Shown here: positions 1 through 64,000 of the stretch, in pieces
Numbering within the stretch: position 1 is the first letter of the stretch
How the letters are laid out: each line of letters opens with the position of its first letter
Assembly: GCA_037189525.1 (NCBI GenBank)
Contig: JBBCJC010000011.1
Coordinates: forward strand, 1-64,000
Length of the DNA: 64,000 nucleotides
Source of the DNA: Gemmatimonadales bacterium
Lineage (GTDB): Bacteria; Gemmatimonadota; Gemmatimonadetes; Gemmatimonadales; GWC2-71-9
Direction: 5' to 3'
Program-made: the position numbers and the translations under genes
The notes under the pieces: model-generated
Told to the model about the DNA's origin: nothing
The model's database searches: none
The model's input: the letters and a program-made list of their open reading frames with translations, nothing else

Positions 1-183
1 TCGGTACCTCCAAGTGGGAATCGGAGTTCCGTCTGGTCCAAATATCTGCACTTGGCCGTCGCTAAGCATCGCTGCGACTGCAGCCCGGCAGTGGCCTAGC
101 TCAGAAAAGAGTCCCGCGATCACGTTCAAGGGCAGATCGCCGCCGCATAGTTGATCAAGTACTTCGAGCTCTGGCGATGTCAT
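1..183 (-). CDS. Hypothetical protein, partial (runs off left edge); cassette-like gene
   Basis: Manual translation from ATG 183: MTSPELEVLDQLCGGDLPLNVIAGLFSELGHCRAAVAAMLSDGQVQIFGPDGTPIPTWRYR, open to the edge. GTTAGAC lies 10 nt upstream. Confidence 0.5.
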   Translation of the reverse strand, partial: MTSPELEVLDQLCGGDLPLNVIAGLFSELGHCRAAVAAMLSDGQVQIFGPDGTPIPTWRYR

Positions 184-193
184 GTATGTTGCC

Positions 194-331
194 GTCTAAC
201 TAGTGTATAGGTTGCGAAGGCCAGGATACGCCATATCCGCATTTGCCGCTAGCCTTGCAGCCTAAGCCGCTCAGCTCTCCGCGAAGCGAATCGATTGGAC
301 GGTGCCGAGCCGCCGTATAATCCCTGCGGAT
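194..331. other. Truncated attC-like element (one arm)
   Basis: GTCTAAC (RYYYAAC; GTTAGAC on minus) at 194-200. Inner inverted pair ATCCGCA 235-241 / TGCGGAT 325-331. Outer partner arm absent. Confidence 0.35.
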
Positions 332-652
332 GTCCCAAGAGGGCAGGCGCTCATCGGCATCGACGAACCAGCTCCCATCTAGCAGTCGTCGCCAAGCGTC
401 GTGAGTCGAATTGTTCCCAATTGAAACCCGCAGGGGTCGGATCCGTCCTGCACTAAACCTCCCACTCGGCCAATCATGCTCCGGACCTCGTCGGCATCGC
501 CCCCGGGCCAGCTATGTGACAATGGGGCAGCATTCAGAGCCTCGAGTCCGAAAACCTCCTCTTCCTGTTCGGCGCGTTTCGCCAGGTCGCTGAGCATTTG
601 GCTGACGTCGCCGAACAGCAATCCGGATTCGAAATGACCCCCGAGTGAGGAC

Positions 653-1354
653 TCAATCCTTCACCCAGCCCGTAATCCTCGCGATCAACCAAATCAGTCC
701 TGTTATCGCCGGCATGCCCAGGAGGATCGACAAGCCGAGATAGAGCAGTACCCGACGCCCCGATCCAGCGGCCGCGCTATACACGCGTTGATAGGCCTGC
801 CGAATGTCGGACGCGAGGCTCTCCTTGCCGGGCTGGAGCGGAAGGCGCACGACTAGATGCATCGGTGTACCCTGGGGCTTCGGGATGACCTGATAAAACT
901 CCATCCAATCGGCGTGATCGGTGATCCGAGCGTCCTTCTCCAAGGGGTGGAAATCCGCGCCCACCAGGATGCCATCGAGCGTCACCACGACGTCGATACC
1001 GGCGTTGCCGGGATCCTGTCCGAGGTTGGCGTCATTGGGCCCCACGCCCTCTCGCGTGTCCCACTCGTTGCTCTGACCACGAAACCACTCCCATCGCGCC
1101 GGGTCGATCGTCCATCGCGCAATCACCCCCTTGCCCGAATGGAGCCGCGCGAGCCGTCTCGTTTCGTCCGACCGAACGATCAGCCACACCGCGCTGATCA
1201 GGGTGGCGGCCAGGCTGCCGAACAGGATCGTGAGCCGAACCGTCAGATCGTCGCCCGTTCGCGGTATCACGAGCGCCGGAACGAACACGGCCAACGATAC
1301 CAGGCAGATGGCCGCCGCCCGATTCCGCGAGCGGATGTACTGGGTCGTCAGCAC
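653..1354 (-). CDS. Hypothetical membrane protein (about 3 TM segments)
   Basis: GTG start at 1354 with GAGAGG upstream; two N-terminal and one C-terminal hydrophobic stretches. Confidence 0.65.
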   Translation of the reverse strand: MLTTQYIRSRNRAAAICLVSLAVFVPALVIPRTGDDLTVRLTILFGSLAATLISAVWLIVRSDETRRLARLHSGKGVIARWTIDPARWEWFRGQSNEWDTREGVGPNDANLGQDPGNAGIDVVVTLDGILVGADFHPLEKDARITDHADWMEFYQVIPKPQGTPMHLVVRLPLQPGKESLASDIRQAYQRVYSAAAGSGRRVLLYLGLSILLGMPAITGLIWLIARITGWVKD

Positions 1355-1403
1355 GAGGTGCTGCCTCTCGCGCGAATGCGCTCGTCGTGATCGCCCGGCG
1401 GGC

Positions 1404-3074
1404 TCATCGTCGTCCTTTCGCCTCATCCTTCCGCACGGTCTGCCGCTTCCCCTTGATCCGAGTGGCCCGAAGCGCGGCGACGACCGGTTGCACCAGTTCT
1501 TCCGGCAGTTCGACCAGTGAGAATTTGTCGGCAATCTCGATGGCGCCGATCTGCGCGGCCGGAATCCCCGCCTCGTTGGCGATCGCGCCGACCAGGTCGG
1601 CCGGGCGGATGTTGTCCTTGCGGCCGGAGCCGATGTAGATCCGCGCCATTCCCGCGGTCGGCTTCCGGGGCGGCCCGCCCGGCTTGGTGCGCTTGCCCGT
1701 TGCCTTCTGCTTCACGCTCTCGGCCGCGACGACGGGGTCCTCGAGCGGAGGCGCTGTCGCCCCGTCGATCCCGCCGCCGGCCAGGTGAGCCAGCTTCACC
1801 GCCGCTGTGGCAATGTCCATCACGTCGTGCTCGCCCGCCAGGGCTTCAACGATGACCCGGTAGCCGTCCAGGTCGCCGGCCAGGATTGTCTCCTGAATCG
1901 AACTCCGGGTAATTTCCAGCTGCTTGGCGCGCACGTCGAGCACCGTGGGCAGTTTGGCCATCTCGATCTTCTGGCGGGTGAGCTGCTCGATGCTCTTGAG
2001 CATCCGGTGCTCGCGCGGTTCCGCAAAGGTGATGGCCACACCCTCGCGCCCGGCCCGTCCGGTCCGGCCGATCCGATGCACATACGCGGCCGGCGACTGC
2101 GGTACATCGAAGTTCACCACGTGGCTGACATGCTCGATGTCCAGTCCGCGCGCCGCCACATCGGTGGCCACGAGGATATCGACCGTGCCCGCGCGGGTCC
2201 GCTGCATCACTCGGCTGCGTTGATCCTGCGACATCCCGCCGTGCAGCGCCTGGACCCGGTAGCCGTGGCCCGCCACGCTCTCGGCCAGGCTATCCACTTC
2301 GTGCCGTGTCCGGCAGAACACCAGCGCCAGGGTCGGCGCCTCGAGGTCGAGAACTCGGCCCAGCGCTGCGACTTTCTGCGCACGATTCACCACATAGGCG
2401 GTCTGGCGCACCTTGGGCAGTTTGCCCGCAGCCGGCTTCTCCTGCGCGACAAGCACCTTGGCAGGGTCGCGCAGGTGACGTCGCGCAATCGTCGCGATTC
2501 GTGGCGCCATGGTGGCGGAGAAGAGCGCCGTCTGCCGCTCGGCCGGTGCCAGCTCCAGAATGCCCTCGATCTCCTCTGCGAACCCCATGTCGAGCATCTC
2601 GTCGGCCTCATCCAGCACGACGGCGACCAGGCCCGCGAGGTCCAGGGTCTTCCGCCGCAGATGATCGAGCGCGCGTCCCGGCGTGGCCACGACCACATGG
2701 ACGCCGCGTCGCAGGACCTTGATCTGCTGGCTGAACTCCTGTCCGCCGTAGATCGGGACTGTCGAGGCGCCCAGCGCTCGACCGTAGCGGTGGAAGGCCT
2801 CGGCCACCTGCATTGCGAGCTCCCGGGTGGGGACCAGGACCAGCACCGCGGGACGGGAAGGGGCCGGTGGCTCCGATGGCAATCGCTGCAGCAGGGGCAG
2901 CGCAAATGCGGCGGTCTTCCCGGTGCCGGTCGCGGCCTGGGCCAGAATGTCCCGGCCGGCCAGGAGCGGTGGGATCGCATGTTCCTGGATCGGGGTTGGC
3001 TCTTCATAGCCGAGCGCGGTCAGCGCTTCGACCAGAACGGGGGTGACGCCGAGTGCAGCAAACGTTGTGGGCAT
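1404..3074 (-). CDS. deaD: DEAD-box RNA helicase, DeaD/CsdA-like, with C-terminal DbpA-type RNA-binding domain
   Basis: Q motif PTPIQ, TGTGKT, VPTRELA, DEAD, SAT, HRIGRTGRAG; C-terminal GRKDNIRPADLVGAIANE. Confidence 0.93.
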   Translation of the reverse strand: MPTTFAALGVTPVLVEALTALGYEEPTPIQEHAIPPLLAGRDILAQAATGTGKTAAFALPLLQRLPSEPPAPSRPAVLVLVPTRELAMQVAEAFHRYGRALGASTVPIYGGQEFSQQIKVLRRGVHVVVATPGRALDHLRRKTLDLAGLVAVVLDEADEMLDMGFAEEIEGILELAPAERQTALFSATMAPRIATIARRHLRDPAKVLVAQEKPAAGKLPKVRQTAYVVNRAQKVAALGRVLDLEAPTLALVFCRTRHEVDSLAESVAGHGYRVQALHGGMSQDQRSRVMQRTRAGTVDILVATDVAARGLDIEHVSHVVNFDVPQSPAAYVHRIGRTGRAGREGVAITFAEPREHRMLKSIEQLTRQKIEMAKLPTVLDVRAKQLEITRSSIQETILAGDLDGYRVIVEALAGEHDVMDIATAAVKLAHLAGGGIDGATAPPLEDPVVAAESVKQKATGKRTKPGGPPRKPTAGMARIYIGSGRKDNIRPADLVGAIANEAGIPAAQIGAIEIADKFSLVELPEELVQPVVAALRATRIKGKRQTVRKDEAKGRR

Positions 3075-3086
3075 GGCGGAAGATAG

Positions 3087-3112
3087 GGGAGTGGCCGCCT
3101 GCAAACACTGCC
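3087..3112 (+). repeat. 26-bp direct repeat, copy 1
   Basis: GGGAGTGGCCGCCTGCAAACACTGCC, identical to 7433-7458. Confidence 0.95.
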
Positions 3113-3275
3113 AGGGCGGGTGGCGTACCGGACTGTCCGAAGACTGTCCTCTGCTGTCCACCAAGCGTCCTCGGAAGAGGACAGTTCTCTGGTGCGTCCA
3201 TTCCGCGCCGAGTCGTTTGCTTGCGGGAGGAGTACCACGACTGGAGGTGCCGTTGAAGGCCCTTTCCCGAGCGCG

Positions 3276-3590
3276 ACGAGTGCTCACCGGCTCGTGGTTG
3301 ACGCTCACCGTTCCATTGTTCCTCCTCACCGCTCTGTGAGTCGGGCTCGACGGTCCGATGCTGTCGCGTACGGATCGAGTGCCGGTGTTCGAGGCGACAT
3401 GGTCGTCGCTCACCGCGCCGTGGATGCCGTTTGAGACGCCCTTGCCGCGGTTCGCGCACGCAATGTCGTCGCGTATCACAGCGATGCTATCGGTCGAGAT
3501 GGCGTTGGCGTGGCTGGTCGCGCCGATGCCGCTTCCGATCACTCGATTGTTGCGGTTCGAGAACCCATTGCCATGGCTCGAGCCCGGATG
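3276..3590. repeat. Degenerate 21-nt periodic tract (about 15 units)
   Basis: CTCACCG at 3283, 3304, 3325 and 3409; variants CTCGACG 3346, TTCGAGG 3388, GTCGAGA 3493, TTCGAGA 3556, CTCGAGC 3577, all in 21-nt register. Confidence 0.8.
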
Positions 3591-3728
3591 GCATCTGCTT
3601 GGCACGCAGTTCGCGTTGCTCGCCGGCGCCGGCGGTGGCCGTGGCGCCGTCCGGTTCGTGTCCCAGCGTCGAGGGCAGTGGTTGCCACGGCCGGCCAGTT
3701 GCCAAGCAGATGGGAAAGGAGTAGTCGT

Positions 3729-4388
3729 ATGCGAACCGATGTGCGTCTCAAGGTCGACATGGCGGTACGGGTGCGCGACTTCCTCCGCGCCAACCCCTTC
3801 GCGTCCGCCAACGGTCAAGCGGTGACCGCGGTATTCGAGGAGAGGCTTGCCCGCGTCCTGGACCTGATCGCCCGCATCGATCAGGGGGAGCTCACCCGCC
3901 GTTCGGCCGTGCGCCACAAGCGCGACTTGCGGCAGCAGCTCCGCATGGTGCCCCTGCGGCACCTGACCCGCGTTGCCGCCGCTGCCGCGCGCGAAAAGCC
4001 GGAGTTGGCCACGCAGTTTCGGATGCCGTACCGCGCCACCGAGCAGGAGTTCCGTGCCGCGGCGGGGAACATCGCGGCGCTCACGGCAGCCAATCGCGAG
4101 CTGCTCGATCGCTATGGGTTGGATGCCGCCATTCCCGACGAACTGAATCGCGGCCTCGAGGTCCTGGATCGGTTGATCATCGATGCCAACGATGGTCGAA
4201 TGATTCACACCGGCGCACGCATGGAACTGCTTGGATTGAGTTCCGAACTGCTCGCCATGGCACGCCAGTTCGACGGGATGATGTTGTTCCGGTATCGTGA
4301 AGACCCCGGCTTGCGTGGCAGCTGGGCAAGCGCTCGCAACGTGGCCTGGGCGCGCCATATCCCGAAGCCGGAATCACCCGCGGCATGA
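3729..4388 (+). CDS. Hypothetical all-alpha protein (219 aa)
   Basis: AAAGGAG RBS before ATG 3729; amphipathic helical composition; followed by a hairpin. Confidence 0.8.
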   Translation: MRTDVRLKVDMAVRVRDFLRANPFASANGQAVTAVFEERLARVLDLIARIDQGELTRRSAVRHKRDLRQQLRMVPLRHLTRVAAAAAREKPELATQFRMPYRATEQEFRAAAGNIAALTAANRELLDRYGLDAAIPDELNRGLEVLDRLIIDANDGRMIHTGARMELLGLSSELLAMARQFDGMMLFRYREDPGLRGSWASARNVAWARHIPKPESPAA

Positions 4389-4399
4389 GGGCTGAGGAG

Positions 4400-4439
4400 G
4401 CGACACGACGAGCGGTCCGGTCCCGCTCGTCGCTGTCGC
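4400..4439 (+). terminator. GC-rich hairpin after 3729-4388
   Basis: GCGACA-CGACGAGCGG / CCGCTCGTCG-C-TGTCGC inverted repeat; weak U tail. Confidence 0.55.
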
Positions 4440-4727
4440 TTGGCGGGGATTGCTGCGCACGGAATCGCTCATGGCTGAGGCGATGTTATCATCGCGCTGA
4501 CGCTCGATGAACGTGCGATGAGGGTCGATTCCGGCATGCGAGGGTCACCCCGGGTGCGGGCACCGTGATCGCCAGGCCGGGAGCAATGATCCGTGAGGGA
4601 GGACCGGAGCGCGTAAACCTACAACGGGAGACATCCCGTCGCGGAAACGCCGACATCGGCCCTCAGGGTCTTGGAGTGGCGCCCGCCAGCGCGCTCCGGG
4701 GCCTAGGTCCCCCTCTTGGATATCGTC

Positions 4728-7292
4728 ATGATCACGAAGCCAAAGTTCTTGACCCGAATTCTCGTATTTGCCCTGCTTGGGTCCGCGCTGACCCTGGCGT
4801 CCTGCTCGGAACCTGAGCCCCACCTGCCGACGGCACCCCCGCCTCCTCCGATCAGCCCGCCGGACCCGCCCGATCCGCCGGACCCGCCCGATCCACCGGA
4901 CCCGCCTGAACCGCCTGACCCGCCCGACCCGGAGGAGGAGCCGTACGACTTGGCGGTGTCTCCCGTGGAAGGCTTGGTTCCGGTTACCGTGAGCATCTCG
5001 GTGGACCTTCCCGCCTCGGCCGGGATCGACGCGGCGGACCTTCGGCTGATGAGCGTGCTGCAGCGGACAGCTCCGCTGGGTGCGAGTGGCTCGGCGTCGT
5101 TCACGGCCTTCCAGGAAGGGCCGATGCTGGTGGCCGCCGTGCTGCGAACCGGCGAGCCGGTGCTGCTGGGCTGGGTCGACGCCTCGCCGGCTTCGCACAA
5201 ACTCTCGGCGCGGAGCACCGCCGAGGTATTGGCCTGGTTCGACATTGGCGCCCATCTGCTGCTCGACCCGGCGCGACCGGCAATGGTCAAAGCGCTCCGT
5301 GCCGCCCCGGAACTGGCGCCACTGGAGCAGGCGGTGGCCCAGGGGCTGGCGCAGGCGCCTCATCATCTGGAGGGAATCGGGCTATCGCTCCGACCGGCTC
5401 GGCTGCAGGTGACTCAGACCATCCTGGCGGGAGCGGAAGCCGCGCGCCGACTGGTGCCCCAGCGCGGAATCGTCATCGATCCGGGGAGCGCCCAGAGCGG
5501 CTCGAGGGTGCTGCAGCAAGCGCTCGACCGCATCGCGGTGGAGAACACCAACCGGATTCGCCGGATTGCCTACGTCGACCGGATCAGTCCGTCCGCGGCC
5601 GAAGTGGCGAAGATCGATCTCTCGCCCACCACGGGAGTGAACTCGGTAACCAGCGGCGTTTCCAACATCGCCACGGCGGCGATCTTCAACTACAACGAGA
5701 CGGCCTATGCCGGCATCACCTCGGAGCCGATCCGAGTGCCGATGAACCCGGCCGATGCGACCAGGACCGACTACCGGGTAACGGTCATCGGGGCGGGAGC
5801 GACGGCGGGGGCCGCTGCGCAACTGACCGCGCCGCGAACCGCCGAACTCCGCCGGCTCATCCGTGAGACCCTGATCGTCGACTTCATGTTGCCGCTGTTG
5901 TCGAATGTGGCTGGGCCCATGCTTCCGGAAGGCACCAAGTACTTCAACGACAAGGTTGATCCGGGCGTGCTCGGCTCAATTGCCGAGCAGTTGATCAACC
6001 GCATGCCGGACGTCACCGAGAAGGCGTATTCAGGAGATTTGATGGGGGCAGCTAAGACGTTGGTCGCCGGACTTCTCGAGGACAATTCCAAAGATTTGCT
6101 GCTCAAGTTCGCGGAGAGCTACATCAAGGAGCGCTTCCTCGAGGAGGGAGCCAGCCAGGCGGTCATCGAGACCGCCGCGAAGCAGTTCAAGGACGGCGCC
6201 GGGAAGATACTCAGCGCGATCAACATCGCCGATCCGGTCCTGCAGGGTTACGACCTGGCGGTCCAGATGAAGGACATCAGGGCGTCGGCGCGCGCTGAGA
6301 CGTTCAGTGTGGTCATTACTCCGGTGACGTTGAACCTGCTGCCGGTCAGCCGGTCCATCAGGCGGGACGACGAACTCGAATTCACCGCCGTCATCGCGGA
6401 GGCGTCGGGTGGCGATGATGCGTTCGAGTACCGCTGGAAGACGAGCGGCAACCACGGCGTGCTGAGGGATGCGATCGGTCACGAGGGCACCGAGTTTGCC
6501 AGCTCGCGCGATCGGGTGACCTACGTGCCTAACGGCGACACCGAGGGCGATGATCAGGTGATCGTCGAAGTTTACCTGATCGACGGCAGCGATCGCGTCC
6601 GACTCGATGCGGATACCTCGACGGTGCGGGTGATCGATATCGAGGTGACGCTCACACCATCCGCCGTCAAGCTGGGGCCCGGTCAGAAGGTGCAGTTCAA
6701 CGCCGAGGTCGATCCCAGGCCCGCGGGCGACATCTACTACCGCTGGACATCGTCGGGGAACCACGGCACCACGTTCCCGGTCTCGGGCGCACTCGGCTTC
6801 TCGTGGCTGGAGTACACCGTCCGCAACAACGCCTCGAAGGGCGGCACCGACTGGGTCGAGGTGGAGATCTTCATGGATCTCACTGAGCAGAACCCCACCG
6901 GTCCTCCGCTGGCGAAGGCGCGGGCTACCATCGAGATCGATGAGATTCAGTCGAGGGTCGAGGTCCGAACCGGCACATCGCCCTCCGTGTGGTGCATCCA
7001 GTCTGTGCTGGTCTTCCCGGCGGTGCAGGGAGCCAGGAGCTACGATATCCGGATCAGCAATCACAATCACGCGGCCCAACCGGCCGTGCGGAATATCATG
7101 GTGCCTGCTCCAACTCAGCCCTACGTTGCCTGCGGAGGGTCGAGTAGCGCCCTGGCGAACACCGAAGGCAACTCGGTCGTCGTCTGGCTTGCCTGGTCGA
7201 CTGGCGATCTCCGGGCCGATCGATCGAGCGCGCAGGCGTGGCATGCCGGAGCGTACACCAGCGCCAGAGTGGAGGTGTTTCCCCGGTTCTGA
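4728..7292 (+). CDS. Large lipoprotein with Pro-Pro-Asp linker and C-terminal Ig-like repeats
   Basis: Lipobox LTLASC; PPD/PPE repeat at 4857-4931; two similar beta-rich modules (YRWKTSGNHG, YRWTSSGNHG). Confidence 0.8.
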   Translation: MITKPKFLTRILVFALLGSALTLASCSEPEPHLPTAPPPPPISPPDPPDPPDPPDPPDPPEPPDPPDPEEEPYDLAVSPVEGLVPVTVSISVDLPASAGIDAADLRLMSVLQRTAPLGASGSASFTAFQEGPMLVAAVLRTGEPVLLGWVDASPASHKLSARSTAEVLAWFDIGAHLLLDPARPAMVKALRAAPELAPLEQAVAQGLAQAPHHLEGIGLSLRPARLQVTQTILAGAEAARRLVPQRGIVIDPGSAQSGSRVLQQALDRIAVENTNRIRRIAYVDRISPSAAEVAKIDLSPTTGVNSVTSGVSNIATAAIFNYNETAYAGITSEPIRVPMNPADATRTDYRVTVIGAGATAGAAAQLTAPRTAELRRLIRETLIVDFMLPLLSNVAGPMLPEGTKYFNDKVDPGVLGSIAEQLINRMPDVTEKAYSGDLMGAAKTLVAGLLEDNSKDLLLKFAESYIKERFLEEGASQAVIETAAKQFKDGAGKILSAINIADPVLQGYDLAVQMKDIRASARAETFSVVITPVTLNLLPVSRSIRRDDELEFTAVIAEASGGDDAFEYRWKTSGNHGVLRDAIGHEGTEFASSRDRVTYVPNGDTEGDDQVIVEVYLIDGSDRVRLDADTSTVRVIDIEVTLTPSAVKLGPGQKVQFNAEVDPRPAGDIYYRWTSSGNHGTTFPVSGALGFSWLEYTVRNNASKGGTDWVEVEIFMDLTEQNPTGPPLAKARATIEIDEIQSRVEVRTGTSPSVWCIQSVLVFPAVQGARSYDIRISNHNHAAQPAVRNIMVPAPTQPYVACGGSSSALANTEGNSVVVWLAWSTGDLRADRSSAQAWHAGAYTSARVEVFPRF

Positions 7293-7299
7293 GTCGGGT

Positions 7300-7350
7300 C
7301 GGGCACCGGAGCTCGTGAACTACTCGGGGAGTTTTCAGGTCCGGTGCTCG
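7300..7350 (+). terminator. Long hairpin after the lipoprotein gene
   Basis: CGGGCACCGGA / TCCGGTGCTCG outer stem plus inner TGAACTACTC / GAGTTTTCA. Confidence 0.5.
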
Positions 7351-7432
7351 CCTCAACGGGAGCGCGGCATCCGCCAGGAGACCCGAGCGTCGCCGGCAAC
7401 TTGGGGCTTGGTAAGAGGCCTGGCCGGTTGCC

Positions 7433-7458
7433 GGGAGTGGCCGCCTGCAAACACTGCC
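7433..7458 (+). repeat. 26-bp direct repeat, copy 2
   Basis: Identical to 3087-3112. Confidence 0.95.
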
Positions 7459-7497
7459 CAGGATCGGGCTGCATCTACTCACCCGCCGGGTGCTCGC

Positions 7498-8310
7498 TCA
7501 TATCTCGAGCAGGTCCTTGCCGACGATCACCGGGCCGCTGAAATGTGTGCGAGCTGCAGCGATCCACATCTCATCGGTAATCTCGGGTCGTCTGGCGGAA
7601 CCAGATGGGACAACACCAACATCTTGGCCCCCGCTGCCTGCGCTACACGCCCTGCATCCTCCGCGGTCGTGTGGTGAGACATGATGCTGCGCCTCAGTGT
7701 TGTGGCGTTCGGAACACGAGCCACCAGGCGGTCAACCCCAGGAACGTAGAGGGCCTCGTGAACGAGCACGTCGGCGTTCCTGGCAAGCCGGATGAGATTC
7801 TCGGAAGGCGTGGTGTCTCCGGATATGACGATCGACCGGTCCGCGGTATCGAAGCGATAGGCAAATGCCGGCGTGACAGGTGGATGGTGTACCAGTGCGG
7901 CGGTTACCTTCAGGTTCTCGTCGCGCATCACCACGCCCGGATCCGTCAGTTCGTGTGTATGGACCAGGGGCGCGAGCGGTACCCGGTTCTCGTCGGCAAT
8001 CCGAATGTCGATGTCATACGCGTTCATTGCGAAGAATAGCTCCGTCATCTTCTGCAGCGGCGGAGGTCCCCACGCGTCGAGTTGCGTACGTAGCCCGGCC
8101 GTCCACGCCAGCAGGATCAGGTTGCCGTAGTCCGCGTTGTGGTCCGAATGATGATGGGTAATAAAGATGTGCCGAAGCGTCGGCAATGGGATTCCGGCGG
8201 AGGCAAGTTGGCGCGCGACGCCGTCGCCGCAATCGATCACATACGTCGTTCTGTTCACCACGATTGCCTGCGCCGACGCCGCATTGGCTTTGTGTGGGCG
8301 GGGTCCGCCC
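7498..8310 (-). pseudogene. MBL-fold hydrolase (RNase Z/arylsulfatase-like), 5-prime truncated and frameshifted
   Basis: HHHSDH, ISGDT, LVHE and SHL motifs. The expected LLGTG start is missing. A frameshift near 7585 puts the natural tail EITDEMWIAAARTHFSGPVIVGKDLLEI* in another frame. Confidence 0.8.
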
Positions 8311-8377
8311 GAACGTTTCGCAGCGTGGCGATCACCTGCGGTCCTGCACACTGCTCAACGCTTCGGCGGCAACAAGT

Positions 8378-8457
8378 GTCTAACGCGCATTCACCCTGCT
8401 CCTTCGCTGCGCCCGCCCCCTCGGTGCGCGGCGGGGACGGCAGATGCTCGCTTAGAT
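8378..8457. other. attC-like imperfect hairpin (80 bp)
   Basis: GTCTAAC...CTTAGAT ends, CGCGCAT/ATGCTCG and CTGC/GCAG pairs, inner TCCTTCGCTGCGC/GCGCGGCGGGGA stem. Confidence 0.45.
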
Positions 8458-8478
8458 TTCCTCGATTCGGAGTTATTG

Positions 8479-9399
8479 ATGCGCTGCTGCTTCATCCTGT
8501 GCGCCATGGTGATCCTCGGCTCGGACCGGGTCGTTGCTCAATCCCCCGCGCCACCGACCACGTTCGAGTACGACCGATCGGCTCCCCTCGGGCTGAGCGA
8601 TTCGCTGCTCGGCGTCGAGGACGGCGTGTCGATTCATGCCATCACCTTTGCGAGCCCGGGCGGCGGGCGGGCCGCGGGGCTGATGCTGGTCCCTGGAGGC
8701 CCTGGTCCTTTTGCCGGAATCGTGGTGCAGCATGGGGCCCCTGGTCGGGTCGACAGCACCATCATCACCCTGCTCAGGCACAATGTGATGCCTAACGCGA
8801 TGGCGCTGGCCAAGGCGGGGGCGGTAACCATTACCGTCATGGCGCCCTGGGCACGGCAGATGACGTCGCCCGTGACGTTTACGCCGTCCGATAGCATCTA
8901 TCAGGTTCAGCTGATCCAGGAACTCCAGCGTGCCGTCGATATCCTGCTGGCTCGGCCGGACATCGATCGAGACCGTCTCGGCTACGTCGGGCGGAGCTAC
9001 GGCGGGGCGACGGGGGCACTCTTCGCGGGGGTGGAGCGTCGCCTCAAGACCTACGTTCTTCAGGTCGGCGATGGCGGGCTGGTGTCGCATTTCACCGGGC
9101 CCGACGGGAAAGGCGGTCCGCCCCCGGGAATGCCCACCGAGCGATGGGATCGATGGGTTGCGGCGATGAGCCCGATCGAACCGATCCGATTTGCAGGGCG
9201 GGCGGCCCCGGCGTCGGTCCTCCTGCAATCCGGTCGGGACGACAAGGCGGTGCCGCCGGCAATCGCTGCGCAGCTGCACGAGGCGACCAGCGAGCCGAAG
9301 AAGGTCATCTGGTATCAGGCGGGCCATGGTCTCAACGAAACGGCCACCAGGGATATGCTGGCGTGGTTCCATCAGCATCTGGGGACGCGGTCACCCTGA
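8479..9399 (+). CDS. Secreted alpha/beta hydrolase (dienelactone hydrolase/acetylxylan esterase-like)
   Basis: GGAG RBS, signal peptide, GRSYG nucleophile elbow, GRDD Asp, AGHG His. Confidence 0.85.
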   Translation: MRCCFILCAMVILGSDRVVAQSPAPPTTFEYDRSAPLGLSDSLLGVEDGVSIHAITFASPGGGRAAGLMLVPGGPGPFAGIVVQHGAPGRVDSTIITLLRHNVMPNAMALAKAGAVTITVMAPWARQMTSPVTFTPSDSIYQVQLIQELQRAVDILLARPDIDRDRLGYVGRSYGGATGALFAGVERRLKTYVLQVGDGGLVSHFTGPDGKGGPPPGMPTERWDRWVAAMSPIEPIRFAGRAAPASVLLQSGRDDKAVPPAIAAQLHEATSEPKKVIWYQAGHGLNETATRDMLAWFHQHLGTRSP

Positions 9400-9441
9400 G
9401 GAGGGAGGGACGAGCTGATCCAAGAGATTCCGCAGCCGCCG

Positions 9442-10788
9442 ATGACCCCTCCGGACCAGGCGCGACCCGGTTACGCCGCGCGATTGGGCCTGTTCTCCGG
9501 CACCATGCTGGTGGTCGGTGGGATCATCGGCTCCGGCATCTTCCTGTCGCCCGCCGTGGTCGCCCAGCGCGTCGGGACCTCCGGCCTCACCCTCGCCGCC
9601 TGGGCGCTCGGTGCGCTGGTTGCGCTGATCGGCGCATTCGTCTACGCCGAGCTGGGGGCTCGCTTGCCGCGGACGGGCGGCACCTACGTCTATCTGCGGG
9701 ATGCGTACGGTCCTTTTCCCGCCTTCATGTACGGCTGGGCACTCTTTTTCATGATCGGGAGCGGCGCAATCGCCGCCGTGTCCATGACGAGCGCCAGCTA
9801 CGCCGCCTCACTGCTGGGTTGGAGCGAGGCCACGATTCGACCGACGGCAACCGTGATGGTCGTCCTTCTGGTGGCGCTCAACATCGCCGGGGTGAAAGTC
9901 GGCGCAATAACCGGGAATGTGCTCACGATCCTCAAGCTGGCGGCCATCGGCGCCCTCGTCCTTGCGGCCCTCGCACTTTCGCCGAAGTATCTCGATCAGC
10001 TGCCCGCCGTTGCCGCGCCACCGGCGGCGCCCGACGGGGTCGGAGCCGCGGTGCTCGCGATGGCTGCGGCACTGGTGCCCGTCCTGTTTGCTTTCGGCGG
10101 ATGGCAGCAGAGCAGCGCCGTCGCCGAGGAGTTGCGTGATCCGGCGCGGACGCTGCCGCGCGCACTGATCGGCGGGGTGCTGATCGTCGTCGCCGCGTAT
10201 CTGCTGGTCAATCTGGCCTATCTCCGCGCCTTGGGCGTTGGCGGCCTGGCCTCGAGCACGGCGCCCGCCGCCGACGCGATGGCGCTCTATCTCGGCCCCG
10301 CCGGCCGCACCGTGATTGCCGCCGGGATCCTGCTCTCGACCCTCGGCTTCAACTGCATGGTGATCCTGATGTCCGCGCGAGTTTCGCAAACCATGGCGGC
10401 CGACGGGCTCTCCGTGGCACGGATGGCCGAGTTGCATCCGGTGTTACGGACCCCGGTCGTGGCCCTGGTGGCGCAGGCGCTGGTCATCCTCGTGCTGATC
10501 GCTACCGGCAGCTACGGACAGCTGCTCGACTACGTCGTCTTTGCCGATTGGATCTTCTTCACGGCCACGGCGGCCACCATCTTCGTCTGGCGGGCGCGCG
10601 ATCGTCGCACCGAGGCGAGCAGCCCCGGTACTCTGGTGCCGCTGCATCCGCTGAGCACGCTGGTCTTCATCGCATGCGGCGTGTATGTGGTCATCGGGTC
10701 TGTCCTATCCAACCCGGGCAACGCGTTGCGCGGTGTGATCGCGTTTGCCATCGGGATTCCGGCCTACCTGTACTGGCGGAGGCGGTGA
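9442..10788 (+). CDS. APC-family amino acid permease
   Basis: IIGSGIF, YAELGA, GGTYVYL, FAFGGW; about 12 TM segments. Confidence 0.92.
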   Translation: MTPPDQARPGYAARLGLFSGTMLVVGGIIGSGIFLSPAVVAQRVGTSGLTLAAWALGALVALIGAFVYAELGARLPRTGGTYVYLRDAYGPFPAFMYGWALFFMIGSGAIAAVSMTSASYAASLLGWSEATIRPTATVMVVLLVALNIAGVKVGAITGNVLTILKLAAIGALVLAALALSPKYLDQLPAVAAPPAAPDGVGAAVLAMAAALVPVLFAFGGWQQSSAVAEELRDPARTLPRALIGGVLIVVAAYLLVNLAYLRALGVGGLASSTAPAADAMALYLGPAGRTVIAAGILLSTLGFNCMVILMSARVSQTMAADGLSVARMAELHPVLRTPVVALVAQALVILVLIATGSYGQLLDYVVFADWIFFTATAATIFVWRARDRRTEASSPGTLVPLHPLSTLVFIACGVYVVIGSVLSNPGNALRGVIAFAIGIPAYLYWRRR

Positions 10789-11098
10789 TACGGTCACAGG
10801 TCACAGCTTACATGCGGACTTTTCCGGCCGTTCGCGTTCATCGTGGTCCATCGCAGGGCCGGCGCGCTCGTGCTTGTCCCATCTCGTGGTGTCCGGGACA
10901 TGCGAGGCATGTTATCGGCACTCTCCGAGCCACTCAACGTCCGGCAACCGATCTTCGTATTGAGAGCAAGGAACCCAATTCACGTTCGATATCGAGGGCG
11001 GTCGGAGCGCCGTGGCCTTTCGAGGCCGGGTTTCCGGTTGTGGGGGGCGCGGACCCCCGTTGCTCGATACGGCTTTCCATTCACGATGAGGTTGCACG

Positions 11099-12520
11099 AT
11101 GATGCGTCGAACCCGTCAGGCGTTCGGGTGGCTGGTCCTGCTCCTAGTCTCGAGCGCCCCGATGCAGGCGCAGGGACGATTTGATCTCGAGAAAACGAAA
11201 ACGATTCTCACCGGCCTGGTACAGAAGACCCTCACCGAGAACGGGATTCCGTCGATGTCGATCGCGCTGGTCCGGGGCGACTCGATCGTCTGGAAGGCTG
11301 CGTTCGGCTACGCCAACGTCCGGACCAAGACGCTCGCCACGCCCGAGACGTACTACAGCACGGGGTCGTCGTTCAAGTCCGCCACGGCGACGGCGATCAT
11401 GCAGCTCGCTGAACAGGGCAAGATCCGGCTCGATGATCCGATCAATCGTTATCTCGGCGACCATCGGGTCATGGATCGGATCCAGAGCGAGAAGCCGGTG
11501 ACCTTCACCCACATTCTCTCGCACTGGTCCGGGCTCCGCAGTGGCGCCGAGATCAAACCGATCTGGGGTCGCACGCTGCCGAAGACGCTGGAAGAGATGA
11601 CCTCGTCGCTCTACTCGATCCGGCCGGTGGAGACCCGGTATGAGTACAACAACTTCGCCTACGGCATGGCCGGCCTCCTGGTGGAGAAGATCTCGGGCGT
11701 CGAATACGAGAAGTACATGGTCGAGAACATTCTCAAGCCGCTCGGCGTCAAGACGCCGCATCCGGTGTATCCGTCGCCCGACATGGTGGAGCTGCTGGCG
11801 CTGCCGTACAATGCCGGCGGTTCGCATGGCACGCCACGGCCCGAGCAACAGGTGCACTTCGACGTCTATCCGGCAGGTGACATCTACCTGACCGCCGAAG
11901 ACATGGCGCGATTCCTTGGTGCCCACCTCAACGGCGGAGTTTTCAACGGCAACCGGATCCTCTCGGAAGAGTCGATCAAGGCGATGCACGAGCCGCGGTT
12001 CGGCAGCAACTACGGATTTGGCTTCACGGTCACCAAGGACAGCGCCACGGGGCACACGCTGATCAACCACGGCGGTGCGATTCCCGGCCAGCGCGCGTTC
12101 ATGATCGGCGACGTCGATGCCCGGGTTGGCGTCTACTACATGACCAATTCCGATTTTCTGCCGGACAGTCCGACCCGCTATTCGGAACTGGTGGAAGCCG
12201 CGCTGCGGTTGCTGCGCGGCGAGGAACCGCTGCCGCGGGTCGAGAAGAAGGGAGTCGCAGTGGACGAGAAGGTCCTCGACCGTTATGTCGGCACCTACCA
12301 GCTCGAGAACACGACGATCGTGATCAGCCGGATCGGCAAGGCGCTCGTATTCCAGCAGGGCGAGAGCCCCGCCAAGTATGAATTGTTTGCCGAGACGCCG
12401 GTTCGCTTCTTCCGGCGGAACAGCAACGCCATCATCACGTTCGAGGGAGATGGTAACGCGATCGATCGCCTCATCGTGGGAACGGGTGATCAGCGGCGGA
12501 CTGCCACTCGTCGTCGGTAG
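11099..12520 (+). CDS. Serine hydrolase (class C beta-lactamase/PBP-like) with C-terminal DUF3471-like domain
   Basis: Signal peptide, SSFK (SxxK), YNN (YxN), HGG; LDRYVGTY tail domain. Confidence 0.88.
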   Translation: MMRRTRQAFGWLVLLLVSSAPMQAQGRFDLEKTKTILTGLVQKTLTENGIPSMSIALVRGDSIVWKAAFGYANVRTKTLATPETYYSTGSSFKSATATAIMQLAEQGKIRLDDPINRYLGDHRVMDRIQSEKPVTFTHILSHWSGLRSGAEIKPIWGRTLPKTLEEMTSSLYSIRPVETRYEYNNFAYGMAGLLVEKISGVEYEKYMVENILKPLGVKTPHPVYPSPDMVELLALPYNAGGSHGTPRPEQQVHFDVYPAGDIYLTAEDMARFLGAHLNGGVFNGNRILSEESIKAMHEPRFGSNYGFGFTVTKDSATGHTLINHGGAIPGQRAFMIGDVDARVGVYYMTNSDFLPDSPTRYSELVEAALRLLRGEEPLPRVEKKGVAVDEKVLDRYVGTYQLENTTIVISRIGKALVFQQGESPAKYELFAETPVRFFRRNSNAIITFEGDGNAIDRLIVGTGDQRRTATRRR

Positions 12521-12611
12521 TATCTATCAGCTCGGCGCCGGCTCGGGTCACTTGGGAATCAGATGTCCGACCGGCGCCCAGCGATATCCCGGGCGATCTG
12601 CCGCGAAGCCA

Positions 12612-12743
12612 TTGAGGGTGCGCCCTGGCAATCAATCCGTAGTGGTCCGGGTGGCCGTGAGATAAGATCAGGCCGAGAAGTGATGGAGACCCGTTGCCAA
12701 TCCCACCAATCTCAGGGGCACCGCGGTGGATACACGCTCGCAT
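12612..12743 (-). pseudogene. Remnant of an RNase J-like MBL-fold gene
   Basis: MRACIHRGAPEIGG joined almost directly to LILSHGHPDHYGL (HxHxDH); the rest is missing. Confidence 0.65.
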
Positions 12744-12968
12744 GTTCAGGTACCCCAGGTAGCGGATACGTCGGGTCGGACGTTTTGCGCTACGAAGTCA
12801 GTGCTTGGGCTCGCCTGAGGATTGCCGCGATATAGCCTGATCGCCTTGAGGTGGCCTTCGGATGCATCCGCCCCATTGTATCGGCAGTCAATGTACTGCG
12901 CCAGTGTGACACGCGTGGTATACTGGTCAGGCCCGAGGCCTTTGAAGTGCCGCCTGTTTTGCTGGCCC

Positions 12969-13268
12969 TCAGGCTGAGGCGACGAATTCGCGGATGCGCT
13001 GCACCAGTTCCCGAATGTAGGCCATTTCCCTTCCGCTCGGTGCGCCCCCAAAATGCCGCCACCGCCGCTGCTCGAAGAACAGGCACGCTCGTGCGTTGGT
13101 GAGCGAATCATGCCGGCATTCGTTGGCGATCGCGGCGCACGCTTCGAACGAACCCAGTCGCTCGTAGCCGTTGAACGTCAAAGCGAAGCGACCGATCTCC
13201 CCCCAGCGGGCAGTCGGCTCGGGAATGTCATCGAGCGTCAAGTCCTCGTTGGTGATTTCCTGGACCAT
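12969..13268 (-). CDS. Hypothetical protein (99 aa)
   Basis: ATG 5 nt after the upstream stop; globular-looking FALTFNGYE / RACLFFEQRRWRH. Confidence 0.7.
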   Translation of the reverse strand: MVQEITNEDLTLDDIPEPTARWGEIGRFALTFNGYERLGSFEACAAIANECRHDSLTNARACLFFEQRRWRHFGGAPSGREMAYIRELVQRIREFVASA

Positions 13269-13273
13269 TGTCC

Positions 13274-14465
13274 CTACCTGCTGCGATCGGGAACGATGTA
13301 CAGGACCACGACATGCTCTTCGCCCTCCTCGTCGGTTGCGACGCAAAGGAGGCGGTTGCCATCGCGGTCGAGCAGCCGGTGATCTGCCGGGAGGTCCACG
13401 ATGAACCGCATCGTCCCATCCGCCTCAAAGGCGGCCCAGCGATCGGGATCGTACCAGGTGGGCTGCATCGGGTTGGGGTTGGGCGGCAGCAACTCGGCCG
13501 GGATCCGTTTGCCAGGTGCGGAGAGCTGAGCCCACACCGTTCCCGTGGCGTCCGTCTGGATCCGATGGACCGGCTGCTTTCGTTCAGGGAGCGAACCGAG
13601 CGGTTTACCCAGCAACCGGTTCAGCTGGTCGACGACCGCCTGCATGTCCGCTCGCTCGTCTGCCCCGTACTCCGGAGGCAACCCCGGCCACTCGGCGACG
13701 AGCACGGTGCCGTCCGGCGCGATACGCGTCATTCGATTCGGCCCCGGTACGGTGGTCAGCACGGAGCTATCGGAGCCGACGGTTCGGATGCGTCCAGGGG
13801 TGATGCCGTCGGGGGTCGGTTCCGTCAGGAGTTGGGCTGGCGGGTGTACCGTGTCTCGTACGGCGCCGGTCGAATCGAAGTGAAACCACCCGAACCGGCC
13901 CACGCGGGTCGGCGTATTCGGTTCGAAGAGCGCCGTGATGTACCAGCCGCCATGTCGGTCGGGGGTGACGACCCACCCCGTCGCGACTTCCGGGGGGGAG
14001 TGTCAGGGTCGCCAGCACCTCTCCGCTTGACGCGAAGCGCACGGCGCGGGTGGTGCGCATCTCCTTGGCCAGCATCGACCGGTTGGCGAGTCGGAAGATC
14101 TGCAATGGTGCGCGATACTCACCCGGGCCGGCGCCCTGCCGTCCCGCCTGTCCGATCTGCGCGCCGAGCGAGTCGAGCAGGACGATTCGGGCGCCATTAC
14201 GCGCGGCGCCGTCGAACAGCCAGATGGTCCCGTCGGGCCCGAAGGCGCCGGCATCGATGCGGCCAAGGTCGGCGGCCGACGCGCCGATACGCAGCACCTC
14301 CTCCAGTCCTACGGGTCCCTCCGTTCCCTCGGCGGGCGACGAGACGAAGGTGGTGTCGCCCGCACTCCGGCGCGAAACGCCACTATCCGTGCCCGCGCTG
14401 CTGCATGCCTGCGTCAGAGCTGCCGCGACTACAATGCTGAAGAGTCGCCCCGCCGTCCTCGTCAT
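13274..14465 (-). pseudogene. Beta-propeller (6-bladed/TolB-like) lipoprotein, frameshifted in a G7 run
   Basis: Lipobox LTQAC, GRQGAGPGEY. Removing one G at 13992-13998 joins ORFs 13767-14465 and 13274-13903 (TLTLPPEVATGWVVTPD...). Confidence 0.8.
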
Positions 14466-14577
14466 GTCAGGTGCTTCCGCCTCCCGGCACGGGAACTAGC
14501 CGCCGATTCTTGTGCCAGCCCGCCCCGAGTCAATACGAAACGACTGCTCTCCTCGCCCGGCCGTCGGCTCGGGAAGG

Positions 14578-15321
14578 TCATCGAGCTTCAGGTCCGTTCT
14601 GAGCCGAAATAGTCGCCTCGCTTGGCTGCTTGACGCCAACGATCAGGAGCCAGAGGCAGGTGCCGATCTCTCCTAACCCGGAGGGCAATGACATCAGGCT
14701 TGCGATACCGCTCTGCCCATAGTCGCGCGAAAAGGATTGCCCCAGCACGTTCACCAGATAGCCGAAACACCCAGCCATCAGCAGAACACCCAATATGCGT
14801 GGGAGAAAGCCGGACCTGAATACGAGATAGCCGAACGGCAGCAACCAGAGCCCCCAGAAGATCTCCGAGGCCAGGAGCCCGTTGCCGTAGGCATCCAGCG
14901 ACAGCATTACCTGCGCATTCAGGTGCTCATTCGTGAACGCACGCAAGTAGTCTGCCCCACTCAGCAGCGACAGAACGTTGAGTTTGTTGAGCAGGTTGAC
15001 GAGCGAGATCGGGACGCTGACCACCGCGAATGCCACCATGAATACCGCGGCGCCTGCGTGGACGTGGCTGAGCAGCCTGTACAAGGCAAAGGGCAGCAAC
15101 AGGAACGTCGTGTAGCAGACCAAGCCAGCGACGATGCCCAATCGAAACAGTTGCTCCGATGCCACGATATTCCGGACCGTCGCCGACGGGTCGCCCTGCA
15201 CGGTGATCTGTGATGGAACGTAAAGAAGACTGAAGCCCCCGGTTACCACGACGATCAGGTACAGCAGGCCCGCCGTTCTCGCGATCGTCTTCCTTGTGTC
15301 TCGGTTCACTGTCATTGTCAT
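14578..15321 (-). CDS. DUF4386-like membrane protein
   Basis: ARTAGLLYL, IFWGLWLLPFGYLVFRSGFLPRILG, GEIGTCLWLLIVG. Confidence 0.82.
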   Translation of the reverse strand: MTMTVNRDTRKTIARTAGLLYLIVVVTGGFSLLYVPSQITVQGDPSATVRNIVASEQLFRLGIVAGLVCYTTFLLLPFALYRLLSHVHAGAAVFMVAFAVVSVPISLVNLLNKLNVLSLLSGADYLRAFTNEHLNAQVMLSLDAYGNGLLASEIFWGLWLLPFGYLVFRSGFLPRILGVLLMAGCFGYLVNVLGQSFSRDYGQSGIASLMSLPSGLGEIGTCLWLLIVGVKQPSEATISAQNGPEAR

Positions 15322-15390
15322 GACGTTCCTTCGAGCCGCGCAGGGCGATGGATGCGGCTTGCTATTCCGATGCGCGCGGAGGCTGGATAC

Positions 15391-15428
15391 GTAGAGGGGC
15401 GGGAGAGTGTCCTCTTCCGCCCCTCTGC
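15391..15428 (-). terminator. Hairpin downstream of gyrB
   Basis: GTAGAGGGGCGGGAGAG / CTCTTCCGCCCCTCTGC, 4-nt loop. Confidence 0.7.
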
Positions 15429-15449
15429 TACCTCATCCGCCGATCAGCA

Positions 15450-17501
<2,052 letters not shown>

Positions 17502-17667
17502 TTAATGGGGTCAGGCCCTATTTCAGAGTCCGGAGACCGACCGATTTCGGCCCGGTGCGTGGTCCCGAACGCCCCGGCGCGATTACTTTCGAACCGACTG
17601 GTTACGACACCCCCGCGTGGGAGGCAGCATTGCCCGCGCGGCTTCACACTCTCGTGAGCGATCCGTT

Positions 17668-18249
17668 ATGGAAGAAGCGACCCCCCAGGGCCAGAAGTCC
17701 GGTCCGCCCGAGATGATTGCCGATCGGCTGTTCAAGGCGCGGACGGTGATTATCGCCGGAGAAATCAATCAGCGCGTGGCCGCATCGGTGGCGTCCCAAC
17801 TCCTGGCCCTCTCGGCCGAGTCGTCGGACGACATCACCATCTTCGTGAGCAGCCCGGGCGGCCATGTCGAGTCGGGGGACATGATCCACGACATGATCCG
17901 CTTCATCACCCCGCGGGTCCGGATGGTCGGGTCCGGCTGGGTGGCCAGCGCCGGGGCCCTGATCTACGTGGCGGTGCCCCGCGAGGACCGTTTCTGTCTG
18001 CCCAACACCCGGTTCCTGCTGCACCAGCCGTCGGGTGGCGCCGGCGGGGCCGCGTCGGACATCGAGATCGAAGCCCGGGAAATCATCCGGATGCGCGACC
18101 GGCTCAATCGGGTCTTTGCTCGGCAGACCGGCCAGCCGCTCGACCGGATCGAAGAGGACACCCACCGGAACTTCTGGCTCTCTGCGGAGGAAGCGATCGC
18201 CTACGGGCTGGTCGGACAGATCGTGGAGGATCAGGGCCAGGTCAAGTAA
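17668..18249 (+). CDS. clpP: ATP-dependent Clp protease proteolytic subunit
   Basis: SSPGG, VASAG (Ser), LHQPSGG (His), [11 protein letters not shown]. Confidence 0.93.
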
Positions 18250-18262
18250 CCTGCTCCAAGTC

Positions 18263-18308
18263 AAAAACGACGGGCGGCCACCGCGATCGGGTGGCCGCCT
18301 GTTTTCGT
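18263..18308. terminator. Bidirectional intrinsic terminator between clpP and msrB
   Basis: A-run, ACGGGCGGCCACC / GGTGGCCGCCTGT stem, T-run. Confidence 0.75.
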
Positions 18309-18713
18309 TCAGGCCCGGTCGAAGTCGAGCGAGGCGGAGTTGATGCAGTAGCGGAGACCAGTCGGTCGCGGCCCATCGGGAAAGAGATGGCCGAGATGAC
18401 TGCCACATTTGGCGCAGTGGACCTCGACCCGCCGCATCCCTAAGCTGGTGTCGACCTGCTCCTCGACCGCGTCCTTGGCGACCACGTTGCTGAAGCTGGG
18501 CCAGCCGGTTCCCGAATCGAACTTGGTGTCCGAGGCAAAGAGCGCCGCGCCACATCCCTTGCAGCGGTAGGTGCCCTCGCCATGCTCGTCCCAGTAGGCA
18601 CCGGTAAAGGCCCGCTCGGTGCCGCGCTCCCGCAGGATCCGGTACTGGTCCGGCGTCAGCTCCGCACGCCACTCGGCGTCGGTTTTGATCACTTTCTCGT
18701 TGGTCTCACTCAT
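18309..18713 (-). CDS. msrB: Peptide-methionine (R)-S-oxide reductase
   Basis: [14 protein letters not shown], two Cxx[17 protein letters not shown]. Confidence 0.96.
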
Positions 18714-19051
18714 CGGTTCTCCTCACCAGAATCAGCAGGTACTGCGGCGCGCGAGCCGACCAGGCAGCGAAGTCCCTTGATCTTGCCGGTGCGCCCTTCG
18801 TTGAGCCGTTCCAGAATGCGCGGCGCCATCAGCGAAAGCTCCGCGGCCCACGGGGAGGTCCGAACCCGGACCCACAGGATCCCGTCGGCCGTGACCGCTT
18901 CGGCCCGCGCATTGGCGGCCACCCGGTCGCCCACGATTTCGGCCCAGCGCTCGACCGCGCCGGCCAGATCGAGCCGTTTGGTCAGCCCCGACTTGCTCAG
19001 GTACTGGCCGACCAGTTCGCCCAGAGGCGCGGGACGCTGACGCGAACTCAT
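18710..19051 (-). CDS. dciA: DciA/DUF721 family protein
   Basis: WAEIVG...WAAELS pattern; coupled to the recF stop. Confidence 0.82.
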
Positions 19052-20142
19052 GCGGCGCGGCGCTCCGACAGCCGGACCACGCGACCGGCCTCGATCTCGA
19101 CGATGGGAAGCCCGAGGCCATCGGGCAGTTCGTCGAGCCGCGGTGCCGAGACGAAGACCTGTCCTCCGGGCCGAGTCAGGCGCGCCGCCAGCCGCTCCTG
19201 CCGTCCGCGATCGAGCTCGGCAAAGACGTCATCGAGCAGCAGGGCGGGGGGCTGGCCGTGCGCAGCTGCCAGGGTGTCGCGCTCGCAGAGCTTGAGGGCA
19301 ATCGCTGCGGTCCGCTGCTGGCCGGTCGACCCGGCCACCCGGAGCGGATGGCCGTCCAGCTCGAAGATCAGATCGTCGCGATGCGGACCGAGCGAGGTGG
19401 CCCCCAGGGCCCGGTCCCGGGCGCGTTGCGCCTGGAGCAGCGGCGCCCAAGCCTCGACCTCCGCCAGCTCGGCACGGCCGCGGTAGCGCAGCGTTACCGG
19501 CATCGGTTCGCCCAGTTCATCGCACGCGCCGGTCCACTCGGCGGCGAAGCGTTCGACCCAGTCGAGCCGTTCGCGAATCACCACCGCGCCGTAGCGGGCC
19601 ACCAGCGGGTCGAAGGCCCAGGCGGCGTCCGGCTCGTGTTTGCGGAGCGCCGCGTTGCGCTGCTCCACCGCGGTCCGGTAGCGGCGCAGTGCCGTCAGGT
19701 ACGCAGTGCTGGACAGCGCCAGGACGCGGTCCAGGAACTGGCGTCGCTCCGAGGCGCCGCCCGCTACCAGTCCCACGTCGGTCGGCAGAAAGGCCACCGC
19801 GAGCCAGAGGCCCAGGGCGTCGACCATCCGTTCGGGCACCGCGCCGTCGACGGCAATCCGTTTACGGCGACCGGTGGTGGCAAAGCCGGCTTCGATGGTG
19901 TGGCTCCCGCTCTGTCGCTCGAGGTGGAGCCGGCCATGGAAGGCCGGCGCCCCATGGCGGACCAGATCCTGGTCGCGGACGCCGCGGAGACTCCGGAAGA
20001 GAACCGGGTAGTAGATCAGTTCGAGCAGATTGGTCTTGCCATGGCCGTTGGGACCCAGCAGTACGGCCCCCTCGCCGGGCAATTCCAGGTCGAGGCGCTC
20101 CAGGTTACGGAAATCGGTCGCCTCGACCCGGGTCGCACGCAT
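19048..20142 (-). CDS. recF: DNA replication/repair protein RecF
   Basis: FRN, GPNGHGKTNLLE, RRQFLD, GPHRDDL, STGQQR, LLLDDVFAELD. Confidence 0.95.
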   Translation of the reverse strand: MRATRVEATDFRNLERLDLELPGEGAVLLGPNGHGKTNLLELIYYPVLFRSLRGVRDQDLVRHGAPAFHGRLHLERQSGSHTIEAGFATTGRRKRIAVDGAVPERMVDALGLWLAVAFLPTDVGLVAGGASERRQFLDRVLALSSTAYLTALRRYRTAVEQRNAALRKHEPDAAWAFDPLVARYGAVVIRERLDWVERFAAEWTGACDELGEPMPVTLRYRGRAELAEVEAWAPLLQAQRARDRALGATSLGPHRDDLIFELDGHPLRVAGSTGQQRTAAIALKLCERDTLAAAHGQPPALLLDDVFAELDRGRQERLAARLTRPGGQVFVSAPRLDELPDGLGLPIVEIEAGRVVRLSERRAA

Positions 20143-20160
20143 ACTGCGAAGATAGTCGGG

Positions 20161-20955
20161 TCAGCGCCCCGTGAAGTTGGGGGCGCGTTTGGCCAGAAAT
20201 GCGGCAGCGCCCTCCTGGGCGTCTTCGGTCGCGAAGAGGCTGCCGAAGTGGCTCGACTCGAGACTCAGCGCGTCATCGGTCTGGAGCCCTTCCTGGAGAT
20301 TGGCCAGCTCGATGCAGGCGGCCACCGCCAGCGGCGCGTTGACCAGGATGGCCTTGGCAATCTTCTCCGCCTCCGCCAGCAGTTGGTCGGCCGGGTAGAC
20401 CCGGTTGACCAGGCCGATCCGATCGGCCTCGCGGGCGTCGATCATCCCGCCGGTCGTCAAGAGTTCCAGCGCGCGCCCCTTGCCCACCAGGCGGGCCAGG
20501 CGGACGGTGCCGCCGTAGCCCGGCGGAATGCCGAGTTTCACCTCGGGCTGGCCGAACTTGGCGTTCTCGCTGGCAATCCGGATGTGACACGCCATGGCCA
20601 GTTCGCAACCGCCGCCCAGGGCAAACCCGTTGACGGCGGCAATGTACGGCTTGGCGCTGGTCTCGATGCTCCGGAAGATGCCGGAGCCCTTGGTCGAGAG
20701 CCGGCGGGCGGCCACGCCCTTGAGATTCTGAAATTCGCTGATGTCGGCTCCGGCCACGAAGGCCTTGGGGCCGGCACCGGTGAGGATGGCGGCGCGGATG
20801 TCGGAGGATTGGCGCACCAGATCCACCGCCTTGCCCAGTTCATCGATCACCTGGGCATTCAGCGCATTGAGTTTGTCGGGACGGTTGATGGTGATGAACG
20901 CGATGCCATCGCGCGGCTCGAAGAGCAGGGTCGAGAAGGTGCTCATGGGCGTCAT
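20161..20955 (-). CDS. Enoyl-CoA hydratase (crotonase)
   Basis: NRPDKLNAL, AFVAGADI, ALGGGCELA, FGQPEVKLG. Confidence 0.92.
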   Translation of the reverse strand: MTPMSTFSTLLFEPRDGIAFITINRPDKLNALNAQVIDELGKAVDLVRQSSDIRAAILTGAGPKAFVAGADISEFQNLKGVAARRLSTKGSGIFRSIETSAKPYIAAVNGFALGGGCELAMACHIRIASENAKFGQPEVKLGIPPGYGGTVRLARLVGKGRALELLTTGGMIDAREADRIGLVNRVYPADQLLAEAEKIAKAILVNAPLAVAACIELANLQEGLQTDDALSLESSHFGSLFATEDAQEGAAAFLAKRAPNFTGR

Positions 20956-21054
20956 CGTCGGGGTAAAGGGAGAGTCCAGGCAGTGTCTGTGCTATCATAG
21001 TTTAGCGGCTGCCGGGCCGATTCCCTACACCTCTGACTTTCGCTCCGAGCTGAC

Positions 21055-22530
21055 ATGTCTTCGATCCTCGCCCTCGATCAGGGCACCACCAGTTCGCGCG
21101 CCATGGTCATCCACCAGGATGGCACGGTGCTCGGTCAGGCCCAGTACGAGTTCGCGCAGCATTTTCCGGAGCCCGGTTGGGTCGAGCACGATCCGCGGGA
21201 TCTCTGGAACACCACGGTGCGGGCCGCGCGCGAAGCGATCCGCGCCGCGGGGGAGCGTCCGACCGGGATCGGGATTACCAATCAGCGGGAGACGACGGTC
21301 CTCTGGGACCGGCGGACGCTGGAACCGGTGGCGCCGGCCATCGTCTGGCAGGACCGGCGGACCAGCGCGCGCTGTGCGGAGCTGGCGGCTGCCGGTCGTG
21401 AGCCCGATCTCCGGAATCGGACGGGGCTGGTGCTCGATCCGTACTTCTCCGCCACCAAGCTGGAGTGGCTCCTTGCCCAGGGCGATTTGCGGCAGCGCGC
21501 CGAACGGGGGGAACTGGCATTCGGCACGGTGGACAGCTGGTTGATGGCCAAGCTGACGGGTGGCGCGCTGCACGCGACCGATCCGACCAACGCGAGCCGC
21601 ACACTGCTGTTCAACCTGCGGCGCCACGACTGGGACCCGGAATTGCTCGACTTGTTCGGGGTGCCGGTATCGCTGCTGCCCGAAGTCAGGCCGTCGAGCG
21701 GCGTGATGGGCGAGACCCTGTCCGAAATTTTCGGAGCGCCACTCCCGATTGCCGGTGTCGCCGGCGACCAGCAGGCCGCGCTCTTCGGGCAGGGCTGTGT
21801 CGCGCCGGGTATGGCGAAGAACACCTACGGCACCGGCGCGTTCCTGCTGCTCTATGCAGGTAGCGAAGCGCCGATTCCTCCGGCGGGGCTCCTGGCCACC
21901 GCCGCCTGCAATGCGGAAGGAGGGCTCGGCTATGCGTTGGAGGGCAGCGTCTTCATTGCGGGCGCGGTGATCCAGTGGCTCCGCGACGGTCTCGGCGTGC
22001 TGGCCACGGCGCGCGAATCTGCGGACCTGGCGTCGTCGGTGGTCGATACGGGAGGCGTCTACTTCGTGCCGGCGTTCGTGGGGCTGGGGTCGCCCTACTG
22101 GGAACCGGAGGCGCGTGGCATCATCACCGGTCTGACGCGGGCGACCGGGCGGGCTCACCTGGTGCGCGCGGCGCTCGAATCCATGGCTTACTCCACCCGC
22201 GACCTGCTGCGCACCATGCTCGAGGGGACTCGGCTCGAAATTCCGGTGCTTCGGGTCGACGGCGGGGCCGCGGCCAACCCGCGCCTGATGCAGTTCCAGG
22301 CCGATCTGCTCGATGTGCCGGTCGAGCGCCCCGACTGCGTCGAAACGACCGCGCTTGGTGCGGCGGCGTTGGCGGGAATTGCTATCGGCGTCTGGCCTTC
22401 GATCGGTGAGTTCGTCGCAAGCCGCCGTTTCGAAACCTTCCACCCGGCCGCCGACGCCGCCAGCCGCGAATGCTGGATTGCCGGGTGGGAACGGGCCGTT
22501 TCGACGGCGCTCCATTGGGCCCGCGCCTGA
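21055..22530 (+). CDS. glpK: Glycerol kinase
   Basis: DQGTTSSR, GITNQRET, IVWQDRR, YFSATK, GDQQAAL, KNTYGTG, VDGG. Confidence 0.96.
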   Translation: MSSILALDQGTTSSRAMVIHQDGTVLGQAQYEFAQHFPEPGWVEHDPRDLWNTTVRAAREAIRAAGERPTGIGITNQRETTVLWDRRTLEPVAPAIVWQDRRTSARCAELAAAGREPDLRNRTGLVLDPYFSATKLEWLLAQGDLRQRAERGELAFGTVDSWLMAKLTGGALHATDPTNASRTLLFNLRRHDWDPELLDLFGVPVSLLPEVRPSSGVMGETLSEIFGAPLPIAGVAGDQQAALFGQGCVAPGMAKNTYGTGAFLLLYAGSEAPIPPAGLLATAACNAEGGLGYALEGSVFIAGAVIQWLRDGLGVLATARESADLASSVVDTGGVYFVPAFVGLGSPYWEPEARGIITGLTRATGRAHLVRAALESMAYSTRDLLRTMLEGTRLEIPVLRVDGGAAANPRLMQFQADLLDVPVERPDCVETTALGAAALAGIAIGVWPSIGEFVASRRFETFHPAADAASRECWIAGWERAVSTALHWARA

Positions 22531-22537
22531 TCCGTAG

Positions 22538-23983
22538 CTAGGGAGATCGGGGAATGGCCGCGCCGTGGCAGGCGGCGCACATCTCCGGGTTGCGGCGGCG
22601 GAGGCGTTCGGCGTCGAAACCGGGGCCGTGCGGGTTGAACCGGAAGCCGCGCCCGATGGCCGCGTGGCAGGCGGTGCAGTCGCGCTCGGTGTGACAGGAA
22701 ACGCACGATTCGAGCGATTGCCGGGCCGCCTGGCCATGGCCCAGGATGAACGAGGCCCTGCCGTCGTGGAAACGGGCGCTGCCGAGCGAGCGGCTGGCGC
22801 CGAGTCCGGCCTGGGCGTGGCAACTGGCGCAGAACTGCTGGGTGTTGTGGCAGTCGCTGCAACTGGTCTGCCGGGCAAACGCGGCGCTCGGGTGGCTGGT
22901 CAGGAACCCGGCCGGATGGTAGTTGCCTCCGGACGGCTGCCCCGGATCGGGCCGGTGGCAGGCAAGGCAATCCTCGCGGACGTGACAACTGCTGCAACTC
23001 CGCGGCGCGGCCGTGGCGGTGCCCGCATGGTTCTCCCGGAACTCCACGGTGTGCGAGGCTGGCGGACGCCGGTCGAGCAGGGCGCCGGCGGCCCGGCCCG
23101 GCGCCGGCTGGTGCAATGCCGTTACCGCGCGGGGAGCCGGAGCGACGTGGCAGGCGGCGCAGCTGGGCTGGGCGTGGCACGTGGCGCAGCTGGCGGGATT
23201 GCGTTGGGCCTGGCGACCGTGCGCCGTCGCGAAGTTCCGGGCCGCGTGCGACGGCGGAGCGACGAATTCCGCGCGATGAACCAGCGACCGCTCGTCCGGC
23301 CTGAGCGCCTGGATCGCGGCGACCTCGGGGGCGTTGACGTGGCAGTTGAGGCAGAAATTCTGCGCATGGCAGGTCGCGCAGCTGGCGGAAACGGTCGGCT
23401 GCCCGCCCGGGGTTCTCACCGAAGCGAGCTTGGCATGACCGCTGAGCCCGAACTCGGGGGCCTGGTGAGAGGGCGGAGCGGGAAACCCGCGGATCTGGCC
23501 CGCCGGGAGCGCGACGGCCTCCGCCAGAGGAAGGTGACAAGTGGCGCACTGCTGATTGACCACGGTGAGATGCTCGGCGCCGGGCTGATGGCAGTCGATG
23601 CATTGAGTCACCACGTTGCGGTGGACCTCGCTCCGCAGGCCGTCAGTGGTGTGGCACTGGGCGCAGCCGACCGAGTCGGCGGTGGCGCTCGAGTGCCGGT
23701 CGTGCGCAAAGCGCAGGTTGGACGGAGGCGGTGCCAGAGGGGCCGTCCAGCTGACCACCGGCGCGACTTCGCCGTCATGGCATGCTGCGCACTTATCGCG
23801 GTCGGGCCAGACGGCAGCGCCGAGCTCCGCGGCGCCGGCATGACAGGTCGTGCAGGCCAGCGGAAACAGCTTGCCGTGGACCGCGTGGTCGAAGCCCCGC
23901 CGGGACGAGGCGGCCCGGACGGCTGCCGCGGCAAGGATCAGCGCCAGGCCGGCGGCCACCAGTCGAAAGGTGCGCGCTCTCAT
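22538..23983 (-). CDS. Periplasmic 16-heme cytochrome c
   Basis: Signal peptide MRARTFRLVAAGLALILAAAAVRA; 16 CXXCH counted, many as tight pairs. Confidence 0.92.
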   Translation of the reverse strand: MRARTFRLVAAGLALILAAAAVRAASSRRGFDHAVHGKLFPLACTTCHAGAAELGAAVWPDRDKCAACHDGEVAPVVSWTAPLAPPPSNLRFAHDRHSSATADSVGCAQCHTTDGLRSEVHRNVVTQCIDCHQPGAEHLTVVNQQCATCHLPLAEAVALPAGQIRGFPAPPSHQAPEFGLSGHAKLASVRTPGGQPTVSASCATCHAQNFCLNCHVNAPEVAAIQALRPDERSLVHRAEFVAPPSHAARNFATAHGRQAQRNPASCATCHAQPSCAACHVAPAPRAVTALHQPAPGRAAGALLDRRPPASHTVEFRENHAGTATAAPRSCSSCHVREDCLACHRPDPGQPSGGNYHPAGFLTSHPSAAFARQTSCSDCHNTQQFCASCHAQAGLGASRSLGSARFHDGRASFILGHGQAARQSLESCVSCHTERDCTACHAAIGRGFRFNPHGPGFDAERLRRRNPEMCAACHGAAIPRSP

Positions 23984-24008
23984 CGGCGCCGCTCGCTCGG
24001 CAGGAGGA

Positions 24009-25502
24009 TCATCGGCGCTCTCCGCGAGGTACTGCGTGAGGCAGGGGGAGCCGATCGGCATTGGAGCCGAAAAGAACCGTCACCCGGGCCGACACGCGGA
24101 GCTGATCCCAGTCGAGCGCGCGCGCGTCGAGCCGTTGCCGCTGTTCGTTGTATCGGGCGGTGGTGATCCCCACCCGCCATCGGTCATTGGGCCGGTACTC
24201 CGCATCCGCGCCGAATCCCAGAAGCTCGGCGTCGTCATAGCGTAGTTCCAGCGGGCGCTTGCTGCGGGTGCCGTGCGCACTGAGCCAGAGCCGGTCGGTC
24301 GCGACCCAGGTGACCCGGCCGTCGAACCCCCGCGACGCTGCCCCCGGCCCGAACTCGGCCCGATAGCCTGCATCGACCGTCCAGCGGTCGGCGGGGCTCC
24401 AGGTCACGCCCGACTCGAATCGCCAGCCGCGATCCTCTACCGTAATACCAGGGGTGAAGGTTTCCGTGTCGTCGAAGCGGAATCGCTCGCCGCGGGCCCG
24501 AAGCGTCACCCGAGCCGTGGGACGGACCGTGCCGGACAGGTGCCAGGCGTGATGAGCCACGGGGCTGAAGGCGCCCCAGATGGTCCACAGGTCGAAGAAC
24601 GGCCGGTAGCGGCGGACTCCGCCGCTCACGCTGAAGCGCGGGTCGATCCAGCTGACCGTCGCGTCGGCGCTGCCTACCTGGCCAAAGGCGAGATCGTATT
24701 CGCCACCCGTCGTGAGGCTGACGCGGCGGTGGGGCCGAATGGCGATGGCGGCGGCGGCCCGCTCGGACACGAAGTAGTCGACGGCGGGATCCAACTCCCT
24801 CCGGTACTCGACTCGCGCATTGGCCACGGCGTGGGTCCAGCCCAGCTCGAGGCCCGCAACTACCTGTCGGTCGCGGGGTTGAAAGTCGTCGAGCGGATTG
24901 AGGGCCGGATCGGTTACCGGAAGCATGGCGCCCCGCGCCAGGCCCCACCCCGCGTATCCTCCCGCTTCGAGGCCGGAACCCCGATGCCGGACGAGCACGC
25001 GGCCTCCGTCGAGCCCATAGGCTCCCAGTCGCCCTAACAGCAATTGACGTCCCGCCCGGGCGATCAGCTGGTTCCGTTGGTATTCGAGATATCCCTCGAC
25101 CAGCTGAAGGGCGGGTTCGGTGCCGGGCCAGCTGGCCTCGCCCAGGTCGGTGGCCGAGCGGACGTTGGCGCGGGCGGTCAGTCCGGCCACACCGAAGCCC
25201 CAGACGGTCAGGTCGGCCTGGGTCACCCAGGGCATTCCGCGCAACTCGGCGCCAGGTGCGAAGTAGGAGCAGGTCTGCTCGCCGCACAGCGCGGCGTAGC
25301 CATCCGGCGTGAGGAATCCGCCCCCCGTCTGCGGAATGGCTTGGGCGCGCGGGAGGGTGCCGGCCAGAACCCCGCGCCAGGCCACGCTCTGCAGCCGGCT
25401 GTCGAGCCTGACGCGATACCCCTGCGCGGCGGCGGTCGTGGCCGTAGCAGTCGAGAGGCCCAGCGCAGCAAGCACAATCAGGCCGAGACGTGGGACGATC
25501 AT
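24009..25502 (-). CDS. Predicted outer-membrane beta-barrel (porin) of a porin-cytochrome cluster
   Basis: Signal peptide; alternating aromatic/Gly beta-strand pattern (LVEGYLEY, ARAGRQ, GLDGG, LRVSARVTVLF); ATGA-coupled to a cytochrome gene. Confidence 0.8.
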   Translation of the reverse strand: MIVPRLGLIVLAALGLSTATATTAAAQGYRVRLDSRLQSVAWRGVLAGTLPRAQAIPQTGGGFLTPDGYAALCGEQTCSYFAPGAELRGMPWVTQADLTVWGFGVAGLTARANVRSATDLGEASWPGTEPALQLVEGYLEYQRNQLIARAGRQLLLGRLGAYGLDGGRVLVRHRGSGLEAGGYAGWGLARGAMLPVTDPALNPLDDFQPRDRQVVAGLELGWTHAVANARVEYRRELDPAVDYFVSERAAAAIAIRPHRRVSLTTGGEYDLAFGQVGSADATVSWIDPRFSVSGGVRRYRPFFDLWTIWGAFSPVAHHAWHLSGTVRPTARVTLRARGERFRFDDTETFTPGITVEDRGWRFESGVTWSPADRWTVDAGYRAEFGPGAASRGFDGRVTWVATDRLWLSAHGTRSKRPLELRYDDAELLGFGADAEYRPNDRWRVGITTARYNEQRQRLDARALDWDQLRVSARVTVLFGSNADRLPLPHAVPRGERR

Positions 25503-27553
25503 GAGCGCCCCGGTCCGGTCAGCCGGCGCCGCAGTTCGGCCGGCGACTCGAGGAAATGGCAGGTGGCGCACTCGCGGCTCGGATAATGATCCTTCGCTTG
25601 CTCGGCATGGCAGGTCGCGCAGAACAACCGGTCGGGAGTAAACCGGGCCACGGTCGACGCGGTGTGACAGGCATCGCAGCGCTGGTGCGACGCCGCGAGG
25701 TCGTCCGCGTGCGCGGTGCGGATCTCGGGGCCGGTGTGACAGGCAGCACAGCTTCGGCCCGCGGCGTGGTGATCGCTATGACAATCGGCGCAGCGGCGGA
25801 CGCCTTCCGCCGGCGCCAGCGACACCGGCTGGGTATGGCAGGTGACGCAACGGAGTTCGGTGTGTGTCTGGTGCGCAAAACCGACGCTCCTGACCCGTGG
25901 CTCCCGGTCCTTGACCCCGATCGGTACCGCCAGCGCGCGGATCGCCGCCAGGTCGCCGGGGCGGTGGCACGCGGCGCAGTTGCTCGATCGTGGCGCCTGA
26001 TGGTGACAGATCTGACATCCTCGCGGCGGGACGAAGGTCAGTGTTGCAGAACTCGCTCCGGTGGTATGACAGGTGATGCAGGCAAGGCGGGTATGTCGGG
26101 CATGGGGAAAGGAGTCGACGGACGCAATCGATGGTTCGGCTGCTGCCGTTGGCGGGTCCGGCGCCGGGAGTTCCGGCGGCGGGGTGTCTCCTTTCCCGGG
26201 AAGCTCGATCTCTGCGGCTGGAGCAGGCGCCGCGGCCGGCCGCGGCGGCCAGGCTACGGGACCGGGCGGTCGTGCTCCGTCGAAGTGCCCGACACTCGGT
26301 GGAACCGGTTGCTCGGGATCACGTGCCGAAGTCCGCAGCGCCCGCGTGGTGTCGAACGGCAGGGGCGGACGGAGACGGAGGGTGCCGAAGCGCGCGGTCA
26401 CGCTGGTATGGCATGCCACGCAATCGCTGGCGTCGACCCGCGCGGCGTGCTGATTGTGGCAGACCAGGCACTGCTGGCCAACCTGACCGTGAGCCCGCCC
26501 GGTATGGAACGGTACGGTCTGCCAATCCGCATGGCACTGACTGCAGGTCTTGCCTGCCTCGGCCGGGGTGGTCTGGGTGTGCGGGTTGTGGCAGGTCCCG
26601 CAGGTGCCGTTGTGCGGATCGCGCGCGGGGTCGAAGTCTCCGGCGACCTGTCGCATCGCGTGACAGGAGAAACACTGCCGGCTGCCGGGCTGCATCGCGT
26701 CGGCCGCGTCCTCGCGCGTGGCCAGCCGCGGCACCTCGGCGGTGAACTGGTGGCACTGGTTGCAGTGCAGCGTGGACTGGGTGGCCATCCGGCCCAGCTT
26801 GATGTCGAGATTGGCGTGGCAGCCCGCGCTGCCGCAGGTCTCGTTGGCTGGGATGAACGCGTGCACTTCCTTCCCATGGCAGGTCACGCAGAGCACCTTT
26901 TCGAGCGCGCTCGAATCCGATTCCAGATGGACCCGATGCCCCGCGGTCTGCGCGATCCGGGTCCAGGCTTCGGACTGATCCTTGGCATGGCACGATTCGC
27001 AGCGCGCGTTAGGCACCGGCGCGTGGGGCGGGATTTCCACCGGCTTGTTGGCCACCCAGAGCACCAGCTGGCGGGTGCTGGCGTAGAGCGATTGCTGATG
27101 GCAGTCGTGACACTGCAGAGCGCTGTGCTTGCCCGCGTCGGATCCGAACTTGTTCCAGGGCCCTTCCATGATGTGGCAGCCGACGCAAAAGGCGTTGTCG
27201 TGCTGCATGAAGTTCCAACTGACCTGGCCGCCGCGGAACAGGAGCGCCAGCACCAATACGGCGCCCGTGCTCATGGCGATTTTGACCCCGCGGTCCCGGG
27301 TCGTGAGCCAGTGGCCGATGGCGCTGCGTCGTCGCCAGAGGAACAGCGCGAGCCAGATGCCGACCGTGAGGCCCACCACGATCCCAACCACCCACGCCCA
27401 GGTCGGCGCGTTGAAAATGGCGCGGAGCACGGTCATGACGCCGCCGGGGATCGGCGGAGGCTCCGCAGGAACGCCCTCGCGGAATCGGTGGAAACTGGCC
27501 GAGTCGGGAATCTGCGGAGCGAGCGCGGCCAGGCCCGGAAGGAAGAGTGCCAT
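25499..27553 (-). CDS. Membrane-anchored multiheme cytochrome c (19 CXXCH + 1 CX4CH) with NapC/NrfH-like N-terminal domain
   Basis: Two TM helices, then FCVGCHIM...H...CHDCH; a Pro/Ala-rich linker separates 11-heme and 9-heme blocks. An upstream start at 27673 is possible. Confidence 0.9.
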   Translation of the reverse strand: MALFLPGLAALAPQIPDSASFHRFREGVPAEPPPIPGGVMTVLRAIFNAPTWAWVVGIVVGLTVGIWLALFLWRRRSAIGHWLTTRDRGVKIAMSTGAVLVLALLFRGGQVSWNFMQHDNAFCVGCHIMEGPWNKFGSDAGKHSALQCHDCHQQSLYASTRQLVLWVANKPVEIPPHAPVPNARCESCHAKDQSEAWTRIAQTAGHRVHLESDSSALEKVLCVTCHGKEVHAFIPANETCGSAGCHANLDIKLGRMATQSTLHCNQCHQFTAEVPRLATREDAADAMQPGSRQCFSCHAMRQVAGDFDPARDPHNGTCGTCHNPHTQTTPAEAGKTCSQCHADWQTVPFHTGRAHGQVGQQCLVCHNQHAARVDASDCVACHTSVTARFGTLRLRPPLPFDTTRALRTSARDPEQPVPPSVGHFDGARPPGPVAWPPRPAAAPAPAAEIELPGKGDTPPPELPAPDPPTAAAEPSIASVDSFPHARHTRLACITCHTTGASSATLTFVPPRGCQICHHQAPRSSNCAACHRPGDLAAIRALAVPIGVKDREPRVRSVGFAHQTHTELRCVTCHTQPVSLAPAEGVRRCADCHSDHHAAGRSCAACHTGPEIRTAHADDLAASHQRCDACHTASTVARFTPDRLFCATCHAEQAKDHYPSRECATCHFLESPAELRRRLTGPGRS

Positions 27554-27676
27554 GGTCAGGCGCTTTCCGCGCGGATCGTGATTCGGATTACGGGGCCGTG
27601 GGTCGGGCGCCTGTCCGGACGGAACGACCGACGCCCCGCGGCCGGAAGGGACCGCGGGGTCGTGGATTGGCACCGG

Positions 27677-29242
27677 TTACCGGGAGGCGCCGGCGACCGT
27701 GATCTCATGCCCAGGTATCGGCGTACTCGAGCGCCGGAGGCCGTGCGCGTATTTCCCGCCCGTCGGACCGTCCAGAATGGCCTGGATCGCGGCCGACGGG
27801 GCCGGAAGCGCGTAGGTCGCCTGCACCTCGTTGATCGAAGCAATCAGCAGCGCTTCGCAGAGGAACGGGTTGTGGATGCCCTTCGAATTGTCGGCCGTCG
27901 ACTGGCCGTACTCGCCGCACATCCGGGCGTTGAACTCGGCGCCTTCGGCCGGGGTGATCTGATTGTCCGTCGTGCTCCACGCCTGCGGGTAGAGCTGCCG
28001 CACTCTGGGCAGCAAGCCGGCGTCGGTCGGGGCCGCCTGCATCGAACCGTTGCCGTCGGTGTCGGTCCAGAGCTGGTTGGTGAGCAGCCGCATCCGGGAC
28101 CGGACGGTGGTGAATGCCGCAGCCGCCACCGATGCGTTGGCGTGGCAACCCGAGGCGGTGCAGGTGGCCCAGGAACGCGCGGTCGGGGTGTAGCCGCAGT
28201 TGTCGCTGGCGGTCGGGCGACCCTGCTCGTCGAGGCAGGGGATCGGCCGCATCAGATGGCCGGTGGCCTGGAAGGCCTGGCCGCCCTGCTGGTCGGGCGC
28301 GGTGACGCGGTTCAGGTGGCATCCGGCGCAGAGCGTCGGGTTCGCCTCGGTGGCGTGCGAACTGAAAATCCGATCCTCGGCATAGATGAAGCCAGCCGGC
28401 CGATAGCCCGCGGTGCCGAGCAGGAGCGAACCCTGCGGAGCATGGGGCGACGAACTGGTGTTGGTCGGCGCGTCGTAGCGGAGGTGGCATTTCATGCAGA
28501 GGTTCTGTTCCACGTCCGCCGTGTTGATCGGGAAGCGAAGTTGGGACGGATTCTCCGAGCCGTGCGGATCGTGGCAGGTCGCGCAGACGGCGACCGGCTG
28601 ATACGCCGTGGCTTCGCCCTTCTCCATGTAGTTGTTGGTGACGCCCCAGCGGGCCAGCGCCTGCCGGCTCTCGTGACATCCGGCGCAGGACGCGTTGGCG
28701 GTGCGGGACGGGTTCACCACCGCGTGCTGGGACTGGCGCCACTCCTCGACGTAGGGATGGTGGGTGTCGCTGTGACACTCTGCGCAGGTACCGTTGCCCG
28801 TCATTCCGATGCGGGCGAGCGGGCGCACGACCTGTCCCTGGCCGATACCGCGGACGTGGTCGAGTCCGGGTCCGTGGCAGCTTTCACACTGGACATCGTG
28901 GTAAACGGCATCGCGGGTGGTGTTGAAGCCGGCCGCTTCGCTCACCATGTTGCCGCGCTCGGTGACCGCATGGCAACTGGCGCATTGATTCGGCGCGGTC
29001 GACGGCAGGTCCGCAAAGGTGGTGGCATGCGCCGTCGTCCGCCAGCGGCTCTGCACGTCGGCGTGGCAATTACCGCAGGTGGTCTGTTTGTTTTCCGCAG
29101 AGTAGTAGCCCAGGAAGCCGAGTGCGGCTGCGGGCGGTTCATTGAAGGGATCGCGATCGCGATAGACGACTTTGTCCGCTGCGCAGCCTGCGAGCAGGGC
29201 AGCGAGCGGAAGCGTCCGAAGTGCCAACGCAACGATGCGCAT
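27677..29242 (-). CDS. Multiheme cytochrome c lipoprotein (8 CXXCH + 1 CX4CH)
   Basis: Lipobox LLAGC; VQCESCHGPG, CATCHDPH, CTASGCH, C-terminal GIHNP helix. Confidence 0.92.
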   Translation of the reverse strand: MRIVALALRTLPLAALLAGCAADKVVYRDRDPFNEPPAAALGFLGYYSAENKQTTCGNCHADVQSRWRTTAHATTFADLPSTAPNQCASCHAVTERGNMVSEAAGFNTTRDAVYHDVQCESCHGPGLDHVRGIGQGQVVRPLARIGMTGNGTCAECHSDTHHPYVEEWRQSQHAVVNPSRTANASCAGCHESRQALARWGVTNNYMEKGEATAYQPVAVCATCHDPHGSENPSQLRFPINTADVEQNLCMKCHLRYDAPTNTSSSPHAPQGSLLLGTAGYRPAGFIYAEDRIFSSHATEANPTLCAGCHLNRVTAPDQQGGQAFQATGHLMRPIPCLDEQGRPTASDNCGYTPTARSWATCTASGCHANASVAAAAFTTVRSRMRLLTNQLWTDTDGNGSMQAAPTDAGLLPRVRQLYPQAWSTTDNQITPAEGAEFNARMCGEYGQSTADNSKGIHNPFLCEALLIASINEVQATYALPAPSAAIQAILDGPTGGKYAHGLRRSSTPIPGHEITVAGASR

Positions 29243-29573
29243 GGTTCGGGTTCCCGAGTGAGTACGGTGAAGCGGTTCGGACGATCGTCGCGTTCTGCTT
29301 ACCGTAGTTCTACTCTAGGAGCATCGAGCCCGCTACGCAATGGGGAAACGTTTCTATTTAATAGCAGTTGAGTCGCCTTTGTGACCATGCTGCGCGCTGC
29401 AGGAATTACGAGAGAAAAATTCAGAAATCCACTTCGTCGGATGCAGCGTATTCGTGACGCGGCAAGGCTGATCGACAGGTGCCGATCGTCGAGCGCCGCG
29501 CTAATTTTCTTTGGGTAACGGGTCGGTTATTGCGACCTCGTTGATCGGATTGCTTCAACGGAGTGTGAGCGCG

Positions 29574-30368
29574 ATGACATCGGTTCCTCCCGCATCGTGT
29601 CCTGCGTGCGGCCAACCCGTCGGCGGGCGGTTCTGCGGTTCCTGCGGCGCGGCCGTCACGTGCGGAGCTTGCGGCGCGGCGCTCGGTTCGGGCGTCCGAT
29701 TCTGTGGCAGTTGCGGAGCGGCGGCGGGCGCGATGGCTCCGGCGCGCGCGCGGGGGAGTTGGCGGACGGGTCCGGCGGTCTTCCCGCTCGCCCTTGCCGG
29801 CATCATGGTCGTCGTGGCTCTGGTCGTGTACCTGGTTCGCCGGGACCCGGCGTCGCCCGCCCTCGCTGGTGGAGTCATGGACTTTGCTCCCGGCAGTACC
29901 GAGCCGGCGCCCGCGCTGGACGGACTGTCCGGGCGTGACCGATTCGATACGCTGTACAATCGCGTCATGCGCGCGTCGGAGCGGGGCGACGGCGCCACGG
30001 TGAACCGCTTTGCCCCAGAGGCCCTGCAGGCCTATCGGGAGCTCGAGCAGCCCGACATCGATGCCCGGTACCATGCCGCGATGCTGCGGCTCCACACCGG
30101 TGACCCGGCCGGCGCATTGGCCCTGGCCGACACGATCGGCAGCTTGGAGTCCAGCCACCTCTTCGGTTTCGTGATCCGTGGCACCGTCGCCCGGTTCCGG
30201 GGTGACAGTACTCGGCTCTCGACCGAACAGGCCAGAGTGCTCCAGCATTATGACGCCGAGATGGCGGTGGGGCGGTACGAATACGCCCATCACAAGTTCA
30301 TTCTCGACCAGTTCATCGGGGAGGCGCGGCAGCGGGCGGCGGCGCCGGCCGAACAGCCGGGACGATAG
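29574..30368 (+). CDS. Double zinc-ribbon membrane protein with helical (TPR-like) C-terminal domain
   Basis: CPAC/CGSC/CGAC/CGSC, one TM, helical repeats. Confidence 0.75.
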   Translation: MTSVPPASCPACGQPVGGRFCGSCGAAVTCGACGAALGSGVRFCGSCGAAAGAMAPARARGSWRTGPAVFPLALAGIMVVVALVVYLVRRDPASPALAGGVMDFAPGSTEPAPALDGLSGRDRFDTLYNRVMRASERGDGATVNRFAPEALQAYRELEQPDIDARYHAAMLRLHTGDPAGALALADTIGSLESSHLFGFVIRGTVARFRGDSTRLSTEQARVLQHYDAEMAVGRYEYAHHKFILDQFIGEARQRAAAPAEQPGR

Positions 30369-30395
30369 GGCTATATTTGCGGGACGGAGGACGCT

Positions 30396-30821
30396 ATGAA
30401 GGCCGGAACCAAATTCATGCTGGGCGCGGCGATCATCGCCGGTGCGACGGCGCTTCTCATCTATACGGGGATCAGTCAGACCGGGGTCTATTTCCTGAGC
30501 CCGTCCGAGCTGCTCGCCAAGGTGGAGGCGGATGCCTCCTTCCACGAGGTGGGACTCAAGGTCGGGGCGAAGGTCGTACCCGGCTCGATCCGGCGCGACG
30601 ATGCCAGCCGGCGGATCGAGTTCAAGGTGGCCGACGCGGGCGGGACCTTTCCCGTCGTCTATGACGGCCTGGTCCCCGACACCTTCACCGACGAGAATGA
30701 CATCGAAGTCATCATGTCGGGCAAGCTCGACCGCAATGGGGTCTTCCAGGCCACCGAAGTGCTCGCGAAGTGCGGGTCCCGATACGAATCGGAGTACTCG
30801 AAACTGGCGCAGGCAAGCTGA
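30396..30821 (+). CDS. ccmE: Cytochrome c maturation heme chaperone CcmE, CxxxY variant
   Basis: N-terminal TM, YFLSPSE, YDGLVPDTF, VLAKCGSRY; GGAGG RBS. Confidence 0.92.
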   Translation: MKAGTKFMLGAAIIAGATALLIYTGISQTGVYFLSPSELLAKVEADASFHEVGLKVGAKVVPGSIRRDDASRRIEFKVADAGGTFPVVYDGLVPDTFTDENDIEVIMSGKLDRNGVFQATEVLAKCGSRYESEYSKLAQAS

Positions 30822-30849
30822 CTTCCGTGCCCCGGAGTAGGCGAAGCTC

Positions 30850-32889
30850 ATGAATCTGCTTGGTCAATTCGCCCTCTGGGCCGCGCTGCTGATTTCGATC
30901 TGGGCCGTCGTGCTCGCATTTTCGGGGCAGACGGTCGAACGCGCCGAGGTGGCCCGCGCGGTTCGCCGGGCTCCGCACGCGGCCTCGCTGGCGGTCTGGA
31001 TCGCCTCGATCGCGCTGTGGAAGGCGCTCTTTGCGCACGACTTCAGCGTCGAATACGTCTACGCGTACACCTCGCGGAACCTCCCCGACTACTACCTCTT
31101 CTCGGCTTTCTGGGCCGGTCAGAAGGGCTCGCTGCTCTTCTGGGCGCTGGTGCTCGGGTCGTTTGCGTCGCTGGCCCAGATCGTCACGCCGCCGCGGTAT
31201 CGTGATCTCCTGCCCACCGTCGCCGGGGTGACCAGCGGGGTTCTCGCCTTTTTCCTTCTGGTGATGCTGGTCGGCGGGGCTAATCCGTTCGGCCAGCTGC
31301 CCTTCGTGCCGCCGGACGGACGCGGCCTCAATCCGCAGTTGCAAAACCCGGGGATGGTGATCCACCCGCCGATGCTCTATCTCGGGTATATCGGCCTCAC
31401 CATTCCGTTTGCGTTTGCCATCGCGGCGCTGTGGCATCGGCGGCTCGACAGCGGCTGGATCCACGCGATTCGCAAATGGTCGCTCGTGTCCTGGCTCTTC
31501 CTCTCGGTCGGCATCACCATCGGTATGTGGTGGGCGTATGTCGAACTCGGGTGGGGCGGCTACTGGGCCTGGGATCCGGTCGAGAATGCGAGCCTGCTGC
31601 CGTGGCTCACGCTGACGGCCTTCCTTCATTCCGTCATGATCCAGGAAAAGCGCGGGATGCTCAAGCGATGGAACGTGGGCCTGGTGATCGGCTCCTTCCT
31701 GCTCAGCATCTTCGGCACCTTCCTGACCCGGTCGGGCGTGATTGCGAGTGTCCACAGCTTCGCGCAGTCGAACGTCGGCTATTTCTTCCTGGCGTTTCTG
31801 GTCGTGGTCGGCGTCCTGTGCTACACCTTGCTGTACACCCGCTGGCCGGCGCTCGAGCCCGAGGCGCAACTCGAATCGCTCGCGAGCCGGGAAGCGGCCT
31901 TTCTGTTCAATAACCTGATCCTGATCGGGATTGCCTTCTCGGTTCTGTGGGGCACCATCTTTCCCGTCCTGTCCGAAGCCGTGCGGGACGTCAAGATTTC
32001 GGTCGGGCCGCCGTTCTTCAATCGCGTCAACGTTCCGCTCGGTCTGATGCTGCTGTTGCTGACGGGGATCGGTCCCTTGATTGCCTGGCGGAAGACGTCG
32101 GTGCCCAATCTGAAGCGGCAGTTCGCGGCGTCGTTAGGCGGCGCGCTGGTGACCGCGGTCGTCCTGCTGGTCGCCGGGATGCGCGACTTCTATGCCCTGA
32201 TTGCGCTGGTCATTGCCGCTTTCGTCCTCGGCACCGTGGTCCAGGAGTTCGTGCGCGGTATCCGGGCCCGCCGGCGCCTCTATGGTGAATCGCTGATCGT
32301 CGCCACCGGTCGCCTGGTAGGCAGGAACCGTCGCCGCTACGGGGGCTACCTGGTGCACGTTGCCATCGTGGTGTACTTCGTGGCGTTCACGGGCGGGGCC
32401 TTCAAAGTCACCCGGGAAGCCACGCTGCGGGTCGGCGAGTCGATGGACATCCGGAGTCCCTTCGGCGCGACCTATCGACTGACCCATCTGGGCGTTTCCC
32501 AGTATGACGCGCTCAACCGCCAGGTCTCGGCCGCTACGCTGGAAGTGCGCCGCGATGGCCAGAGGATCGGGACGGTGGTGTCGGAGAAGCGCCAGCACGT
32601 CGACAGCTTCGGCAATCCGACGTTCCAGCCCTCGACCGAAGTCGGGATCCTGCCCAGCATACGGGAGGACCTCTACGTCGTCTTTGCGGGCACGGTCGAT
32701 TTCACTGAGCGGGCTTCCTTTGCCATCACCCTCAATCCGCTGGTATGGTGGGTCTGGTTCGGTGGCATCCTGCTGGTCGTCGGCGGGCTGATCACGCTTT
32801 GGCCGGGCGGCCCGGGTATGGCACCGCAGGTAACGCGAGTGCGCGCGCCCGAAGCGCTGGAGCCGGCCCCCGAGCCGGTCAACGTATGA
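30850..32889 (+). CDS. ccmF: Heme lyase CcmF
   Basis: WAGQKGSLL, GLNPQLQ, IHPPMLYLGY, WGGYWAWDPVENAS, SVHSF. Confidence 0.96.
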   Translation: MNLLGQFALWAALLISIWAVVLAFSGQTVERAEVARAVRRAPHAASLAVWIASIALWKALFAHDFSVEYVYAYTSRNLPDYYLFSAFWAGQKGSLLFWALVLGSFASLAQIVTPPRYRDLLPTVAGVTSGVLAFFLLVMLVGGANPFGQLPFVPPDGRGLNPQLQNPGMVIHPPMLYLGYIGLTIPFAFAIAALWHRRLDSGWIHAIRKWSLVSWLFLSVGITIGMWWAYVELGWGGYWAWDPVENASLLPWLTLTAFLHSVMIQEKRGMLKRWNVGLVIGSFLLSIFGTFLTRSGVIASVHSFAQSNVGYFFLAFLVVVGVLCYTLLYTRWPALEPEAQLESLASREAAFLFNNLILIGIAFSVLWGTIFPVLSEAVRDVKISVGPPFFNRVNVPLGLMLLLLTGIGPLIAWRKTSVPNLKRQFAASLGGALVTAVVLLVAGMRDFYALIALVIAAFVLGTVVQEFVRGIRARRRLYGESLIVATGRLVGRNRRRYGGYLVHVAIVVYFVAFTGGAFKVTREATLRVGESMDIRSPFGATYRLTHLGVSQYDALNRQVSAATLEVRRDGQRIGTVVSEKRQHVDSFGNPTFQPSTEVGILPSIREDLYVVFAGTVDFTERASFAITLNPLVWWVWFGGILLVVGGLITLWPGGPGMAPQVTRVRAPEALEPAPEPVNV

Positions 32890-33500
32890 CCGGCCCGATC
32901 GATCGCCGTCGCGTTCTCGGTGTGCTGGCGGCCGGCCTGCTGGCCCGGCGCCTCGACGCGCAGCAGGCCGGGCAGCCCGGAGCGGCCGATCCGCTGCCAC
33001 GCCCCGGCGTGGTCGGTGCGCCGCGCCGAGTGGTCGATTCGGTTCAGAATGACCCGCAGATCGTCGCCGTCGAGCGGCGGCTCCGTTGCCCCTGTCCCTG
33101 CGGGCTCGACGTCTTTACTTGCCGGACCACCGATTTCACCTGCACCTATTCGCCGGCTCGGCACGACGAAGTGGTTGCCCTGTTCCGGGAAGGCAAGACC
33201 CCGGAGGAAGTGGTGGCCGCGTTCGTCGACCGGTACGGCGAAGAGGCGCTGATGGCGCCCAAGCCCGAGGGCTTCGGGATCGTCGGATACCTGCTGCCAG
33301 GCGCCGCCATCCTGACCGGCGCCAGCCTGCTCGGCTGGTACATCCTGCGCCGATCCCGGCTGCGTCGAGCCGCTGCCGGTGCGGTGGCGGTTTCGGATGT
33401 CTCACCGGCGCCGGTGCCGGACATCGCAGGCGCCGCCGATCGTGAAACGGCCCAGGATGTAGACCGGCTCCAGCGGGCCCTTCGGGATCTCGAGACCTGA
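32886..33500 (+). CDS. ccmH: CcmH-family cytochrome c biogenesis protein, Cys-rich variant
   Basis: RLRCPCPC..C..C, FVDRYGEEALMAP, C-terminal TM; ATGA overlap with ccmF. Confidence 0.85.
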   Translation: MTGPIDRRRVLGVLAAGLLARRLDAQQAGQPGAADPLPRPGVVGAPRRVVDSVQNDPQIVAVERRLRCPCPCGLDVFTCRTTDFTCTYSPARHDEVVALFREGKTPEEVVAAFVDRYGEEALMAPKPEGFGIVGYLLPGAAILTGASLLGWYILRRSRLRRAAAGAVAVSDVSPAPVPDIAGAADRETAQDVDRLQRALRDLET

Positions 33501-33985
33501 TGCTGGAACTCGCTGCCATCATCGTGCTCGGCCTGGTGCTCATCGGTATGGTGATGACACCGTTGCTCCGCAGGACGCCGGACCCGGACGACCTCGACGA
33601 ACCGTTGCCGCTCGAGGAGACCCGCCAGGGCCAGGCCCTGCTTGCCATCAAAGACCTCGATTTCGATCACGCCACCGGGAAGATCTCGGAGGATGATTAC
33701 CTCGCGTTGAAGGGCCGATTCACTTCCGCGGCACTTGCCGCGCTTCGGGACGAGCCGGCCGATCCCGCCGAGCAGCTGGTTGCGGCGCGGCGGGCGGCGC
33801 TCGACGGAGCCGGGCCGGTCGCGGTGTGTCCCGCCTGTGGCCCTCGGCCCGAATCGGACGCCCGTTTCTGTTCCGATTGCGGCCTCTCGCTCGATACCCC
33901 TACGACCTGCCCGAGCTGCGCGGCTCCGCTGCCGTCGGGAGCCCGTTTCTGTGCCGGTTGCGGGACTCGGGCGGCGGCAGCGTAG
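33500..33985 (+). CDS. CcmI N-terminus-like membrane protein with double zinc ribbon
   Basis: TM, IKDLDFDHATGKISEDDY, CPAC/CSDC/CPSC/CAGC. Confidence 0.75.
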   Translation: MLELAAIIVLGLVLIGMVMTPLLRRTPDPDDLDEPLPLEETRQGQALLAIKDLDFDHATGKISEDDYLALKGRFTSAALAALRDEPADPAEQLVAARRAALDGAGPVAVCPACGPRPESDARFCSDCGLSLDTPTTCPSCAAPLPSGARFCAGCGTRAAAA

Positions 33986-34033
33986 TCCGGATCGGATAGC
34001 CCGCGCATCGATTGCTGCGCAGTTGATGCCTGC

Positions 34034-35299
34034 TCAGCGCATTTCCAGTCTGATCGCCCCGTTCATCACGCTGTTCTCACCCCGAACGACCCAGTTGGCT
34101 CCCGGCAGGTACGCATTGGCCGCCGCCACATCTTCGACCGCATTGCCGACCGGGTCGTCGTTGGTCGAGAAGAATGAGAACGTCGCCTTGAGCATCCGGA
34201 TCCAGATCGGCGCCTTCTCGAAGATCCGCCCGCCGGCGCGCGCGACGTCCTTGCCGCCGGTGTTGTCGCCGTAGACCAGCCGAATCGATTCGAAGAGGGC
34301 GTTGGCGCGGTTCTGATCGATCTTGATCTGGCAGGCGCCATCGTCGTCCTCCACCACGAATACCCTGAGCGCCTGGCCGGGATGCTGGGTCTGGTAGCTG
34401 TTCAACTGCGCCTGGCTCATCAACATGACGTTTCCGGACCATTGGGTACTGTTCTGGTCGAAGGTGTAGGGGCCGCCCGCATGTTCGCCGGCGCACTGAT
34501 AGCTGGTCAGCGCGTTCTCGGAACCGGCCTTACCCAGGACGTGAACCTCGAACTCGGGGGCCCCTTTGAACCAGCCTTCGAAGGTGTCGACGAATTTGGC
34601 GCGCGTCATGAACAGGCCCTGGGATGCGGTCGAGCCGCCACTGCCACCGCCGCCTCCCCCGACGCTGCCACCTCCTCCACCGCCGCCCGGACCCAGCATG
34701 TCGTCACAGGCCATCAGGCACGAGTTGGCCATCGGCCGATCGAAGTCGATCTCCGCGCGGCCGAGCATCAGCACCGGGGTCTCGGGCGGAGTGGTGGGGC
34801 TCAGCAGGTGGCGTCGCCCGGCCAGATCGAAGGCGACCGGCGCATCATTATCGAGTTCGGCCGTGGCAACCAGCAGGTCCTCGCCGCCGTTCCACCGGGC
34901 CCGGTGTTCCGGCACCGGAAAGTAGACCTCGATGGCCGGCCCGTCGGCGATCCGTTCCGTGACGCCGATTTCGGCCGAAGCGGTCGGCGCAGCAAGGTGC
35001 GCATAGGCGCGCCTGTCCCGGCTCAGGAAGCCCTGCAGGCTGATTTTCCCTTCGGGGAGCGGTGAATGGCGAAGTTCCAGCATCACCGTGCGCCGAAACT
35101 CCGGATTGCGCATGGCGACGGCCACTTGCTCGGCAAGCCATTCGTGGCGCTCGCGAAGATGGGCCAGGTAGGGCGGGTCGGCGGGAGGTCTAACTGCTTG
35201 CTCCGCATTCGGCTGGGTCGGATGGACGGTCGGTCGGTCGCTGCAGGCGGCAAGACCCAGGAGCAACGCGGCGGCGAGGCCGGTACGGCGGTACGACAT
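34034..35299 (-). CDS. Lipoprotein, DUF3103-like
   Basis: Lipobox LAAC; AFDLAG, EGWFKGAPEFEVH, VEDDD; Gly-rich linker. Family name is from recall only. Confidence 0.7.
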   Translation of the reverse strand: MSYRRTGLAAALLLGLAACSDRPTVHPTQPNAEQAVRPPADPPYLAHLRERHEWLAEQVAVAMRNPEFRRTVMLELRHSPLPEGKISLQGFLSRDRRAYAHLAAPTASAEIGVTERIADGPAIEVYFPVPEHRARWNGGEDLLVATAELDNDAPVAFDLAGRRHLLSPTTPPETPVLMLGRAEIDFDRPMANSCLMACDDMLGPGGGGGGGSVGGGGGGSGGSTASQGLFMTRAKFVDTFEGWFKGAPEFEVHVLGKAGSENALTSYQCAGEHAGGPYTFDQNSTQWSGNVMLMSQAQLNSYQTQHPGQALRVFVVEDDDGACQIKIDQNRANALFESIRLVYGDNTGGKDVARAGGRIFEKAPIWIRMLKATFSFFSTNDDPVGNAVEDVAAANAYLPGANWVVRGENSVMNGAIRLEMR

Positions 35300-35417
35300 G
35301 GTTCCCCCTTGCTAGTGGTGACCGGCCCGCGTTCGGCGGGTCGGGATCACACACTAGGAAGGGGTGCGAAGGTGGCGTGAAGCGAGAAAACGCAACGCGG
35401 CGCGAAAACGCGCGAGG

Positions 35418-37133
35418 TCAGACTTCCAGGGCTTCGAGACGCTTGAGACTGCGCTGCAACGGAATGATCGTCGCCGCGGCGCAGAGCAGAAAAACTTTGC
35501 CGAGCACCAGCCAGAGCTCGGGCGGCAGATCGTTTTCGCCGCCGCCCATCTGATACTGGCGCAAGTGCTCGGCCACCGGCCGGGCCTCGATGGCAATGAT
35601 GCCGGCCAACAGCAGAATGGCGGTCATCATGAAGACCAGGCCGCCGAAGCTGGTCGGGATCTGGGCGGCATTCTCGGTGTCGAACTGCGGATAGAGCACG
35701 CCCAGCGAGAGCGCGAGCGCGCCGGCCGCCATGGTAAAACAGGCGATCGTGACGACCGACAGGAACATCATGAACGGCGATGCGCGCAGGATCTCGTTGG
35801 TCACCACCGTGATAGTCAGCGCCACGACGAGCAGCGGCGCGGTGCCGACCCAGTACTTGCTCCACAGCATGGCGCGCAGGTCGAGCGGGCTCGATTTGAG
35901 GAGCCAGAGCTGGCGGCCTTCCAGCGAAACCGAGGGGAAGATGAATCGAGCGGCAATGGCCGCCAACACGAACCCGGCGAGTCCCTGATTCAGGAAGACC
36001 ACCAGGGTCACCAGGATGTACGGCACCCGTTCGCCGGTGTAGAGCGGCAGGGCGCGGATGTTGAAGACGTAGACGACCAGGAGAACGCCCAGCAGGATCA
36101 GCTGGCTCCACTGCGTGGTGTCGCGGAAAAAGACCCGCAGATCCTTGAGAACGAATTCACGCTTGGTCACCGGCAGAAAGCGAAGCACGCGCGACGCGAC
36201 TCGCTGCCAGGCCTGTCCCGCGGCATAGGTGTCGGCGCCCTCCTGGGCCTTGGAGAAGCCCTTGGGAAAGAGCCGGCTGTGGAGCGCGGCACCGAGGACG
36301 ATGAACGCTCCCGCGGTGGTCCAGAGCAGCATCAGCGGCAGCGGATCGGCCACGCGGCCCAGCCAGTTCATCATGGCGTTGGCCGCCCACTCGCTGGGCA
36401 TCAGCGGGTGACTGGGCGCCTGCAACTCCGCTACGAAGTCGACCAGGTTCCGGAATCCTTCGGGACGGGACAGCTGTTCCGGACGGAGGAACCGGAGCAC
36501 CAGCACGACGCCACCCACGGCGCCGATGGCAATCAGGGTCAGCAGATCGCGCGCGCGGCGGGCCGGGAAGACGTTGACCAGGAGCAGCGTGATGGTCGAG
36601 CCGACTACGGTGGGGAGCAGGAAATAGGGAATCAGCGCGCCCAGCGCAGCGATCGGAAAGAGGAAACCGCCGTCGTAGACCACCCCATACGCCGTCAGGA
36701 TCGGCACCAGCAGGAGCGCCACCATCCACGACGAGTGGATCAGCGTCTCGATCAGCTTGGCCAGATAGAGCCGGGCCCAGTCGACCGGGGCCGAGACCAG
36801 CATGTCGAGGTCTTTGGCCAGGAAAAAGGTCGAGAGCGCGGTGACGAGATTGGACAGGAGCAGGATGGCGGAAAACGCCAGCAGCAGCATGCTCAGGATC
36901 TTGCCCGCCAGCAGGCCGCCGATTTCCGGGGTCGTGCCGAGGTAGCGGAGGACCCGATAGAATATGGCAAACGCTCCGGCCCAGAAGCCGCCGCCGATGA
37001 CGACGAGGAGCAGGACGCGCCAGAACGCATCGCTCCGCCCCTTGGCCATCCGTGCCCGGACGCTGCGCCACTTCGGCTCGAGGATCCGGACGACGCCGGC
37101 TCCCCGATCGACTTTAGCGGTCGAGGACTGCAC
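35418..37133 (-). CDS. Putative ABC transporter permease
   Basis: Many TM segments; SKAQE, FFRDTTQWSQL, FPSVSLEG; overlaps the ABC ATPase gene. Confidence 0.85.
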   Translation of the reverse strand: MQSSTAKVDRGAGVVRILEPKWRSVRARMAKGRSDAFWRVLLLVVIGGGFWAGAFAIFYRVLRYLGTTPEIGGLLAGKILSMLLLAFSAILLLSNLVTALSTFFLAKDLDMLVSAPVDWARLYLAKLIETLIHSSWMVALLLVPILTAYGVVYDGGFLFPIAALGALIPYFLLPTVVGSTITLLLVNVFPARRARDLLTLIAIGAVGGVVLVLRFLRPEQLSRPEGFRNLVDFVAELQAPSHPLMPSEWAANAMMNWLGRVADPLPLMLLWTTAGAFIVLGAALHSRLFPKGFSKAQEGADTYAAGQAWQRVASRVLRFLPVTKREFVLKDLRVFFRDTTQWSQLILLGVLLVVYVFNIRALPLYTGERVPYILVTLVVFLNQGLAGFVLAAIAARFIFPSVSLEGRQLWLLKSSPLDLRAMLWSKYWVGTAPLLVVALTITVVTNEILRASPFMMFLSVVTIACFTMAAGALALSLGVLYPQFDTENAAQIPTSFGGLVFMMTAILLLAGIIAIEARPVAEHLRQYQMGGGENDLPPELWLVLGKVFLLCAAATIIPLQRSLKRLEALEV

Positions 37134-37872
37134 TCAGCTCTCGCTCTCCCAATCCGCCGGTGAGTTTGAGGAAGATGTCCTCGAGGCTTGCATCGCCCGC
37201 CGCCGTCTGTTCCCGAATTTCGGCCATGGTGCCGGCCGCCGCGATCTTGCCGCCGAACACGATTCCGATCCGGTCGCACATCACTTCGGCGATCTCGAGC
37301 GTGTGGGTGCTCATCAGGACGGTGCCGCCGCGCTCGACAAAGCCGCGAAACAGGTCCTTGAGGAGCCGCGCGCTCTTGGGGTCGAGACCGACCATCGGCT
37401 CGTCCACTACGATCACATCGGGCCGATGCACCATGGCGCTCGAGATGATCAGCTTCTGTCGCATACCGTGGCTGTATGACTCGGTCAGTTCGTGTTTCCA
37501 GGGCGCCAGCTCGAACAGCTCAAGCAATTCATCGAGGCGCCGCTCGATCTCCGGCCCCGATTGCCCGTACAGCCCCGCGACGAATCGAAGGAATTCGGCG
37601 CCGGTGAGTTTGTCGTAGACGAAGGGACGGTCCGGAATGAAGCCGAGCCGTTGCTTGGCCTGCATCGGCTGGCTGACGATGTCGTAGCCCGCCACCGTGA
37701 CCGAACCGGAGGTCGGCCGGAGGATCCCGGCGATCATCCGCATGGTCGTCGTCTTGCCCGCCCCGTTCGGTCCCAGCAGGCCGTACAACGTCCCGGAGGG
37801 AATCTCGAGCGAGATCTGGTCGACCGCGGTGAACTTGCCATACCGCTTGGTCAGATTGGAAAGCTGAATCAT
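37114..37872 (-). CDS. ABC transporter ATP-binding protein
   Basis: GPNGAGKT, YSHGMRQK, IVVDEP, STH. Confidence 0.94.
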   Translation of the reverse strand: MIQLSNLTKRYGKFTAVDQISLEIPSGTLYGLLGPNGAGKTTTMRMIAGILRPTSGSVTVAGYDIVSQPMQAKQRLGFIPDRPFVYDKLTGAEFLRFVAGLYGQSGPEIERRLDELLELFELAPWKHELTESYSHGMRQKLIISSAMVHRPDVIVVDEPMVGLDPKSARLLKDLFRGFVERGGTVLMSTHTLEIAEVMCDRIGIVFGGKIAAAGTMAEIREQTAAGDASLEDIFLKLTGGLGERELSAVLDR

Positions 37873-39410
37873 GGTTGCGCGTCCGACGGAATCGGTTCGA
37901 GAACGGCGGCGCCGACCAAGGGCACCAGATCGATGGCGCGACCGTACCCGCCGGACACGATGCGCAGCAAGGACGCCGAGGCGGGGAACTGCCCGAAGGT
38001 CGGATCCACGGCAATCCAGGCATCATTCAGCCGGACCTCGGCCCAGGTATGCCCGTAGGTGGTGCCACCCACGACGGCCACGCCGCCCACCACTCGTGCG
38101 GTCAAGCCGCGCGCGCGCGCCAGGTCGGCAAACAGTGATGCCATGCCCTCGGCGCCGGCGCGACGGTCCCGGAGGACGCGGTCCGGCGCCTTGGCCGCGG
38201 CGAGCGAGCGGTCCGGCCGGACTTCGCGGTGGACCCATTCGGCCAGCGCGGCGACGACGGCACGGTCTCGTGCCTCCGGAGCGATTGTCGCTGCCTGCGC
38301 AGCAACGCTCGGCGCGATCGGACGCAGTTTTGCCGCGGGGTCGAGGAAACCACGGCGGACCGAGTCGGTTCCGACGGTGTGGCGACCGATGTCGATCCGG
38401 TCCTGGTCGGAGGACTGCCGCCCGCCGGTGAGCCACGTTGTCTGCGGTGCCGTGGCGCCTGCCGCGGTCCGGACGCGGTACTCGACGCTGTCGGCGCGGG
38501 GCAGGCGGAGGCCGGCTTCCAGCAGGCTGCGCATGGCCGGCAGGCGAGAACGAACCGTGGGATCTTTCGCCAGCTCCGCACGGTAGTTGATGTTGACCAG
38601 TTCGAAAGCCGATCGGGTCAGGCGGACGCCCAGCGGGGTTTCGCTCTCGACCAGATTGCCGTTGGCGTCGACCCAGAGGACTTCCGGCGTTCCGCTCGCG
38701 GCGTGCGTGAGCCGCCATGCGGTGACGGTATCGTATCGGGCCGGCTGCCAGGTCCGGGTGCCGCGGGTTTCGACCGCGCTGTCGGCGTACACGAACGACG
38801 ACTCCGCCGTCGCCGCGACTTCGAGCCGGCTGATCGTTCCGGTGGTCAGGTCGAGCAGATTGGTGATGCCCGACTGCCCCACGCTGAGGCGTCGGGCAAA
38901 GGCCAGCCGATAGGGCAGGATCTCGGGCAGCGCCACGTCTCCCGACACTCTGAGAGTCCATTCGCCCACCGTGCCGTCGCGGTCGTCCTGTTGGGCCAGC
39001 CGGAGCAGCGAATCACCCTCGACCGTGCCGCGAAGTTCGTCGAACTGTCCTCCGCCCGTTACGGTGCGGACAAAGCTGAGCAGACGCAAGCTGCGCGAGA
39101 GCGCGATGTCGGTCCGCCGGGTGATCCGGCGAATCGAGTCGTTGGTGATGGGGACGTCGAGGGCCATGACCTGGGAAACGCGGAAGCCGGCGGCCGTCGT
39201 GTCGATGGTGATGCTGGCGTATCCGATTTGGAGGTCGCCCGCCTTGACGGAATAGAAGAACGCGTCGGGATTGAGCCGAATGGTGGCTTCGGCGATGGTT
39301 TCCGCTTCGGTCTTGCCCAATTCGCGACGGGCCAGCCAGCCGAGTGCCGCGGCCCATGCGAGCAACATGACCTGTGCCGCTGTCCGCCGATTGAACACGC
39401 CAAGCTTCAC
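37869..39410 (-). CDS. Membrane-anchored transglutaminase-like protein lacking the catalytic Cys
   Basis: LARARGLTAR, HTWAEV and WIAVDPT present; the GDC position reads AGA. Confidence 0.82.
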   Translation of the reverse strand: MKLGVFNRRTAAQVMLLAWAAALGWLARRELGKTEAETIAEATIRLNPDAFFYSVKAGDLQIGYASITIDTTAAGFRVSQVMALDVPITNDSIRRITRRTDIALSRSLRLLSFVRTVTGGGQFDELRGTVEGDSLLRLAQQDDRDGTVGEWTLRVSGDVALPEILPYRLAFARRLSVGQSGITNLLDLTTGTISRLEVAATAESSFVYADSAVETRGTRTWQPARYDTVTAWRLTHAASGTPEVLWVDANGNLVESETPLGVRLTRSAFELVNINYRAELAKDPTVRSRLPAMRSLLEAGLRLPRADSVEYRVRTAAGATAPQTTWLTGGRQSSDQDRIDIGRHTVGTDSVRRGFLDPAAKLRPIAPSVAAQAATIAPEARDRAVVAALAEWVHREVRPDRSLAAAKAPDRVLRDRRAGAEGMASLFADLARARGLTARVVGGVAVVGGTTYGHTWAEVRLNDAWIAVDPTFGQFPASASLLRIVSGGYGRAIDLVPLVGAAVLEPIPSDAQP

Positions 39411-40195
39411 AGGCCTGCTACCTCGCGCGCTTTACGGTGCATCGTCATCGCAACCTCCTGCCGGCCGAGCCGATCATGCAGTCGGCCCAGCAGCGTAAAG
39501 CCTCGGGGATCGGTGGGCAGCGTCTCGACCGCCCACTGCAGCAACTCCTCGGCCTCGGCGAGATCGCCGCTCGTCAGGAGTGCTTCCGCCAGGTATAAGG
39601 CACACTCGGGGTCTCGAGGTGCCAGGGACCTGGCTTCCCGAAGCACCGAAACGGCCTCGGCCACCCCACCGAGCCGTAGCCGGGTGGTACCGAGGTAACG
39701 GTATGCAGGCCAGTAGCTTGCGTCCTTCCGGATGGCTTCCCGGAAATCCGCCTCAGCCGCCTGCGGTTGTCCCGACTGTGCATAGAGTGCGCCACGCCGT
39801 ACCAGGATCGGGGCCGCCTGACGGGTCAGCTCGAGCAGGACGCCGAGTTGTTCCAGGGCCTGCTCTGCCTCGCCGGCTTCCGCCAGCATTTCCGCCAGGG
39901 CCAGGCGGGGCTCGATGGTGTCCGGATGTGCGGCGACGAACTGGTCCAACGAGGCGATGGCGTCGAGGCGGCGCCCCCGCCGGCTCAGATCCCGGGCCCG
40001 GTCGACCGTCTGGATAGGCAACGGCGCGTCCGGGTCGGCGCTGGTCGGGAGCCGCTGCTCCGGAACATCCCGCTCGAACGGCCTGAGCGCGGTGATGGGG
40101 TCCGGACTGGAGTCGCCCTCCAGGGCCAATAGTTCGAAGCCCTCGAGGAGGCCCGGGTCGGCCTCGCCGGAGCGGGAATGGTGGAGCCGTCCCAT
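39407..40195 (-). CDS. Tetratricopeptide repeat protein
   Basis: About five TPR-like units (AEADFREAIRKDA, AVSVLREARSLAP). Confidence 0.85.
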   Translation of the reverse strand: MGRLHHSRSGEADPGLLEGFELLALEGDSSPDPITALRPFERDVPEQRLPTSADPDAPLPIQTVDRARDLSRRGRRLDAIASLDQFVAAHPDTIEPRLALAEMLAEAGEAEQALEQLGVLLELTRQAAPILVRRGALYAQSGQPQAAEADFREAIRKDASYWPAYRYLGTTRLRLGGVAEAVSVLREARSLAPRDPECALYLAEALLTSGDLAEAEELLQWAVETLPTDPRGFTLLGRLHDRLGRQEVAMTMHRKAREVAGL

Positions 40196-40199
40196 CGAT

Positions 40200-41405
40200 T
40201 TACTCCGAGGCGTGCATCAGCGGCGGGGCAGAGGTAAAGAAGTCCCGGTAGAACGCCGCCTGATATTCGTCGACCAGCGACTCGACCCGGTCGTGCTTGG
40301 CGGCCGCGACGATCAGCCCCGCATGGTGGCGCTTGGTCAGCCGCCAGGCGACTTCGGGAGCATCATAGCCCGAAAGGTCGGGCCATTCCTGCTTGGCAAG
40401 CGACAGCACCAGACCGGCGTAGTGCTTCTTGAACGGCATCACCAGGTACGGCTCGTTGGCTTCCCGGCACTCCAGCTTGGCCCATTCGCTCCAGAGATTG
40501 AGGCCGGTGGCGCACTCGACCATATCCACGATGTGGGCGCCGCCGACGCGGGCCGAGGTTTCCAGAAAGAAGAAACGCCCGTCCGGATGCCGGATGAACT
40601 CGGTATGCGAAACGCCCTGCTTGAGGCCGAGTGCCTTGAGGAGCTGCTGATTGAAGGTGAGGAGCGACCGTTCCTCGCGGCTCCGGCGCCGGAGGGTCCG
40701 GGAGGAGAACACCCGCCCTTCGTGCGCCGCTTCCAGCGGGGGCGTTCCGTACTGGCTCGCCAGAGCAAAGCGGACCCGATGGTCGGCCACGATCGAATCG
40801 ACGTGGAAGACCTCGCCGGGAATGAACTGCTCGAGCAGATAGAGCGATTGCTCGTCTCCCAGCGCATCGAGCACCGGCCACAGGTCCTCGCCCGAGTCGA
40901 TCTTTCGGATCCCGATGGCGGCGGCCATGAAGCGCGGCTTGAGCACGTAGGGCCCGGGGTGCGCCTGGAGGAACGCCTTGATTTCGTCGTAATTGATGAT
41001 GGGCACGAATGCGGGAATGGCCAGGCCGGCGCTGCTCGCTTTGGCGCGCATAGCGAGCTTGTCCCGAAAGTACCGGGCCGTCGTGTCGCCCATGCCGGGG
41101 ACTCGCAGATGTTCACGCAGGGCCGCGGCCTTCTCGACGTCGAAGTCGTCGAGGGCCACGATCCGGTCGATCTTGACGGTGCGCGCGAGCCAGCTCACCG
41201 CTTTGATGACATCGGCCATGTCCCAGCGATTGTCGACGTCGGGCATATAGTAGACGTCGTCGAGCGATTCCCGCGGCCAGTCGGCGTGCTCGAGACTCTT
41301 CGAGGTCAGCAGTAACACTCTGGCGCCCAACCGCTTGGCGGCGACCAGGAAGGCGTCGCCTTTGCGATAGCTTGCCAGGCACAGGACAGTGAGCGGACGG
41401 TGCAT
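40200..41405 (-). CDS. ATP-grasp domain protein
   Basis: FRDKLAMR, YVLKP, LEQFIPG, HTEFI, FFFLETSARVGG. Confidence 0.88.
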   Translation of the reverse strand: MHRPLTVLCLASYRKGDAFLVAAKRLGARVLLLTSKSLEHADWPRESLDDVYYMPDVDNRWDMADVIKAVSWLARTVKIDRIVALDDFDVEKAAALREHLRVPGMGDTTARYFRDKLAMRAKASSAGLAIPAFVPIINYDEIKAFLQAHPGPYVLKPRFMAAAIGIRKIDSGEDLWPVLDALGDEQSLYLLEQFIPGEVFHVDSIVADHRVRFALASQYGTPPLEAAHEGRVFSSRTLRRRSREERSLLTFNQQLLKALGLKQGVSHTEFIRHPDGRFFFLETSARVGGAHIVDMVECATGLNLWSEWAKLECREANEPYLVMPFKKHYAGLVLSLAKQEWPDLSGYDAPEVAWRLTKRHHAGLIVAAAKHDRVESLVDEYQAAFYRDFFTSAPPLMHASE

Positions 41406-41532
41406 TGGGCGCTCCGGAGGGAGACACGAGATACCCTCGCGAACCTTAGTCGGATTCTGCGGGCCGTCAACGCGTTCGCGCCGGCCTCGGCGCTCCGGAA
41501 CCCGGTCTCGATCCTCCATCCGTGCGGCAGGA

Positions 41533-41562
41533 TTGAAGGCGATGGAGGTTCGGGCTATGTTC
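41533..41562 (+). promoter_or_regulatory. sigma70-like uvrA promoter with overlapping GTTC-N7-GTTC
   Basis: TTGAAG-N17-TATGTT ending 8 nt before ATG; GTTC at 41548 and 41559. Confidence 0.55.
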
Positions 41563-41569
41563 AGGGGTT

Positions 41570-44425
41570 ATGGCGCAAGAATTTCTGCGGGTCCGTGGTG
41601 CGCGCGAGCACAATCTCAAGAACATCTCCGTTTCGATTCCCCGTAACCAGCTGACGGTCATCACCGGCCTGTCCGGGTCCGGAAAATCGTCGCTGGCGTT
41701 CGACACCATCTACGCCGAGGGGCAGCGGCGGTACGTCGAGTCGCTGTCGGCCTACGCCCGGCAGTTCCTCGGCCTGATGGAAAAGCCCGACGTCGATGCC
41801 ATCGAGGGTCTCTCGCCGGCCATTTCGATCGAACAGAAGTCGACCGGGAACAATCCCCGCTCGACGGTCGGCACGGTAACGGAGATCTACGACTACATGC
41901 GCCTGCTCTGGGCGCGCGCGGGTGTGCCGCACTGTCCGAATGACGGGTCGCCAGTGACCCGGTCCAGTGCCAGCCAGATTACCGAGGCGGTTCTGGGCTG
42001 GCCCGAGGGCACCCGGATCGAGGTGCTGGGCCCGATCGTTCGGGGCCGGAAAGGCGAGTTCCGTGAACTCTTCGACGACCTGGCCAAGCGCGGGTTCGTC
42101 AGGGCCCGGGTCGACGGCACCGTCTACGAGCTTGGTGCTGTTCCCAAACTCAACCGCCGCCAGAATCACGACGTGGCCGTCATGGTCGACCGGCTGGTGG
42201 TGCGGGAACAGGATCGGAGCCGGCTGGCCGACTCGATCGAAACGGCGCTCAAAGCGGCGGACGGGATCGTCGAGTTCATTCGCTACGATCGCGGGGCGTC
42301 GGAGGGCGAGTCGGTCCTTTTTTCGGAACGGTTTGCCTGTCCCAAGTGCGGCCTGTCGATGCCCGAACTCGAGCCGCGCCAATTCTCGTTCAACTCGCCC
42401 TTCGGGGTGTGCCCCGATTGCCACGGGCTGGGCACCCGTCGCGAAGCGGTGACCGAATTGGTCTTGGGCGACCCATCGATTTCGATTCTCGAAGGGGTCG
42501 TGCTTCCCTGGGGCGAGCCAAGCGGCTACCTGCGCAAATCGATTTTGCCGACCTTGGCCAAGGCGTTCAAGTTCGATCTCCATAGCCCCTGGAAGTCGCT
42601 GCCCGCGGCCGCGAAGGATATGCTGCTGCACGGCGTGTCCAACAAGACCTTCAAGTTCAAGATGGAAGGCGGGAAATTCAAAGGCGAGTACGAGACGGGC
42701 TGGGAGGGCATTCTCAAGAACGTCGAGCGCCGCTTTTACGAAACCCAGAGCGACACGGTCCGGCAGCAGCTGGGCGACTTCATGGTGGAGATGCCCTGTC
42801 GCACCTGTCAGGGGCGCCGCCTCAAGCCCGAGAGTCTGGCCGTCTTGCTGCACGGCAAGAGTATCGGCGAGGTGGTCGACTATGCGGTCGACGATGCGCT
42901 CGCGTTCTTCGACGGGATTCCAGTCGCGCGGGGGCGGGCCGGGGCGATCGACCCGGAAATCGGCGCGCCGATCCTCAAGGAAATCCACGATCGGCTCTCC
43001 TTCCTGCGGGACGTCGGTCTCGAGTACCTCACGCTGGGCCGCGGGGCGGGAAGCCTCTCGGGCGGTGAAGCGCAACGAATCCGGCTGGCGACCCAGATCG
43101 GGTCGCGCCTGGTGGGCGTCCTCTATATCCTCGACGAGCCCAGCATCGGGCTCCATCAGCGCGACAACGACCGGTTGCTCAACACGCTTCGGGAGTTGCG
43201 CGATCTGGGCAACACGGTCCTGGTGGTCGAGCACGATGAAGACACCATCCGCGCGGCCGACTACGTCGTCGATCTGGGGCCGCGGGCCGGACGCTTCGGC
43301 GGTGAGATCGTGGTTGCCGGCAGTGTCGAGGACGTGGAGCGCCATCCCGATTCGCTGACCGGCCGCTACCTGCGCGGCGAGCTGCGGATTCCGGTGCCGG
43401 CCACCCGACGATCGATTACGCCTTCACGAAAGCTGCGCATCGTCGGGGCTCGCGCCAACAATCTCAAGAACCTGACCGTCGACATCCCGCTCGGCGTCTT
43501 TGCCGTGGTGACTGGGGTATCGGGGTCGGGCAAGTCGACTCTGATCACCGACATCCTCTATCAGTCCCTGGCACGGCAGTTCTATCGGGCCAAGGTCGTG
43601 CCGGGCGCGCACAAGACCATCGACGGGTTGCAGCACCTGGACAAAGTCATCGACATCGACCAGAGCCCGATCGGCCGGACGCCGCGGTCCAACCCGGCGA
43701 CCTATACCGGTCTGTTTACCCCGATCCGCGAGCTGTTTGCGCAGCTGCCGGAAGCGAAGATACGCGGGTACGGCCCCGGGCGGTTCTCCTTCAACGTCAA
43801 AGGCGGCCGCTGCGAGTCGTGCGAAGGCGACGGGCTGGTCAAGATCGAGATGCATTTCCTGCCCGACGTCTATGTCGCGTGCGAAGTCTGCAAAGGACGC
43901 CGCTACAATCGGGAAACTCTGGAAGTGCGCTATCGGGGCCGCAGCATTGCCGATGTGCTCGAACTGACGGTGGCCGACGGGCTGGACTTTTTCAGCGCGC
44001 AGGGCCGGATCCGCGACAAGCTCGAACTGCTCAACGATGTCGGCCTGGGCTACCTCCATCTGGGCCAGTCGGCGACGACCTTGTCCGGAGGCGAAGCGCA
44101 GCGGGTCAAGCTCGCCACCGAACTCTCCAAGCGCGACACCGGGCGCACCCTGTACATCCTGGATGAGCCGACCACCGGGCTCCATTTCGAAGACGTCCGG
44201 CTCCTGCTCGATGTATTGCACCGGCTGGTCGACAAGGGCAACAGCGTTCTCGTCATCGAACACAACCTCGACGTCATCAAAACGGCGGACTGGATCGTCG
44301 ACATGGGGCCCGAAGGGGGCGCCAAGGGCGGACGTGTCGTGGCGGCCGGGACGCCCGAGGCGGTGGCGCAGGTGGCGGAGAGCCATACCGGACACTTCTT
44401 GCGCCGGCTCGTTGCAGCGGGCTAG
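41570..44425 (+). CDS. uvrA: Excinuclease ABC subunit A
   Basis: [23 protein letters not shown], two LSGGEAQR, zinc fingers. Confidence 0.98.
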
Positions 44426-44474
44426 GCTTGGACGGTGGTTGCGGACGTAACTCTGGCTGATTTCGAGGTCTCCT

Positions 44475-46739
44475 GTGGATAGACGATTTGTCCTGACGAT
44501 GTCGCTGCTGCTCGTACCGGCTCTGGTAACCGCGCAGCAGGTCGACCGGCGCGCGGATCCGTCGCTGGTCACGGTCCAGCGGGTGTACGGGAGCGCGGAC
44601 TTCCAGCCGGAGCGGTTCGGACCGACCCGGTGGCTGGGCGACGGGTCATCGTACACCACACTCGAGACGAGCGTGAGCGGCGGCGGGCGGGACATCGTGC
44701 GCTATGACACCCAAACCGGCGCGCGTGAGGTCTTGATTCCGGCGTCGCAGTTGATTCCGTCGGGCGCCAACGCCCCGCTCACCATCGAGGACTATCACTG
44801 GGGTCCCGGGCAGCGGAAGCTGCTCGTCTACACCAACTCGAAACAGGTCTGGCGTCTCAATACCCGCGGCGACTATTGGGTGCTCGACCGCGCGTCGGGC
44901 CGGCTCAGCAAGCTGGGCGGCGATGCGGAGCCGTCGACGCTGATGTATGCCAAGTTCGATCCCGCCGGTGAGCGGGTCGGCTACGTCCGCAACAACAACA
45001 TCTACGTCGAAGATCTCGCGACCGGCGCGATTACCCAGCTGACGCACGACGGCAGCCGCACGGTCATCAACGGCAACTTCGACTGGGTCTACGAAGAAGA
45101 ACTGTCGCTGCACGACGGGTGGCGCTGGAGTCCCGATGGAACCCGGATCGCGTACTGGCAGCTCGAGGCCGACCGGGTCCGGGACTTTCTGATGTATCGG
45201 ACCACCGATTCGCTCTACTCCTCGATGGTGCCCGTTCAGTATCCCAAGGCGGGTGAAGACAACTCGGCGGTTCGGATCGGTGTCGTGCTGGCTACCGGGG
45301 GGGCCACTCGCTGGCTCGATATCGAGGGCGACCCGCGCAACATCTATCTGGCCCGGATGGAGTGGGCGGCGTCGAGCGACGAACTGGTGGTGCAACGGCT
45401 CAATCGGTTGCAGAATCGGCTCGACCTCCTGATGGCCGACGCCCGGAGCGGTGCGGTGCGCACCATTCTCACCGAGCAGGATTCGGCCTGGGTCGAGGTG
45501 GTCGACGACCTGGTCTGGCTCGATGGCGGCAAGTCGTTTACCTGGGTGAGCGAGCGCGACGGCTGGACCAAGGCCTATGTGGTGTCGCGAGACGGCCGTC
45601 AGGTGCGCGCGATCACGCCGGGGGCCTATGACGTAATCGGCATCCGCGCCGTCGACGAGCGGGGTGGCTGGCTCTATTTCATCGCGTCGCCGGACAATCC
45701 GACGCAGCGGTACCTCTATCGGGTCCGGCTCGACGGCAAAGGCAAGCTCGAACGGGTCTCGCCAGCCGGGCAGCAGGGCACCCACGTCTATAATCTCTCG
45801 CCCGATGCGCGCTGGGCCATCCATACCTTTTCGAAGTTCGGCACGCCGCCGGTGATGGCGCTGGTTCGCTTGCCGACGCATCAGACCGTCCGCACCGTGG
45901 TGACCAACACCAAGCTTGCTGCGCAGGTCGACGCGTTGCGGCGGGGGCAGGCGTCGTTTGAGCGGGTCGATATCGGGGGCGGAATCCAACTCGATGCCTG
46001 GATCATGCGGCCGCCCGGGTTCGATTCGACGAAGCGTTATCCGATTCTGTTCTCGATCTATGGCGGGCCCGGATCGCAAACGGTGCTCGACAGCTGGGGT
46101 GGCGCCAACTACCTCTGGCATCTGAGTCTGACGCAGCGGGGCATCGTGGTGGCCAGCGTGGACAACCGGGGCAGCGGGGCCCGCGGTCGCGACTGGCGCA
46201 AGATCGTCTACGGCCGTCTCGGCGTGATCGAGACGCAGGATCAGGCTGCCGCGGCGCAGGCGTTCGCCAAGAAATCGTGGATCGATCCGACCCGGATGGG
46301 GATCTTCGGCTGGAGCTACGGCGGGTTCATGAGCCTGAACGGTCTGTTCCAGGCGCCGGATGTGTATTCGACCGCTGTTTCGGTGGCGCCGGTGACCCAC
46401 TGGAAGTATTACGATACCATCTACACCGAGCGCTACAACGGGCTGCCCCAACAGAACGCGGCCGGGTATGATCAGGGGTCGCCCTTGTCGTATGTCGATC
46501 GGATGAAGGGCAACCTGCTGTTGGTCCATGGCACCGGCGACGACAACGTGCACTATCAGAACACCGAGTCGTTGATCGATGCGCTGGTGGCGGCCAACAA
46601 GCAGTTCCGGCTGATGTCCTATCCCAATCGGAACCACTCGATTTCCGGGGGCACCACGTCGGTCCACCTGCGGACCATGATTTCGGATTATCTGGTCGAG
46701 AAGCTCACACCGGCAGAGCCGCCCCCGGCCCGCCCCTGA
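44475..46739 (+). CDS. Dipeptidyl peptidase IV (S9B)
   Basis: Signal peptide, DWVYEEE, YPKAG, GWSYGG, DDNVH, NHSI. Confidence 0.94.
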   Translation: MDRRFVLTMSLLLVPALVTAQQVDRRADPSLVTVQRVYGSADFQPERFGPTRWLGDGSSYTTLETSVSGGGRDIVRYDTQTGAREVLIPASQLIPSGANAPLTIEDYHWGPGQRKLLVYTNSKQVWRLNTRGDYWVLDRASGRLSKLGGDAEPSTLMYAKFDPAGERVGYVRNNNIYVEDLATGAITQLTHDGSRTVINGNFDWVYEEELSLHDGWRWSPDGTRIAYWQLEADRVRDFLMYRTTDSLYSSMVPVQYPKAGEDNSAVRIGVVLATGGATRWLDIEGDPRNIYLARMEWAASSDELVVQRLNRLQNRLDLLMADARSGAVRTILTEQDSAWVEVVDDLVWLDGGKSFTWVSERDGWTKAYVVSRDGRQVRAITPGAYDVIGIRAVDERGGWLYFIASPDNPTQRYLYRVRLDGKGKLERVSPAGQQGTHVYNLSPDARWAIHTFSKFGTPPVMALVRLPTHQTVRTVVTNTKLAAQVDALRRGQASFERVDIGGGIQLDAWIMRPPGFDSTKRYPILFSIYGGPGSQTVLDSWGGANYLWHLSLTQRGIVVASVDNRGSGARGRDWRKIVYGRLGVIETQDQAAAAQAFAKKSWIDPTRMGIFGWSYGGFMSLNGLFQAPDVYSTAVSVAPVTHWKYYDTIYTERYNGLPQQNAAGYDQGSPLSYVDRMKGNLLLVHGTGDDNVHYQNTESLIDALVAANKQFRLMSYPNRNHSISGGTTSVHLRTMISDYLVEKLTPAEPPPARP

Positions 46740-46770
46740 GGCTGGGATGGCCGGAACCGTCCGGTCGACC

Positions 46771-46797
46771 TGAAACATTTTGCAACGTCGGGTCGTA
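46771..46797 (+). promoter_or_regulatory. ECF sigma (SigW-like) promoter of the psp operon
   Basis: TGAAAC-N17-CGTA, 38 nt before ATG 46836. Confidence 0.6.
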
Positions 46798-46835
46798 GGC
46801 AGAGCAATCGTCCCAGAGTGAGGATTACGAAAGCG

Positions 46836-47129
46836 ATGGCCAACCCCGATATCGTCGTCCCGGTTTTCGGAATGATCACGGGCATCCTGACGACCGGGGC
46901 CCTCGCCTGGGGGATGGTCAGAGTGTTCCAGGGTCCGGTGGGGCAGGCCCTGGCACGGCGGATCCAGGGACGGGGCAGCGCGCCGGAGCCCGAGCTTCTC
47001 CATGAAATCGACGATCTGCGACTGCAGGTCGATCAGATGCAGCAGCGGCTGACCGAAGCCGAGGAACGGCTCGATTTCAGTGAACGGTTGCTGGCGCAGC
47101 GGTCGTCGGGGGAGAGCGGGCGGTTCTGA
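46836..47129 (+). CDS. Small TM + coiled-coil protein, paralog 1 (PspB-like architecture)
   Basis: TM, GPVGQALARRI, EAEERLDFSERLLAQ; alternative GTG start at 46818. Confidence 0.85.
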   Translation: MANPDIVVPVFGMITGILTTGALAWGMVRVFQGPVGQALARRIQGRGSAPEPELLHEIDDLRLQVDQMQQRLTEAEERLDFSERLLAQRSSGESGRF

Positions 47130-47172
47130 GGGCGGCCCACCGGACGGTGATGTCTCGAGGACGGGAGGAACG

Positions 47173-47433
47173 ATGGAAGGGATTCTGGCGATTCTGCTCA
47201 TCTTCGGCGGCGGTACGCTCGGCGTCTTGGCGTACAGTCCGATCGGGAAGGCCTTTGCGGCACGGATCCGGGGAGACCAGTTGCCGCCGGAAACCGATCC
47301 CGCGGTCCTGGAAGAACTCGATCGGGTCAGGCACGAATTGGCGGAGTTGGCGGAACGGGTAGATTTCGCGGAGCGCCTGCTTGCGAATCGGGGCGAAGCA
47401 CCGGTGTCGAGACTGCCGGAGGTGGGGTCATGA
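47173..47433 (+). CDS. Small TM + coiled-coil protein, paralog 2
   Basis: GGAGG RBS; TM, SPIGKAFAARI, ELAERVDFAERLLAN. Confidence 0.85.
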   Translation: MEGILAILLIFGGGTLGVLAYSPIGKAFAARIRGDQLPPETDPAVLEELDRVRHELAELAERVDFAERLLANRGEAPVSRLPEVGS

Positions 47434-47816
47434 TGCAGGTCGTCGTTCAGGTGCCGAATCCACCTCAGCCGCCGGACGTGTCGGTGATCGTGGCGCAGCC
47501 GCCTGACCTGCCGCCGTTTCCCCCGTTCCCGCCGGGCGGCCCGCCCGAGGCACTCATTATTGCGGGTGTCGTGATCGTCGGGATCATCGTCGCCGGCATC
47601 GTGTTCGGACCGTTGCTCCGGGCGTATGCCCGTCGGATCGAGGGCAAGGGCGCCGATGCGCAGCTTGCGACCGAGGTGGACCAGCTTCGGATCCGGGTAG
47701 CCGAGCTCGAGTCGGTGCAGCATCGGGTCGCCGAATTGGAAGAGCGGGTCGACTTCTCGGAACGCCTGTTGGCCCAGGGGCGTGAGTCCCAGTCGATCGG
47801 CCGGAATCCGGGTTGA
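47430..47816 (+). CDS. Small TM + coiled-coil protein, paralog 3 (Pro-rich N-terminus)
   Basis: ATGA overlap; TM, GPLLRAYARRI, ELEERVDFSERLLAQ. Confidence 0.85.
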   Translation: MMQVVVQVPNPPQPPDVSVIVAQPPDLPPFPPFPPGGPPEALIIAGVVIVGIIVAGIVFGPLLRAYARRIEGKGADAQLATEVDQLRIRVAELESVQHRVAELEERVDFSERLLAQGRESQSIGRNPG

Positions 47817-47818
47817 GT

Positions 47819-48214
47819 ATGTCCTGGTTCCGTAAGCATTTCGGGATGGACGCGATCGATCTCGCCATCCATGCGGTGATGACCGGCACGGTGGCGGCTT
47901 TCGTGGCCGAACTGTTCCGTGGTCCGGCCGACGATGCGATGATCGCGGCCGTGTTGGCCGGATCGCTCGCGGTCTTCTCCTGGCGGCGGCACCGCGGTCT
48001 TGCCAAGCTGGCGCGGACCCCCGAGGGGCTCACCACGGGGCAGATGGCTGCCGCCCGGCTGGAAGAGTTGGAGCAGCGGGTTGCCGATCTCGAAGCGGCG
48101 GAAGCCCGCGTCCTGGAGCTGGAAGAGCGGCTCGACTTTACCGAGCGCCTCCTGGCCCGGACAGCCGACCAGGCGGCCATCGCTCCGGTCGCACGCGGAG
48201 ATCACCATGGGTGA
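47819..48214 (+). CDS. Small 2-TM + coiled-coil protein, paralog 4
   Basis: Two hydrophobic segments, GLTTGQMAAAR, ELEERLDFTERLLAR. Confidence 0.85.
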   Translation: MSWFRKHFGMDAIDLAIHAVMTGTVAAFVAELFRGPADDAMIAAVLAGSLAVFSWRRHRGLAKLARTPEGLTTGQMAAARLEELEQRVADLEAAEARVLELEERLDFTERLLARTADQAAIAPVARGDHHG

Positions 48215-48479
48215 GCTGGGCTTTTTCGCCTTGTTCGGCGCGATTGCGGCCATCGGGGCATCGCTCTTTCTCGGTCCGATCGGGCAGGCCATCGCGCGCC
48301 GGATCGCGGGTACCCCGCCCAAGGGCCGGGACGGACTCTCCACCGGCGAGATGGCCGCCGAGCGGGTTGCTGGGCTGGAGGCGAGAGTGGTCGAGCTGGA
48401 GGAGCGCCTCGACTTCACGGAGCGGTTGCTGGCGCAGGGTAACGGCGAGCCGTCGGCCTTACCCGACCGGACGCCCTGA
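48207..48479 (+). CDS. Small TM + coiled-coil protein, paralog 5
   Basis: GGAG RBS; TM, GPIGQAIARRI, GLSTGEMAAER, ELEERLDFTERLLAQ. Confidence 0.85.
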   Translation: MGELGFFALFGAIAAIGASLFLGPIGQAIARRIAGTPPKGRDGLSTGEMAAERVAGLEARVVELEERLDFTERLLAQGNGEPSALPDRTP

Positions 48480-48536
48480 ATTCGGCCAAACGCAGTACAT
48501 TTCTCGCCTCGGTATCGGGGCGGAGGAGGACGGCGC

Positions 48537-48932
48537 ATGGTAACAAAGGACGATCTGCAGACGTTTCTCGACCGGGTCGACGGCGGGGCCGTCGAGGTCC
48601 GGGAGGTCGAGTCCGGACTCTGGCTGGTCCGCACGCAGCAAGGGGCTGAGGTCGTGGTCCACTACTCGCCGCCGGTGGTGATCCTCCGGTTGCGCGTGAT
48701 GGAAGAGCCGGCCGCGGTCGAGCGGCGGAGCGAGCTCTTCCGGCAGTTGCTCGAGCTCAATGCCCGTGACCTGGTCCACGGATCCTACGGGCTCGAGGGT
48801 GATCACATCGTGCTCACCGACACACTGGAGCTCGAGAACCTCGACTATTCGGAGTTCGAGGCGAGCTTCGACTCGCTCACCTTGGCCCTGTCATCGCATC
48901 TGGGCGCTCTGGCGCCGTACCGCGAAAGGTAA
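48537..48932 (+). CDS. CesT/YbjN-like (type III chaperone fold) protein
   Basis: Acidic 131-aa protein; LFRQLLELNARDLVHGSYGL, LENLDYSEF; GGAGG RBS. Confidence 0.8.
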   Translation: MVTKDDLQTFLDRVDGGAVEVREVESGLWLVRTQQGAEVVVHYSPPVVILRLRVMEEPAAVERRSELFRQLLELNARDLVHGSYGLEGDHIVLTDTLELENLDYSEFEASFDSLTLALSSHLGALAPYRER

Positions 48933-48939
48933 GCCGCGA

Positions 48940-49698
48940 ATGGGTATCTTCGAACGTTTTTCGACCATGCTGCGGTCGAACATCAACGACCTCATCAGTC
49001 GGGCCGAGAACCCCGAGAAGATGTTGAATCAGTTGATTCTCGACATGAAGACGCAGCTGGCCAAAGCCAAGCAGGAAGCGGCGGGCGCCATCGCGGACGA
49101 AAAGAAGCTGCAGGCCGACGCCGAAGGGCTCAAGAAGCAGGCGGAGGACTGGGAGCGGCGCGCCATGCTGGCCGTGCAGGAGGGCCGGGACGACCTCGCC
49201 AAGCAGGCGCTGATGCGCTACAACGAGGCCCTGCAAGGTGCGCAGCAGCTGCACGAGACCTGGGCCAAGCACCGCGCCGATACCGAGAACCTGAAGCTCC
49301 AGCTCCGCCAGCTCCACGATAAGATCGAGGAAGCCAAGCGGAAGAAGAACATCCTGGTCGCCCGGGCCAAGCGCGCCGAAGCGCAGCAGCGGATCCAGCA
49401 GACCATGTCGGGGATGTCGGACAAGAGCGCGTTCGAGTCCTTCGATCGGATGGCCGAGAAGATCGAGTCGATCGAGCGGAAGGCGCTCGCGGCCGCCGAA
49501 CTGCAGCAGGAGTTCGAGGGCGACGACCTGACCCAGCAGTTCAAGCAGCTCGAGTACCATGGCTCGTCCGATCAGCAGTTGATCGAACTCAAAGCCAAGA
49601 TGGGACTGCTCAAGGGCGGCAGCGACGAGGCCAAGAAGCTCGGCCGGGGCGAGGCCGTGGTGGATGATCCGGAAGTTCTGGAGGATGATGGCCGATAG
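48940..49698 (+). CDS. pspA: PspA/IM30 (bacterial ESCRT-III) protein
   Basis: MGIFERF..LRSNINDLISRAENPEKML, GRDDLAKQAL, AFESFDRMAEKI, LKAKMG. Confidence 0.94.
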   Translation: MGIFERFSTMLRSNINDLISRAENPEKMLNQLILDMKTQLAKAKQEAAGAIADEKKLQADAEGLKKQAEDWERRAMLAVQEGRDDLAKQALMRYNEALQGAQQLHETWAKHRADTENLKLQLRQLHDKIEEAKRKKNILVARAKRAEAQQRIQQTMSGMSDKSAFESFDRMAEKIESIERKALAAAELQQEFEGDDLTQQFKQLEYHGSSDQQLIELKAKMGLLKGGSDEAKKLGRGEAVVDDPEVLEDDGR

Positions 49699-49712
49699 GC
49701 CCACGCCGTGGA

Positions 49713-49750
49713 AAAATGCAATGAGGGCCATTCGGCCCTCGTTGCATTTT
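49713..49750. terminator. Intrinsic terminator after pspA
   Basis: AAAATGCAATGAGGGCC-ATTC-GGCCCTCGTTGCATTTT. Confidence 0.85.
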
Positions 49751-49766
49751 GTCATCGGCGACCGCC

Positions 49767-49805
49767 TTGACCGCCGCAGGTTATCGAATACAGTTCTGTA
49801 TACGA
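49767..49805 (+). promoter_or_regulatory. Promoter with overlapping palindromic operator
   Basis: TTGACC-N16-TACAGT overlapped by TCGAATACAG-TT-CTGTATACGA (1 mismatch). Confidence 0.6.
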
Positions 49806-49865
49806 ATGAGGCCCGAGCCGGAGATTCCGGCCCGGCAGCCCCCGTTCTAAACCCGTGACCTATAT

Positions 49866-50939
49866 ATGGATACCCCCCGCTACCTGATCATTGCCGACGG
49901 CAACTTCCACCCCCTGGAATCGAAGACCGCGAACTCCGTCATCCGGTACCATCCGTCGCGGGTCGTCGCCGTGCTCGATCGGCGGACGGCAGGGAAAACC
50001 GTTCAGGACGTGCTGGGGTTCGGTGGCGCGACGCCGATCGTCGGATCGATCGAGGAGGGCCTGGCCTTCAAGCCGACGGCCGTGATGATCGGTATCGCCC
50101 CTGCCGGCGGCCGGTTGCCGGACGAGTGGAAGGGCTGGCTGACCAAGTCGCTCGATGCGGGGGCCGATCTGGTCAGCGGGTTGCACACGTTCCTCTCCGA
50201 TGATCCCGACCTTGCCGCGCAGGCCAAGCGGCTCAGCCGGTCCATCTACGACGCCCGGAAGGCCCCGGCCAACCTGCCGATTGCGGCGGGCGAAGCGCGG
50301 CTGGTCGATCCGTTCGTGGTCCTGACTGTCGGGACGGACTGCAACGTCGGCAAGATGACGGCGCAGCTCCAGCTGGTCGAAGGCCTCAAGGCGCGCGGGT
50401 TGCGGACCCGGTTCGTCGCGACCGGGCAGACCGGCATCTTCATCGAGGGGTGGGGCACGGCGGTCGACGCCGTGATCGCCGACTTCATCGCGGGTGCGGC
50501 CGAGGATCTGGTGCTCCAGGGCGCCAAGGACGCGGACATCGTGCTGGTCGAAGGCCAGGGCAGCATCAATCACCCAGGCTACTCGGGCGTCACGGTCGGC
50601 TTGCTGCACGGGTCCTGCCCCGATGCCTTGATCCTCTGCCACCAGGCGACCCGGAGCCACATCGGCGAGTATCGGACGACGCCGTGGCTCAAGATCCCGC
50701 CTCTGTCCCGCTATGTCGAGCTCTACGAGATGCTCGGCTCGGCGGTGCATCCGACCAAGGTGGTGGGTATCTGCCTCAACACCTACGATCTCAACGAGGC
50801 GGATGCGATCAAGGCGTGCCAGGCTGCCGCCGCCGAAACGGGGCTGCCGGCAACCGACCCGGTCCGGTTCGATGCGGCGCCGCTGCTCAACGCCTTGGTG
50901 CGCGAGCGGGAGAACTATCTGGAGCGTCGGGCGCGGTAA
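49866..50939 (+). CDS. DUF1611 family (DgcN-like) P-loop protein
   Basis: GIAPAGG, SGLH, VGTDCNVGKM, ATGQTGI, DFIAGA, VEGQGS. Confidence 0.88.
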   Translation: MDTPRYLIIADGNFHPLESKTANSVIRYHPSRVVAVLDRRTAGKTVQDVLGFGGATPIVGSIEEGLAFKPTAVMIGIAPAGGRLPDEWKGWLTKSLDAGADLVSGLHTFLSDDPDLAAQAKRLSRSIYDARKAPANLPIAAGEARLVDPFVVLTVGTDCNVGKMTAQLQLVEGLKARGLRTRFVATGQTGIFIEGWGTAVDAVIADFIAGAAEDLVLQGAKDADIVLVEGQGSINHPGYSGVTVGLLHGSCPDALILCHQATRSHIGEYRTTPWLKIPPLSRYVELYEMLGSAVHPTKVVGICLNTYDLNEADAIKACQAAAAETGLPATDPVRFDAAPLLNALVRERENYLERRAR

Positions 50940-50965
50940 CGCGCTGCCGAGCTGGCGGATCGAGT

Positions 50966-51003
50966 ACGAAGGGCGGGGCGCGTGAAGCGCTCCGCCCTTT
51001 CGT
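50966..51003. terminator. Hairpin between convergent genes
   Basis: ACGAAGGGCGGGGCGC / GCGCTCCGCCCTTTCGT. Confidence 0.65.
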
Positions 51004-51019
51004 CGTCAGAGAAGGGTGA

Positions 51020-52924
51020 TCAGGCCGGCTGGTCGAAGATTGTACGTACCTTGCGAACCAGCAGTTCGAGTGAATACGGCTTGAGCAGAAAAGGATGCCC
51101 GCCGAGGTCCGCTTCGTCGAGATCAGCAGCTCCGGAGGTGAGCAGGGTGCGAACGCTGGAATAGCGGGTGCGGAGCTGCGCCAGGAGGTCCCGGCCATCG
51201 CCGTCGGGCAGGTGCAGATCCGCGATGACGAGATCCGGAGGTTTCCGCATTTCGCCGGCCAGCTGGAGCGCCTCGGCGACACTGGCCGCCACCGCGACCT
51301 CGTATCCGTTGGCGGTCAACATGGCGTTGCCGACGGCGCGCACCTGCGGCTGGTCTTCCACCAGGAGGATGGTCTCGGTCCCGCGAGCACCCGTTGCGTC
51401 GCTGCCCGCGCCAGGCGTTTCCTGGGTTTCCTGCGCACGTGGCAAATAGACGTGAAAGGTGGAGCCCTCTCCCAGCGTCGAATCGACCGTGATCACGCCC
51501 TGGAATCGTTCGATGATTCCGTGACAGGTGGCCAGGCCGAGTCCGGTGCCCGTGCCCCGGGGTTTGGTGGTGAAAAACGGCTCGAACATCCGGGCTCGCA
51601 CATCGTCGGGAATACCGGTGCCGGTGTCCGTCACCGAGATCCGGACCCAGTCGCCACTGGCCAGCGCGGCGGCGGTACCGGGACGGCCGTTCGGAACATT
51701 GCTGGTGGTAATGGTGACGGCGCCGCCGCTCGGCATGGCGTCGCGGGCGTTGACGACCAGGTTGGTGAGCACCTGTTCGAGCTGACCCCGGTCGGCCACC
51801 GTGGCCCAAAGGTCGGTTGCCAGTGCGGTGCCGCACTTGACGGTGCTGCCCACCAGACGGCTGAGCAGCCGCTCCAGGTCGGCCACCATGCGGTTCAGGT
51901 CGAGCTCGGTTGGTTCGGACGGCTGCCGTCGCGCAAACGACAGCAACTGTCGGGTCAACGCTGCGCCCCGATTGGCGGTGGCGGCGATACTCTCGAACAC
52001 GGGGCGGACTGCCAGGGGAAGATCCGGCTCGCTCAGGCCGGTTTCCGCTTCGGCCAGCATGACGGCGAGCAGATTATTGAAGTCGTGGGCGACACCACCG
52101 GCCAGACGTCCCAGGGCGTCGAGTCGCTGGGCGTCCTGGAGCTGGGTTTCCAGGCGGCGGCGCGCGGTCGTGTCTTCGTACATTGCGACGAGCGCCCCCG
52201 GCGTTTCCGGATGGTCGGTCAGACGCGCCGCACTGAGCCGCAGATCGATGATCGCACCGTCCGGCCGGCGATACTGCAGGTCGATGCCGGTCAGTTGACG
52301 GCCGCGCAAGACTCCGTCGAGGAGCAGGTGGGCCGGGCCCTCGATTGCATGATCCAGCGGCGGCATCGGCTGACCGATGACCTGGGAGGCGGGTACGCCG
52401 AAGACCTGCTCGGCGGCGCCGTTCCAGAGTCGGACCGTCAGGTCGTCGTTCAAGACGGCAATCGGGAGCGGCGAGGCGTCGAACACGGCGCTCAGCAGGC
52501 GCTGGGTCCGGTGGAGTTCATCGCGCGCCTGGCGCAGACGCCACCGCCCCTCGGCCGTGCGTAAGGTGCGCACGAGCAGGTCGGGGTCCACCGGCTTGAG
52601 CAGGTAGTCGCACTCCTCCTCCCGCAGGGCACGGATGGCGCTTTCCAGCGTCCCGTTACCGGTCAGGATGACCACCTGCATTTCCCCCGAGTAGGCGTGC
52701 AATCGCACCGCCAGATCCAGCCCGTCCATGTCCGGCAGCCGGAGGTCGACCACGGCCACCGGCGGGGTGTGTCGCGCTTCCTGGGCAAGGGCCAGCGCCT
52801 CGCCACCGGTCTGCGCCGTGAGCGGCGCAAAGCCATGCAGGGGGAGGATGTCCTCCAGGGTCCGGGTCAGGATCTCGTCGTCGTCGACGACCAGGACCGG
52901 AACGTGATCAGCGTCGGTCAGCAT
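51020..52924 (-). CDS. Hybrid histidine kinase (REC-PAS-HisKA-HATPase-REC)
   Basis: [46 protein letters not shown]. Confidence 0.93.
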
Positions 52925-53633
52925 TGAGCACGTCCAGCAGACGGTCGATGGGGAGCGGTTTGGTAAAGGCGGCGTCGATCAGGCCTTCCGGCGTTTCCTC
53001 GACGGTTCGGTAGAGGTCATCCGGGTGGCCGCTGTAGAGAATCAGGAGCACCGACGGATTGACTTCGCGGATCGCGAGGATGCATGCCTTCGGATCGATG
53101 TGGTTGAGCCGAAGGTCCAGGAGGACCGCGGTTGGCCGATCGGCCGCCATGCGGGAGACGGCTTCGTTCAAGGTGCGCGCCTTGACGGGCGACAGCCCCT
53201 GCGTCGTGAGGAGCTCGCACAGGGTGTCGAGGAACTCGGGCTGGTCATCGACGACCAGGACCGAGCGGGCATCGCCGCGGGCCGCCTCCAGATAGGTGAG
53301 CAGCGCCGGGAGATCGACCGGCTTGCGCAGAACCTGCAGCACGCCCGCCGTCTCCGCCTCGGCGATCAGTTCTTGCGCTGCAAACGCGGTCATCAGCACC
53401 ACCCGGGTCCCCGGGCGGTCCTTCTTGATGGCCTGGAGCGCTTCGACGCCATTGAGGCGGGGCATCCGAACGTCCATCAGGACGACATCGACGGACTGTT
53501 CGTGCGCCAGACGGACGGCGTCCTCGCCGTCGAAGGCCCGATAGGTTACCCAGCCGTTCAGTTCGAGGATATCGCAGAGCGTCTCGACCATGCCGCGGTC
53601 ATCATCGACGACGAGGATCTGTTTGGTAGTCAT
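52908..53633 (-). CDS. Dual receiver-domain protein without an output domain
   Basis: Two REC units, each with DD, phospho-Asp, T/S and KP. Confidence 0.9.
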   Translation of the reverse strand: MTTKQILVVDDDRGMVETLCDILELNGWVTYRAFDGEDAVRLAHEQSVDVVLMDVRMPRLNGVEALQAIKKDRPGTRVVLMTAFAAQELIAEAETAGVLQVLRKPVDLPALLTYLEAARGDARSVLVVDDQPEFLDTLCELLTTQGLSPVKARTLNEAVSRMAADRPTAVLLDLRLNHIDPKACILAIREVNPSVLLILYSGHPDDLYRTVEETPEGLIDAAFTKPLPIDRLLDVLNADRR

Positions 53634-55387
53634 GAGGAGGCAATCGGTACGTGCAGCGTAAACGTCGTCCCGCGCCCGAGCGTGGACTCGAAGGAGAGGT
53701 CTCCGTTGTTGGCTCGGGCCAGGCTTCGGGAGACGGCGAGCCCGAGGCCGATGCCTCGGGCTTTGGTGGTAAACAGCGGCTCGAAGATGCGGTCGCGATT
53801 CTCGTCGGTGATCCCGCTTCCGGTGTCCGTGACATCGATGGCCAATCGGTCACCGTCGAGCCGCGTCCGTATCGTCATGGTGCCCCCGTCCGGTTCCATG
53901 GCTTGGACGGCATTGCTCAGGAGATTGATGACGATCTGGCCGATCTGCACCGAGTCGACGAACATGGCTGGAGGGCCGCCGAACTCCTTCACCACCGCGA
54001 CGGATTTCGGGGTTGCGACCCGTCCCATGGCCTCGTCGATAAAGGGGCCAACGGCAACCGTGCTGCGCTGAGGGGGCTTGATCCGGGCGTAGTCGAGGAG
54101 GTCCGAGACGATCTTCTCCGAGACGCGGATCTGGCCGCGGATGATGCCCAGGTACTCGCGGACTTTGGGTGGTGCGTCCCGCTGAGTGGCTTCGAGGTAG
54201 TAGACCGCGTTGGTCATCACACCCAACGGGTTGCGTAACTCGTGGCCAACGCTGCTGGAGAGCTGGCCTAACGTGGCGAGCCGTTCCTTTCGGATCAGGT
54301 CCTTTTGAGCGGCTTCCAGTTGGGTGAGCGCCTCGGACAGCTGATTGGTTCGGGTCGCCACCTGGCTTTCCAGGGTCTCGATTCCGGCTCGGACCTGATC
54401 AGTCATCGATGCGAACGACCGGGCCAGGATGCCGATTTCGTCCCGACGCCCGGTTGCCAGGACCGAGAGCGAGAAGGTGTTGCCGCTGGCAATTGCCTCG
54501 GTGGCATGCGTGAGCGACTCCAGCGGCTGGGTGATGGTCCGGCCGACCCACCAGGCGAGTGCGGCGCCCAGTGCAACGACGATGAGACCGATTCCGAGGA
54601 ATGTCTGCGTGAGCGTTCGGGCGGGAGCCAAGGCCTGATCAGCGGGCATCTCCACCGAGACGACCAACGGTAGCCCGGGGAACTGTTCGCTTGCTGCGAT
54701 CCGGTGTGCTCCCTCTCGATCGTACTCGCGTCCGCCCGAGGTCGGTGGGGGACGATCGACCACTCGCCTCATATCGGTCCAGACGGTTCCATCGAGGTTG
54801 CCGAAAAGCAGGACGGCGTCGGGACCGATCAGATTGGTGAGTTGGGCAATGGCCGTCGCGGCCGCGACGAGGCGGTGCGTCTGGACCACATGACCGAGTG
54901 TGGCTCCTCCGATCCGTACCGGTGCGCTGACTTCGAAAAAAACGGTGTCGCTCGCAACGAAGAGCGGGCCAACGGCTGCCGTATCGGCTCGGGAATACGG
55001 CGCCGGCGGCGCGGACGCTCCCGCTTCTGCCACGACGGCGCCGCTGGCGTCCCGCAGGCTGATGGAGGCCAGCGGGTTGTTGGCCGGAAGCAGCTCCTGC
55101 AGGATGCCGGCGACCCCAGCGGTCTGGGATGGCGTCTGGAGTGCGGCAATCACGGCCGCATTCTCCGCGCCCCGGACGAGACGGGTGCGGGCGGTGAGGA
55201 AGCCGGGGTTGGCCATCTGGACGAACTGCTGAGCGACCGACTGCAGGCGCGCGACGGCCGCTTCTTTGGCGCTTCGGCGCACGACCTGATAGGCCACGAC
55301 ACCGAACGCGAGCACGACGAGCAACAACATCGCCACCATGGCAGCGATGAATCGAAGTCGTAACGAAATGTACCGAGGTTCGCTCAT
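53630..55387 (-). CDS. Membrane sensor histidine kinase with HAMP
   Basis: 2 TM, DEIGILARSF, GHELRNP, NLLSNA, DTGSG, FTTK..GIGLGL. Confidence 0.93.
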   Translation of the reverse strand: MSEPRYISLRLRFIAAMVAMLLLVVLAFGVVAYQVVRRSAKEAAVARLQSVAQQFVQMANPGFLTARTRLVRGAENAAVIAALQTPSQTAGVAGILQELLPANNPLASISLRDASGAVVAEAGASAPPAPYSRADTAAVGPLFVASDTVFFEVSAPVRIGGATLGHVVQTHRLVAAATAIAQLTNLIGPDAVLLFGNLDGTVWTDMRRVVDRPPPTSGGREYDREGAHRIAASEQFPGLPLVVSVEMPADQALAPARTLTQTFLGIGLIVVALGAALAWWVGRTITQPLESLTHATEAIASGNTFSLSVLATGRRDEIGILARSFASMTDQVRAGIETLESQVATRTNQLSEALTQLEAAQKDLIRKERLATLGQLSSSVGHELRNPLGVMTNAVYYLEATQRDAPPKVREYLGIIRGQIRVSEKIVSDLLDYARIKPPQRSTVAVGPFIDEAMGRVATPKSVAVVKEFGGPPAMFVDSVQIGQIVINLLSNAVQAMEPDGGTMTIRTRLDGDRLAIDVTDTGSGITDENRDRIFEPLFTTKARGIGLGLAVSRSLARANNGDLSFESTLGRGTTFTLHVPIASS

Positions 55388-55502
55388 ACGGAGACCTCCG
55401 TTATTCCAACGGTCCGGACCGCGTGGCGCGTCCCGAACCTAACGACGTTGACGTGATCCCGTCACCGGGTGGATCGAATCGACTCCGTCATCGATCGGTC
55501 GA

Positions 55503-56651
55503 TCATACCGAACTCGCGATCGTCGTCACGTAAATGGCACCGGCTATCGGCAGATTGGCCCAGTAATTCTCGATCCGGGTCACCAGTCCTTCGGTCGCTT
55601 CCTGGCCACGGGCAATCAGCAGCTGGCCGTCGGCTGTTCGAACATCACTCACGAAAATCATGCCCGGTTGGACGGCGGTGAGCGCGACCTCTCGAACCGG
55701 CGCCGCATCCGACTTGGGCTCGTGAAGGGCACGGAGTCGTGTCAGCAAGTCCGGGTCGTATCGTCCGGCGTGGCTGGCGAGGCGGCGGAGCGCATCGTCG
55801 GGTTCCACCCCGGCCGTGAGCAGGTCATCGAAGGCAAACGCGAGCGTCAGAAGCCGGGCGCCGAGGGGAATGTCCACTGCGCCAGGCTGGTTGGGCGCCC
55901 CGACGGGAAGGCCGATCCCGAGCAGGATTGCGCGCACGGACTCGAGGCGCGGAATGTTCGCGATGATCCGCGCGGCGACATGCGGGACCTCAGCGACGGC
56001 CTCGCTCTCCTGCGCGGTCAGGCCCGCGCCCGTTGCCAGCTTGTCGACGACCGATGGCGCCAGCGAGATGGTCCCGATCTGAGACACCATCGCCGCCACG
56101 TCCACTGCCCACCAGTTCGAGATCTCGAGATCGCCGGCGATCCGATGAGCCAGTCGTTTGACCCGCCCGGCACGTCCGAATGCGCCCGGCTGGGAAATCG
56201 CGAGGATGTCGACCAACGCGGCAACGCTGCCGTGTAAGGTCCGCTCGAGGAGGACCCGTTCGCCGACCACCAGGTCGTGCTGGACGCGCGCCGCATCCAA
56301 TGCCGCGATCAGAACCTCCGACGCGCACGGCTTTTCCAGGAAGCGGAAGATGCTGCCTTCGTTGACGGCATCGATCGCCGCCGACAGATCGGCCTGCCCG
56401 GTGAGCAGGATGCGAACGGCGTCCGGCTGCATGGTCCGGATGGCGCGGAGCAGCGCCACACCGTTCATGCCCGGCATGTTGTAGTCGGACACCACGATCG
56501 TGAACTGACGCTCGGCGGCGAGCGCAACCGCCTGATTCCCGTGCTCGGCGCTGACGACCTCGAAGCGCCGGTGCAGCATGCGCGTCACCGCCTCCAGCAG
56601 CCGCGGATCGTCGTCGACGATCAGGATCGGAGGACGCCCGGCGACGGTCAT
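55503..56651 (-). CDS. Response regulator with degenerate HD-GYP-like domain
   Basis: Intact REC; SQIG in place of HDIG; IPLGAR, YDP. Confidence 0.85.
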   Translation of the reverse strand: MTVAGRPPILIVDDDPRLLEAVTRMLHRRFEVVSAEHGNQAVALAAERQFTIVVSDYNMPGMNGVALLRAIRTMQPDAVRILLTGQADLSAAIDAVNEGSIFRFLEKPCASEVLIAALDAARVQHDLVVGERVLLERTLHGSVAALVDILAISQPGAFGRAGRVKRLAHRIAGDLEISNWWAVDVAAMVSQIGTISLAPSVVDKLATGAGLTAQESEAVAEVPHVAARIIANIPRLESVRAILLGIGLPVGAPNQPGAVDIPLGARLLTLAFAFDDLLTAGVEPDDALRRLASHAGRYDPDLLTRLRALHEPKSDAAPVREVALTAVQPGMIFVSDVRTADGQLLIARGQEATEGLVTRIENYWANLPIAGAIYVTTIASSV

Positions 56652-57844
56652 CGCGCGACTTCCAGCTCGGTCGCCAGCTCGCGCCAGTGGGGAACCTTTT
56701 CGCCGAGGTCGCGGGCCGAGAGGGCTGCCTCGTCGAGGACTGCGGGATGGCGGTGGGCGTCGCGGCCATCGGTTGTCTGTTCCCGAATCAGTGCGTCGGC
56801 GACATGGACATAGATGGCGAGGCCGGCGGGATCGGGTTCGAGGCCCGGAGTATGGTGATAACGCGCGGCACCGACGATCGACCAGGGCAGTCCCCAGAGC
56901 CCGAGCGCATAGGCGCCGAGGCTCGCGTGCGTCGTGCCGAGCACCGCTTCCTCGGCAAGGTGCATCGGGAGGCCCTCGGCGTCGGCATGCGCGACCACGG
57001 CGTCGTAGTGATCGGGACCCCGGCTGGCCAGGAGCAGACGCCCGACATCGTGCAGCAGCCCGGCGGAGAATGCGGCCTCCGCCTGAGTGTGGCTGGGCGC
57101 GAGCCGCCGGGCCAGCACGCCGACGGCAATCGCATGGGCCTGTTCACGCTTTGCGTCGAATCCGAGCGGCAGCGCCAGGTCCTCGATCGAGCGGAACATC
57201 CCGTGCACCATCGCCAGCGACTGGATCAGCCTGCTGCCCAGCAAGCTGACCGCCCACTCGATGCTCAACACGTCCCGGCTCGGCCCGAAGAAGGATGAGT
57301 TGACGAGCTGCAGGACCTTGGCCGCCAGGGACGCGTCGCGCTCGACCACGGCGGCGACATCGCCGACCGTCACGTCATCCCGGGCCAGCAGCTCGGTGAG
57401 CAGCCGGTAGACGGCCGGCACGGTGGGGAGTGTCTCGGCGCTGCCGACGATTGCCTCCAGCACCGGATCCGTGACCAGGTCTCGGAGCAGGCAGGCGCGC
57501 TCCAGCACGGCTTGGAGTGTGGTGGGGTCGCAGGGTTTCGCGAGGAACTGATGGGCTACGCGGGATGCGAGCAGGGTGCTCCGCGCGTCGGTCTGGCCCG
57601 TCAACACCAGTCGGATCGTTCCGGGCCACTGCTCGGCAATGGCCGCCAGGAACGTGGCGCCGTCCATCTCCGGCATCCGCATGTCGCTCACGACGATGTC
57701 GAACGGTGCCCGGTTGCATTCGAGCAACGCATCCGTTGGACTGCTGATGAAGATCGCGTCCCATTCATCCCGCCGGCTGCGGAGCACCCGCCGCACGCCG
57801 TCGAGGACCCGGGGCTCGTCGTCGACGAAAAGGATCCGTTTCAC
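56648..57844 (-). CDS. Response regulator with HDOD domain
   Basis: REC; LPTVP, LAAKVLQLVNSSFFG, GLLHDVG, HASLGA..W. Confidence 0.9.
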   Translation of the reverse strand: MKRILFVDDEPRVLDGVRRVLRSRRDEWDAIFISSPTDALLECNRAPFDIVVSDMRMPEMDGATFLAAIAEQWPGTIRLVLTGQTDARSTLLASRVAHQFLAKPCDPTTLQAVLERACLLRDLVTDPVLEAIVGSAETLPTVPAVYRLLTELLARDDVTVGDVAAVVERDASLAAKVLQLVNSSFFGPSRDVLSIEWAVSLLGSRLIQSLAMVHGMFRSIEDLALPLGFDAKREQAHAIAVGVLARRLAPSHTQAEAAFSAGLLHDVGRLLLASRGPDHYDAVVAHADAEGLPMHLAEEAVLGTTHASLGAYALGLWGLPWSIVGAARYHHTPGLEPDPAGLAIYVHVADALIREQTTDGRDAHRHPAVLDEAALSARDLGEKVPHWRELATELEVAR

Positions 57845-59124
57845 GGGGCCTCCTGAGGCATGCCCGCCTGGGGGAGGCGCAGATAGAATGTCGTGCTGCG
57901 GCCAACCTCGGACTCGAATCGGATCGAGCCGCCGTGCTTCTTGACCACGACGTCATAGACGAAGGACAACCCCTGCCCGCTGCCCAAGCCGCCCTCCCTG
58001 ATGGAGAAGAAGGGGTCGAACACGCGTGGCTTGACGGCGTCGGGAATGCCGGGTCCGGTATCGCTGACGGAGAGTTCGATGTCCGCTCCGGCCGATCGGG
58101 TTCGGATGTTGATCTGACCCGGCTCGCCACCGGGCCGCTCGTGGCTGGTGTCGGCGACGGCGTGCGCGGCATGGATGATCAGGGCGAGCACGGCTTGTTG
58201 GATCTCGCTGCGGAAGCAGGGGACGGTCGGCAGGTCCGGCTCGAGGTCGGTCGCCGTGGCAGCCACGTACTTCCACTCGTTGCGGGATAGCGCCAGCGTG
58301 GTGGCGACGATCGCATTCAGGTCCGTCGGTTCCCGTTCACCCGATCCGGGATGGGCAAAGCTCTTAACGGCACTGACAATTTCGCCGACGCGACGGACGC
58401 CTTCACGTGCCTGGCCCAGTGCGCGCGGAATTTCCGTGATAAGGAAATGAAGATCGATCTCATCCGCGAGGCTTTGAAGGCGCGCTGCATCCTCCGGAGC
58501 GATGCCCGATCGGTCGAGCACGGCCGTTTGCTGGTGAAGGAACGTGACGAGCTGGCGAAATCCCTCTTCGAGGAAACAGAGGTTGTCGCCGGCGTATTGG
58601 GTCGGGGTATTGATTTCGTGGGCAATGCCGGCCGCGAGGTGGCCGATGGCCTCGACGCGATGTGTCTGCGCGAGTTGCTGTTCGAGGAGCCGTCTGTCCG
58701 TGATATCGCGGAAGGCGCCAACCGAGCGGATTGCGACGCCCGTTTCGTCCCGGACGTAGTGACCCCAGATGGCGACCCAGCGGACCTCCCCGCTCGGATG
58801 GACGACCCGAGTCTCGAGTGAGAACGGCTCGCCCGAGCGCCGAGCGGCATCGATGGTCTGGAGAAACCGGCGCTGATCGTCGGGATGAATCGCGTTCACG
58901 ATCTGACCGAAATCGGTAAGCTGCTCCGCGCTCGCCAGCAGCTCGGTCGCATGTCCGCCCCACTCGACTCGATCTTCGGCGATATAGCGATACCAGGTCC
59001 CGAGCTGCGCGGCTTCCATCGCAGCGCGGAGCAACTCTTCGTGGGCGGTTGCAGTCGTCTCGCGGACCATCGGCGCCGGGTCCCGGTCGAGCTGCTGTGA
59101 TAAGGCCGTCTCAGCCACGATCAA
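57841..59124 (-). CDS. Cytoplasmic PAS histidine kinase with degenerate N-box
   Basis: IHPDD PAS, AHEINTP, ALIIHA, DTGPG, GSGQGL; start uncertain. Confidence 0.88.
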   Translation of the reverse strand: MIVAETALSQQLDRDPAPMVRETTATAHEELLRAAMEAAQLGTWYRYIAEDRVEWGGHATELLASAEQLTDFGQIVNAIHPDDQRRFLQTIDAARRSGEPFSLETRVVHPSGEVRWVAIWGHYVRDETGVAIRSVGAFRDITDRRLLEQQLAQTHRVEAIGHLAAGIAHEINTPTQYAGDNLCFLEEGFRQLVTFLHQQTAVLDRSGIAPEDAARLQSLADEIDLHFLITEIPRALGQAREGVRRVGEIVSAVKSFAHPGSGEREPTDLNAIVATTLALSRNEWKYVAATATDLEPDLPTVPCFRSEIQQAVLALIIHAAHAVADTSHERPGGEPGQINIRTRSAGADIELSVSDTGPGIPDAVKPRVFDPFFSIREGGLGSGQGLSFVYDVVVKKHGGSIRFESEVGRSTTFYLRLPQAGMPQEAP

Positions 59125-59308
59125 GTCCTCATTCTACCGTCGGGTGGAGCATCCAGGTCGACGCTCCGTCGACACTGCATATCGATAGGAAGTATCGGCT
59201 TGGCGGCGCCGAGGTTGAGCAGGGCGCCGCCAAAGACTCCGCTATCTGAACTCGCCCGGCGAAGCATGACGCATTTCGTGACCGGAAACGACCGTGGTCG
59301 TGTACCGC

Positions 59309-60064
59309 TCAGGGTGAAGGGATTATCCCGGGACTCAGGTCGGGGTGGTCTGAAAGTGGAGCATAGCCCGCCGGCCGCGAGTCGTGCGGATTGGGGTCGA
59401 GACGAATGCTGTACCCGACACCTCGGACCGTCTCGATGTACGGAGTGGTGACGATGGTCCGGAGCTTCCGGCGCAACTTGCCGACATGGACGTCCACGAC
59501 GTTGCTCTCGGGATCGAACTGATGCTGCCAGACATGCTCGATCAAACGTGCCCGCCGGATCACGTGTCCCGGGTGGAGCATGAAGTACTCGAGCATGCGG
59601 AACTCGAGCGCGGTCAGCGTGAGCTCGAGCCCGTTGCCGGTAACCCGATGCCGCAGGCGATCGATTTTGAGCGGTCCGAGTTGCAGCACGTCCAGGCGAT
59701 CCGAGCTGTGCCGGCGCTGGAGTGCGCGGATCCGGGCCAGGAGCTCGTCGATGCGAAATGGCTTGGTCAAGTAATCGTCGGCGCCAGCATCGAGCGCGGC
59801 AACGATCGCTTCGTGGGCTTCCGGAGGAGCGAAGAGCAGGATCGGGGCATTGCAGCCCTCGCGTCGTAACGCGCGAATCGCATCGACACCCGTCCCGCGT
59901 TCCAAGTCCGCGTCGATCATGACAACGTCGTAATCGGCTTGTTGCAGCAGATTCGTGATGTCATGATGACTGCGGGCGACATCGACCACATACCCGCCAT
60001 CGCTCAATTCGTGGGTGAGCCCCACCATCAGCGGCAGATTCGATTCGGCGAGTAAAAGCTTCAT
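59309..60064 (-). CDS. OmpR-family response regulator with atypical receiver
   Basis: GADDYLTKPF, ELLARIRAL, LTALEF, SNVVDVHV, IETVRGVGY. Confidence 0.9.
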   Translation of the reverse strand: MKLLLAESNLPLMVGLTHELSDGGYVVDVARSHHDITNLLQQADYDVVMIDADLERGTGVDAIRALRREGCNAPILLFAPPEAHEAIVAALDAGADDYLTKPFRIDELLARIRALQRRHSSDRLDVLQLGPLKIDRLRHRVTGNGLELTLTALEFRMLEYFMLHPGHVIRRARLIEHVWQHQFDPESNVVDVHVGKLRRKLRTIVTTPYIETVRGVGYSIRLDPNPHDSRPAGYAPLSDHPDLSPGIIPSP

Positions 60065-60211
60065 GACGACCGCAGTTCGCTTCGAGGTAATGGTGCGTTG
60101 CTCGATGCGCAGGGAAGAAGGTGCGATTGATCCGCAATGTACGAAAACCGTCATGGTAGTCAACCGTTATACAGGTGAAAATGGCGATCTCGTTGGTGAT
60201 GCATTCCTGCA

Positions 60212-60230
60212 ATAGGGCCGAATGGCCCTA
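60212..60230. repeat. 19-bp palindromic motif, inverted copy of 61464-61482
   Basis: ATAGGGCCGAATGGCCCTA. Confidence 0.85.
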
Positions 60231-60287
60231 CTAACACATTGCAAGTCAGGTTAGAACGGTGCGCATCCGCCGTCGACGTCATCGTGC

Positions 60288-61337
60288 TCAGTCCAGTTCC
60301 GCGATTCGCCGCGCGACATCGGCCACGTCGTGCGACGCGCTGAGCCGAGCGAATACCGATCCCGCTGCCTCATAACTCGCCTTCGCTTCCGCCAGACGAC
60401 TCGTCGCGGCCAACAGGTCGCCTAACTCGCGGCGAGCTTCACCGTCGGTAAGCGGTGTCTGACTGCGGTCTGCCATCGCCACCGCGGCCTTGAGGAACGA
60501 CTCGGCCGAATCGAAACGGTTGAGCGAGGCGTGAATGCGTCCCAGGATCCGGCAAGCGCCGGCCAAATCGACCAGCGTGCCGGTCTGGAGGAAGACGGCG
60601 TACGCGCCGGTGGCATCGTCCAGTGCGCGATCGAACGCTCCTTCGGCATGGAGAAGCTCGGCGCGATTGAGATGGCAGAGGCCCGTCAGGCGCCCGTCGC
60701 CTGCCCGTTCGGCGGCGGCCAGCCCTTCGCCGAAATGCTGGTGAGCCGTGTCGGTGTGACCGCGATCGGATGCGATCATGGCCAGGTTGTGATGGACCAT
60801 GGCCAACCCCGCGGCATCCTCGTGGCGCGCCAGGCAACTCAACGCTCTCCGGTAGTGCGCTTCCGCGTCGTCCCAGCGTCCCTGGATGCTGGCGACGATG
60901 CCCAGGTTCTGCTCGATTCGCCCGGCGAGGTCGTCGGGGATGCCGTCGATCGCCAGGGCGTCGAGGAAGCTTTCCGTGGCGTGTTCGAGGTCGCCCATTT
61001 CGAGCTGGATGCAGCCGATGGTATTGCTCGTCTCGACTCGGAGGCGGCTCTGGTTGGTGCGGAGCGCGCAGTTGCGGCTCCGCTCGGCCAGACTGCGGGC
61101 GTCTCCCGGATAGCCGGCGCGGAAGCGAAGCTCCGCCAGGCGCCGTAACGCATCGGCTTCGACGGCGGCATTGCCTTCGTCATGCGCTGCGGTTGCCGCG
61201 CGGGCGAACTGTTCCGAGGCGCGTTCGAATCGGCCGGCTGCCAGCAGCAGGAGTCCGTCCTCGACCATGGCAGACGCAGGTTCTGCCTTCCATGGCGCGG
61301 TGGCCATGCTCTCGGTCGAGTCGAATCGGTCGATCAC
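60288..61337 (-). CDS. Stand-alone tetratricopeptide repeat protein
   Basis: GGAGG RBS; repeats such as NLGIVASIQGRWDDA and HNLAMIASDRG. Confidence 0.87.
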   Translation of the reverse strand: MIDRFDSTESMATAPWKAEPASAMVEDGLLLLAAGRFERASEQFARAATAAHDEGNAAVEADALRRLAELRFRAGYPGDARSLAERSRNCALRTNQSRLRVETSNTIGCIQLEMGDLEHATESFLDALAIDGIPDDLAGRIEQNLGIVASIQGRWDDAEAHYRRALSCLARHEDAAGLAMVHHNLAMIASDRGHTDTAHQHFGEGLAAAERAGDGRLTGLCHLNRAELLHAEGAFDRALDDATGAYAVFLQTGTLVDLAGACRILGRIHASLNRFDSAESFLKAAVAMADRSQTPLTDGEARRELGDLLAATSRLAEAKASYEAAGSVFARLSASHDVADVARRIAELD

Positions 61338-61463
61338 TGTTGCCCTCCCATTCGCGCCGCGTTCTCGGATTGCGCCGTGGCTTCTGCCGTCGTGCGTTCA
61401 CGGGGCAACGCGGGTGCCGCATCCGACGCACAACCCGCTATCTCGCGCCGATTGGCCCGCAAC

Positions 61464-61482
61464 TAGGGCCATTCGGCCCTAT
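61464..61482. repeat. 19-bp palindromic motif, copy 2
   Basis: TAGGGCCATTCGGCCCTAT. Confidence 0.85.
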
Positions 61483-61861
61483 CGCGATCGACTGAACCGG
61501 CGGATTCATGAAGGTCCGATGATGTGGCCGTCATAGATGAAAACGAGATGATGCAGGCCTCACGATAAAGTGCGAGTGCAGTTGTCGCGAATTGCTGGCG
61601 CGCCATGCAAACTTCGCCGCCGAATCGGAAGTGCGGCCGGGCTCGTCGTTTTGCGGCTCTCTAGGTACGCATTGAGCGAAGACGTAGCCTACGCCGGACA
61701 TCTTCTCTCTGCGGAGCCTGGCCGATCGGACCTGCGTGGCACACCGGTTGCGCCTGGTGCGATCGATGCGCTGCCCTCCCGCTGGTGCGGACACGGCGGC
61801 AGCCGACCACCCGCTCTAGGGAATGGGACGGCGTGATTCCGGACTTCGTCAGGAGGTGTGC

Positions 61862-62362
61862 GTGCGATCGAAACGATGGATCGGACTGGTCGTTCTCGTC
61901 ATGGCCGTGGGCGCTGCCCAGCGCGCCGTGGCGCAGAACTCTGCCAATGCGAGTGTCACTGCCAGCGTGCAACAGCCGATCACGGTAACGGCGACGGCCG
62001 ATCTGGACTTCGGGTTGGTGTTTCCCGGTCTCGATCGCACCATCGCCGTTACCGACGGCGGCGCGGCGCGTTTCACGGTGCAGGGACAGCAGAGCGCGAA
62101 CATCAACATCACGTTCACCCTGCCGGCCAACATTACCAGCGGAGCGAACAATCTCCCGATCTCGAGTTGGCAGGGCCGGCACAACAGCTCCAATACGCCG
62201 GCCTCCGGAACGGACTTCGTCCCGGCGCCGACCGCGACCTCGACATCGATTCCTGGCGGCGGCTTCCTCTATGTATTCGTTGGCGCCACCGCGCAGCCAT
62301 CGGTGTCGCAGGCGGCGGGGACCTACACCGGAACCATGACGATGACCGTGGTGTACTTCTGA
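61862..62362 (+). CDS. Secreted pilin-like protein (DUF4402-like)
   Basis: AGGAGG RBS, signal peptide, DLDFG, YVFVGAT, QAAGTYTGTMTMTVVYF. Confidence 0.8.
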   Translation: MRSKRWIGLVVLVMAVGAAQRAVAQNSANASVTASVQQPITVTATADLDFGLVFPGLDRTIAVTDGGAARFTVQGQQSANINITFTLPANITSGANNLPISSWQGRHNSSNTPASGTDFVPAPTATSTSIPGGGFLYVFVGATAQPSVSQAAGTYTGTMTMTVVYF

Positions 62363-62365
62363 CCG

Positions 62366-63190
62366 ATGTGGCGCCTTCGTCTCGTCTCCCTGCTTGCCGC
62401 GGCGTTTCCGGCATCACTTGCCGCGCAGGCCGTGCTGATTGCGCCGCAAGCCGTGGTGGTCGATCGGGGCCAGCGCGCCGGAACCTTCACGGTCGTCAAC
62501 ATCGGTGAGGATCGGGTCGAGGTCGATCTGTCGACGCTCTACGGCGTTCCGGTTACGGATTCGGTCGGAAACCTGCTCCTCGACACCAAGACGCCGCTGA
62601 CCGATTCGACCCCGTCGGCGGCTGCCTGGATCGAGATGTTTCCGCGCCGCTTTGCCCTCGAACCCGGTGCGCGGCGAACGGTGCGTCTCCTGGTGCGCCC
62701 GCCCGACGGTGTCCCTGATCGGGAGTACTGGGCCCGTCTGGTCGTGGCATCCCGCGCGGTGCCACGTGCTGCTCCAGTCGCTGCGGCAGAGGCGGTCAAT
62801 GTGGCGATCACCCTGGAAGTCAGGAGCGTCTTTCCGTTCCTCTTTCGAAAGGGCAGTGTCGCGACGGCGCTCGAACTTGGCGAACCGACCGCCGTGCGCG
62901 GAGCCGATTCGATCACCGTACGCGTTCCGCTTACTCGTCGCGGCAACGCGGCCTGGGTTGGAACCGTGCGTGCAACGGTCGAGGACAAGAGCGGCCGAGT
63001 GGTGCGTGAAGCCGAGCTGCCGCTGGGGGTCTATCACAGTCTGCACCCGCGTCTGGTGATGTCGGCGGCTGACCTGCCCGATCGGGACTACCTGGTTCGG
63101 GTCGAGGCCATCGGCAAGCGGAGCGATCTGCCCGCCTCGTTCGTGTTGCCGACCGCGCCGGTCCGACGGGTGGTGGAGCTCCGCCGGTGA
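62366..63190 (+). CDS. Periplasmic pilus chaperone-like protein (PapD-like)
   Basis: Signal peptide, FTVVN, WIEMFPRRFALEPG..RTVRL, EYWARL, GNAA. Confidence 0.75.
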   Translation: MWRLRLVSLLAAAFPASLAAQAVLIAPQAVVVDRGQRAGTFTVVNIGEDRVEVDLSTLYGVPVTDSVGNLLLDTKTPLTDSTPSAAAWIEMFPRRFALEPGARRTVRLLVRPPDGVPDREYWARLVVASRAVPRAAPVAAAEAVNVAITLEVRSVFPFLFRKGSVATALELGEPTAVRGADSITVRVPLTRRGNAAWVGTVRATVEDKSGRVVREAELPLGVYHSLHPRLVMSAADLPDRDYLVRVEAIGKRSDLPASFVLPTAPVRRVVELRR

Positions 63191-63666
63191 CCGTCCTGGC
63201 GAGGGCTCGGCGCGGGTGCCTCGCTGTCGCCGTTGCGCTAGCCTCGCCGGTCCGCCTCGATGCGCAAGTCACGCAGCGAGCCAATCTGAATCTGGGTTCG
63301 GTCATCTCCGGTACCACGACCAGCGTTGGACCGGCCGAGGCCGGCGCCGCCAGCTGGCGGATCCATTTCACCCTGCTCGCGGTGCTCCCATCGTTCGAGC
63401 TCACGCTACCCACGCAACTCGATCGGACGGGTGGCGGCGCCAGTATGCCGATTTCGTTCTGCAGCACGTGCGGTCTCTACCGGAACAACAACACCACGCC
63501 CGGCGGCACGACGTTCAACCCGAATACGTCGGTCGGCCTGGGTATCATCTCCCTGGGGACCAACATCTACGTGTGGCTCGGGGGCTCGGTCTCGCCTCCG
63601 CTCAACCAGATGGCCGGCAATTATTCCGGCACCGTGGTCCTCACGCTCTACGGCGTCACGCTCTAG
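63187..63666 (+). CDS. Second pilin-like protein (DUF4402-like)
   Basis: GTGA overlap, signal peptide, YVWLGG, QMAGNYSGTVVLTL; paralog of 61862-62362. Confidence 0.75.
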   Translation: MTVLARARRGCLAVAVALASPVRLDAQVTQRANLNLGSVISGTTTSVGPAEAGAASWRIHFTLLAVLPSFELTLPTQLDRTGGGASMPISFCSTCGLYRNNNTTPGGTTFNPNTSVGLGIISLGTNIYVWLGGSVSPPLNQMAGNYSGTVVLTLYGVTL

Positions 63667-63676
63667 CGGGGCCGCC

Positions 63677-64000
63677 ATGACGGCTCCCGGTAGCAACGCA
63701 TGGCGATGGACATTCGGCTGGCTCGTGCTGAGTATCGGGTGCGGGGCGCCTGGTCCGGTGTCGATGCCAACCCCCGCTCCGGGCTCAGCCGTGGTAGACG
63801 ATACCGGCGACCCCGTCCTGGTCGAAGTGCGGCTGGGGGCGGTGGCGGCGTCGACCATGCCGGGACGCATGGTTCGCGACACTCTCTACCTTCCGGTTGC
63901 CTCCGTGTTCGACCTGCTGGAAATCCGGCGCTCGTCTGATCGTCGCTACCGCTCGCTCGACGACCTGGGGCGGGTCCTCGGAACGGGGCTCAGCTTCGAC
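63677..64000 (+). CDS. Secreted/outer-membrane protein, possible usher-like (partial, runs off right edge)
   Basis: Manual translation open for 108 codons to the edge; LSIGC, VLVEVRLG, LYLPVASVFDLLEI. Confidence 0.55.
   Translation, partial: MTAPGSNAWRWTFGWLVLSIGCGAPGPVSMPTPAPGSAVVDDTGDPVLVEVRLGAVAASTMPGRMVRDTLYLPVASVFDLLEIRRSSDRRYRSLDDLGRVLGTGLSFD

Follow-up and report, generated by a model that had tools for sequence, protein, structure and literature searches.

This locus raises the question of what four adjacent genes with 45 heme motifs do in a Gemmatimonadales bacterium. Within the window, i.e., the whole 64,000-nucleotide stretch of DNA analysed, positions 22538-29242 are filled by four minus-strand ORFs, here called A, B, C and D in order of transcription. 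The original prediction read them as a complete quinone-to-surface porin-cytochrome conduit, composed of a nine-heme lipoprotein, a 20-heme inner-membrane cytochrome, a beta-barrel and a 16-heme secreted cytochrome. We consider it quite probable that the operon is a trans-envelope electron conduit of some kind, and we give about an even chance to the narrower reading that the conduit works outward.

The gene set, its order and its heme counts are as predicted. The motifs divide into nine in A, 20 in B and 16 in D; 43 are CxxCH and two are non-canonical CX4CH, with Cys and His residues that are invariant among the aligned homologues. Only six ORFs in the whole 4.65-Mb genome carry at least three CxxCH motifs, and three of them are in this operon, so that the cluster is far beyond chance. 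Translational coupling had been proposed for the last three genes, and it holds for B and C, which overlap by ATGA, but C and D are separated by 25 nt between the stop of C (24009) and the ATG of D (23983). A 10-codon ORF on the same strand (23980-24012) bridges this gap, overlapping each neighbor by ATGA. Its frame is likewise open in the close relative L013, and it is a possible coupling device for C and D; in other relatives (e.g., L014, L015 and L017) the two genes overlap directly. Between A and B lie 123 nt. We set aside longer starts for B (27673), C (25571) and D (24061), since both the homologues and the signal peptides start at later ATGs.

Gene C (24009-25502, minus strand) encodes a protein of 497 aa without a heme motif. 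As had been predicted, it is modeled as an outer-membrane beta-barrel: the AlphaFold model (pLDDT 84.6, pTM 0.77) has 22 strands, counted as DSSP elements, and no plug. All matches listed by Foldseek and VIA are outer-membrane barrels, and TonB receptors align solely through their barrel part (best Z 19.3, rmsd 6.2, 381 residues aligned; residues 135-594 in BtuB). With 22 strands, no plug and only the barrel part of TonB receptors aligned, the lumen of the modeled barrel is open, and the lack of a plug led us to reject C as a TonB receptor. An invariant Cys73/Cys78 pair lies in a loop. The family has no name. MtrB is only the 21st Foldseek match (TM 0.41), and the TIGR03509 model (MtrB/PioB) does not match C at E≤0.01, while one of 76 homologues matches at E 0.047. 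The Geobacter GSU2204 family gives weak matches to 14 of the 76 (best E 6e-5), and the barrel profile has no match among PDB sequences. There was no plasmid match, and no RNA holder was listed. The search for barrel-cytochrome fusions returned one protein, P0241, which was dismissed as a natural fusion because it is a frameshifted read-through with barrel positions 7-302 alone in frame.

The constant partner of the barrel is gene D (22538-23983, minus strand; likely ATG at 23983), identified by its motifs and synteny. Its product of 481 aa has a signal-like N-terminus, 16 CxxCH motifs, an ActA/c7-like N-terminal part, and a C-terminal module of paired CxxCH motifs whose repeats we take to resemble OmaB. 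D lies directly downstream of the barrel in 109/109 loci, that is, in every one of the 111 examined that has at least 600 nt of flank, and it is therefore likely to be the barrel insert. No form smaller than the C-terminal nine-heme module (22538-23266) was seen next to the barrel: locus L106 has a nine-heme version of D directly behind the barrel, and free-standing proteins of about 255 aa (e.g., P0198 and P0210) resemble the module. Among relatives the partner can have 14, 12 or 9 hemes rather than the 16 found here. D has about 30 residues per heme, compared with about 33 given for MtrA in the portion of PMC5566968 concerned with it. The MtrA model TIGR03508 does not match D and matches 2 of 45 D modules weakly, so a check against MtrA and MtrB models, which had been suggested for this locus, went against membership in those families. 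Of the secreted role first assigned to D, the exported multiheme character stands; its place shifts to the likely barrel insert, and A becomes the likely surface reductase.

The pairing of C and D also bears on a different use of the barrel, which might serve to export or assemble a filament-forming or released cytochrome (D or A) rather than to sheathe a fixed wire. The FimD usher pore is among the best Foldseek matches of C (TM 0.42-0.46), and the heme pairs of D are repeated. The usher matches have rmsd values of 10-14, however, as expected of generic large-barrel likeness, the locus showed neither periplasmic accessory domains nor ATPase genes, and the strict 1:1 pairing of C with D fits Pcc-type insertion. 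We regard an export channel as very unlikely.

Gene A (27677-29242, minus strand), recognized by its motifs and profile matches, encodes a nine-heme lipoprotein of 521 aa with eight CxxCH motifs, one CX4CH, and a lipobox (LLAG-C20) whose Cys is invariant in 45/45 homologues. The best PDB matches of its profile are 6QVM (E 2.5e-18) and 6I5B (E 9.8e-15), named OmhA and OcwA in PMC9250108. These surface reductases of Gram-positive thermophiles resemble A in having nine hemes and a similar length, and hemes 1-7 and a C-terminal helix motif of OcwA are in register with A, while hemes 8-9 are paired by order only. Unlike them, A is a lipoprotein of a two-membrane bacterium, is encoded beside a barrel, has CX4CH at heme 9, and keeps one His of each distal pair. 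A also has additional cysteines, Cys336 (45/45) and Cys349 (36/45), which may form a disulfide that OcwA does not have. A is present in 81 of 90 loci and is tandemly duplicated in four (L095, L106, L108 and L109); tandem duplication of surface cytochromes is known in Shewanella. These features point to A as the likely surface terminal reductase. No secretin was detected in the genome at the GspD cut-off, which makes the export route of A less certain.

OcwA is described in PMC6703420 as a nine-heme surface reductase that in vitro also reduces nitrite and hydroxylamine, and the parts of PMC6703420 and PMC9250108 that treat the OcwA clade describe five-coordinate hemes and in vitro nitrite reduction for its proteins. 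This turnover, combined with the presence in A of eight conserved non-motif His residues for nine hemes, means that A may be an enzyme for soluble substrates. A would then be a member of the NrfA/MccA superfamily that reduces a soluble oxyanion or a nitrogen or sulfur compound, at the surface or in the periplasm, for detoxification or respiration and not on a mineral. H267 (45/45) and H161 (36/45) of A would correspond, from the alignment, to the distal-pocket residues His380 and His281 of OcwA. Their partners, H381 and H282 in OcwA, are nevertheless not kept (position 268 is Ala, Gly or Ser, and position 162 is His in 17/45), the genome has a separate NrfHA-like pair, and a soluble substrate needs no trans-membrane wire. 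Such a catalytic role is quite unlikely in our estimation, and the preferred role of A remains that of a surface reductase for the conduit.

The inner-membrane end of the conduit would be gene B (25499-27553, minus strand; likely ATG at 27553), whose product of 684 aa, assigned from its motifs and profile matches, has two N-terminal hydrophobic segments, 19 CxxCH motifs and one CX4CH; all 20 motifs are present in 51/51 aligned homologues. Two transmembrane segments are followed by a NapC/NrfH-like tetraheme domain (residues 84-236; 26846-27304) with CxxCHxM at heme 1, seven further hemes, a heme-free proline-rich linker between hemes 11 and 12 (26117-26407), and a C-terminal nine-heme module (25502-26116) with cytochrome c7-type PDB matches. 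The linker, located by motif spacing, occurs after heme 11 in all 51 homologues (62-114 residues, 11-23% Pro). PF03264 matches 49 of the 51 at E≤0.01 (best 7.5e-9), and the domain in the window scores 24.0, 0.1 bit under the cut-off of 24.1. The only PDB match of the domain is NrfH (2J7A), and an hhalign comparison with the genome's own NrfH-like protein spans all four hemes (P 96, E 1.6e-9). The AlphaFold model of the domain (pLDDT 54.8; best Z 3.4 in a fold search, to helical proteins) is of low confidence and uninformative. B thus resembles NrfH and CymA of the NapC/NirT family in having a transmembrane helix followed by four c-hemes with CxxCHxM, but differs in its extra transmembrane segment, its 16 additional hemes and a deletion of eight residues.

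This deletion is central to the first half of the quinone-to-surface proposal, since the missing stretch carries the lysine equivalent to CymA K91 and NrfH K82, and no invariant Lys is found among the homologues at residues 155-161. The portion of PMC2762525 on this residue reports that CymA K91Q abolishes function. The NapC/NrfH-like start of B agrees with the proposal; without the quinol-binding lysine segment, a quinone-to-surface path is unproven, and a quinol role of B is weakened further by the replacement of the heme-1 Met by Phe in 19/51 homologues and by the break that the heme-free linker makes in the heme chain. B is also absent from 25 of 95 barrel loci, six of which (L095, L106, L108, L109, L119 and L123) have no B-type gene directly upstream, and in five loci (L086, L113, L117, L124 and L125) its nine-heme module is encoded separately and has an N-terminal sequence of export type. 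It is therefore conceivable that the conduit is outward but B is not a quinol oxidase, being instead a membrane-anchored periplasmic extension fed by an NrfH-like protein or an ActA-like complex III, in which case the operon would not be self-contained. NrfH-like and ActA-like pentaheme genes, labels that we presume from resemblance, do occur elsewhere in the genome. On the other side, the NapC-type motifs, W166, R/K170 and Q/E162 are conserved in B homologues, and a variant operon (nine loci with the full variant) has, at the position of B, a NapC protein of 21+1 hemes in which the lysine is retained, together with nine- and 11-heme proteins with C-terminal transmembrane segments. The B type was found only in barrel-bearing genomes (99/99). 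We judge a non-oxidase B to be rather unlikely, and retain B as the probable source of electrons in an outward conduit.

Soils, sediments and sludge commonly harbor Gemmatimonadota, which are regarded as aerobic or facultative heterotrophs. The genome studied here has menaquinone genes (Mqn-type) and three heme-copper oxidase subunits I, and RuBisCO was not found in it, a combination that fits a heterotroph needing an electron sink at low oxygen. Isolates belonging to a different order of the phylum showed no anaerobic growth, whether nitrate was supplied or not, and extracellular acceptors are not mentioned in the relevant part of that report (PMC11651109). The three oxidases would also suit a wire running inward, in which A and D take electrons from Fe(II), sulfide minerals or reduced humics and deliver them to menaquinone or the oxidases, giving a heterotroph additional energy. 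NapC-family proteins are known in both directions, according to the part of PMC6295460 on these proteins, and the missing quinol-oxidase lysine could be in keeping with quinone reduction. In the section of PMC5566968 on oxidizing clusters, however, these often have no surface cytochrome, in contrast to the frequent presence of A. Because the structures nearest to A are reductases and RuBisCO was not found, an inward wire is likewise disfavored, and we consider it unlikely.

Compared with known systems, the operon has a porin-cytochrome architecture, with a predicted open-lumen barrel and a constantly paired exported multiheme cytochrome, and it is not an Mtr, PCC3 or PCC4 cluster. The heme counts are, as had been noted, unlike those of decaheme MtrA and MtrC: no decaheme was found at the DmsE and MtrC cut-offs, and A scores 59 against the cut-off of 192 of the decaheme MtrA/DmsE model. 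The logic is that of Shewanella MtrCAB with CymA (PDB 6R2Q), i.e., a NapC-family membrane cytochrome, a barrel, an inserted cytochrome and a surface lipoprotein cytochrome, but the predicted 497-aa, 22-strand barrel is unrelated to MtrB, and the NapC domain is encoded in the operon and fused to 16 extra hemes. In architecture the operon is like the Geobacter Pcc systems (OmbB-OmaB-OmcB and the Ext clusters). The sections of the Pcc survey on these clusters (PMC4245776) give barrels of 18-22 strands, a range that includes the 22 strands here, always paired with a periplasmic multiheme cytochrome, usually accompanied by an outer-membrane cytochrome that may carry CX3-15CH, and in some clusters by a cytoplasmic-membrane cytochrome. 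The barrel partner has 5-14 hemes in Pcc (PMC4245776) versus 16 here, and the OcwA-like lipoprotein and the fused NapC-plus-16-heme subunit are further differences. PCC3 and PCC4 are similar in being single envelope-spanning clusters with their own inner-membrane component, and PCC3 in its very high heme counts (medians of 34 and 21, versus 4, 5 and 10 in PCC4, as tabulated in PMC5566968). The inner-membrane protein of PCC3 and PCC4 is, as described there, a heme-b-type, five-TM protein with SGXXG and WX3HX13H motifs (PMC5566968), whereas B is a two-TM c-type cytochrome, and no five-TM SGXXG/HX13H protein is found among the four genes. Self-contained clusters have precedents, because an inner-membrane subunit is also reported for PCC3, PCC4 and some mtr clusters in the pertinent parts of PMC5566968 and PMC6295460.

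Conservation of the gene set extends across the phylum, in line with the synteny that had been suggested as a check. Relatives of barrel C were found in 133 of the 301 Gemmatimonadota genomes sampled, compared with only three MtrABC operons in a 495-genome marine survey that used standard iron-gene models, as given in the part of PMC11316326 on these operons. Two barrel loci are labeled Acidobacteriota or Actinomycetota (L078 and L073); the L078 genome has four barrel copies, 0/100 other genomes of its class have one, and this locus is probably mis-binned. Full-text searches listed no paper whose title or abstract opening describes the operon; subscription papers, figures and supplements could still do so. 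Gemmatimonadota are not listed in the relevant section of the Pcc survey (PMC4245776), the string 'Gemmatimonad' is absent from the text of the MHCscan paper and three supplements, and Fig. 6 of PMC13264449 shows PCCs that include candidate phylum ARS69.

The region upstream of the operon suggests a connection with heme supply. A candidate operator, the palindrome CCGTA-N4-TACGG with two mismatches (29302-29315), overlaps a putative -10 box (29317-29312) with a putative -35 at 29340-29335, and a second two-mismatch copy is at 29254-29267; a consensus promoter scan upstream of the operon called no promoter, including at the palindrome site. The same palindrome precedes hmuY with a TonB receptor, cbiX with a TonB receptor, and hemH in this genome, as well as hemA in three relatives, and is found at 2/4 hmuY relatives. 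The hemH protein query at E≤1e-60 matched its own genome alone among 61, so that conservation of the operator at hemH can be judged from L144 only. A second motif, TGAAG-N4-CTTCA (14/45 relatives), is absent from the intergenic region of the window at ≤2 mismatches. On the other strand are a double-zinc-ribbon membrane protein (29511-30368), which often adjoins the operon in relatives, and cytochrome c maturation genes (ccmE, ccmF and a ccmH-like gene; 30396-33500), arranged identically in L013, L030, L035, L036, L042 and L058. The genes hemA, hemB, hemC and hemE were not found in this genome, and hemA and hemB are missing from 20/22 genomes of the genus; judged by gene content, the genus appears to be heme-auxotrophic, and the supply of heme for 45 sites is uncertain.

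A wire under a heme- or iron-starvation regulon might instead reduce external Fe(III) or hemoproteins for uptake, an idea to which the common palindrome and the missing early heme pathway lend some appeal. Yet each conduit would cost 45 hemes, co-regulation is equally explained by the heme needed for the wire, and the two-mismatch level of the palindrome in the window is matched by about 6 of 45 shuffled regions. Reductive acquisition of iron or heme is, in our opinion, very unlikely.

The preferred reading is that the predicted barrel and the three multiheme cytochromes probably come together as a wire that carries electrons outward. B, with two transmembrane segments and its heme domains in the periplasm, would draw electrons from menaquinol in the inner membrane, the quinol being oxidized at NapC-like heme 1, and its tethered nine-heme module would hand them to the N-terminal hemes of D. 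D would thread the barrel, with its C-terminal nine hemes seated inside, and A, presumably on the surface, would reduce acceptors that are insoluble or polymeric, e.g., Fe(III) oxides or humic quinones, at low oxygen. Heme in this genus would be acquired from outside the cell, and the common palindrome would link synthesis of the wire to heme supply.

Finally, we tentatively suggest, as a possibility that falls short of being probable, that the operon represents a previously undescribed, phylum-wide system of extracellular respiration. Such a system would combine a surface reductase of the Gram-positive OcwA type, a novel barrel of 22 strands holding a 16-heme insert, and a NapC domain that has lost the lysine and is joined to a tethered, periplasm-spanning heme arm, with a hitherto unreported heme-regulon operator in control. 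In this genus it would be built wholly from scavenged heme, and abundant 'aerobic heterotrophs' of soil and sludge would then be heme auxotrophs that respire metals or humics. Should the wire function, iron and humic redox cycling would involve a large group that currently goes unannotated. The four marker profiles allow tests in metatranscriptomes and isolates, and the apparent heme auxotrophy suggests that hemin together with an extracellular acceptor may aid cultivation of this uncultured genus.

Four minus-strand genes, A to D, occupy 22538-29242. A encodes a 521-aa protein with a lipobox and nine heme motifs (8 CxxCH and one CX4CH), B (ATG at 27553) a 684-aa cytochrome with 19 + 1 motifs and two N-terminal hydrophobic segments, C a 497-aa protein without a heme motif, and D (ATG at 23983) a 481-aa cytochrome with 16 CxxCH. 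The 45 motifs counted in A, B and D agree with the approximately 45 hemes of the original prediction, and the CX4CH motif is invariant in A (45/45 homologues) and B (51/51). Of the translational coupling proposed for the last three genes, the B/C junction stands, with an ATGA overlap, but 25 nt separate C from D; a 10-codon ORF bridges the gap and is open in the related locus L013 too. The genome (G000; 4.65 Mb, 66% GC, 98.1% complete), whose contig C11 is the window, has only six ORFs with at least three CxxCH: A, B, D and three that, by resemblance, are an NrfH-like gene paired with an NrfA-like one, and an ActA-like pentaheme. The NrfA-like pentaheme (L093:3132-4679, contig C1) has five CxxCH and no CxxCK and lies behind the NrfH-like gene; NrfHA-like pairs adjoin the operon in L015, L078, L079, L084, L086, L096, L099 and L105. 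Divergent from the operon are ccmE/F/H (30396-33500), with a double-zinc-ribbon protein on either side (29511-30368 and 33500-33985); the gene at 29511-30368 often adjoins the operon in relatives, sometimes on its other side. An ORF at 34034-35299 encodes a lipoprotein-like protein of 421 aa that has a Gly-rich linker and matches no Pfam family.

The proposal that C is a beta-barrel is borne out at the level of prediction. The AlphaFold model (76-sequence alignment; pLDDT 84.6, pTM 0.77) has a signal-like helix, then 22 strands from residue 28, counted manually on the model, and no plug. Fold searches return barrels: all Foldseek matches listed are outer-membrane barrels, none close (TM <= 0.46), with MtrB at rank 21. 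The VIA best match has Z 19.3, rmsd 6.2 and 381 residues, and TonB receptors align to C through the barrel part only (VIA). NCBIfam gave only weak matches for the 76 C homologues (EpsL 21; Geobacter GSU2204 14, best 6e-5; MtrB 1). PDB sequences gave no match to the C profile, and the 30 nearest Atlas clusters have no Pfam family in common; three Atlas clusters listed near C are Gemmatimonadota-dominated, and the named relatives retrieved with the barrel are Gemmatimonadota. The operon would work like Mtr or Pcc. It does not belong to Mtr, nor does it belong to PCC3/PCC4; C fits Pcc in strand number, but Pcc is defined by homology.

The barrel profile matches 135/301 phylum genomes, or 133 after two weak partial matches are set aside; it matches 87/124 genomes in the family and 17/22 in the genus. 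The NapC-type domain of B occurs in 99/301 genomes, all among these 133. GTDB yielded 400 confirmed barrel stretches, 80 of which entered our locus sample together with 31 loci hand-picked from genome searches to take in distant barrels; the genomes are kin, and the counts are descriptive rather than a test. D immediately follows the barrel in 109/109 loci with enough flank, a B-type gene lies directly upstream in 70/95, and A within the flank in 81/90, with A cut at the locus edge in five of the nine misses. Six loci have A-A-C-D or A-C-D without B, five carry the last nine hemes of B as a separate gene, and nine have in full a variant in which B is replaced by 9-heme, 21+1-heme lysine-bearing NapC and 11-heme proteins. 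From these counts and variants, C-D is the fixed core; the outer part is usually A, and what sits in the inner membrane is exchangeable.

The six-gene variant (~67 hemes; L034, L038, L043, L047, L063, L070, L085, L087, L092) reads A, 9-heme, 21+1-heme canonical NapC fusion, 11-heme, barrel, D. In relatives the operon is adjoined by other large multiheme genes, with 11-23 motifs and in some cases several TM segments (L058:13461-16975, L060:12668-17115, L119:11277-16214, L120, L121:12685-16486, L123, L116). Some genomes have two paralogous barrel loci (L113 and L114 in G324; L124 in G184), one with full B and the other with only its free 9-heme module, apparently a lipoprotein in L113 and L124. 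In one subgroup (L029, L033, L039, L072, L074-L076, L089) a gene for a small diheme cytochrome lies immediately upstream of A, and several of these loci carry a 14-heme D. Frameshifted or read-through copies of operon genes (L020, L031, L042, L056, L057, L058, L066, L110, protein P0241) are probably long-read assembly errors.

For its N-terminal hemes, D has matches among ActA-type and c7 cytochromes. Conservation is highest in its C-terminal module, which also occurs as nine-heme proteins of ~255 aa and stands alone behind the barrel in L106; we infer that the barrel is filled by this module, whose repeat pattern may resemble that of Geobacter OmaB.

Asp at +2 keeps lipoproteins in the E. coli inner membrane. 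In A the lipobox Cys is invariant (45 homologues), and residue +2 is Thr in 43/45 and Ala in the window copy, not Asp. The best PDB matches of the A profile are 6QVM and 6I5B, reported as OmhA and OcwA (PMC9250108); OcwA is described as a surface reductase that carries nine hemes, ends in three helices and can also convert nitrite (PMC6703420). A and OcwA share the order of hemes 1-7 and of the C-terminal motif, though most single segments align weakly, and hemes 8-9 are matched by order only. Because A seems to keep one His of each of the two distal His pairs of OcwA, and conserves 8 His outside the motifs against 9 hemes, its sequence makes an open heme site possible.

In all B homologues heme 11 is followed by a Pro-rich stretch without hemes, which makes B, as read from sequence, a membrane part of 11 hemes to which an arm of nine more is tethered. 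PF03264 is matched by 49/51 B-homologue domains, and NrfH is the sole PDB match; the hhalign alignment with the NrfH-like protein of this genome covers four hemes (P 96). The NapC-type domain gave a poor structure model and an uninformative fold search. Position 162, which we equate with NrfH Asp89, is Gln or Glu in 46/51 homologues. Against the canonical NapC domain of the variant operon, the B domain has an 8-residue gap over a lysine reported to be essential in CymA (PMC2762525). The original view of a conduit from quinone to surface is therefore plausible, but it is the weakest link of the reading.

The most likely route, to which we give a roughly even chance, is outward: electrons would pass from menaquinol to B, to D inside C, to A and to an external acceptor. 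This direction is favored because A has reductase relatives, because A is near-constant, whereas oxidising clusters are reported frequently to be without a surface subunit (PMC5566968), and because the genome is heterotrophic, menaquinone-type and oxidase-rich, without RuBisCO. The alternatives are all unlikely; in falling order of probability they are an outward conduit in which another complex feeds B, inward flow, a catalytic A working on soluble substrates, an operon that serves iron or heme acquisition, and a role for C as a secretion channel. For export of A, no secretin scored above the GspD cut-off.

Upstream of A, CCGTA-N4-TACGG occurs at <=1 mismatch in 16/45 regions (shuffle mean 0.3), the same set in which it was found, and in 0/44 of a coding control. 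In the window, the copy (29302-29315) carries two mismatches and overlaps a putative -10 box; its distance matches that of the one-mismatch copy of L013. This genome has 87 sites at <=1 mismatch, mostly chance; the two perfect sites lie before hemH and before a DinB/lipoprotein pair, and hmuY + TonB receptor and cbiX + TonB receptor are each preceded by a one-mismatch site. In ten relatives, with ten downstream ORFs family-scanned, 5/25 perfect sites precede hemA (3), hemH (1) and a TonB receptor (1). The palindrome is a candidate operator of a heme/iron regulator in Gemmatimonadales. Other sites are at L127:968, L126:2122, L128:1341, L129:2374, L144, L146, L149, L152 and L156. A second palindrome, TGAAG-N4-CTTCA, occurs in 14/45 upstream regions of A (among them L041, L064, L079, L084; shuffle mean 0.07) and is absent, at up to 2 mismatches, from the intergenic region of the window.

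Clusters that include an inner-membrane subunit of their own have been reported before (PMC6295460, PMC5566968). We found no description of this operon in the literature; subscription papers, figures and supplements may still show one. Added here are the candidate operator, the missing lysine, the link to OcwA and an apparent heme auxotrophy. Searches of this 98%-complete genome gave no hemA, hemB, hemC or hemE, while ferrochelatase, HmuY and TonB receptors are retained. Within the genus, hemA and hemB were found in 2/22 genomes and 0/14 high-quality ones, and 16/17 barrel-bearing genomes lack both; hemA is present in family relatives, and another Gemmatimonadota order is reported to make heme (PMC11651109). 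Heme auxotrophy is likely across the whole uncultured genus; it retains a 45-heme system, yet its heme or late porphyrins are probably scavenged.

Follow-up and report, generated by a model that had tools for sequence, protein, structure and literature searches.

Diffusing carriers such as STC/FccA and PpcA ferry electrons across the periplasm of model organisms. The Gemmatimonadota, a common phylum of soils and sediments, are not generally counted as electroactive; a gene from a Gemmatimonadales bacterium raises the question of whether such a carrier can be held on the same polypeptide as the quinol dehydrogenase that would supply it. The window, which is the whole stretch of DNA that was analysed, comprises 64,000 nucleotides (positions 1 to 64,000 of contig JBBCJC010000011.1, assembly GCA_037189525.1). 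The gene (P0001, referred to here as the 20-heme protein) and its neighbours have the following features, listed in window coordinates.

25499..27553, minus strand: the P0001 gene, encoding a 684-residue, 20-heme predicted inner-membrane cytochrome (ORF translation, heme count, homolog alignment)
27218..27403, minus strand: TM1 (about residues 51-74), basic cytoplasmic loop and TM2 (about 91-112), predicted N-out/C-out (hydropathy, family alignment)
26858..27217, minus strand: NrfH-like tetraheme head, residues 113-232 (profile, hhalign and structure searches, alignment)
26354..26857, minus strand: hemes 5-11, residues 233-400, including the CX4CH heme 5 (motif count, profile matches)
26117..26332, minus strand: Pro/Ala-rich variable tether, residues 408-479, 72 residues, predicted disordered (family alignment)
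25502..26116, minus strand: nine-heme c7/c3-like arm, residues 480-684 (profile matches, free-standing relatives)
27677..29242, minus strand: upstream lipoprotein cytochrome with 8 CxxCH and 1 CX4CH, weakly MtrA/DmsE-like (motif count, profiles)
24009..25502, minus strand: signal peptide and predicted 22-strand outer-membrane beta-barrel that lacks a plug domain (structure model)
22538..23983, minus strand: secreted 16-heme cytochrome, its C-terminal hemes predicted to lie within the barrel lumen (heme count, complex model)
30396..33500, plus strand: divergent ccmE, ccmF and ccmH (cytochrome c maturation) with two flanking zinc-ribbon genes (gene annotation)

Architecture of the 20-heme protein

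The gene has 1074 homologs at E<=1e-3 and is therefore not a chance open reading frame; the family counts given below refer to the best aligned 120 of these. Conservation of residues 34-50 ahead of Met40 supports a start at 27553 and rules out Met40, as it does an upstream GTG, as the initiation codon. Since only a few residues precede the conserved region in many homologs, the protein is unlikely to carry a cleavable signal peptide. Atlas searches, which serve as leads only, returned clusters of the protein's own family, followed by NapC/NirT-containing clusters (0.86-0.90) and generic c7/c3 clusters.

The protein has 19 CxxCH motifs and one CX4CH motif (CGSAGCH, residue 240), placing 11 heme sites ahead of the linker and 9 behind it. 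The initial annotation had given the same count, which is correct for the first 11 only when the CX4CH motif is included. The 11+9 layout is found in 112 of the 120 homologs, with 11+10 in 7 and 11+8 in 1. The two transmembrane helices that had been noted correspond to two Kyte-Doolittle hydrophobic peaks, of 2.43 for TM1 (about residues 51-74) and a weaker 1.67 for TM2 (peak at about 88-108), and across the family hydropathy reaches at least 1.6 for TM1 in 117/120 and for TM2 in 119/120. In the intervening loop the median count is 6 for K+R and 0 for D+E, and anchoring in the inner membrane, as originally proposed, is predicted family-wide from the two helices and the basic loop. Members of a more distant clade are single-TM forms that have TM2 only.

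A second NrfH-like element, overlooked by the initial annotation, spans residues 294-325 (CxxCHxM...H...CxxCHxPH; 26579-26674), with a TIGR03153 match at C11:26573-26707 (E=3.9e-4) and an hhalign probability of 93.6. Its CxxCHxM lies at heme 7 and includes an invariant Met300 (120/120). A role for this CxxCHxM as another quinol site was weighed and dismissed, since no hydrophobic segment lies nearby.

The distance from heme 11 to heme 12 is 109 residues, of which 72 (408-479) form the variable Pro/Ala stretch, so that the earlier estimate of a linker of roughly 90 residues is a fair approximation. The unusual length of this copy had been overlooked: across the family the variable stretch has a median of 39 residues and a range of 29-105. 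A GKG motif occurs in the tether of 80 of the 120 homologs. Linkers in the distant clade measure 36-87 residues from motif to motif, the shortest being that of locus L118, and several of them resemble, by eye, decayed signal peptides.

In relatives, the nine-heme arm is also found as a stand-alone lipoprotein or secreted protein, and these free arms are likewise tethered, by a lipid and a low-complexity stalk. The proposal of an arm that by itself reaches across the periplasm goes too far. On the scale of MtrA (80 A per 10 hemes) the arm would be no longer than about 7 nm. The linker is heme-free and usually half as long as it is here; a periplasmic span would need the head, the arm and whatever part of the 16-heme partner lies in the periplasm. 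A full-length AlphaFold2 model, folded without hemes (pTM 0.39, linker pLDDT <50), has no confident contact between the two halves and is too poor for judging wire length or domain packing.

The NrfH-like head and its quinol site

Homology of the head to the NapC/NrfH family, which the initial annotation had assumed, is borne out by a profile match to NrfH 2j7a_C (E=1.4e-6) and by an hhalign probability of 97.6 against 14 Gemmatimonadota NrfH proteins, over 102 columns that include hemes 1-4. A search of PDB sequences with the head alone returned NrfH as the sole match, and a transmembrane helix, TM2 (119/120), lies immediately ahead of the four NrfH-homologous hemes. The match to TIGR03153 (E=4.6e-9) falls below the equivalog threshold (36.5 bits vs 134.2 required). 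The check that had been suggested, a Pfam Cytochrom_NNT match over the first four hemes, fails here: PF03264 reaches 20.5 bits where the curated cut-off asks for 24.1, with E=4.4e-4 over positions 14-73 of 174 of the profile when the head is searched alone and nothing at E<=0.01 with the full protein. The cut-off is passed by 2 of the 6 full-length homologs tested, and NrfH from the same genome, used as a control, scores 52.7 bits. With regard to structure, NrfH chains occupy the top two rows of a Foldseek search with weak scores (E=0.54-0.65) from a low-confidence model, and VIA with that same low-confidence model aligns 123 residues of 2vr0_F (Z=4.9, rmsd 4.3) and 125 of 2j7a_C (Z=4.4, rmsd 4.5). 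A wide fold search is dominated by the TM helix, and NrfH scores there tie with unrelated helices. Judged by sequence comparison, the head is NrfH-like but divergent, and its relatedness to quinol-oxidising proteins is that of a remodelled, predicted membrane-anchored head.

The CVGCHIM motif that the initial annotation had singled out is present at residues 123-129 (27167-27187), and its methionine, Met129, the equivalent of NrfH Met49, is found in 120/120 homologs. By itself the motif does not demonstrate quinol oxidation, and the functionally required Lys82 is gone. The quinol-site lysine is K82 in NrfH, K91 in CymA, K103 in NapC and K173 in ImcH, and in Wolinella NrfH its replacement blocks nitrite reduction (10.1101/2023.05.03.539133). 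In the 120 homologs, position 156 is I, L, M or V in every case and position 155 is never Lys; a lysine at either register occurs in 1 of 77 distant heads, vs 14/14 NrfH proteins and 6/6 heads of a 21-heme alternative described below. The spacing from heme 2 to heme 3 is 32 residues, compared with 45-46 in NrfH, whose quinol helix is longer by about 13 residues.

Two other positions bear on the remodelled site. Gln162 (27068-27070) aligns with NrfH Asp89 and ImcH Gln179, so that a non-His polar residue is placed distal to heme 1 by alignment; among the 120, Q occupies position 162 in 111 and E in the other 9, and some distant-clade members have Met there. For ImcH, the same source gives His/Gln179 and matches Lys173 to NrfH Lys82 (10.1101/2023.05.03.539133). 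The second position, His149 (27107-27109), sits within the heme-2 motif, where His or Lys is found in 73 of 77 diverse short-helix heads, compared with 22 of 898 among other motifs and 0 of 30 among heads that keep the Lys. A His or Lys within the heme-2 motif may stand in for the lost lysine, and the role of the base has probably passed to His149. In the 77 distant heads the paired states at 149/162 include His/Gln (33) and Lys/Met (14). Both His and Lys can be heme ligands, and His149 could therefore also close the quinol site.

The operon, its barrel conduit and their distribution

The lipoprotein cytochrome gene lies upstream in 72/75 loci, the barrel gene downstream in 71/72, and the 16-heme gene is present in 65/65; the start of the barrel gene and the stop of the 20-heme gene share 4 bases. 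A large outer-membrane barrel is thus found beside multiheme cytochromes, as in a porin-cytochrome conduit. No sigma-70-like promoter was found for the operon, and its terminator-like sites are at chance level. The barrel model has 22 strands (pLDDT 84, pTM 0.75) and resembles FimD (Z=18.9) and MtrB (Z=16.5) in VIA. No match to the barrel profile was found among PDB sequences at E<=10, and PF11854, the MtrB family, matches neither the barrel nor anything else in the genome. A model of the barrel with the 16-heme cytochrome scores 0.80 (best control 0.00), with at least 78% of contacts in common between runs and a partner pLDDT of at least 75; the mark applied to this score is passed by 116 of 157 solved pairs and 2 of 215 mismatched pairs, and the score may derive in part from likeness to solved MtrAB. 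The 16-heme cytochrome is accordingly placed within the barrel as a prediction, and the lipoprotein cytochrome probably serves as a partner at the surface or the terminus. None of the genes of the operon encodes a five-helix di-heme-b membrane protein. Since the operon has no b cytochrome, the head is its sole candidate quinone interface.

Among 201 Gemmatimonadota genomes, 66 encode a protein of the P0001 type, 29 a 21-heme protein with a Lys-retaining NrfH head, and none both, an exclusion that overstates independence because the genomes are kin. The barrel occurs in 90 of the 201 genomes, including all 66 with a P0001-type protein, and 87 of the 90 have one protein or the other. In 3 of 6 inspected loci the 21-heme alternative lies between the lipoprotein and barrel genes. 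At L122, the single locus read in detail, it is accompanied by two quinone-type b cytochromes, and the alternative module has a bc-type cytochrome b and a Rieske-like gene at the operon end.

The host genome (98% complete) contains MqnA/MqnD-family genes, three full heme-copper oxidase subunit I genes, an NrfD/ActA-type protein and a cytochrome b outside the operon, and a canonical nrfHA elsewhere (C1:743725-745678), with no nrfA beside the 20-heme gene. Neither MtrB nor a NiFe hydrogenase was found in it, nor any other small soluble multiheme cytochrome. The suggestion that one polypeptide replaces CymA plus soluble shuttles is plausible in view of this last result and of the free-standing arms of relatives. 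The view that a quinol head has been fused to a shuttle is supported by the operon, by the distribution in which the two proteins occupy the same slot, and by the occurrence of the arm as a separate lipoprotein.

Electron path, alternatives and known systems

On balance, we favour the view that the 20-heme protein draws electrons from menaquinol and passes them, by way of its tethered arm, to the 16-heme barrel conduit. The head would oxidise menaquinol at heme 1, in a site remodelled by a shorter helix and the loss of Lys82, with Gln162 facing heme 1 as in ImcH and His149 acting as the base; hemes 2-11 would carry electrons outward from the membrane; and the nine-heme arm, on its predicted flexible tether, would deliver them to the 16-heme partner at its periplasmic end. 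The tether itself is non-conducting; to connect heme 11 with the partner, the arm must dock or swing from one to the other, and would act as a captive shuttle. Respiratory electron export to an external acceptor is the most likely direction. A wider interpretation, offered tentatively, is that NrfH-like quinol dehydrogenases include an unrecognised and widespread branch, with this protein as its type member, in which the base has moved from the surface helix into the heme-2 CxxCH (C-H/K-x-CH) and the wires reach 34 hemes. The Gemmatimonadota would have tethered a once-free nine-heme carrier to give a shuttle-free circuit of four genes and 45 hemes that leads from menaquinol to the cell surface; together with the interchangeable 21-heme counterpart, this would make nearly half of the sampled genomes of the phylum, the 90/201 with the barrel, capable of extracellular electron transfer.

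The missing Lys82 and the quinol helix shortened by about 13 residues would also be expected of a head without quinol chemistry, a membrane-anchored relay in which His149 (or Lys, with Met162) ligates heme 1 and the donor is alternative complex III or a b-type cytochrome. The paired His/Gln and Lys/Met states (33/77 and 14/77) resemble ligand sets, and the NrfD/ActA-type and cytochrome b genes exist elsewhere in the genome; these and NrfHA are further quinol-oxidising proteins from which the wire could be fed. Such a relay is nonetheless unlikely. Besides heme 1, the N-terminal half has 10 hemes, for which 13 conserved free His and Met256 are already available, so that His149 is not needed as a ligand, and Met129 is invariant; moreover, the protein substitutes for a module that holds quinone-type b cytochromes, and no donor gene co-occurs in the operon.

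The conduit might run in the opposite direction, taking up electrons from Fe(II), reduced humics or partner cells, with the head reducing menaquinone to feed alternative complex III and the heme-copper oxidases. Menaquinone is a low-potential quinone, and its reduction from Fe(II) would be uphill; the closest heads, those of NrfH and ImcH, act as quinol oxidases, and the genome also encodes anaerobic respiration via NrfHA. These points make uptake quite improbable, against the three oxidase genes, the likeness of the alternative module, with its cytochrome b and Rieske-like gene, to uptake-linked PCC4 clusters, and the proposal, in PMC6295460, that CymA-type proteins are bidirectional. It is very improbable that the arm is rigidly docked on the 11-heme half as one continuous wire, or that the protein is mainly an electron store or a feeder of periplasmic enzymes, with the linker a degenerate remnant of fusion. 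Linkers as short as that of L118, the likeness of several to decayed signal peptides, and the conserved PLPFDT and GKG motifs as potential docking elements would be compatible with this arrangement. Against it stand the lack of a confident contact between the halves in the model, the broad length range of the variable stretch, the tethering of free arms and the barrel in 66/66 genomes with a P0001-type protein.

If electrons do follow the path to the barrel conduit, the system would let these Gemmatimonadota exchange electrons with the outside. With the carrier on a leash, diffusion versus hard wiring becomes testable in one gene, and the remodelled site probes whether the NapC/NrfH lysine is truly indispensable. 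MtrB-based screens miss the barrel found in 90/201 genomes, and estimates of iron and humics reducers could therefore be too low.

The 20-heme protein and NrfH share a TM helix followed by a CxxCHxM heme 1, and the 20-heme protein has a His where NrfH has H61; the four hemes follow one another in matching order, over an alignment that spans NrfH 14-155. The protein differs in its 16 additional hemes, in an N-terminal TM helix (in most members), in the shorter helix without Lys82, and in having Gln for Asp89 and His for Asn67, a residue that we take to have a role at the quinol site; nor is it adjacent to nrfA, the canonical nrfHA being separate. The reference used for NrfH was that of Desulfovibrio vulgaris (PDB 2J7A/2VR0; PF03264, TIGR03153).

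Compared by description, ImcH of Geobacter sulfurreducens likewise combines a NapC-like head with additional hemes, and has more than one TM helix, a predicted Gln distal to heme 1 and a role in electron export. As described in PMC6295460, ImcH has 3 TM helices, a CX3CH first motif and 6-10 hemes, and it retains Lys173 (10.1101/2023.05.03.539133), whereas the present protein has 2 TM helices, CxxCHxM, 20 hemes and no Lys; ImcH also hands electrons to soluble PpcA, in contrast to a carrier that is covalently tethered and a barrel in the same operon. The Shewanella chain of CymA, STC/FccA and MtrCAB (PDB 6R2Q) would have the same order of dehydrogenase, periplasmic carrier, cytochrome in a barrel and lipoprotein cytochrome, and the threaded cytochrome enters the barrel C-terminus-first in MtrCAB as it would here. 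The MtrB barrel has 26 strands vs 22 predicted, with no sequence match between them, and MtrA has 10 hemes vs 16 in the partner cytochrome; dehydrogenase and carrier are one polypeptide in the Gemmatimonadota system. PCC3/PCC4 (PMC5566968) and group-3 clusters (PMC13264449) are likewise single gene clusters, each proposed to reach across the whole envelope, whose cytochromes have some 20 hemes or more; the quinone interface of PCC3/4 is a five-helix di-heme-b protein, whereas the present operon has a c-type NrfH-like head. The group-3 survey lists a Gemmatimonadales MAG, SAW209, with such a cluster and petB/petC (PMC13264449), which by its description sounds like the 21-heme alternative.

Architecture of the 20-heme cytochrome and descent of its head

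P0001, the multiheme cytochrome under study, is encoded in the window by the following gene:

25499-27553, minus strand, P0001, 684 aa

The protein carries 19 CxxCH motifs and one CX4CH, with 11 of these heme sites ahead of a Pro/Ala-rich stretch and 9 behind it, as well as two hydrophobic helices and a CVGCHIM motif at residues 123-129. The layout described in the initial annotation, namely two TM helices, CVGCHIM, and 11 + 9 heme motifs around a Pro/Ala linker, is thus found in P0001, one of the 11 being the CX4CH. A homolog search returned 1074 proteins, and among the best 120, which were aligned, the layout is 11+9 in 112, 11+10 in 7 and 11+8 in 1. All of these 120 possess at least two CxxCHxM motifs, and a hydropathy of 1.6 is passed by TM1 in 117 and by TM2 in 119. 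P0001 is a real, conserved protein. The TM1-TM2 loop of the family has a median of six basic and zero acidic residues, so both termini of P0001 are predicted to lie outside the cytoplasm. The variable stretch of the linker, modelled with pLDDT <50, spans 72 residues in P0001 versus a family median of 39 (range 29-105). Conserved PLPFDT..AL(R) and GKGD motifs (residues 396-407 and 452-456; window 26117-26354, minus strand) stand amid this variable linker, and are possible docking or processing sites.

Homology between the P0001 head and NrfH is secure at the level of sequence. Among PDB sequences, residues 88-231 match NrfH alone (E=0.014), the P0001 family profile matches NrfH with E=1.4e-6, and a profile-profile alignment with 14 canonical NrfH proteins of the same phylum covers hemes 1-4 with a probability of 97.6 and a gap past heme 2. 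The proposal that the N-terminal domain is homologous to NapC/NrfH is upheld by these alignments. The Pfam match proposed as a check fell short, as PF03264 scores the head at 20.5 bits against a cut-off of 24.1 (passed by two of six full-length homologs tested), and TIGR03153 gives 36.5 bits, below its cut-off of 134.2; by curated cut-offs, P0001 is not placed in the NapC/NrfH family. In fold searches with the P0001 model, NrfH was the top Foldseek match with 123-125 residues aligned and weak scores (E=0.54-0.65, Z=4.4-4.9), and in a wide search its score was level with unrelated helices.

A remodelled quinol site

In published work, Met49, Asp89 and Lys82 are named for the NrfH quinol site, and Lys173 and Gln179 for ImcH (10.1101/2023.05.03.539133). 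Across the alignment, made of the best 120 of 1074 homologs, Met129 is invariant, position 162 carries Gln (111 proteins) or Glu (9), and no protein has a Lys at 155 or 156, the expected lysine register. A deep search with residues 88-400 yielded 382 cluster representatives, and the head pattern occurs in 83 of the 150 listed; removal of six (four that stop ahead of heme 3 and two in which the pattern fell on the second repeat) left 77 distant heads. Among these listed matches, the heme-2-to-heme-3 spacing is 32 in 68 of 77, versus 45-46 in the 14 NrfH, 39-40 in six heads of an alternative NrfH-headed protein and 50 in a further 10 NrfH-like heads, and only one of the 77 has a Lys at either expected register. 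Within the heme-2 motif, 53 of the same 77 listed heads have His as second residue and 20 have Lys, as compared with His or Lys at that position in 22/898 other motifs and 0/30 Lys-retaining heads. This residue of P0001 aligns with NrfH Asn67, which we take to line the quinol pocket.

Judged from these alignments, the quinol site of P0001 is remodelled, and we infer that the catalytic base has moved into the heme-2 motif, to its second residue. Because the 77 heads are relatives of P0001, descent accounts for part of the His/Lys pattern; the interchange of the two residues suggests that a basic or ligating side chain has been selected for. His118, immediately ahead of heme 1 in 114 of the 120 best-aligned homologs, is a second candidate for the relocated base. 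Distant short-helix heads carry up to 34 hemes among the matches listed, so the architecture reaches beyond the P0001 family. Short-helix NrfH-like heads with 30-34 hemes include P0197, P0199, P0202, P0214, P0219, P0242, P0243, P0246 and P0258, and 10-12-heme versions also occur. Loci L097-L106 encode proteins of 526-580 aa in which an NrfH-like tetraheme head with Lys and Asp intact is fused to a further domain, presumably of the formylglycine-generating-enzyme type.

Hemes 7-8 of P0001 form a second NrfH-like element (CxxCHxM, His, CxxCHxPH), matched by TIGR03153 with E=3.9e-4 and by hhalign at 93.6. Its Met300 is present in 120/120 best-aligned homologs versus 2/941 motifs of the 16-heme family. 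As the element is distant from every hydrophobic segment, heme 7 is likely ligated by Met and part of the wire.

Operon partners and the tethered arm

The gene order is lipoprotein (8+1 heme sites), P0001, barrel and secreted 16-heme protein, with the barrel gene overlapping the P0001 stop by four bases and ccmE, ccmF and ccmH divergent from the operon. Two membrane-anchored double-zinc-ribbon genes (window 29511-30368 and 33500-33985, plus strand) lie on either side of ccmEFH, the former near the operon in 17 of the best 80 loci. These loci were drawn from 318 of 371 candidate stretches of species genomes that encode a P0001 relative, and 76 of them are Gemmatimonadota by title; L020 and L038 are two operon copies within one MAG titled Vicinamibacterales, a possible case of misbinning or transfer. 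Where the flank was sufficient, the lipoprotein gene is upstream in 72/75 loci, the barrel gene downstream in 71/72 (the sole miss, L013, has a barrel in a separate search) and the 16-heme gene present in 65/65.

The barrel model (pLDDT 84, pTM 0.75) has 22 membrane strands by our own count and no plug, and resembles large barrels in general (Z=18.9 for FimD, 16.5 for MtrB); the barrel has no sequence match to MtrB. Its first outer loop (window 24009-25502, minus strand, mature residues 14-63) is predicted to form a long hairpin that carries two invariant cysteines (47 and 52) and may be where the lipoprotein cytochrome docks. Modelled with the 16-heme protein, the complex scores 0.80 versus 0.00 for the best control, on a scale whose mark was reached by 116/157 solved and 2/215 mismatched pairs; likeness to MtrAB may help this score. 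Between runs, at least 78% of contacts recur, partner pLDDT is at least 75, and the contacts, which involve partner residues 224-447, alternate along the strands in the pattern of lumen residues. The model supports binding of the 16-heme protein by the barrel. The last hemes of the 16-heme protein contact the long loops of the barrel, and hemes 1-7 are therefore read as periplasmic.

The arm of P0001, from the distribution of its homologs, is a captured module. It occurs free-standing or alone in relatives:

L126:5578-6459, free-standing lipoprotein arm
L127:4116-5075, free-standing lipoprotein arm
L128:4439-5281, free-standing lipoprotein arm
L130:6251-6981, gene for the arm alone at the P0001 position of the operon, with a signal-peptide-like start in another frame

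The three lipoprotein arms (86-123 bits) have a lipobox, recognised by eye, and a low-complexity stalk, and a TM-anchored 9-heme gene is next or nearby in each locus; that of L127 sits between lipoprotein and barrel genes. Genome G158 holds a free-arm operon and a full fused gene ~25 kb apart, and in L120 and L129 the arm domain forms the end of a secreted protein with 14 hemes. The frame change in L130, near a run of C, is possibly an assembly error. Ten ORFs of the source genome have at least two CxxCH, and those outside the operon with at least four are limited to NrfH, NrfA and an ActA-like protein, so the genome holds no separate soluble multiheme shuttle. The canonical nrfHA pair (L081:4726-6679; G000:C1:743725-745678) encodes an NrfA with five CxxCH and no CxxCK, and an NrfH with His at the Asp89 position.

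The nine-heme arm had been proposed to span the periplasm, which is 15-25 nm wide. On the scale of MtrA, given as ten hemes over 80 Å (PMC7198977), the arm measures at most ~7 nm and the 11-heme half ~9 nm, and the arm alone is too short. The tether would reach at most 22-26 nm with 72 residues and 12-14 nm with 39, with coil sizes near 8 and 5 nm, and the periplasm could be bridged by the head and the arm jointly with the periplasmic hemes of the partner. In seven distant members, which have a single TM, the motif-to-motif linkers are 36-87 residues long, implying that a long tether is not required.

An interchangeable slot and the probable role of P0001

Among 201 genomes of the phylum, the P0001 family (E<=2e-99) was found in 66, some copies being cut by contig ends, the alternative NrfH-headed protein (E<=7e-137; 17-21 hemes in copies read) in 29, and the barrel (E<=3e-50) in 90. 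No genome has both proteins, versus 9.5 expected if independent, which kin are not. The barrel is present in 66/66 P0001-family and 21/29 alternative genomes; of three barrel genomes with neither protein, one has a P0001-type gene in pieces. All six alternative heads compared keep the lysine, six residues ahead of Gln or Met, and the final domain of the protein is a homolog of the P0001 arm. The protein is encoded between lipoprotein and barrel genes in three of the six loci inspected and directly upstream in one, with no barrel within the stretch examined in two; in L122 it is accompanied by bc-type and FdnI-type cytochromes b. P0001 thus occupies a place where relatives have quinone-reactive membrane proteins. 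Loci L120-L125, L129 and L107-L112 (e.g. L122:2920-9860) hold a second Gemmatimonadota module sharing the same barrel and 16-heme genes, with a bc-type cytochrome b, TM-anchored 9-heme, Lys-retaining NrfH-headed 21-heme and 11-heme proteins and an FdnI-like cytochrome b.

On balance, P0001 probably oxidises menaquinol and passes electrons outward. Menaquinol, for which MqnA/MqnD-family genes are present in the source genome, would be oxidised at heme 1; electrons would travel through hemes 2-11, the tethered arm would hand them to the 16-heme wire inside the barrel, and they would continue to the lipoprotein cytochrome or an outside acceptor. The His or Lys of the heme-2 motif could be an iron ligand instead of a base, in keeping with a relay without quinol chemistry, a role that we consider unlikely. 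Inward electron flow through the conduit is rather less probable again, and that P0001 serves as a rigid wire or electron store is the least expected of these roles.

No description of the P0001 family was found in the literature searched, which covered few subscription papers and some sources in part (including PMC6295460, 10.1101/2022.01.10.475773, PMC10654088, PMC7399161 and PMC5566968). The Gemmatimonadales MAG SAW209 is listed with a porin cluster in an undecaheme/over-20-heme group together with petB/petC (PMC13264449), so porin-cytochrome clusters of Gemmatimonadota are not entirely new to the literature; the SAW209 cluster is probably the alternative module. The fusion of a NapC-like head to extra hemes is likewise already known from ImcH (PMC6295460).

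Follow-up and report, generated by a model that had tools for sequence, protein, structure and literature searches.

A lineage-wide Psp variant in Gemmatimonadales with an array of PspB-like, predicted membrane microproteins that may dock PspA

Introduction

What do five small, predicted membrane proteins with one common tail do directly ahead of pspA? To our knowledge, the aiming of PspA-type ESCRT-III at damaged membrane is known from a few models only (PspBC, LiaI and YdjGHI). The present locus lies in a stretch of 64,000 nucleotides from a Gemmatimonadales genome, hereafter called the window, and had been read as a non-canonical Psp module in which paralogous sensors recruit PspA, directly or through a chaperone, under different membrane insults. 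We conclude that it is a real, lineage-wide and new variant of the Psp system. It is probably one envelope-stress operon, whose five PspB-like microproteins may well dock PspA at the inner membrane; this contact is our inference, and we regard the case for it as evenly poised.

Results

The module consisted of seven genes on the same strand, five of them encoding microproteins (46836-48479) and the last two CesT_Tir_1 and PspA. Analyses of ORFs, Pfam domains and hairpins confirmed the gene set of the original prediction, i.e., five paralogs of 86-131 aa, a chaperone-fold gene and pspA, and a strong hairpin stands where the terminator had been read. The features are listed below.

46771..46797, plus strand: predicted ECF-sigma (SigW-type) promoter, with TGAAAC, a 17-nt spacer opening with a T-tract, and CGTA
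46836..47129, plus strand: microprotein 1 (ORF1), 97 aa, with predicted TM helix, GP..ARRI helix, coiled coil and conserved tail
47173..47433, plus strand: microprotein 2 (ORF2), 86 aa, core subtype with IFGGG within the TM, present in 39 of 41 array loci
47430..47816, plus strand: microprotein 3 (ORF3), 128 aa, subtype with proline-rich N-terminus ahead of the TM, top match of the genome to the PspB profile
47819..48214, plus strand: microprotein 4 (ORF4), 131 aa, subtype in which the first of two hydrophobic segments contains D-x-x-D-x-x-x-H
48207..48479, plus strand: microprotein 5 (ORF5), 90 aa, with predicted TM helix, coiled coil and conserved tail
48537..48932, plus strand: CesT/Tir-like (YbjN-fold) chaperone gene (ORF6), PF22550, 131 aa, optional in relatives
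48940..49698, plus strand: pspA, PF04012, 252 aa, the sole copy found in the genome
49713..49750, no strand assigned: terminator-like 17-bp hairpin closing the operon, flanked on both sides by A/T runs

Gaps between the seven genes were, in order, 43, -4, 2, -8, 57 and 7 nt, and GC3 of the operon genes was 0.73-0.88. The hairpin (17-bp stem) had an energy of -41.5 kcal/mol and a z of -8.1. The scan tool reported a terminator at the operon end on the minus strand only. Two-component genes were present at 51020-56651, on the strand opposite to that of the operon. The PspC domain, PF04024, was not found in the genome, which is 98% complete, and no sigma-54 activator domain was found on the contig, where only two receiver-domain matches occurred. 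As originally stated, no pspC or pspF is nearby.

Pattern matching reproduced exactly the motif counts given originally: the tail E-x-x-ER[LV]DF[SAT]ERLLA in all five microproteins (ahead of a short, variable C-terminus), [GS]P-x-x-x-A-x-A-x-RI in four and GL[TS]TG[QE]MAA in two. Six-frame translation of the 64-kb window contained the tail motif at these five places only, and its relaxed form was found eight times in 7.2 million six-frame residues of the genome versus none in each of five shuffles. The apparent invariance of the tail is inflated, since the tail was the search key. A hydrophobic window was predicted in 199 of 204 family members, and in 177 of these 199 K/R were commoner after it than before, so that an N-terminal TM anchor with the C-terminus inside is predicted. 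The AF2 model of microprotein 1 (pLDDT 93, pTM 0.48) contained helices at 4-32, 34-47 and 52-94. Helix 52-94, together with the heptad pattern of the column profile, points to a helical cytoplasmic leucine-zipper domain as in PspB, and in our reading of this profile tail conservation appears concentrated at positions outside the heptad core. A single TM ahead of the coiled coil had been claimed for every microprotein; ORF4 instead has two weaker hydrophobic segments. Fold search with the microprotein model gave no match at E<=0.001, no viral relative was found, and homologs of the single-copy subtype had no Pfam family on any of the 120 matches listed. The family comprises approximately 4,100 clusters and is unnamed; its members are mostly labelled hypothetical.

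The five microproteins are old paralogs, as their pairwise identity was only 30-50%. Start codons in the relatives were chosen by script, and 11 of 212 proteins, being doubtful or out of range, were excluded from the subtype count. The N-terminal part had its best match in another genome for 189 of 201 proteins and in the same genome for 7, while tail identity was 54% within genomes versus 51% between genomes. Recent duplication or gene conversion was therefore rejected as the main source of the array. Several N-terminal subtypes recurred in 6-22 genomes, one was near-universal, and 35 N-termini were singletons. The idea of one conserved tail on differing N-termini was in this way borne out, the N-termini being old and diverged. 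Tail-less remnants were observed in two genomes, and fusion of the tail with a TM2 domain occurred in this genome as well as in three relatives.

Linkage to pspA extended well beyond the window. From 55 sampled genomes of family f1, to which the window belongs, 39 main pspA loci were fetched, and every one of them was immediately preceded by 2-11 tail genes of the same orientation, as was the single f3 locus. A search from the microprotein side gave 79 loci, with pspA downstream in 67, a contig edge in 8 and unlinked singletons in 4; copy number ranged from 2 to 14, the maximum coming from this search. The survey of copy number and linkage proposed with the original prediction hence bore out the linkage. 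Among the same 39 f1 loci, cesT was a neighbor in 19, dgcN in 29 and dpp4 in 10, and because these genes are present in only part of the loci the link between microproteins and pspA is tighter than local synteny. Three more distant families (8 loci) had one homolog directly ahead of cesT-pspA (HH probability 97.8%). No adjacent homolog was present in the sister family f2 (all 21 loci) or in 9 loci of f4/f7; these loci have pspA, most of them together with cesT. This genome has ten family members, five of them away from pspA, and relatives also carry unlinked singletons, pairs and triplets.

In 30 of 41 array loci, the motif GAAAC-N16-18-CGTA stood no more than 250 nt ahead of the first array gene, versus matches in 75 of 6518 background windows (1.2%). 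The other 11 array loci lacked it, one of these being truncated by the contig end. It also preceded the single homolog in 8 of 8 loci; where no homolog was present, it lay ahead of cesT or pspA in 18 of 31 loci. Nine apparent sites at 420-480 nt upstream of some arrays were left uncounted, as they represent conserved codons of the upstream gene, which is presumably uvrA-like. The consensus was taken from PMC5758882; the site in the window is a predicted promoter by its match to this motif. A sigma factor with SigW as its best NCBIfam match (153 bits, below the 209-bit cut-off, in a comparison of this ECF factor alone) is encoded next to an anti-sigma-like gene carrying the same motif upstream. 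No -24/-12 sigma-54 motif was found upstream of the array. With a SigW-type motif ahead of them, the genes seem to be what an ECF-sigma operon expresses, rather than PspF-type sensors. The term sensor, in the sense of PspB/PspC, is doubtful for genes downstream of such a promoter and without a linked pspF. Co-transcription, in turn, is likely: the conserved promoter motif and the short gaps (<=30 nt in 149 of 171 between array genes) suggest a single transcript. The RNA search yielded one metatranscriptome (share 0.08) with short contigs only, including a 404-nt piece over the pspA end, and was uninformative in this respect.

ORF6 was assigned to PF22550, CesT_Tir_1 (E 1.9e-24, 86.5 bits versus a cut-off of 27). 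Its AF2 model (pLDDT 92) matched the folds of YbjN and of type III chaperones, with SicP and P. aeruginosa BacA among the matches, and its gene directly precedes pspA with a gap of 7 nt. A search for PF22550 came up empty in all 20 of the 39 genomes whose array is without the chaperone, and the same family search recovered the gene in the window's own genome. The tail profile was alike with and without cesT, as was the mean copy number (5.5 versus 4.9), and a quick PspA tree implied at least four cesT losses. The chaperone is thus not an obligatory bridge, since 20 of 39 genomes lack it while the tail is unchanged, and recruitment through it was not supported as a rule.

Similarity to PspB was weak but went both ways, which favors the PspB-like nature proposed for the family, far below the PspB cut-off as it lies. 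TIGR02976 (PspB) was the commonest NCBIfam match among 129 members (37 at E<=0.1, best 2e-5), and PF06667 (PspB) matched five of them at E<=0.1. When 40 genomes were searched with the PspB profile, 36 gave a match, and in 20 of these the top genome-wide match lay inside the array, though none of the 40 exceeded the cut-off (best 28.3 of 51.7 bits; 16.9 bits for ORF3 of the window), and 4 of 14 control genomes were also matched at E<=0.1. Conversely, E. coli PspB ranked 11 among 50,632 six-frame segments, just behind the ten family genes of this genome (E 0.18); a search of the E. coli chromosome with the family profile gave no match at E<=1. Attempts at a diverse PspB alignment gave almost solely close enterobacterial sequences, and hhalign to a shallow E. 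coli-like PspB profile gave only 11%. Among Atlas clusters with a common Pfam family, the nearest ones, which come from one source, have PspB on 45% and 32% of their members. The part that aligns with PspB lies a heptad upstream of the tail, so the invariant tail has no PspB counterpart. PspC was over the cut-off in 6 of 40 relatives, never on the pspA contig.

Discussion

The locus resembles PspB and pspFABC, as well as the Erythrobacter litoralis operon, where five further PspB genes come after PspA-PspB-PspC+PspB (Ravi et al., 2024, PMC11237479), in having several copies of a small protein with N-terminal TM and C-terminal coiled coil in a pspA operon. It differs from PspB in the family scores and in the tail beyond the PspB-aligned part, and from pspFABC in that an array of up to 14 copies stands ahead of pspA, behind an ECF-type motif, with no sigma-54 motif and no linked pspC or pspF. 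The chaperone gene directly ahead of pspA recalls the CesT/Tir-PspA dyad (Ravi et al., 2024, section 19) and BacA-BacB of P. aeruginosa (PMC10948618). Groups described with this dyad add band-7/flotillin, AAA+, spermidine-synthase-like or ATP-grasp genes, and its union with a PspB-like array does not appear among the PspB and CesT rows of the supplement considered here (PMC11237479); in contrast to the described dyad, 20 of 39 genomes here have lost the chaperone. The label non-canonical was right, with the dyad and the PspB array beside pspA each already described. A TGAAAC/CGTA-type ECF promoter is known for pspA-ydjGHI of B. subtilis, where pspA is under SigW control (PMC8581546), and co-expressed membrane recruiters of a PspA homolog are found there and in LiaI-LiaH; here, in contrast, many paralogous anchors replace one. 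Searches of Pfam/NCBIfam gave no band-7, TPM or LiaI-LiaF-TM match among the operon products, and LiaI-LiaF-TM was also absent from the 25 commonest families of the 129 members.

We suggest the following mechanism. Membrane stress would free a SigW-like ECF sigma factor, which would transcribe microproteins, chaperone and pspA together, between the site at 46771-46797 and the hairpin at 49713-49750, into a single message. Each microprotein is predicted to insert into the membrane, to expose its C-terminal coiled coil to the cytoplasm and to oligomerise through the heptad core. The tail residues E, R, D, F, E and R, mostly outside this core, could form a common PspA-binding patch replacing the leucine zipper of PspC, which is missing in this genome. 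In E. coli it is the C-terminal zipper of PspC that binds PspA, while PspB self-associates and failed to bind PspA in two-hybrid tests (PMC3068692); the C-terminal region of PspC is a divergent PspB domain according to Ravi et al. (PMC11237479). The old, conserved differences in TM and N-terminus may send the paralogs to different membrane sites or partners, and the dispensable chaperone may hold or tune soluble PspA. Complex prediction for PspA 1-225 with residues 30-92 of microprotein 1, both entered as alignments, scored 0.24 and 0.00 versus a mark of 0.32, with controls not folded, and weighs in neither direction.

The microproteins might instead protect the membrane unaided, as homo- or hetero-oligomers held by the tail, and lie near pspA only through a common ECF regulon. 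Unlinked triplets indeed have a promoter motif to themselves (L210, L224), and half of the family members in this genome are unlinked to pspA. R-h-x-x-h-E is a trimer motif; the tail resembles it, and Pfam Trimer_CC weakly matches 6 of 129 members. Self-association of E. coli PspB (PMC3068692) and protection by Yersinia PspBC without PspA (PMC9239133) fit as well. However, adjacency to pspA has outlasted at least four cesT losses as well as the loss of both flanking genes, and tail conservation lies, in our reading, mainly outside the heptad core; we consider unaided protection plausible, if rather unlikely. It seems improbable that the tail docks another membrane protein (kinase, anti-sigma factor or protease) and that the microproteins are small regulators in stress-response feedback. 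In f2, one or two homologs have a kinase-like gene on one side and a REC/sigma-54 activator gene on the other, but the orthologous pair of this genome has no such insert and the f2 homologs differ in tail consensus. Other homologs follow genes which we take, from sequence, to be padR-like, and the tail-TM2 fusion would suit a regulator too; large arrays, however, precede pspA and not a regulator.

Binding of the tail to the chaperone, which would bridge to PspA, has the gene order on its side, since the chaperone gene separates array from pspA here and, in the search that started from the microproteins, in 59 of 67 loci, as well as a fold that binds peptides and a BacA-BacB binding mentioned as unpublished (PMC10948618). 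Given the 20 array genomes without PF22550, with unaltered tail profile and similar copy number, we find this very hard to believe. We give still less credence to an array arisen by neutral repeated duplication, of which a single copy matters: the range from 2 to 14 copies, the single near-universal subtype, the 35 singletons and the tail-less remnants would agree with it, but several subtypes recur in 6-22 genomes, and neither the 7 of 201 same-genome best matches nor the similar tail identities within and between genomes speak for it.

Docking of PspA by the microproteins thus remains our preferred reading. In this large bacterial lineage, a single pspA is accompanied by small anchors that vary in number and kind but have a common tail, and pspC is usually absent. 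It offers a compact test case for whether a short motif can nucleate PspA, with natural experiments in which the chaperone is present or absent and anchors number none, one or many, and it names a function class for the approximately 4,100 clusters. Bolder, and to our mind unlikely, is a combinatorial adaptor code for bacterial ESCRT-III, with up to 14 microproteins sharing one PspA-docking tail on differing membrane segments. If true, one PspA would be addressed to many types of damage or membrane complexes, the address book would be widened by tails that are attached, elsewhere in the genome, to TM2 and other anchors, and the system would parallel the many adaptors of eukaryotic ESCRT-III.

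The predicted array operon and its linkage to pspA

The seven genes follow each other on the + strand as ORFs of 97, 86, 128, 131 and 90 aa (the microprotein genes ORF1-ORF5), a 131-aa ORF (ORF6) and pspA, with intergenic gaps of 43, -4, 2, -8, 57 and 7 nt.

46771-46797: sequence motif of SigW type, TGAAAC-N17-CGTA
46836-48479, + strand: ORF1-ORF5, five tandem microprotein genes
+ strand, ending at 49698: ORF6 (CesT-like chaperone gene), then pspA
49767-50939: DUF1611 / DgcN-like gene, after the hairpin

All motifs listed in the original prediction were found as written in the five ORFs. The tail motif E-x-x-ER[LV]DF[SAT]ERLLA has five sites in the window, all in ORF1-ORF5, and a relaxed form occurred 8 times in the six frames of the genome and 0 times in 5 shuffles. 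ORF1-ORF5 had no curated Pfam or NCBIfam match; the PspB profile TIGR02976 matched ORF3 (E 0.006) and ORF5 (E 0.1) weakly. The chaperone-fold gene expected before pspA is ORF6, assigned to PF22550, with a predicted model resembling type III chaperone and YbjN folds, and the expected terminator was recovered as a 17-bp hairpin 3' of pspA. Single copies of pspA and of the PF22550 chaperone gene were found in the genome, which is 98% complete; pspC, predicted to be missing nearby, had no match in the whole genome. The DgcN-like gene, which 29 of 39 relatives have no more than 3 kb 3' of pspA, carries a sigma-70-like site together with a TACAG-TT-CTGTA palindrome.

The predicted linkage to pspA recurred in other genomes. 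From the pspA side, 121 genomes of the phylum were sampled and 80 loci fetched. All 39 main loci of f1, the window's own family (39 of the 55 sampled f1 genomes), had 2-11 tail genes immediately 5' of the chaperone gene cesT or of pspA, as did the sole f3 locus, and one genome has an additional, divergent pspA locus that gave no tail-gene match. Neighbours in the 39 f1 loci were cesT (19), dgcN (29) and dpp4 (10). Among the other 39 pspA loci, 8 (f5, f6, f8) had one divergent homolog before cesT and 31 had none (21 f2, 9 f4/f7, 1 f11). From the microprotein side, 79 related loci were obtained from the best 80 of 428 confirmed stretches, which is no measure of the family's outer range; pspA lay downstream in 67, 8 stopped at a contig edge and 4 were unlinked singletons. 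Their titles named Gemmatimonadota or a subgroup in 78 cases and "uncultured bacterium" in one, the closest matches to ORF1 in this set had 60-67% identity, and the biggest array among the matches listed had 14 copies. The two samples may overlap, and related genomes are not independent. PspA proteins from array-bearing loci formed one clade in a quick tree (SH-aLRT 96), and the distribution is consistent with a single gene in the ancestor that multiplied in f1/f3 and disappeared from the operon in f2 and f7. In two related genomes the last full copy is followed, ahead of cesT, by a short family member without the tail (G043:C1:1267544-1267723, G120:C3:1435073-1435258).

Promoter motif and chaperone

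The motif GA[AC]AC-N16-18-CGTA was looked for up to 250 nt 5' of the first gene: 30 of 41 array loci have it, as do 8/8 single-copy loci and 18/31 loci lacking a homolog, the background rate being 75 in 6,518 windows. Since the motif stands at the operon start with or without the array, the array probably lies inside the pspA transcript, and we infer co-transcription of the two. Nine additional motif sites were a coding artefact and were left out of the counts. SigW-type promoters have the same motif, including the T-tract after the -35 (PMC5758882), and pspA of B. subtilis is under SigW control (PMC8581546). Strict sites number 20 in the genome vs about 9 expected. One of them, at L203:1332-2592, separates a sigma gene, for which SigW is the best match though below the cut-off, from the anti-sigma-like gene that comes next. 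Other strict genomic sites lie 5' of genes for putative small membrane proteins or of transporter-like or protease-like genes. A second GAAAC/CGTA motif was seen just 5' of the last array gene or pspA at L054, L064, L067, L069, L070 and L082, some chaperone-less arrays. The predicted absence of pspF nearby agrees with our finding no sigma-54 activator domain or motif linked to the array.

The chaperone is optional in the array operon. cesT was missing at 20 of the 39 f1 loci, and a genome-wide search of those 20 genomes found no PF22550; the quick PspA tree implies at least 4 losses. Tail columns and copy numbers were similar in arrays with and without it.

Paralogs and tail

N-terminal parts (n=201) had their best match in another genome in 189 cases, some of these genomes being congeneric, in the same genome in 7, and none in 5. 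The ORF2 subtype was present in 39 of 41 loci and further subtypes in 6-22 genomes each, with 35 singletons. These comparisons suggest long-standing, specialised paralogs in the array. ORF1 has three helices in its AF2 model, and each microprotein is predicted to sit in the membrane with its C-terminal coiled coil in the cytoplasm. In our reading of the column profile, the most conserved tail residues (E-1, R0, D+2, F+3, E+5, R+6) appear to fall mostly off the hydrophobic heptad positions (-13, -10, -6, -3, +1, +4, +8); the use of the tail as search key inflates these conservation frequencies. A two-segment subtype (window 47819-47990 and ten array members) has D-x-x-D-x-x-x-H in its first hydrophobic segment, possibly an ion- or proton-sensitive site.

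Relation to PspB and members away from pspA

A 129-member profile matched 4,094 clusters (50% identity) at E<=0.001, which bear the name hypothetical or none in their sources; one of ten looked-up clusters was labelled PilO. TIGR02976 was the most frequent weak match among members (37/129). Of 40 genomes searched 36 had a match, which lay inside the array in 29 and was the whole-genome best there in 20. In the reverse search E. coli PspB ranked 11 of 50,632 segments, right after ten family genes, and PspC ranked 31. None of the PspB-profile scores came near the cut-off, hhalign against a shallow PspB profile gave 11%, the family profile returned nothing from the E. coli chromosome, and PspB aligns with a stretch one heptad ahead of the invariant tail. 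Judged by these profiles, remote homology with PspB is fairly probable, and the family would best be called PspB-like, not assigned to PspB. A PspC domain occurred in 6 of the 40 array-bearing genomes (L204-L209), mostly in short ORFs and on contigs other than that of pspA. In a plasmid collection, pspB matches were found in 453 records, mainly Klebsiella and Enterobacter.

The window's genome holds five more members away from pspA: two singletons, one between two other genes (which we take to be bshC-like and murJ-like), one TM2 fusion and one ending a 261-aa ORF. Of 65 other genomes, 40 had homologs; among the 18 genomes of f9-f12, where pspA is mostly absent too, only one did. Contexts of such members were as follows.

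L009:1198-1611 (window's genome; relatives L217, L218, L222): TM2 domain (PF05154, E 3e-19) followed in the same protein by the tail, an architecture resembling PspC domain plus zipper
L008:1423-1701; L181, L182, L187, L201, L202, L216, L220, L221: single divergent homolog across the class, 3' of a presumably bshC-like gene and often 5' of a presumably murJ-like gene
L180, L188, L191, L195, L196, L197, L227-L229: one or two f2 homologs with a different tail consensus, immediately 5' of a REC/sigma-54 activator gene, with a kinase-like gene in front where seen; the orthologous kinase-regulator pair of the window's genome has no family insert
L210:3225-4474 and L224:3247-4279: unlinked triplets, both preceded by a GAAAC/CGTA motif of their own
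L006:1471-1803 (window's genome) and L184: family gene directly 3' of what we assume to be a padR-like gene; ABC-transporter-like genes come next in the window's genome

A Psp-system variant

Parts of this arrangement have precedents. The CesT/Tir-PspA dyad is known from Ravi et al. 2024 (PMC11237479), as are a fusion of PspC with a divergent PspB and, in Erythrobacter, an operon that has five additional PspB genes. The gene for the chaperone-fold protein BacA lies 5' of a pspA homolog (PMC10948618), LiaH is recruited by LiaI (PMC7619361), and E. coli PspA interacts with the zipper of PspC but not with PspB by itself (PMC3068692). The string "Gemmat" is absent from the text and supplement of Ravi et al. 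2024 (PMC11237479) and from the text of Popp et al. 2022 (PMC9239133); the best literature matches, taken without both surveys' online tables, held no description of such an array.

The original prediction had the tail recruit PspA directly or through the chaperone. The microproteins may bind PspA, and we regard this docking model as evenly balanced between right and wrong, mainly because of the contexts away from pspA. The arrangement itself is a real, conserved variant of the Psp system, apparently not yet described, in which an array of PspB-like microproteins is joined to pspA in a predicted ECF-sigma operon without PspC or PspF.
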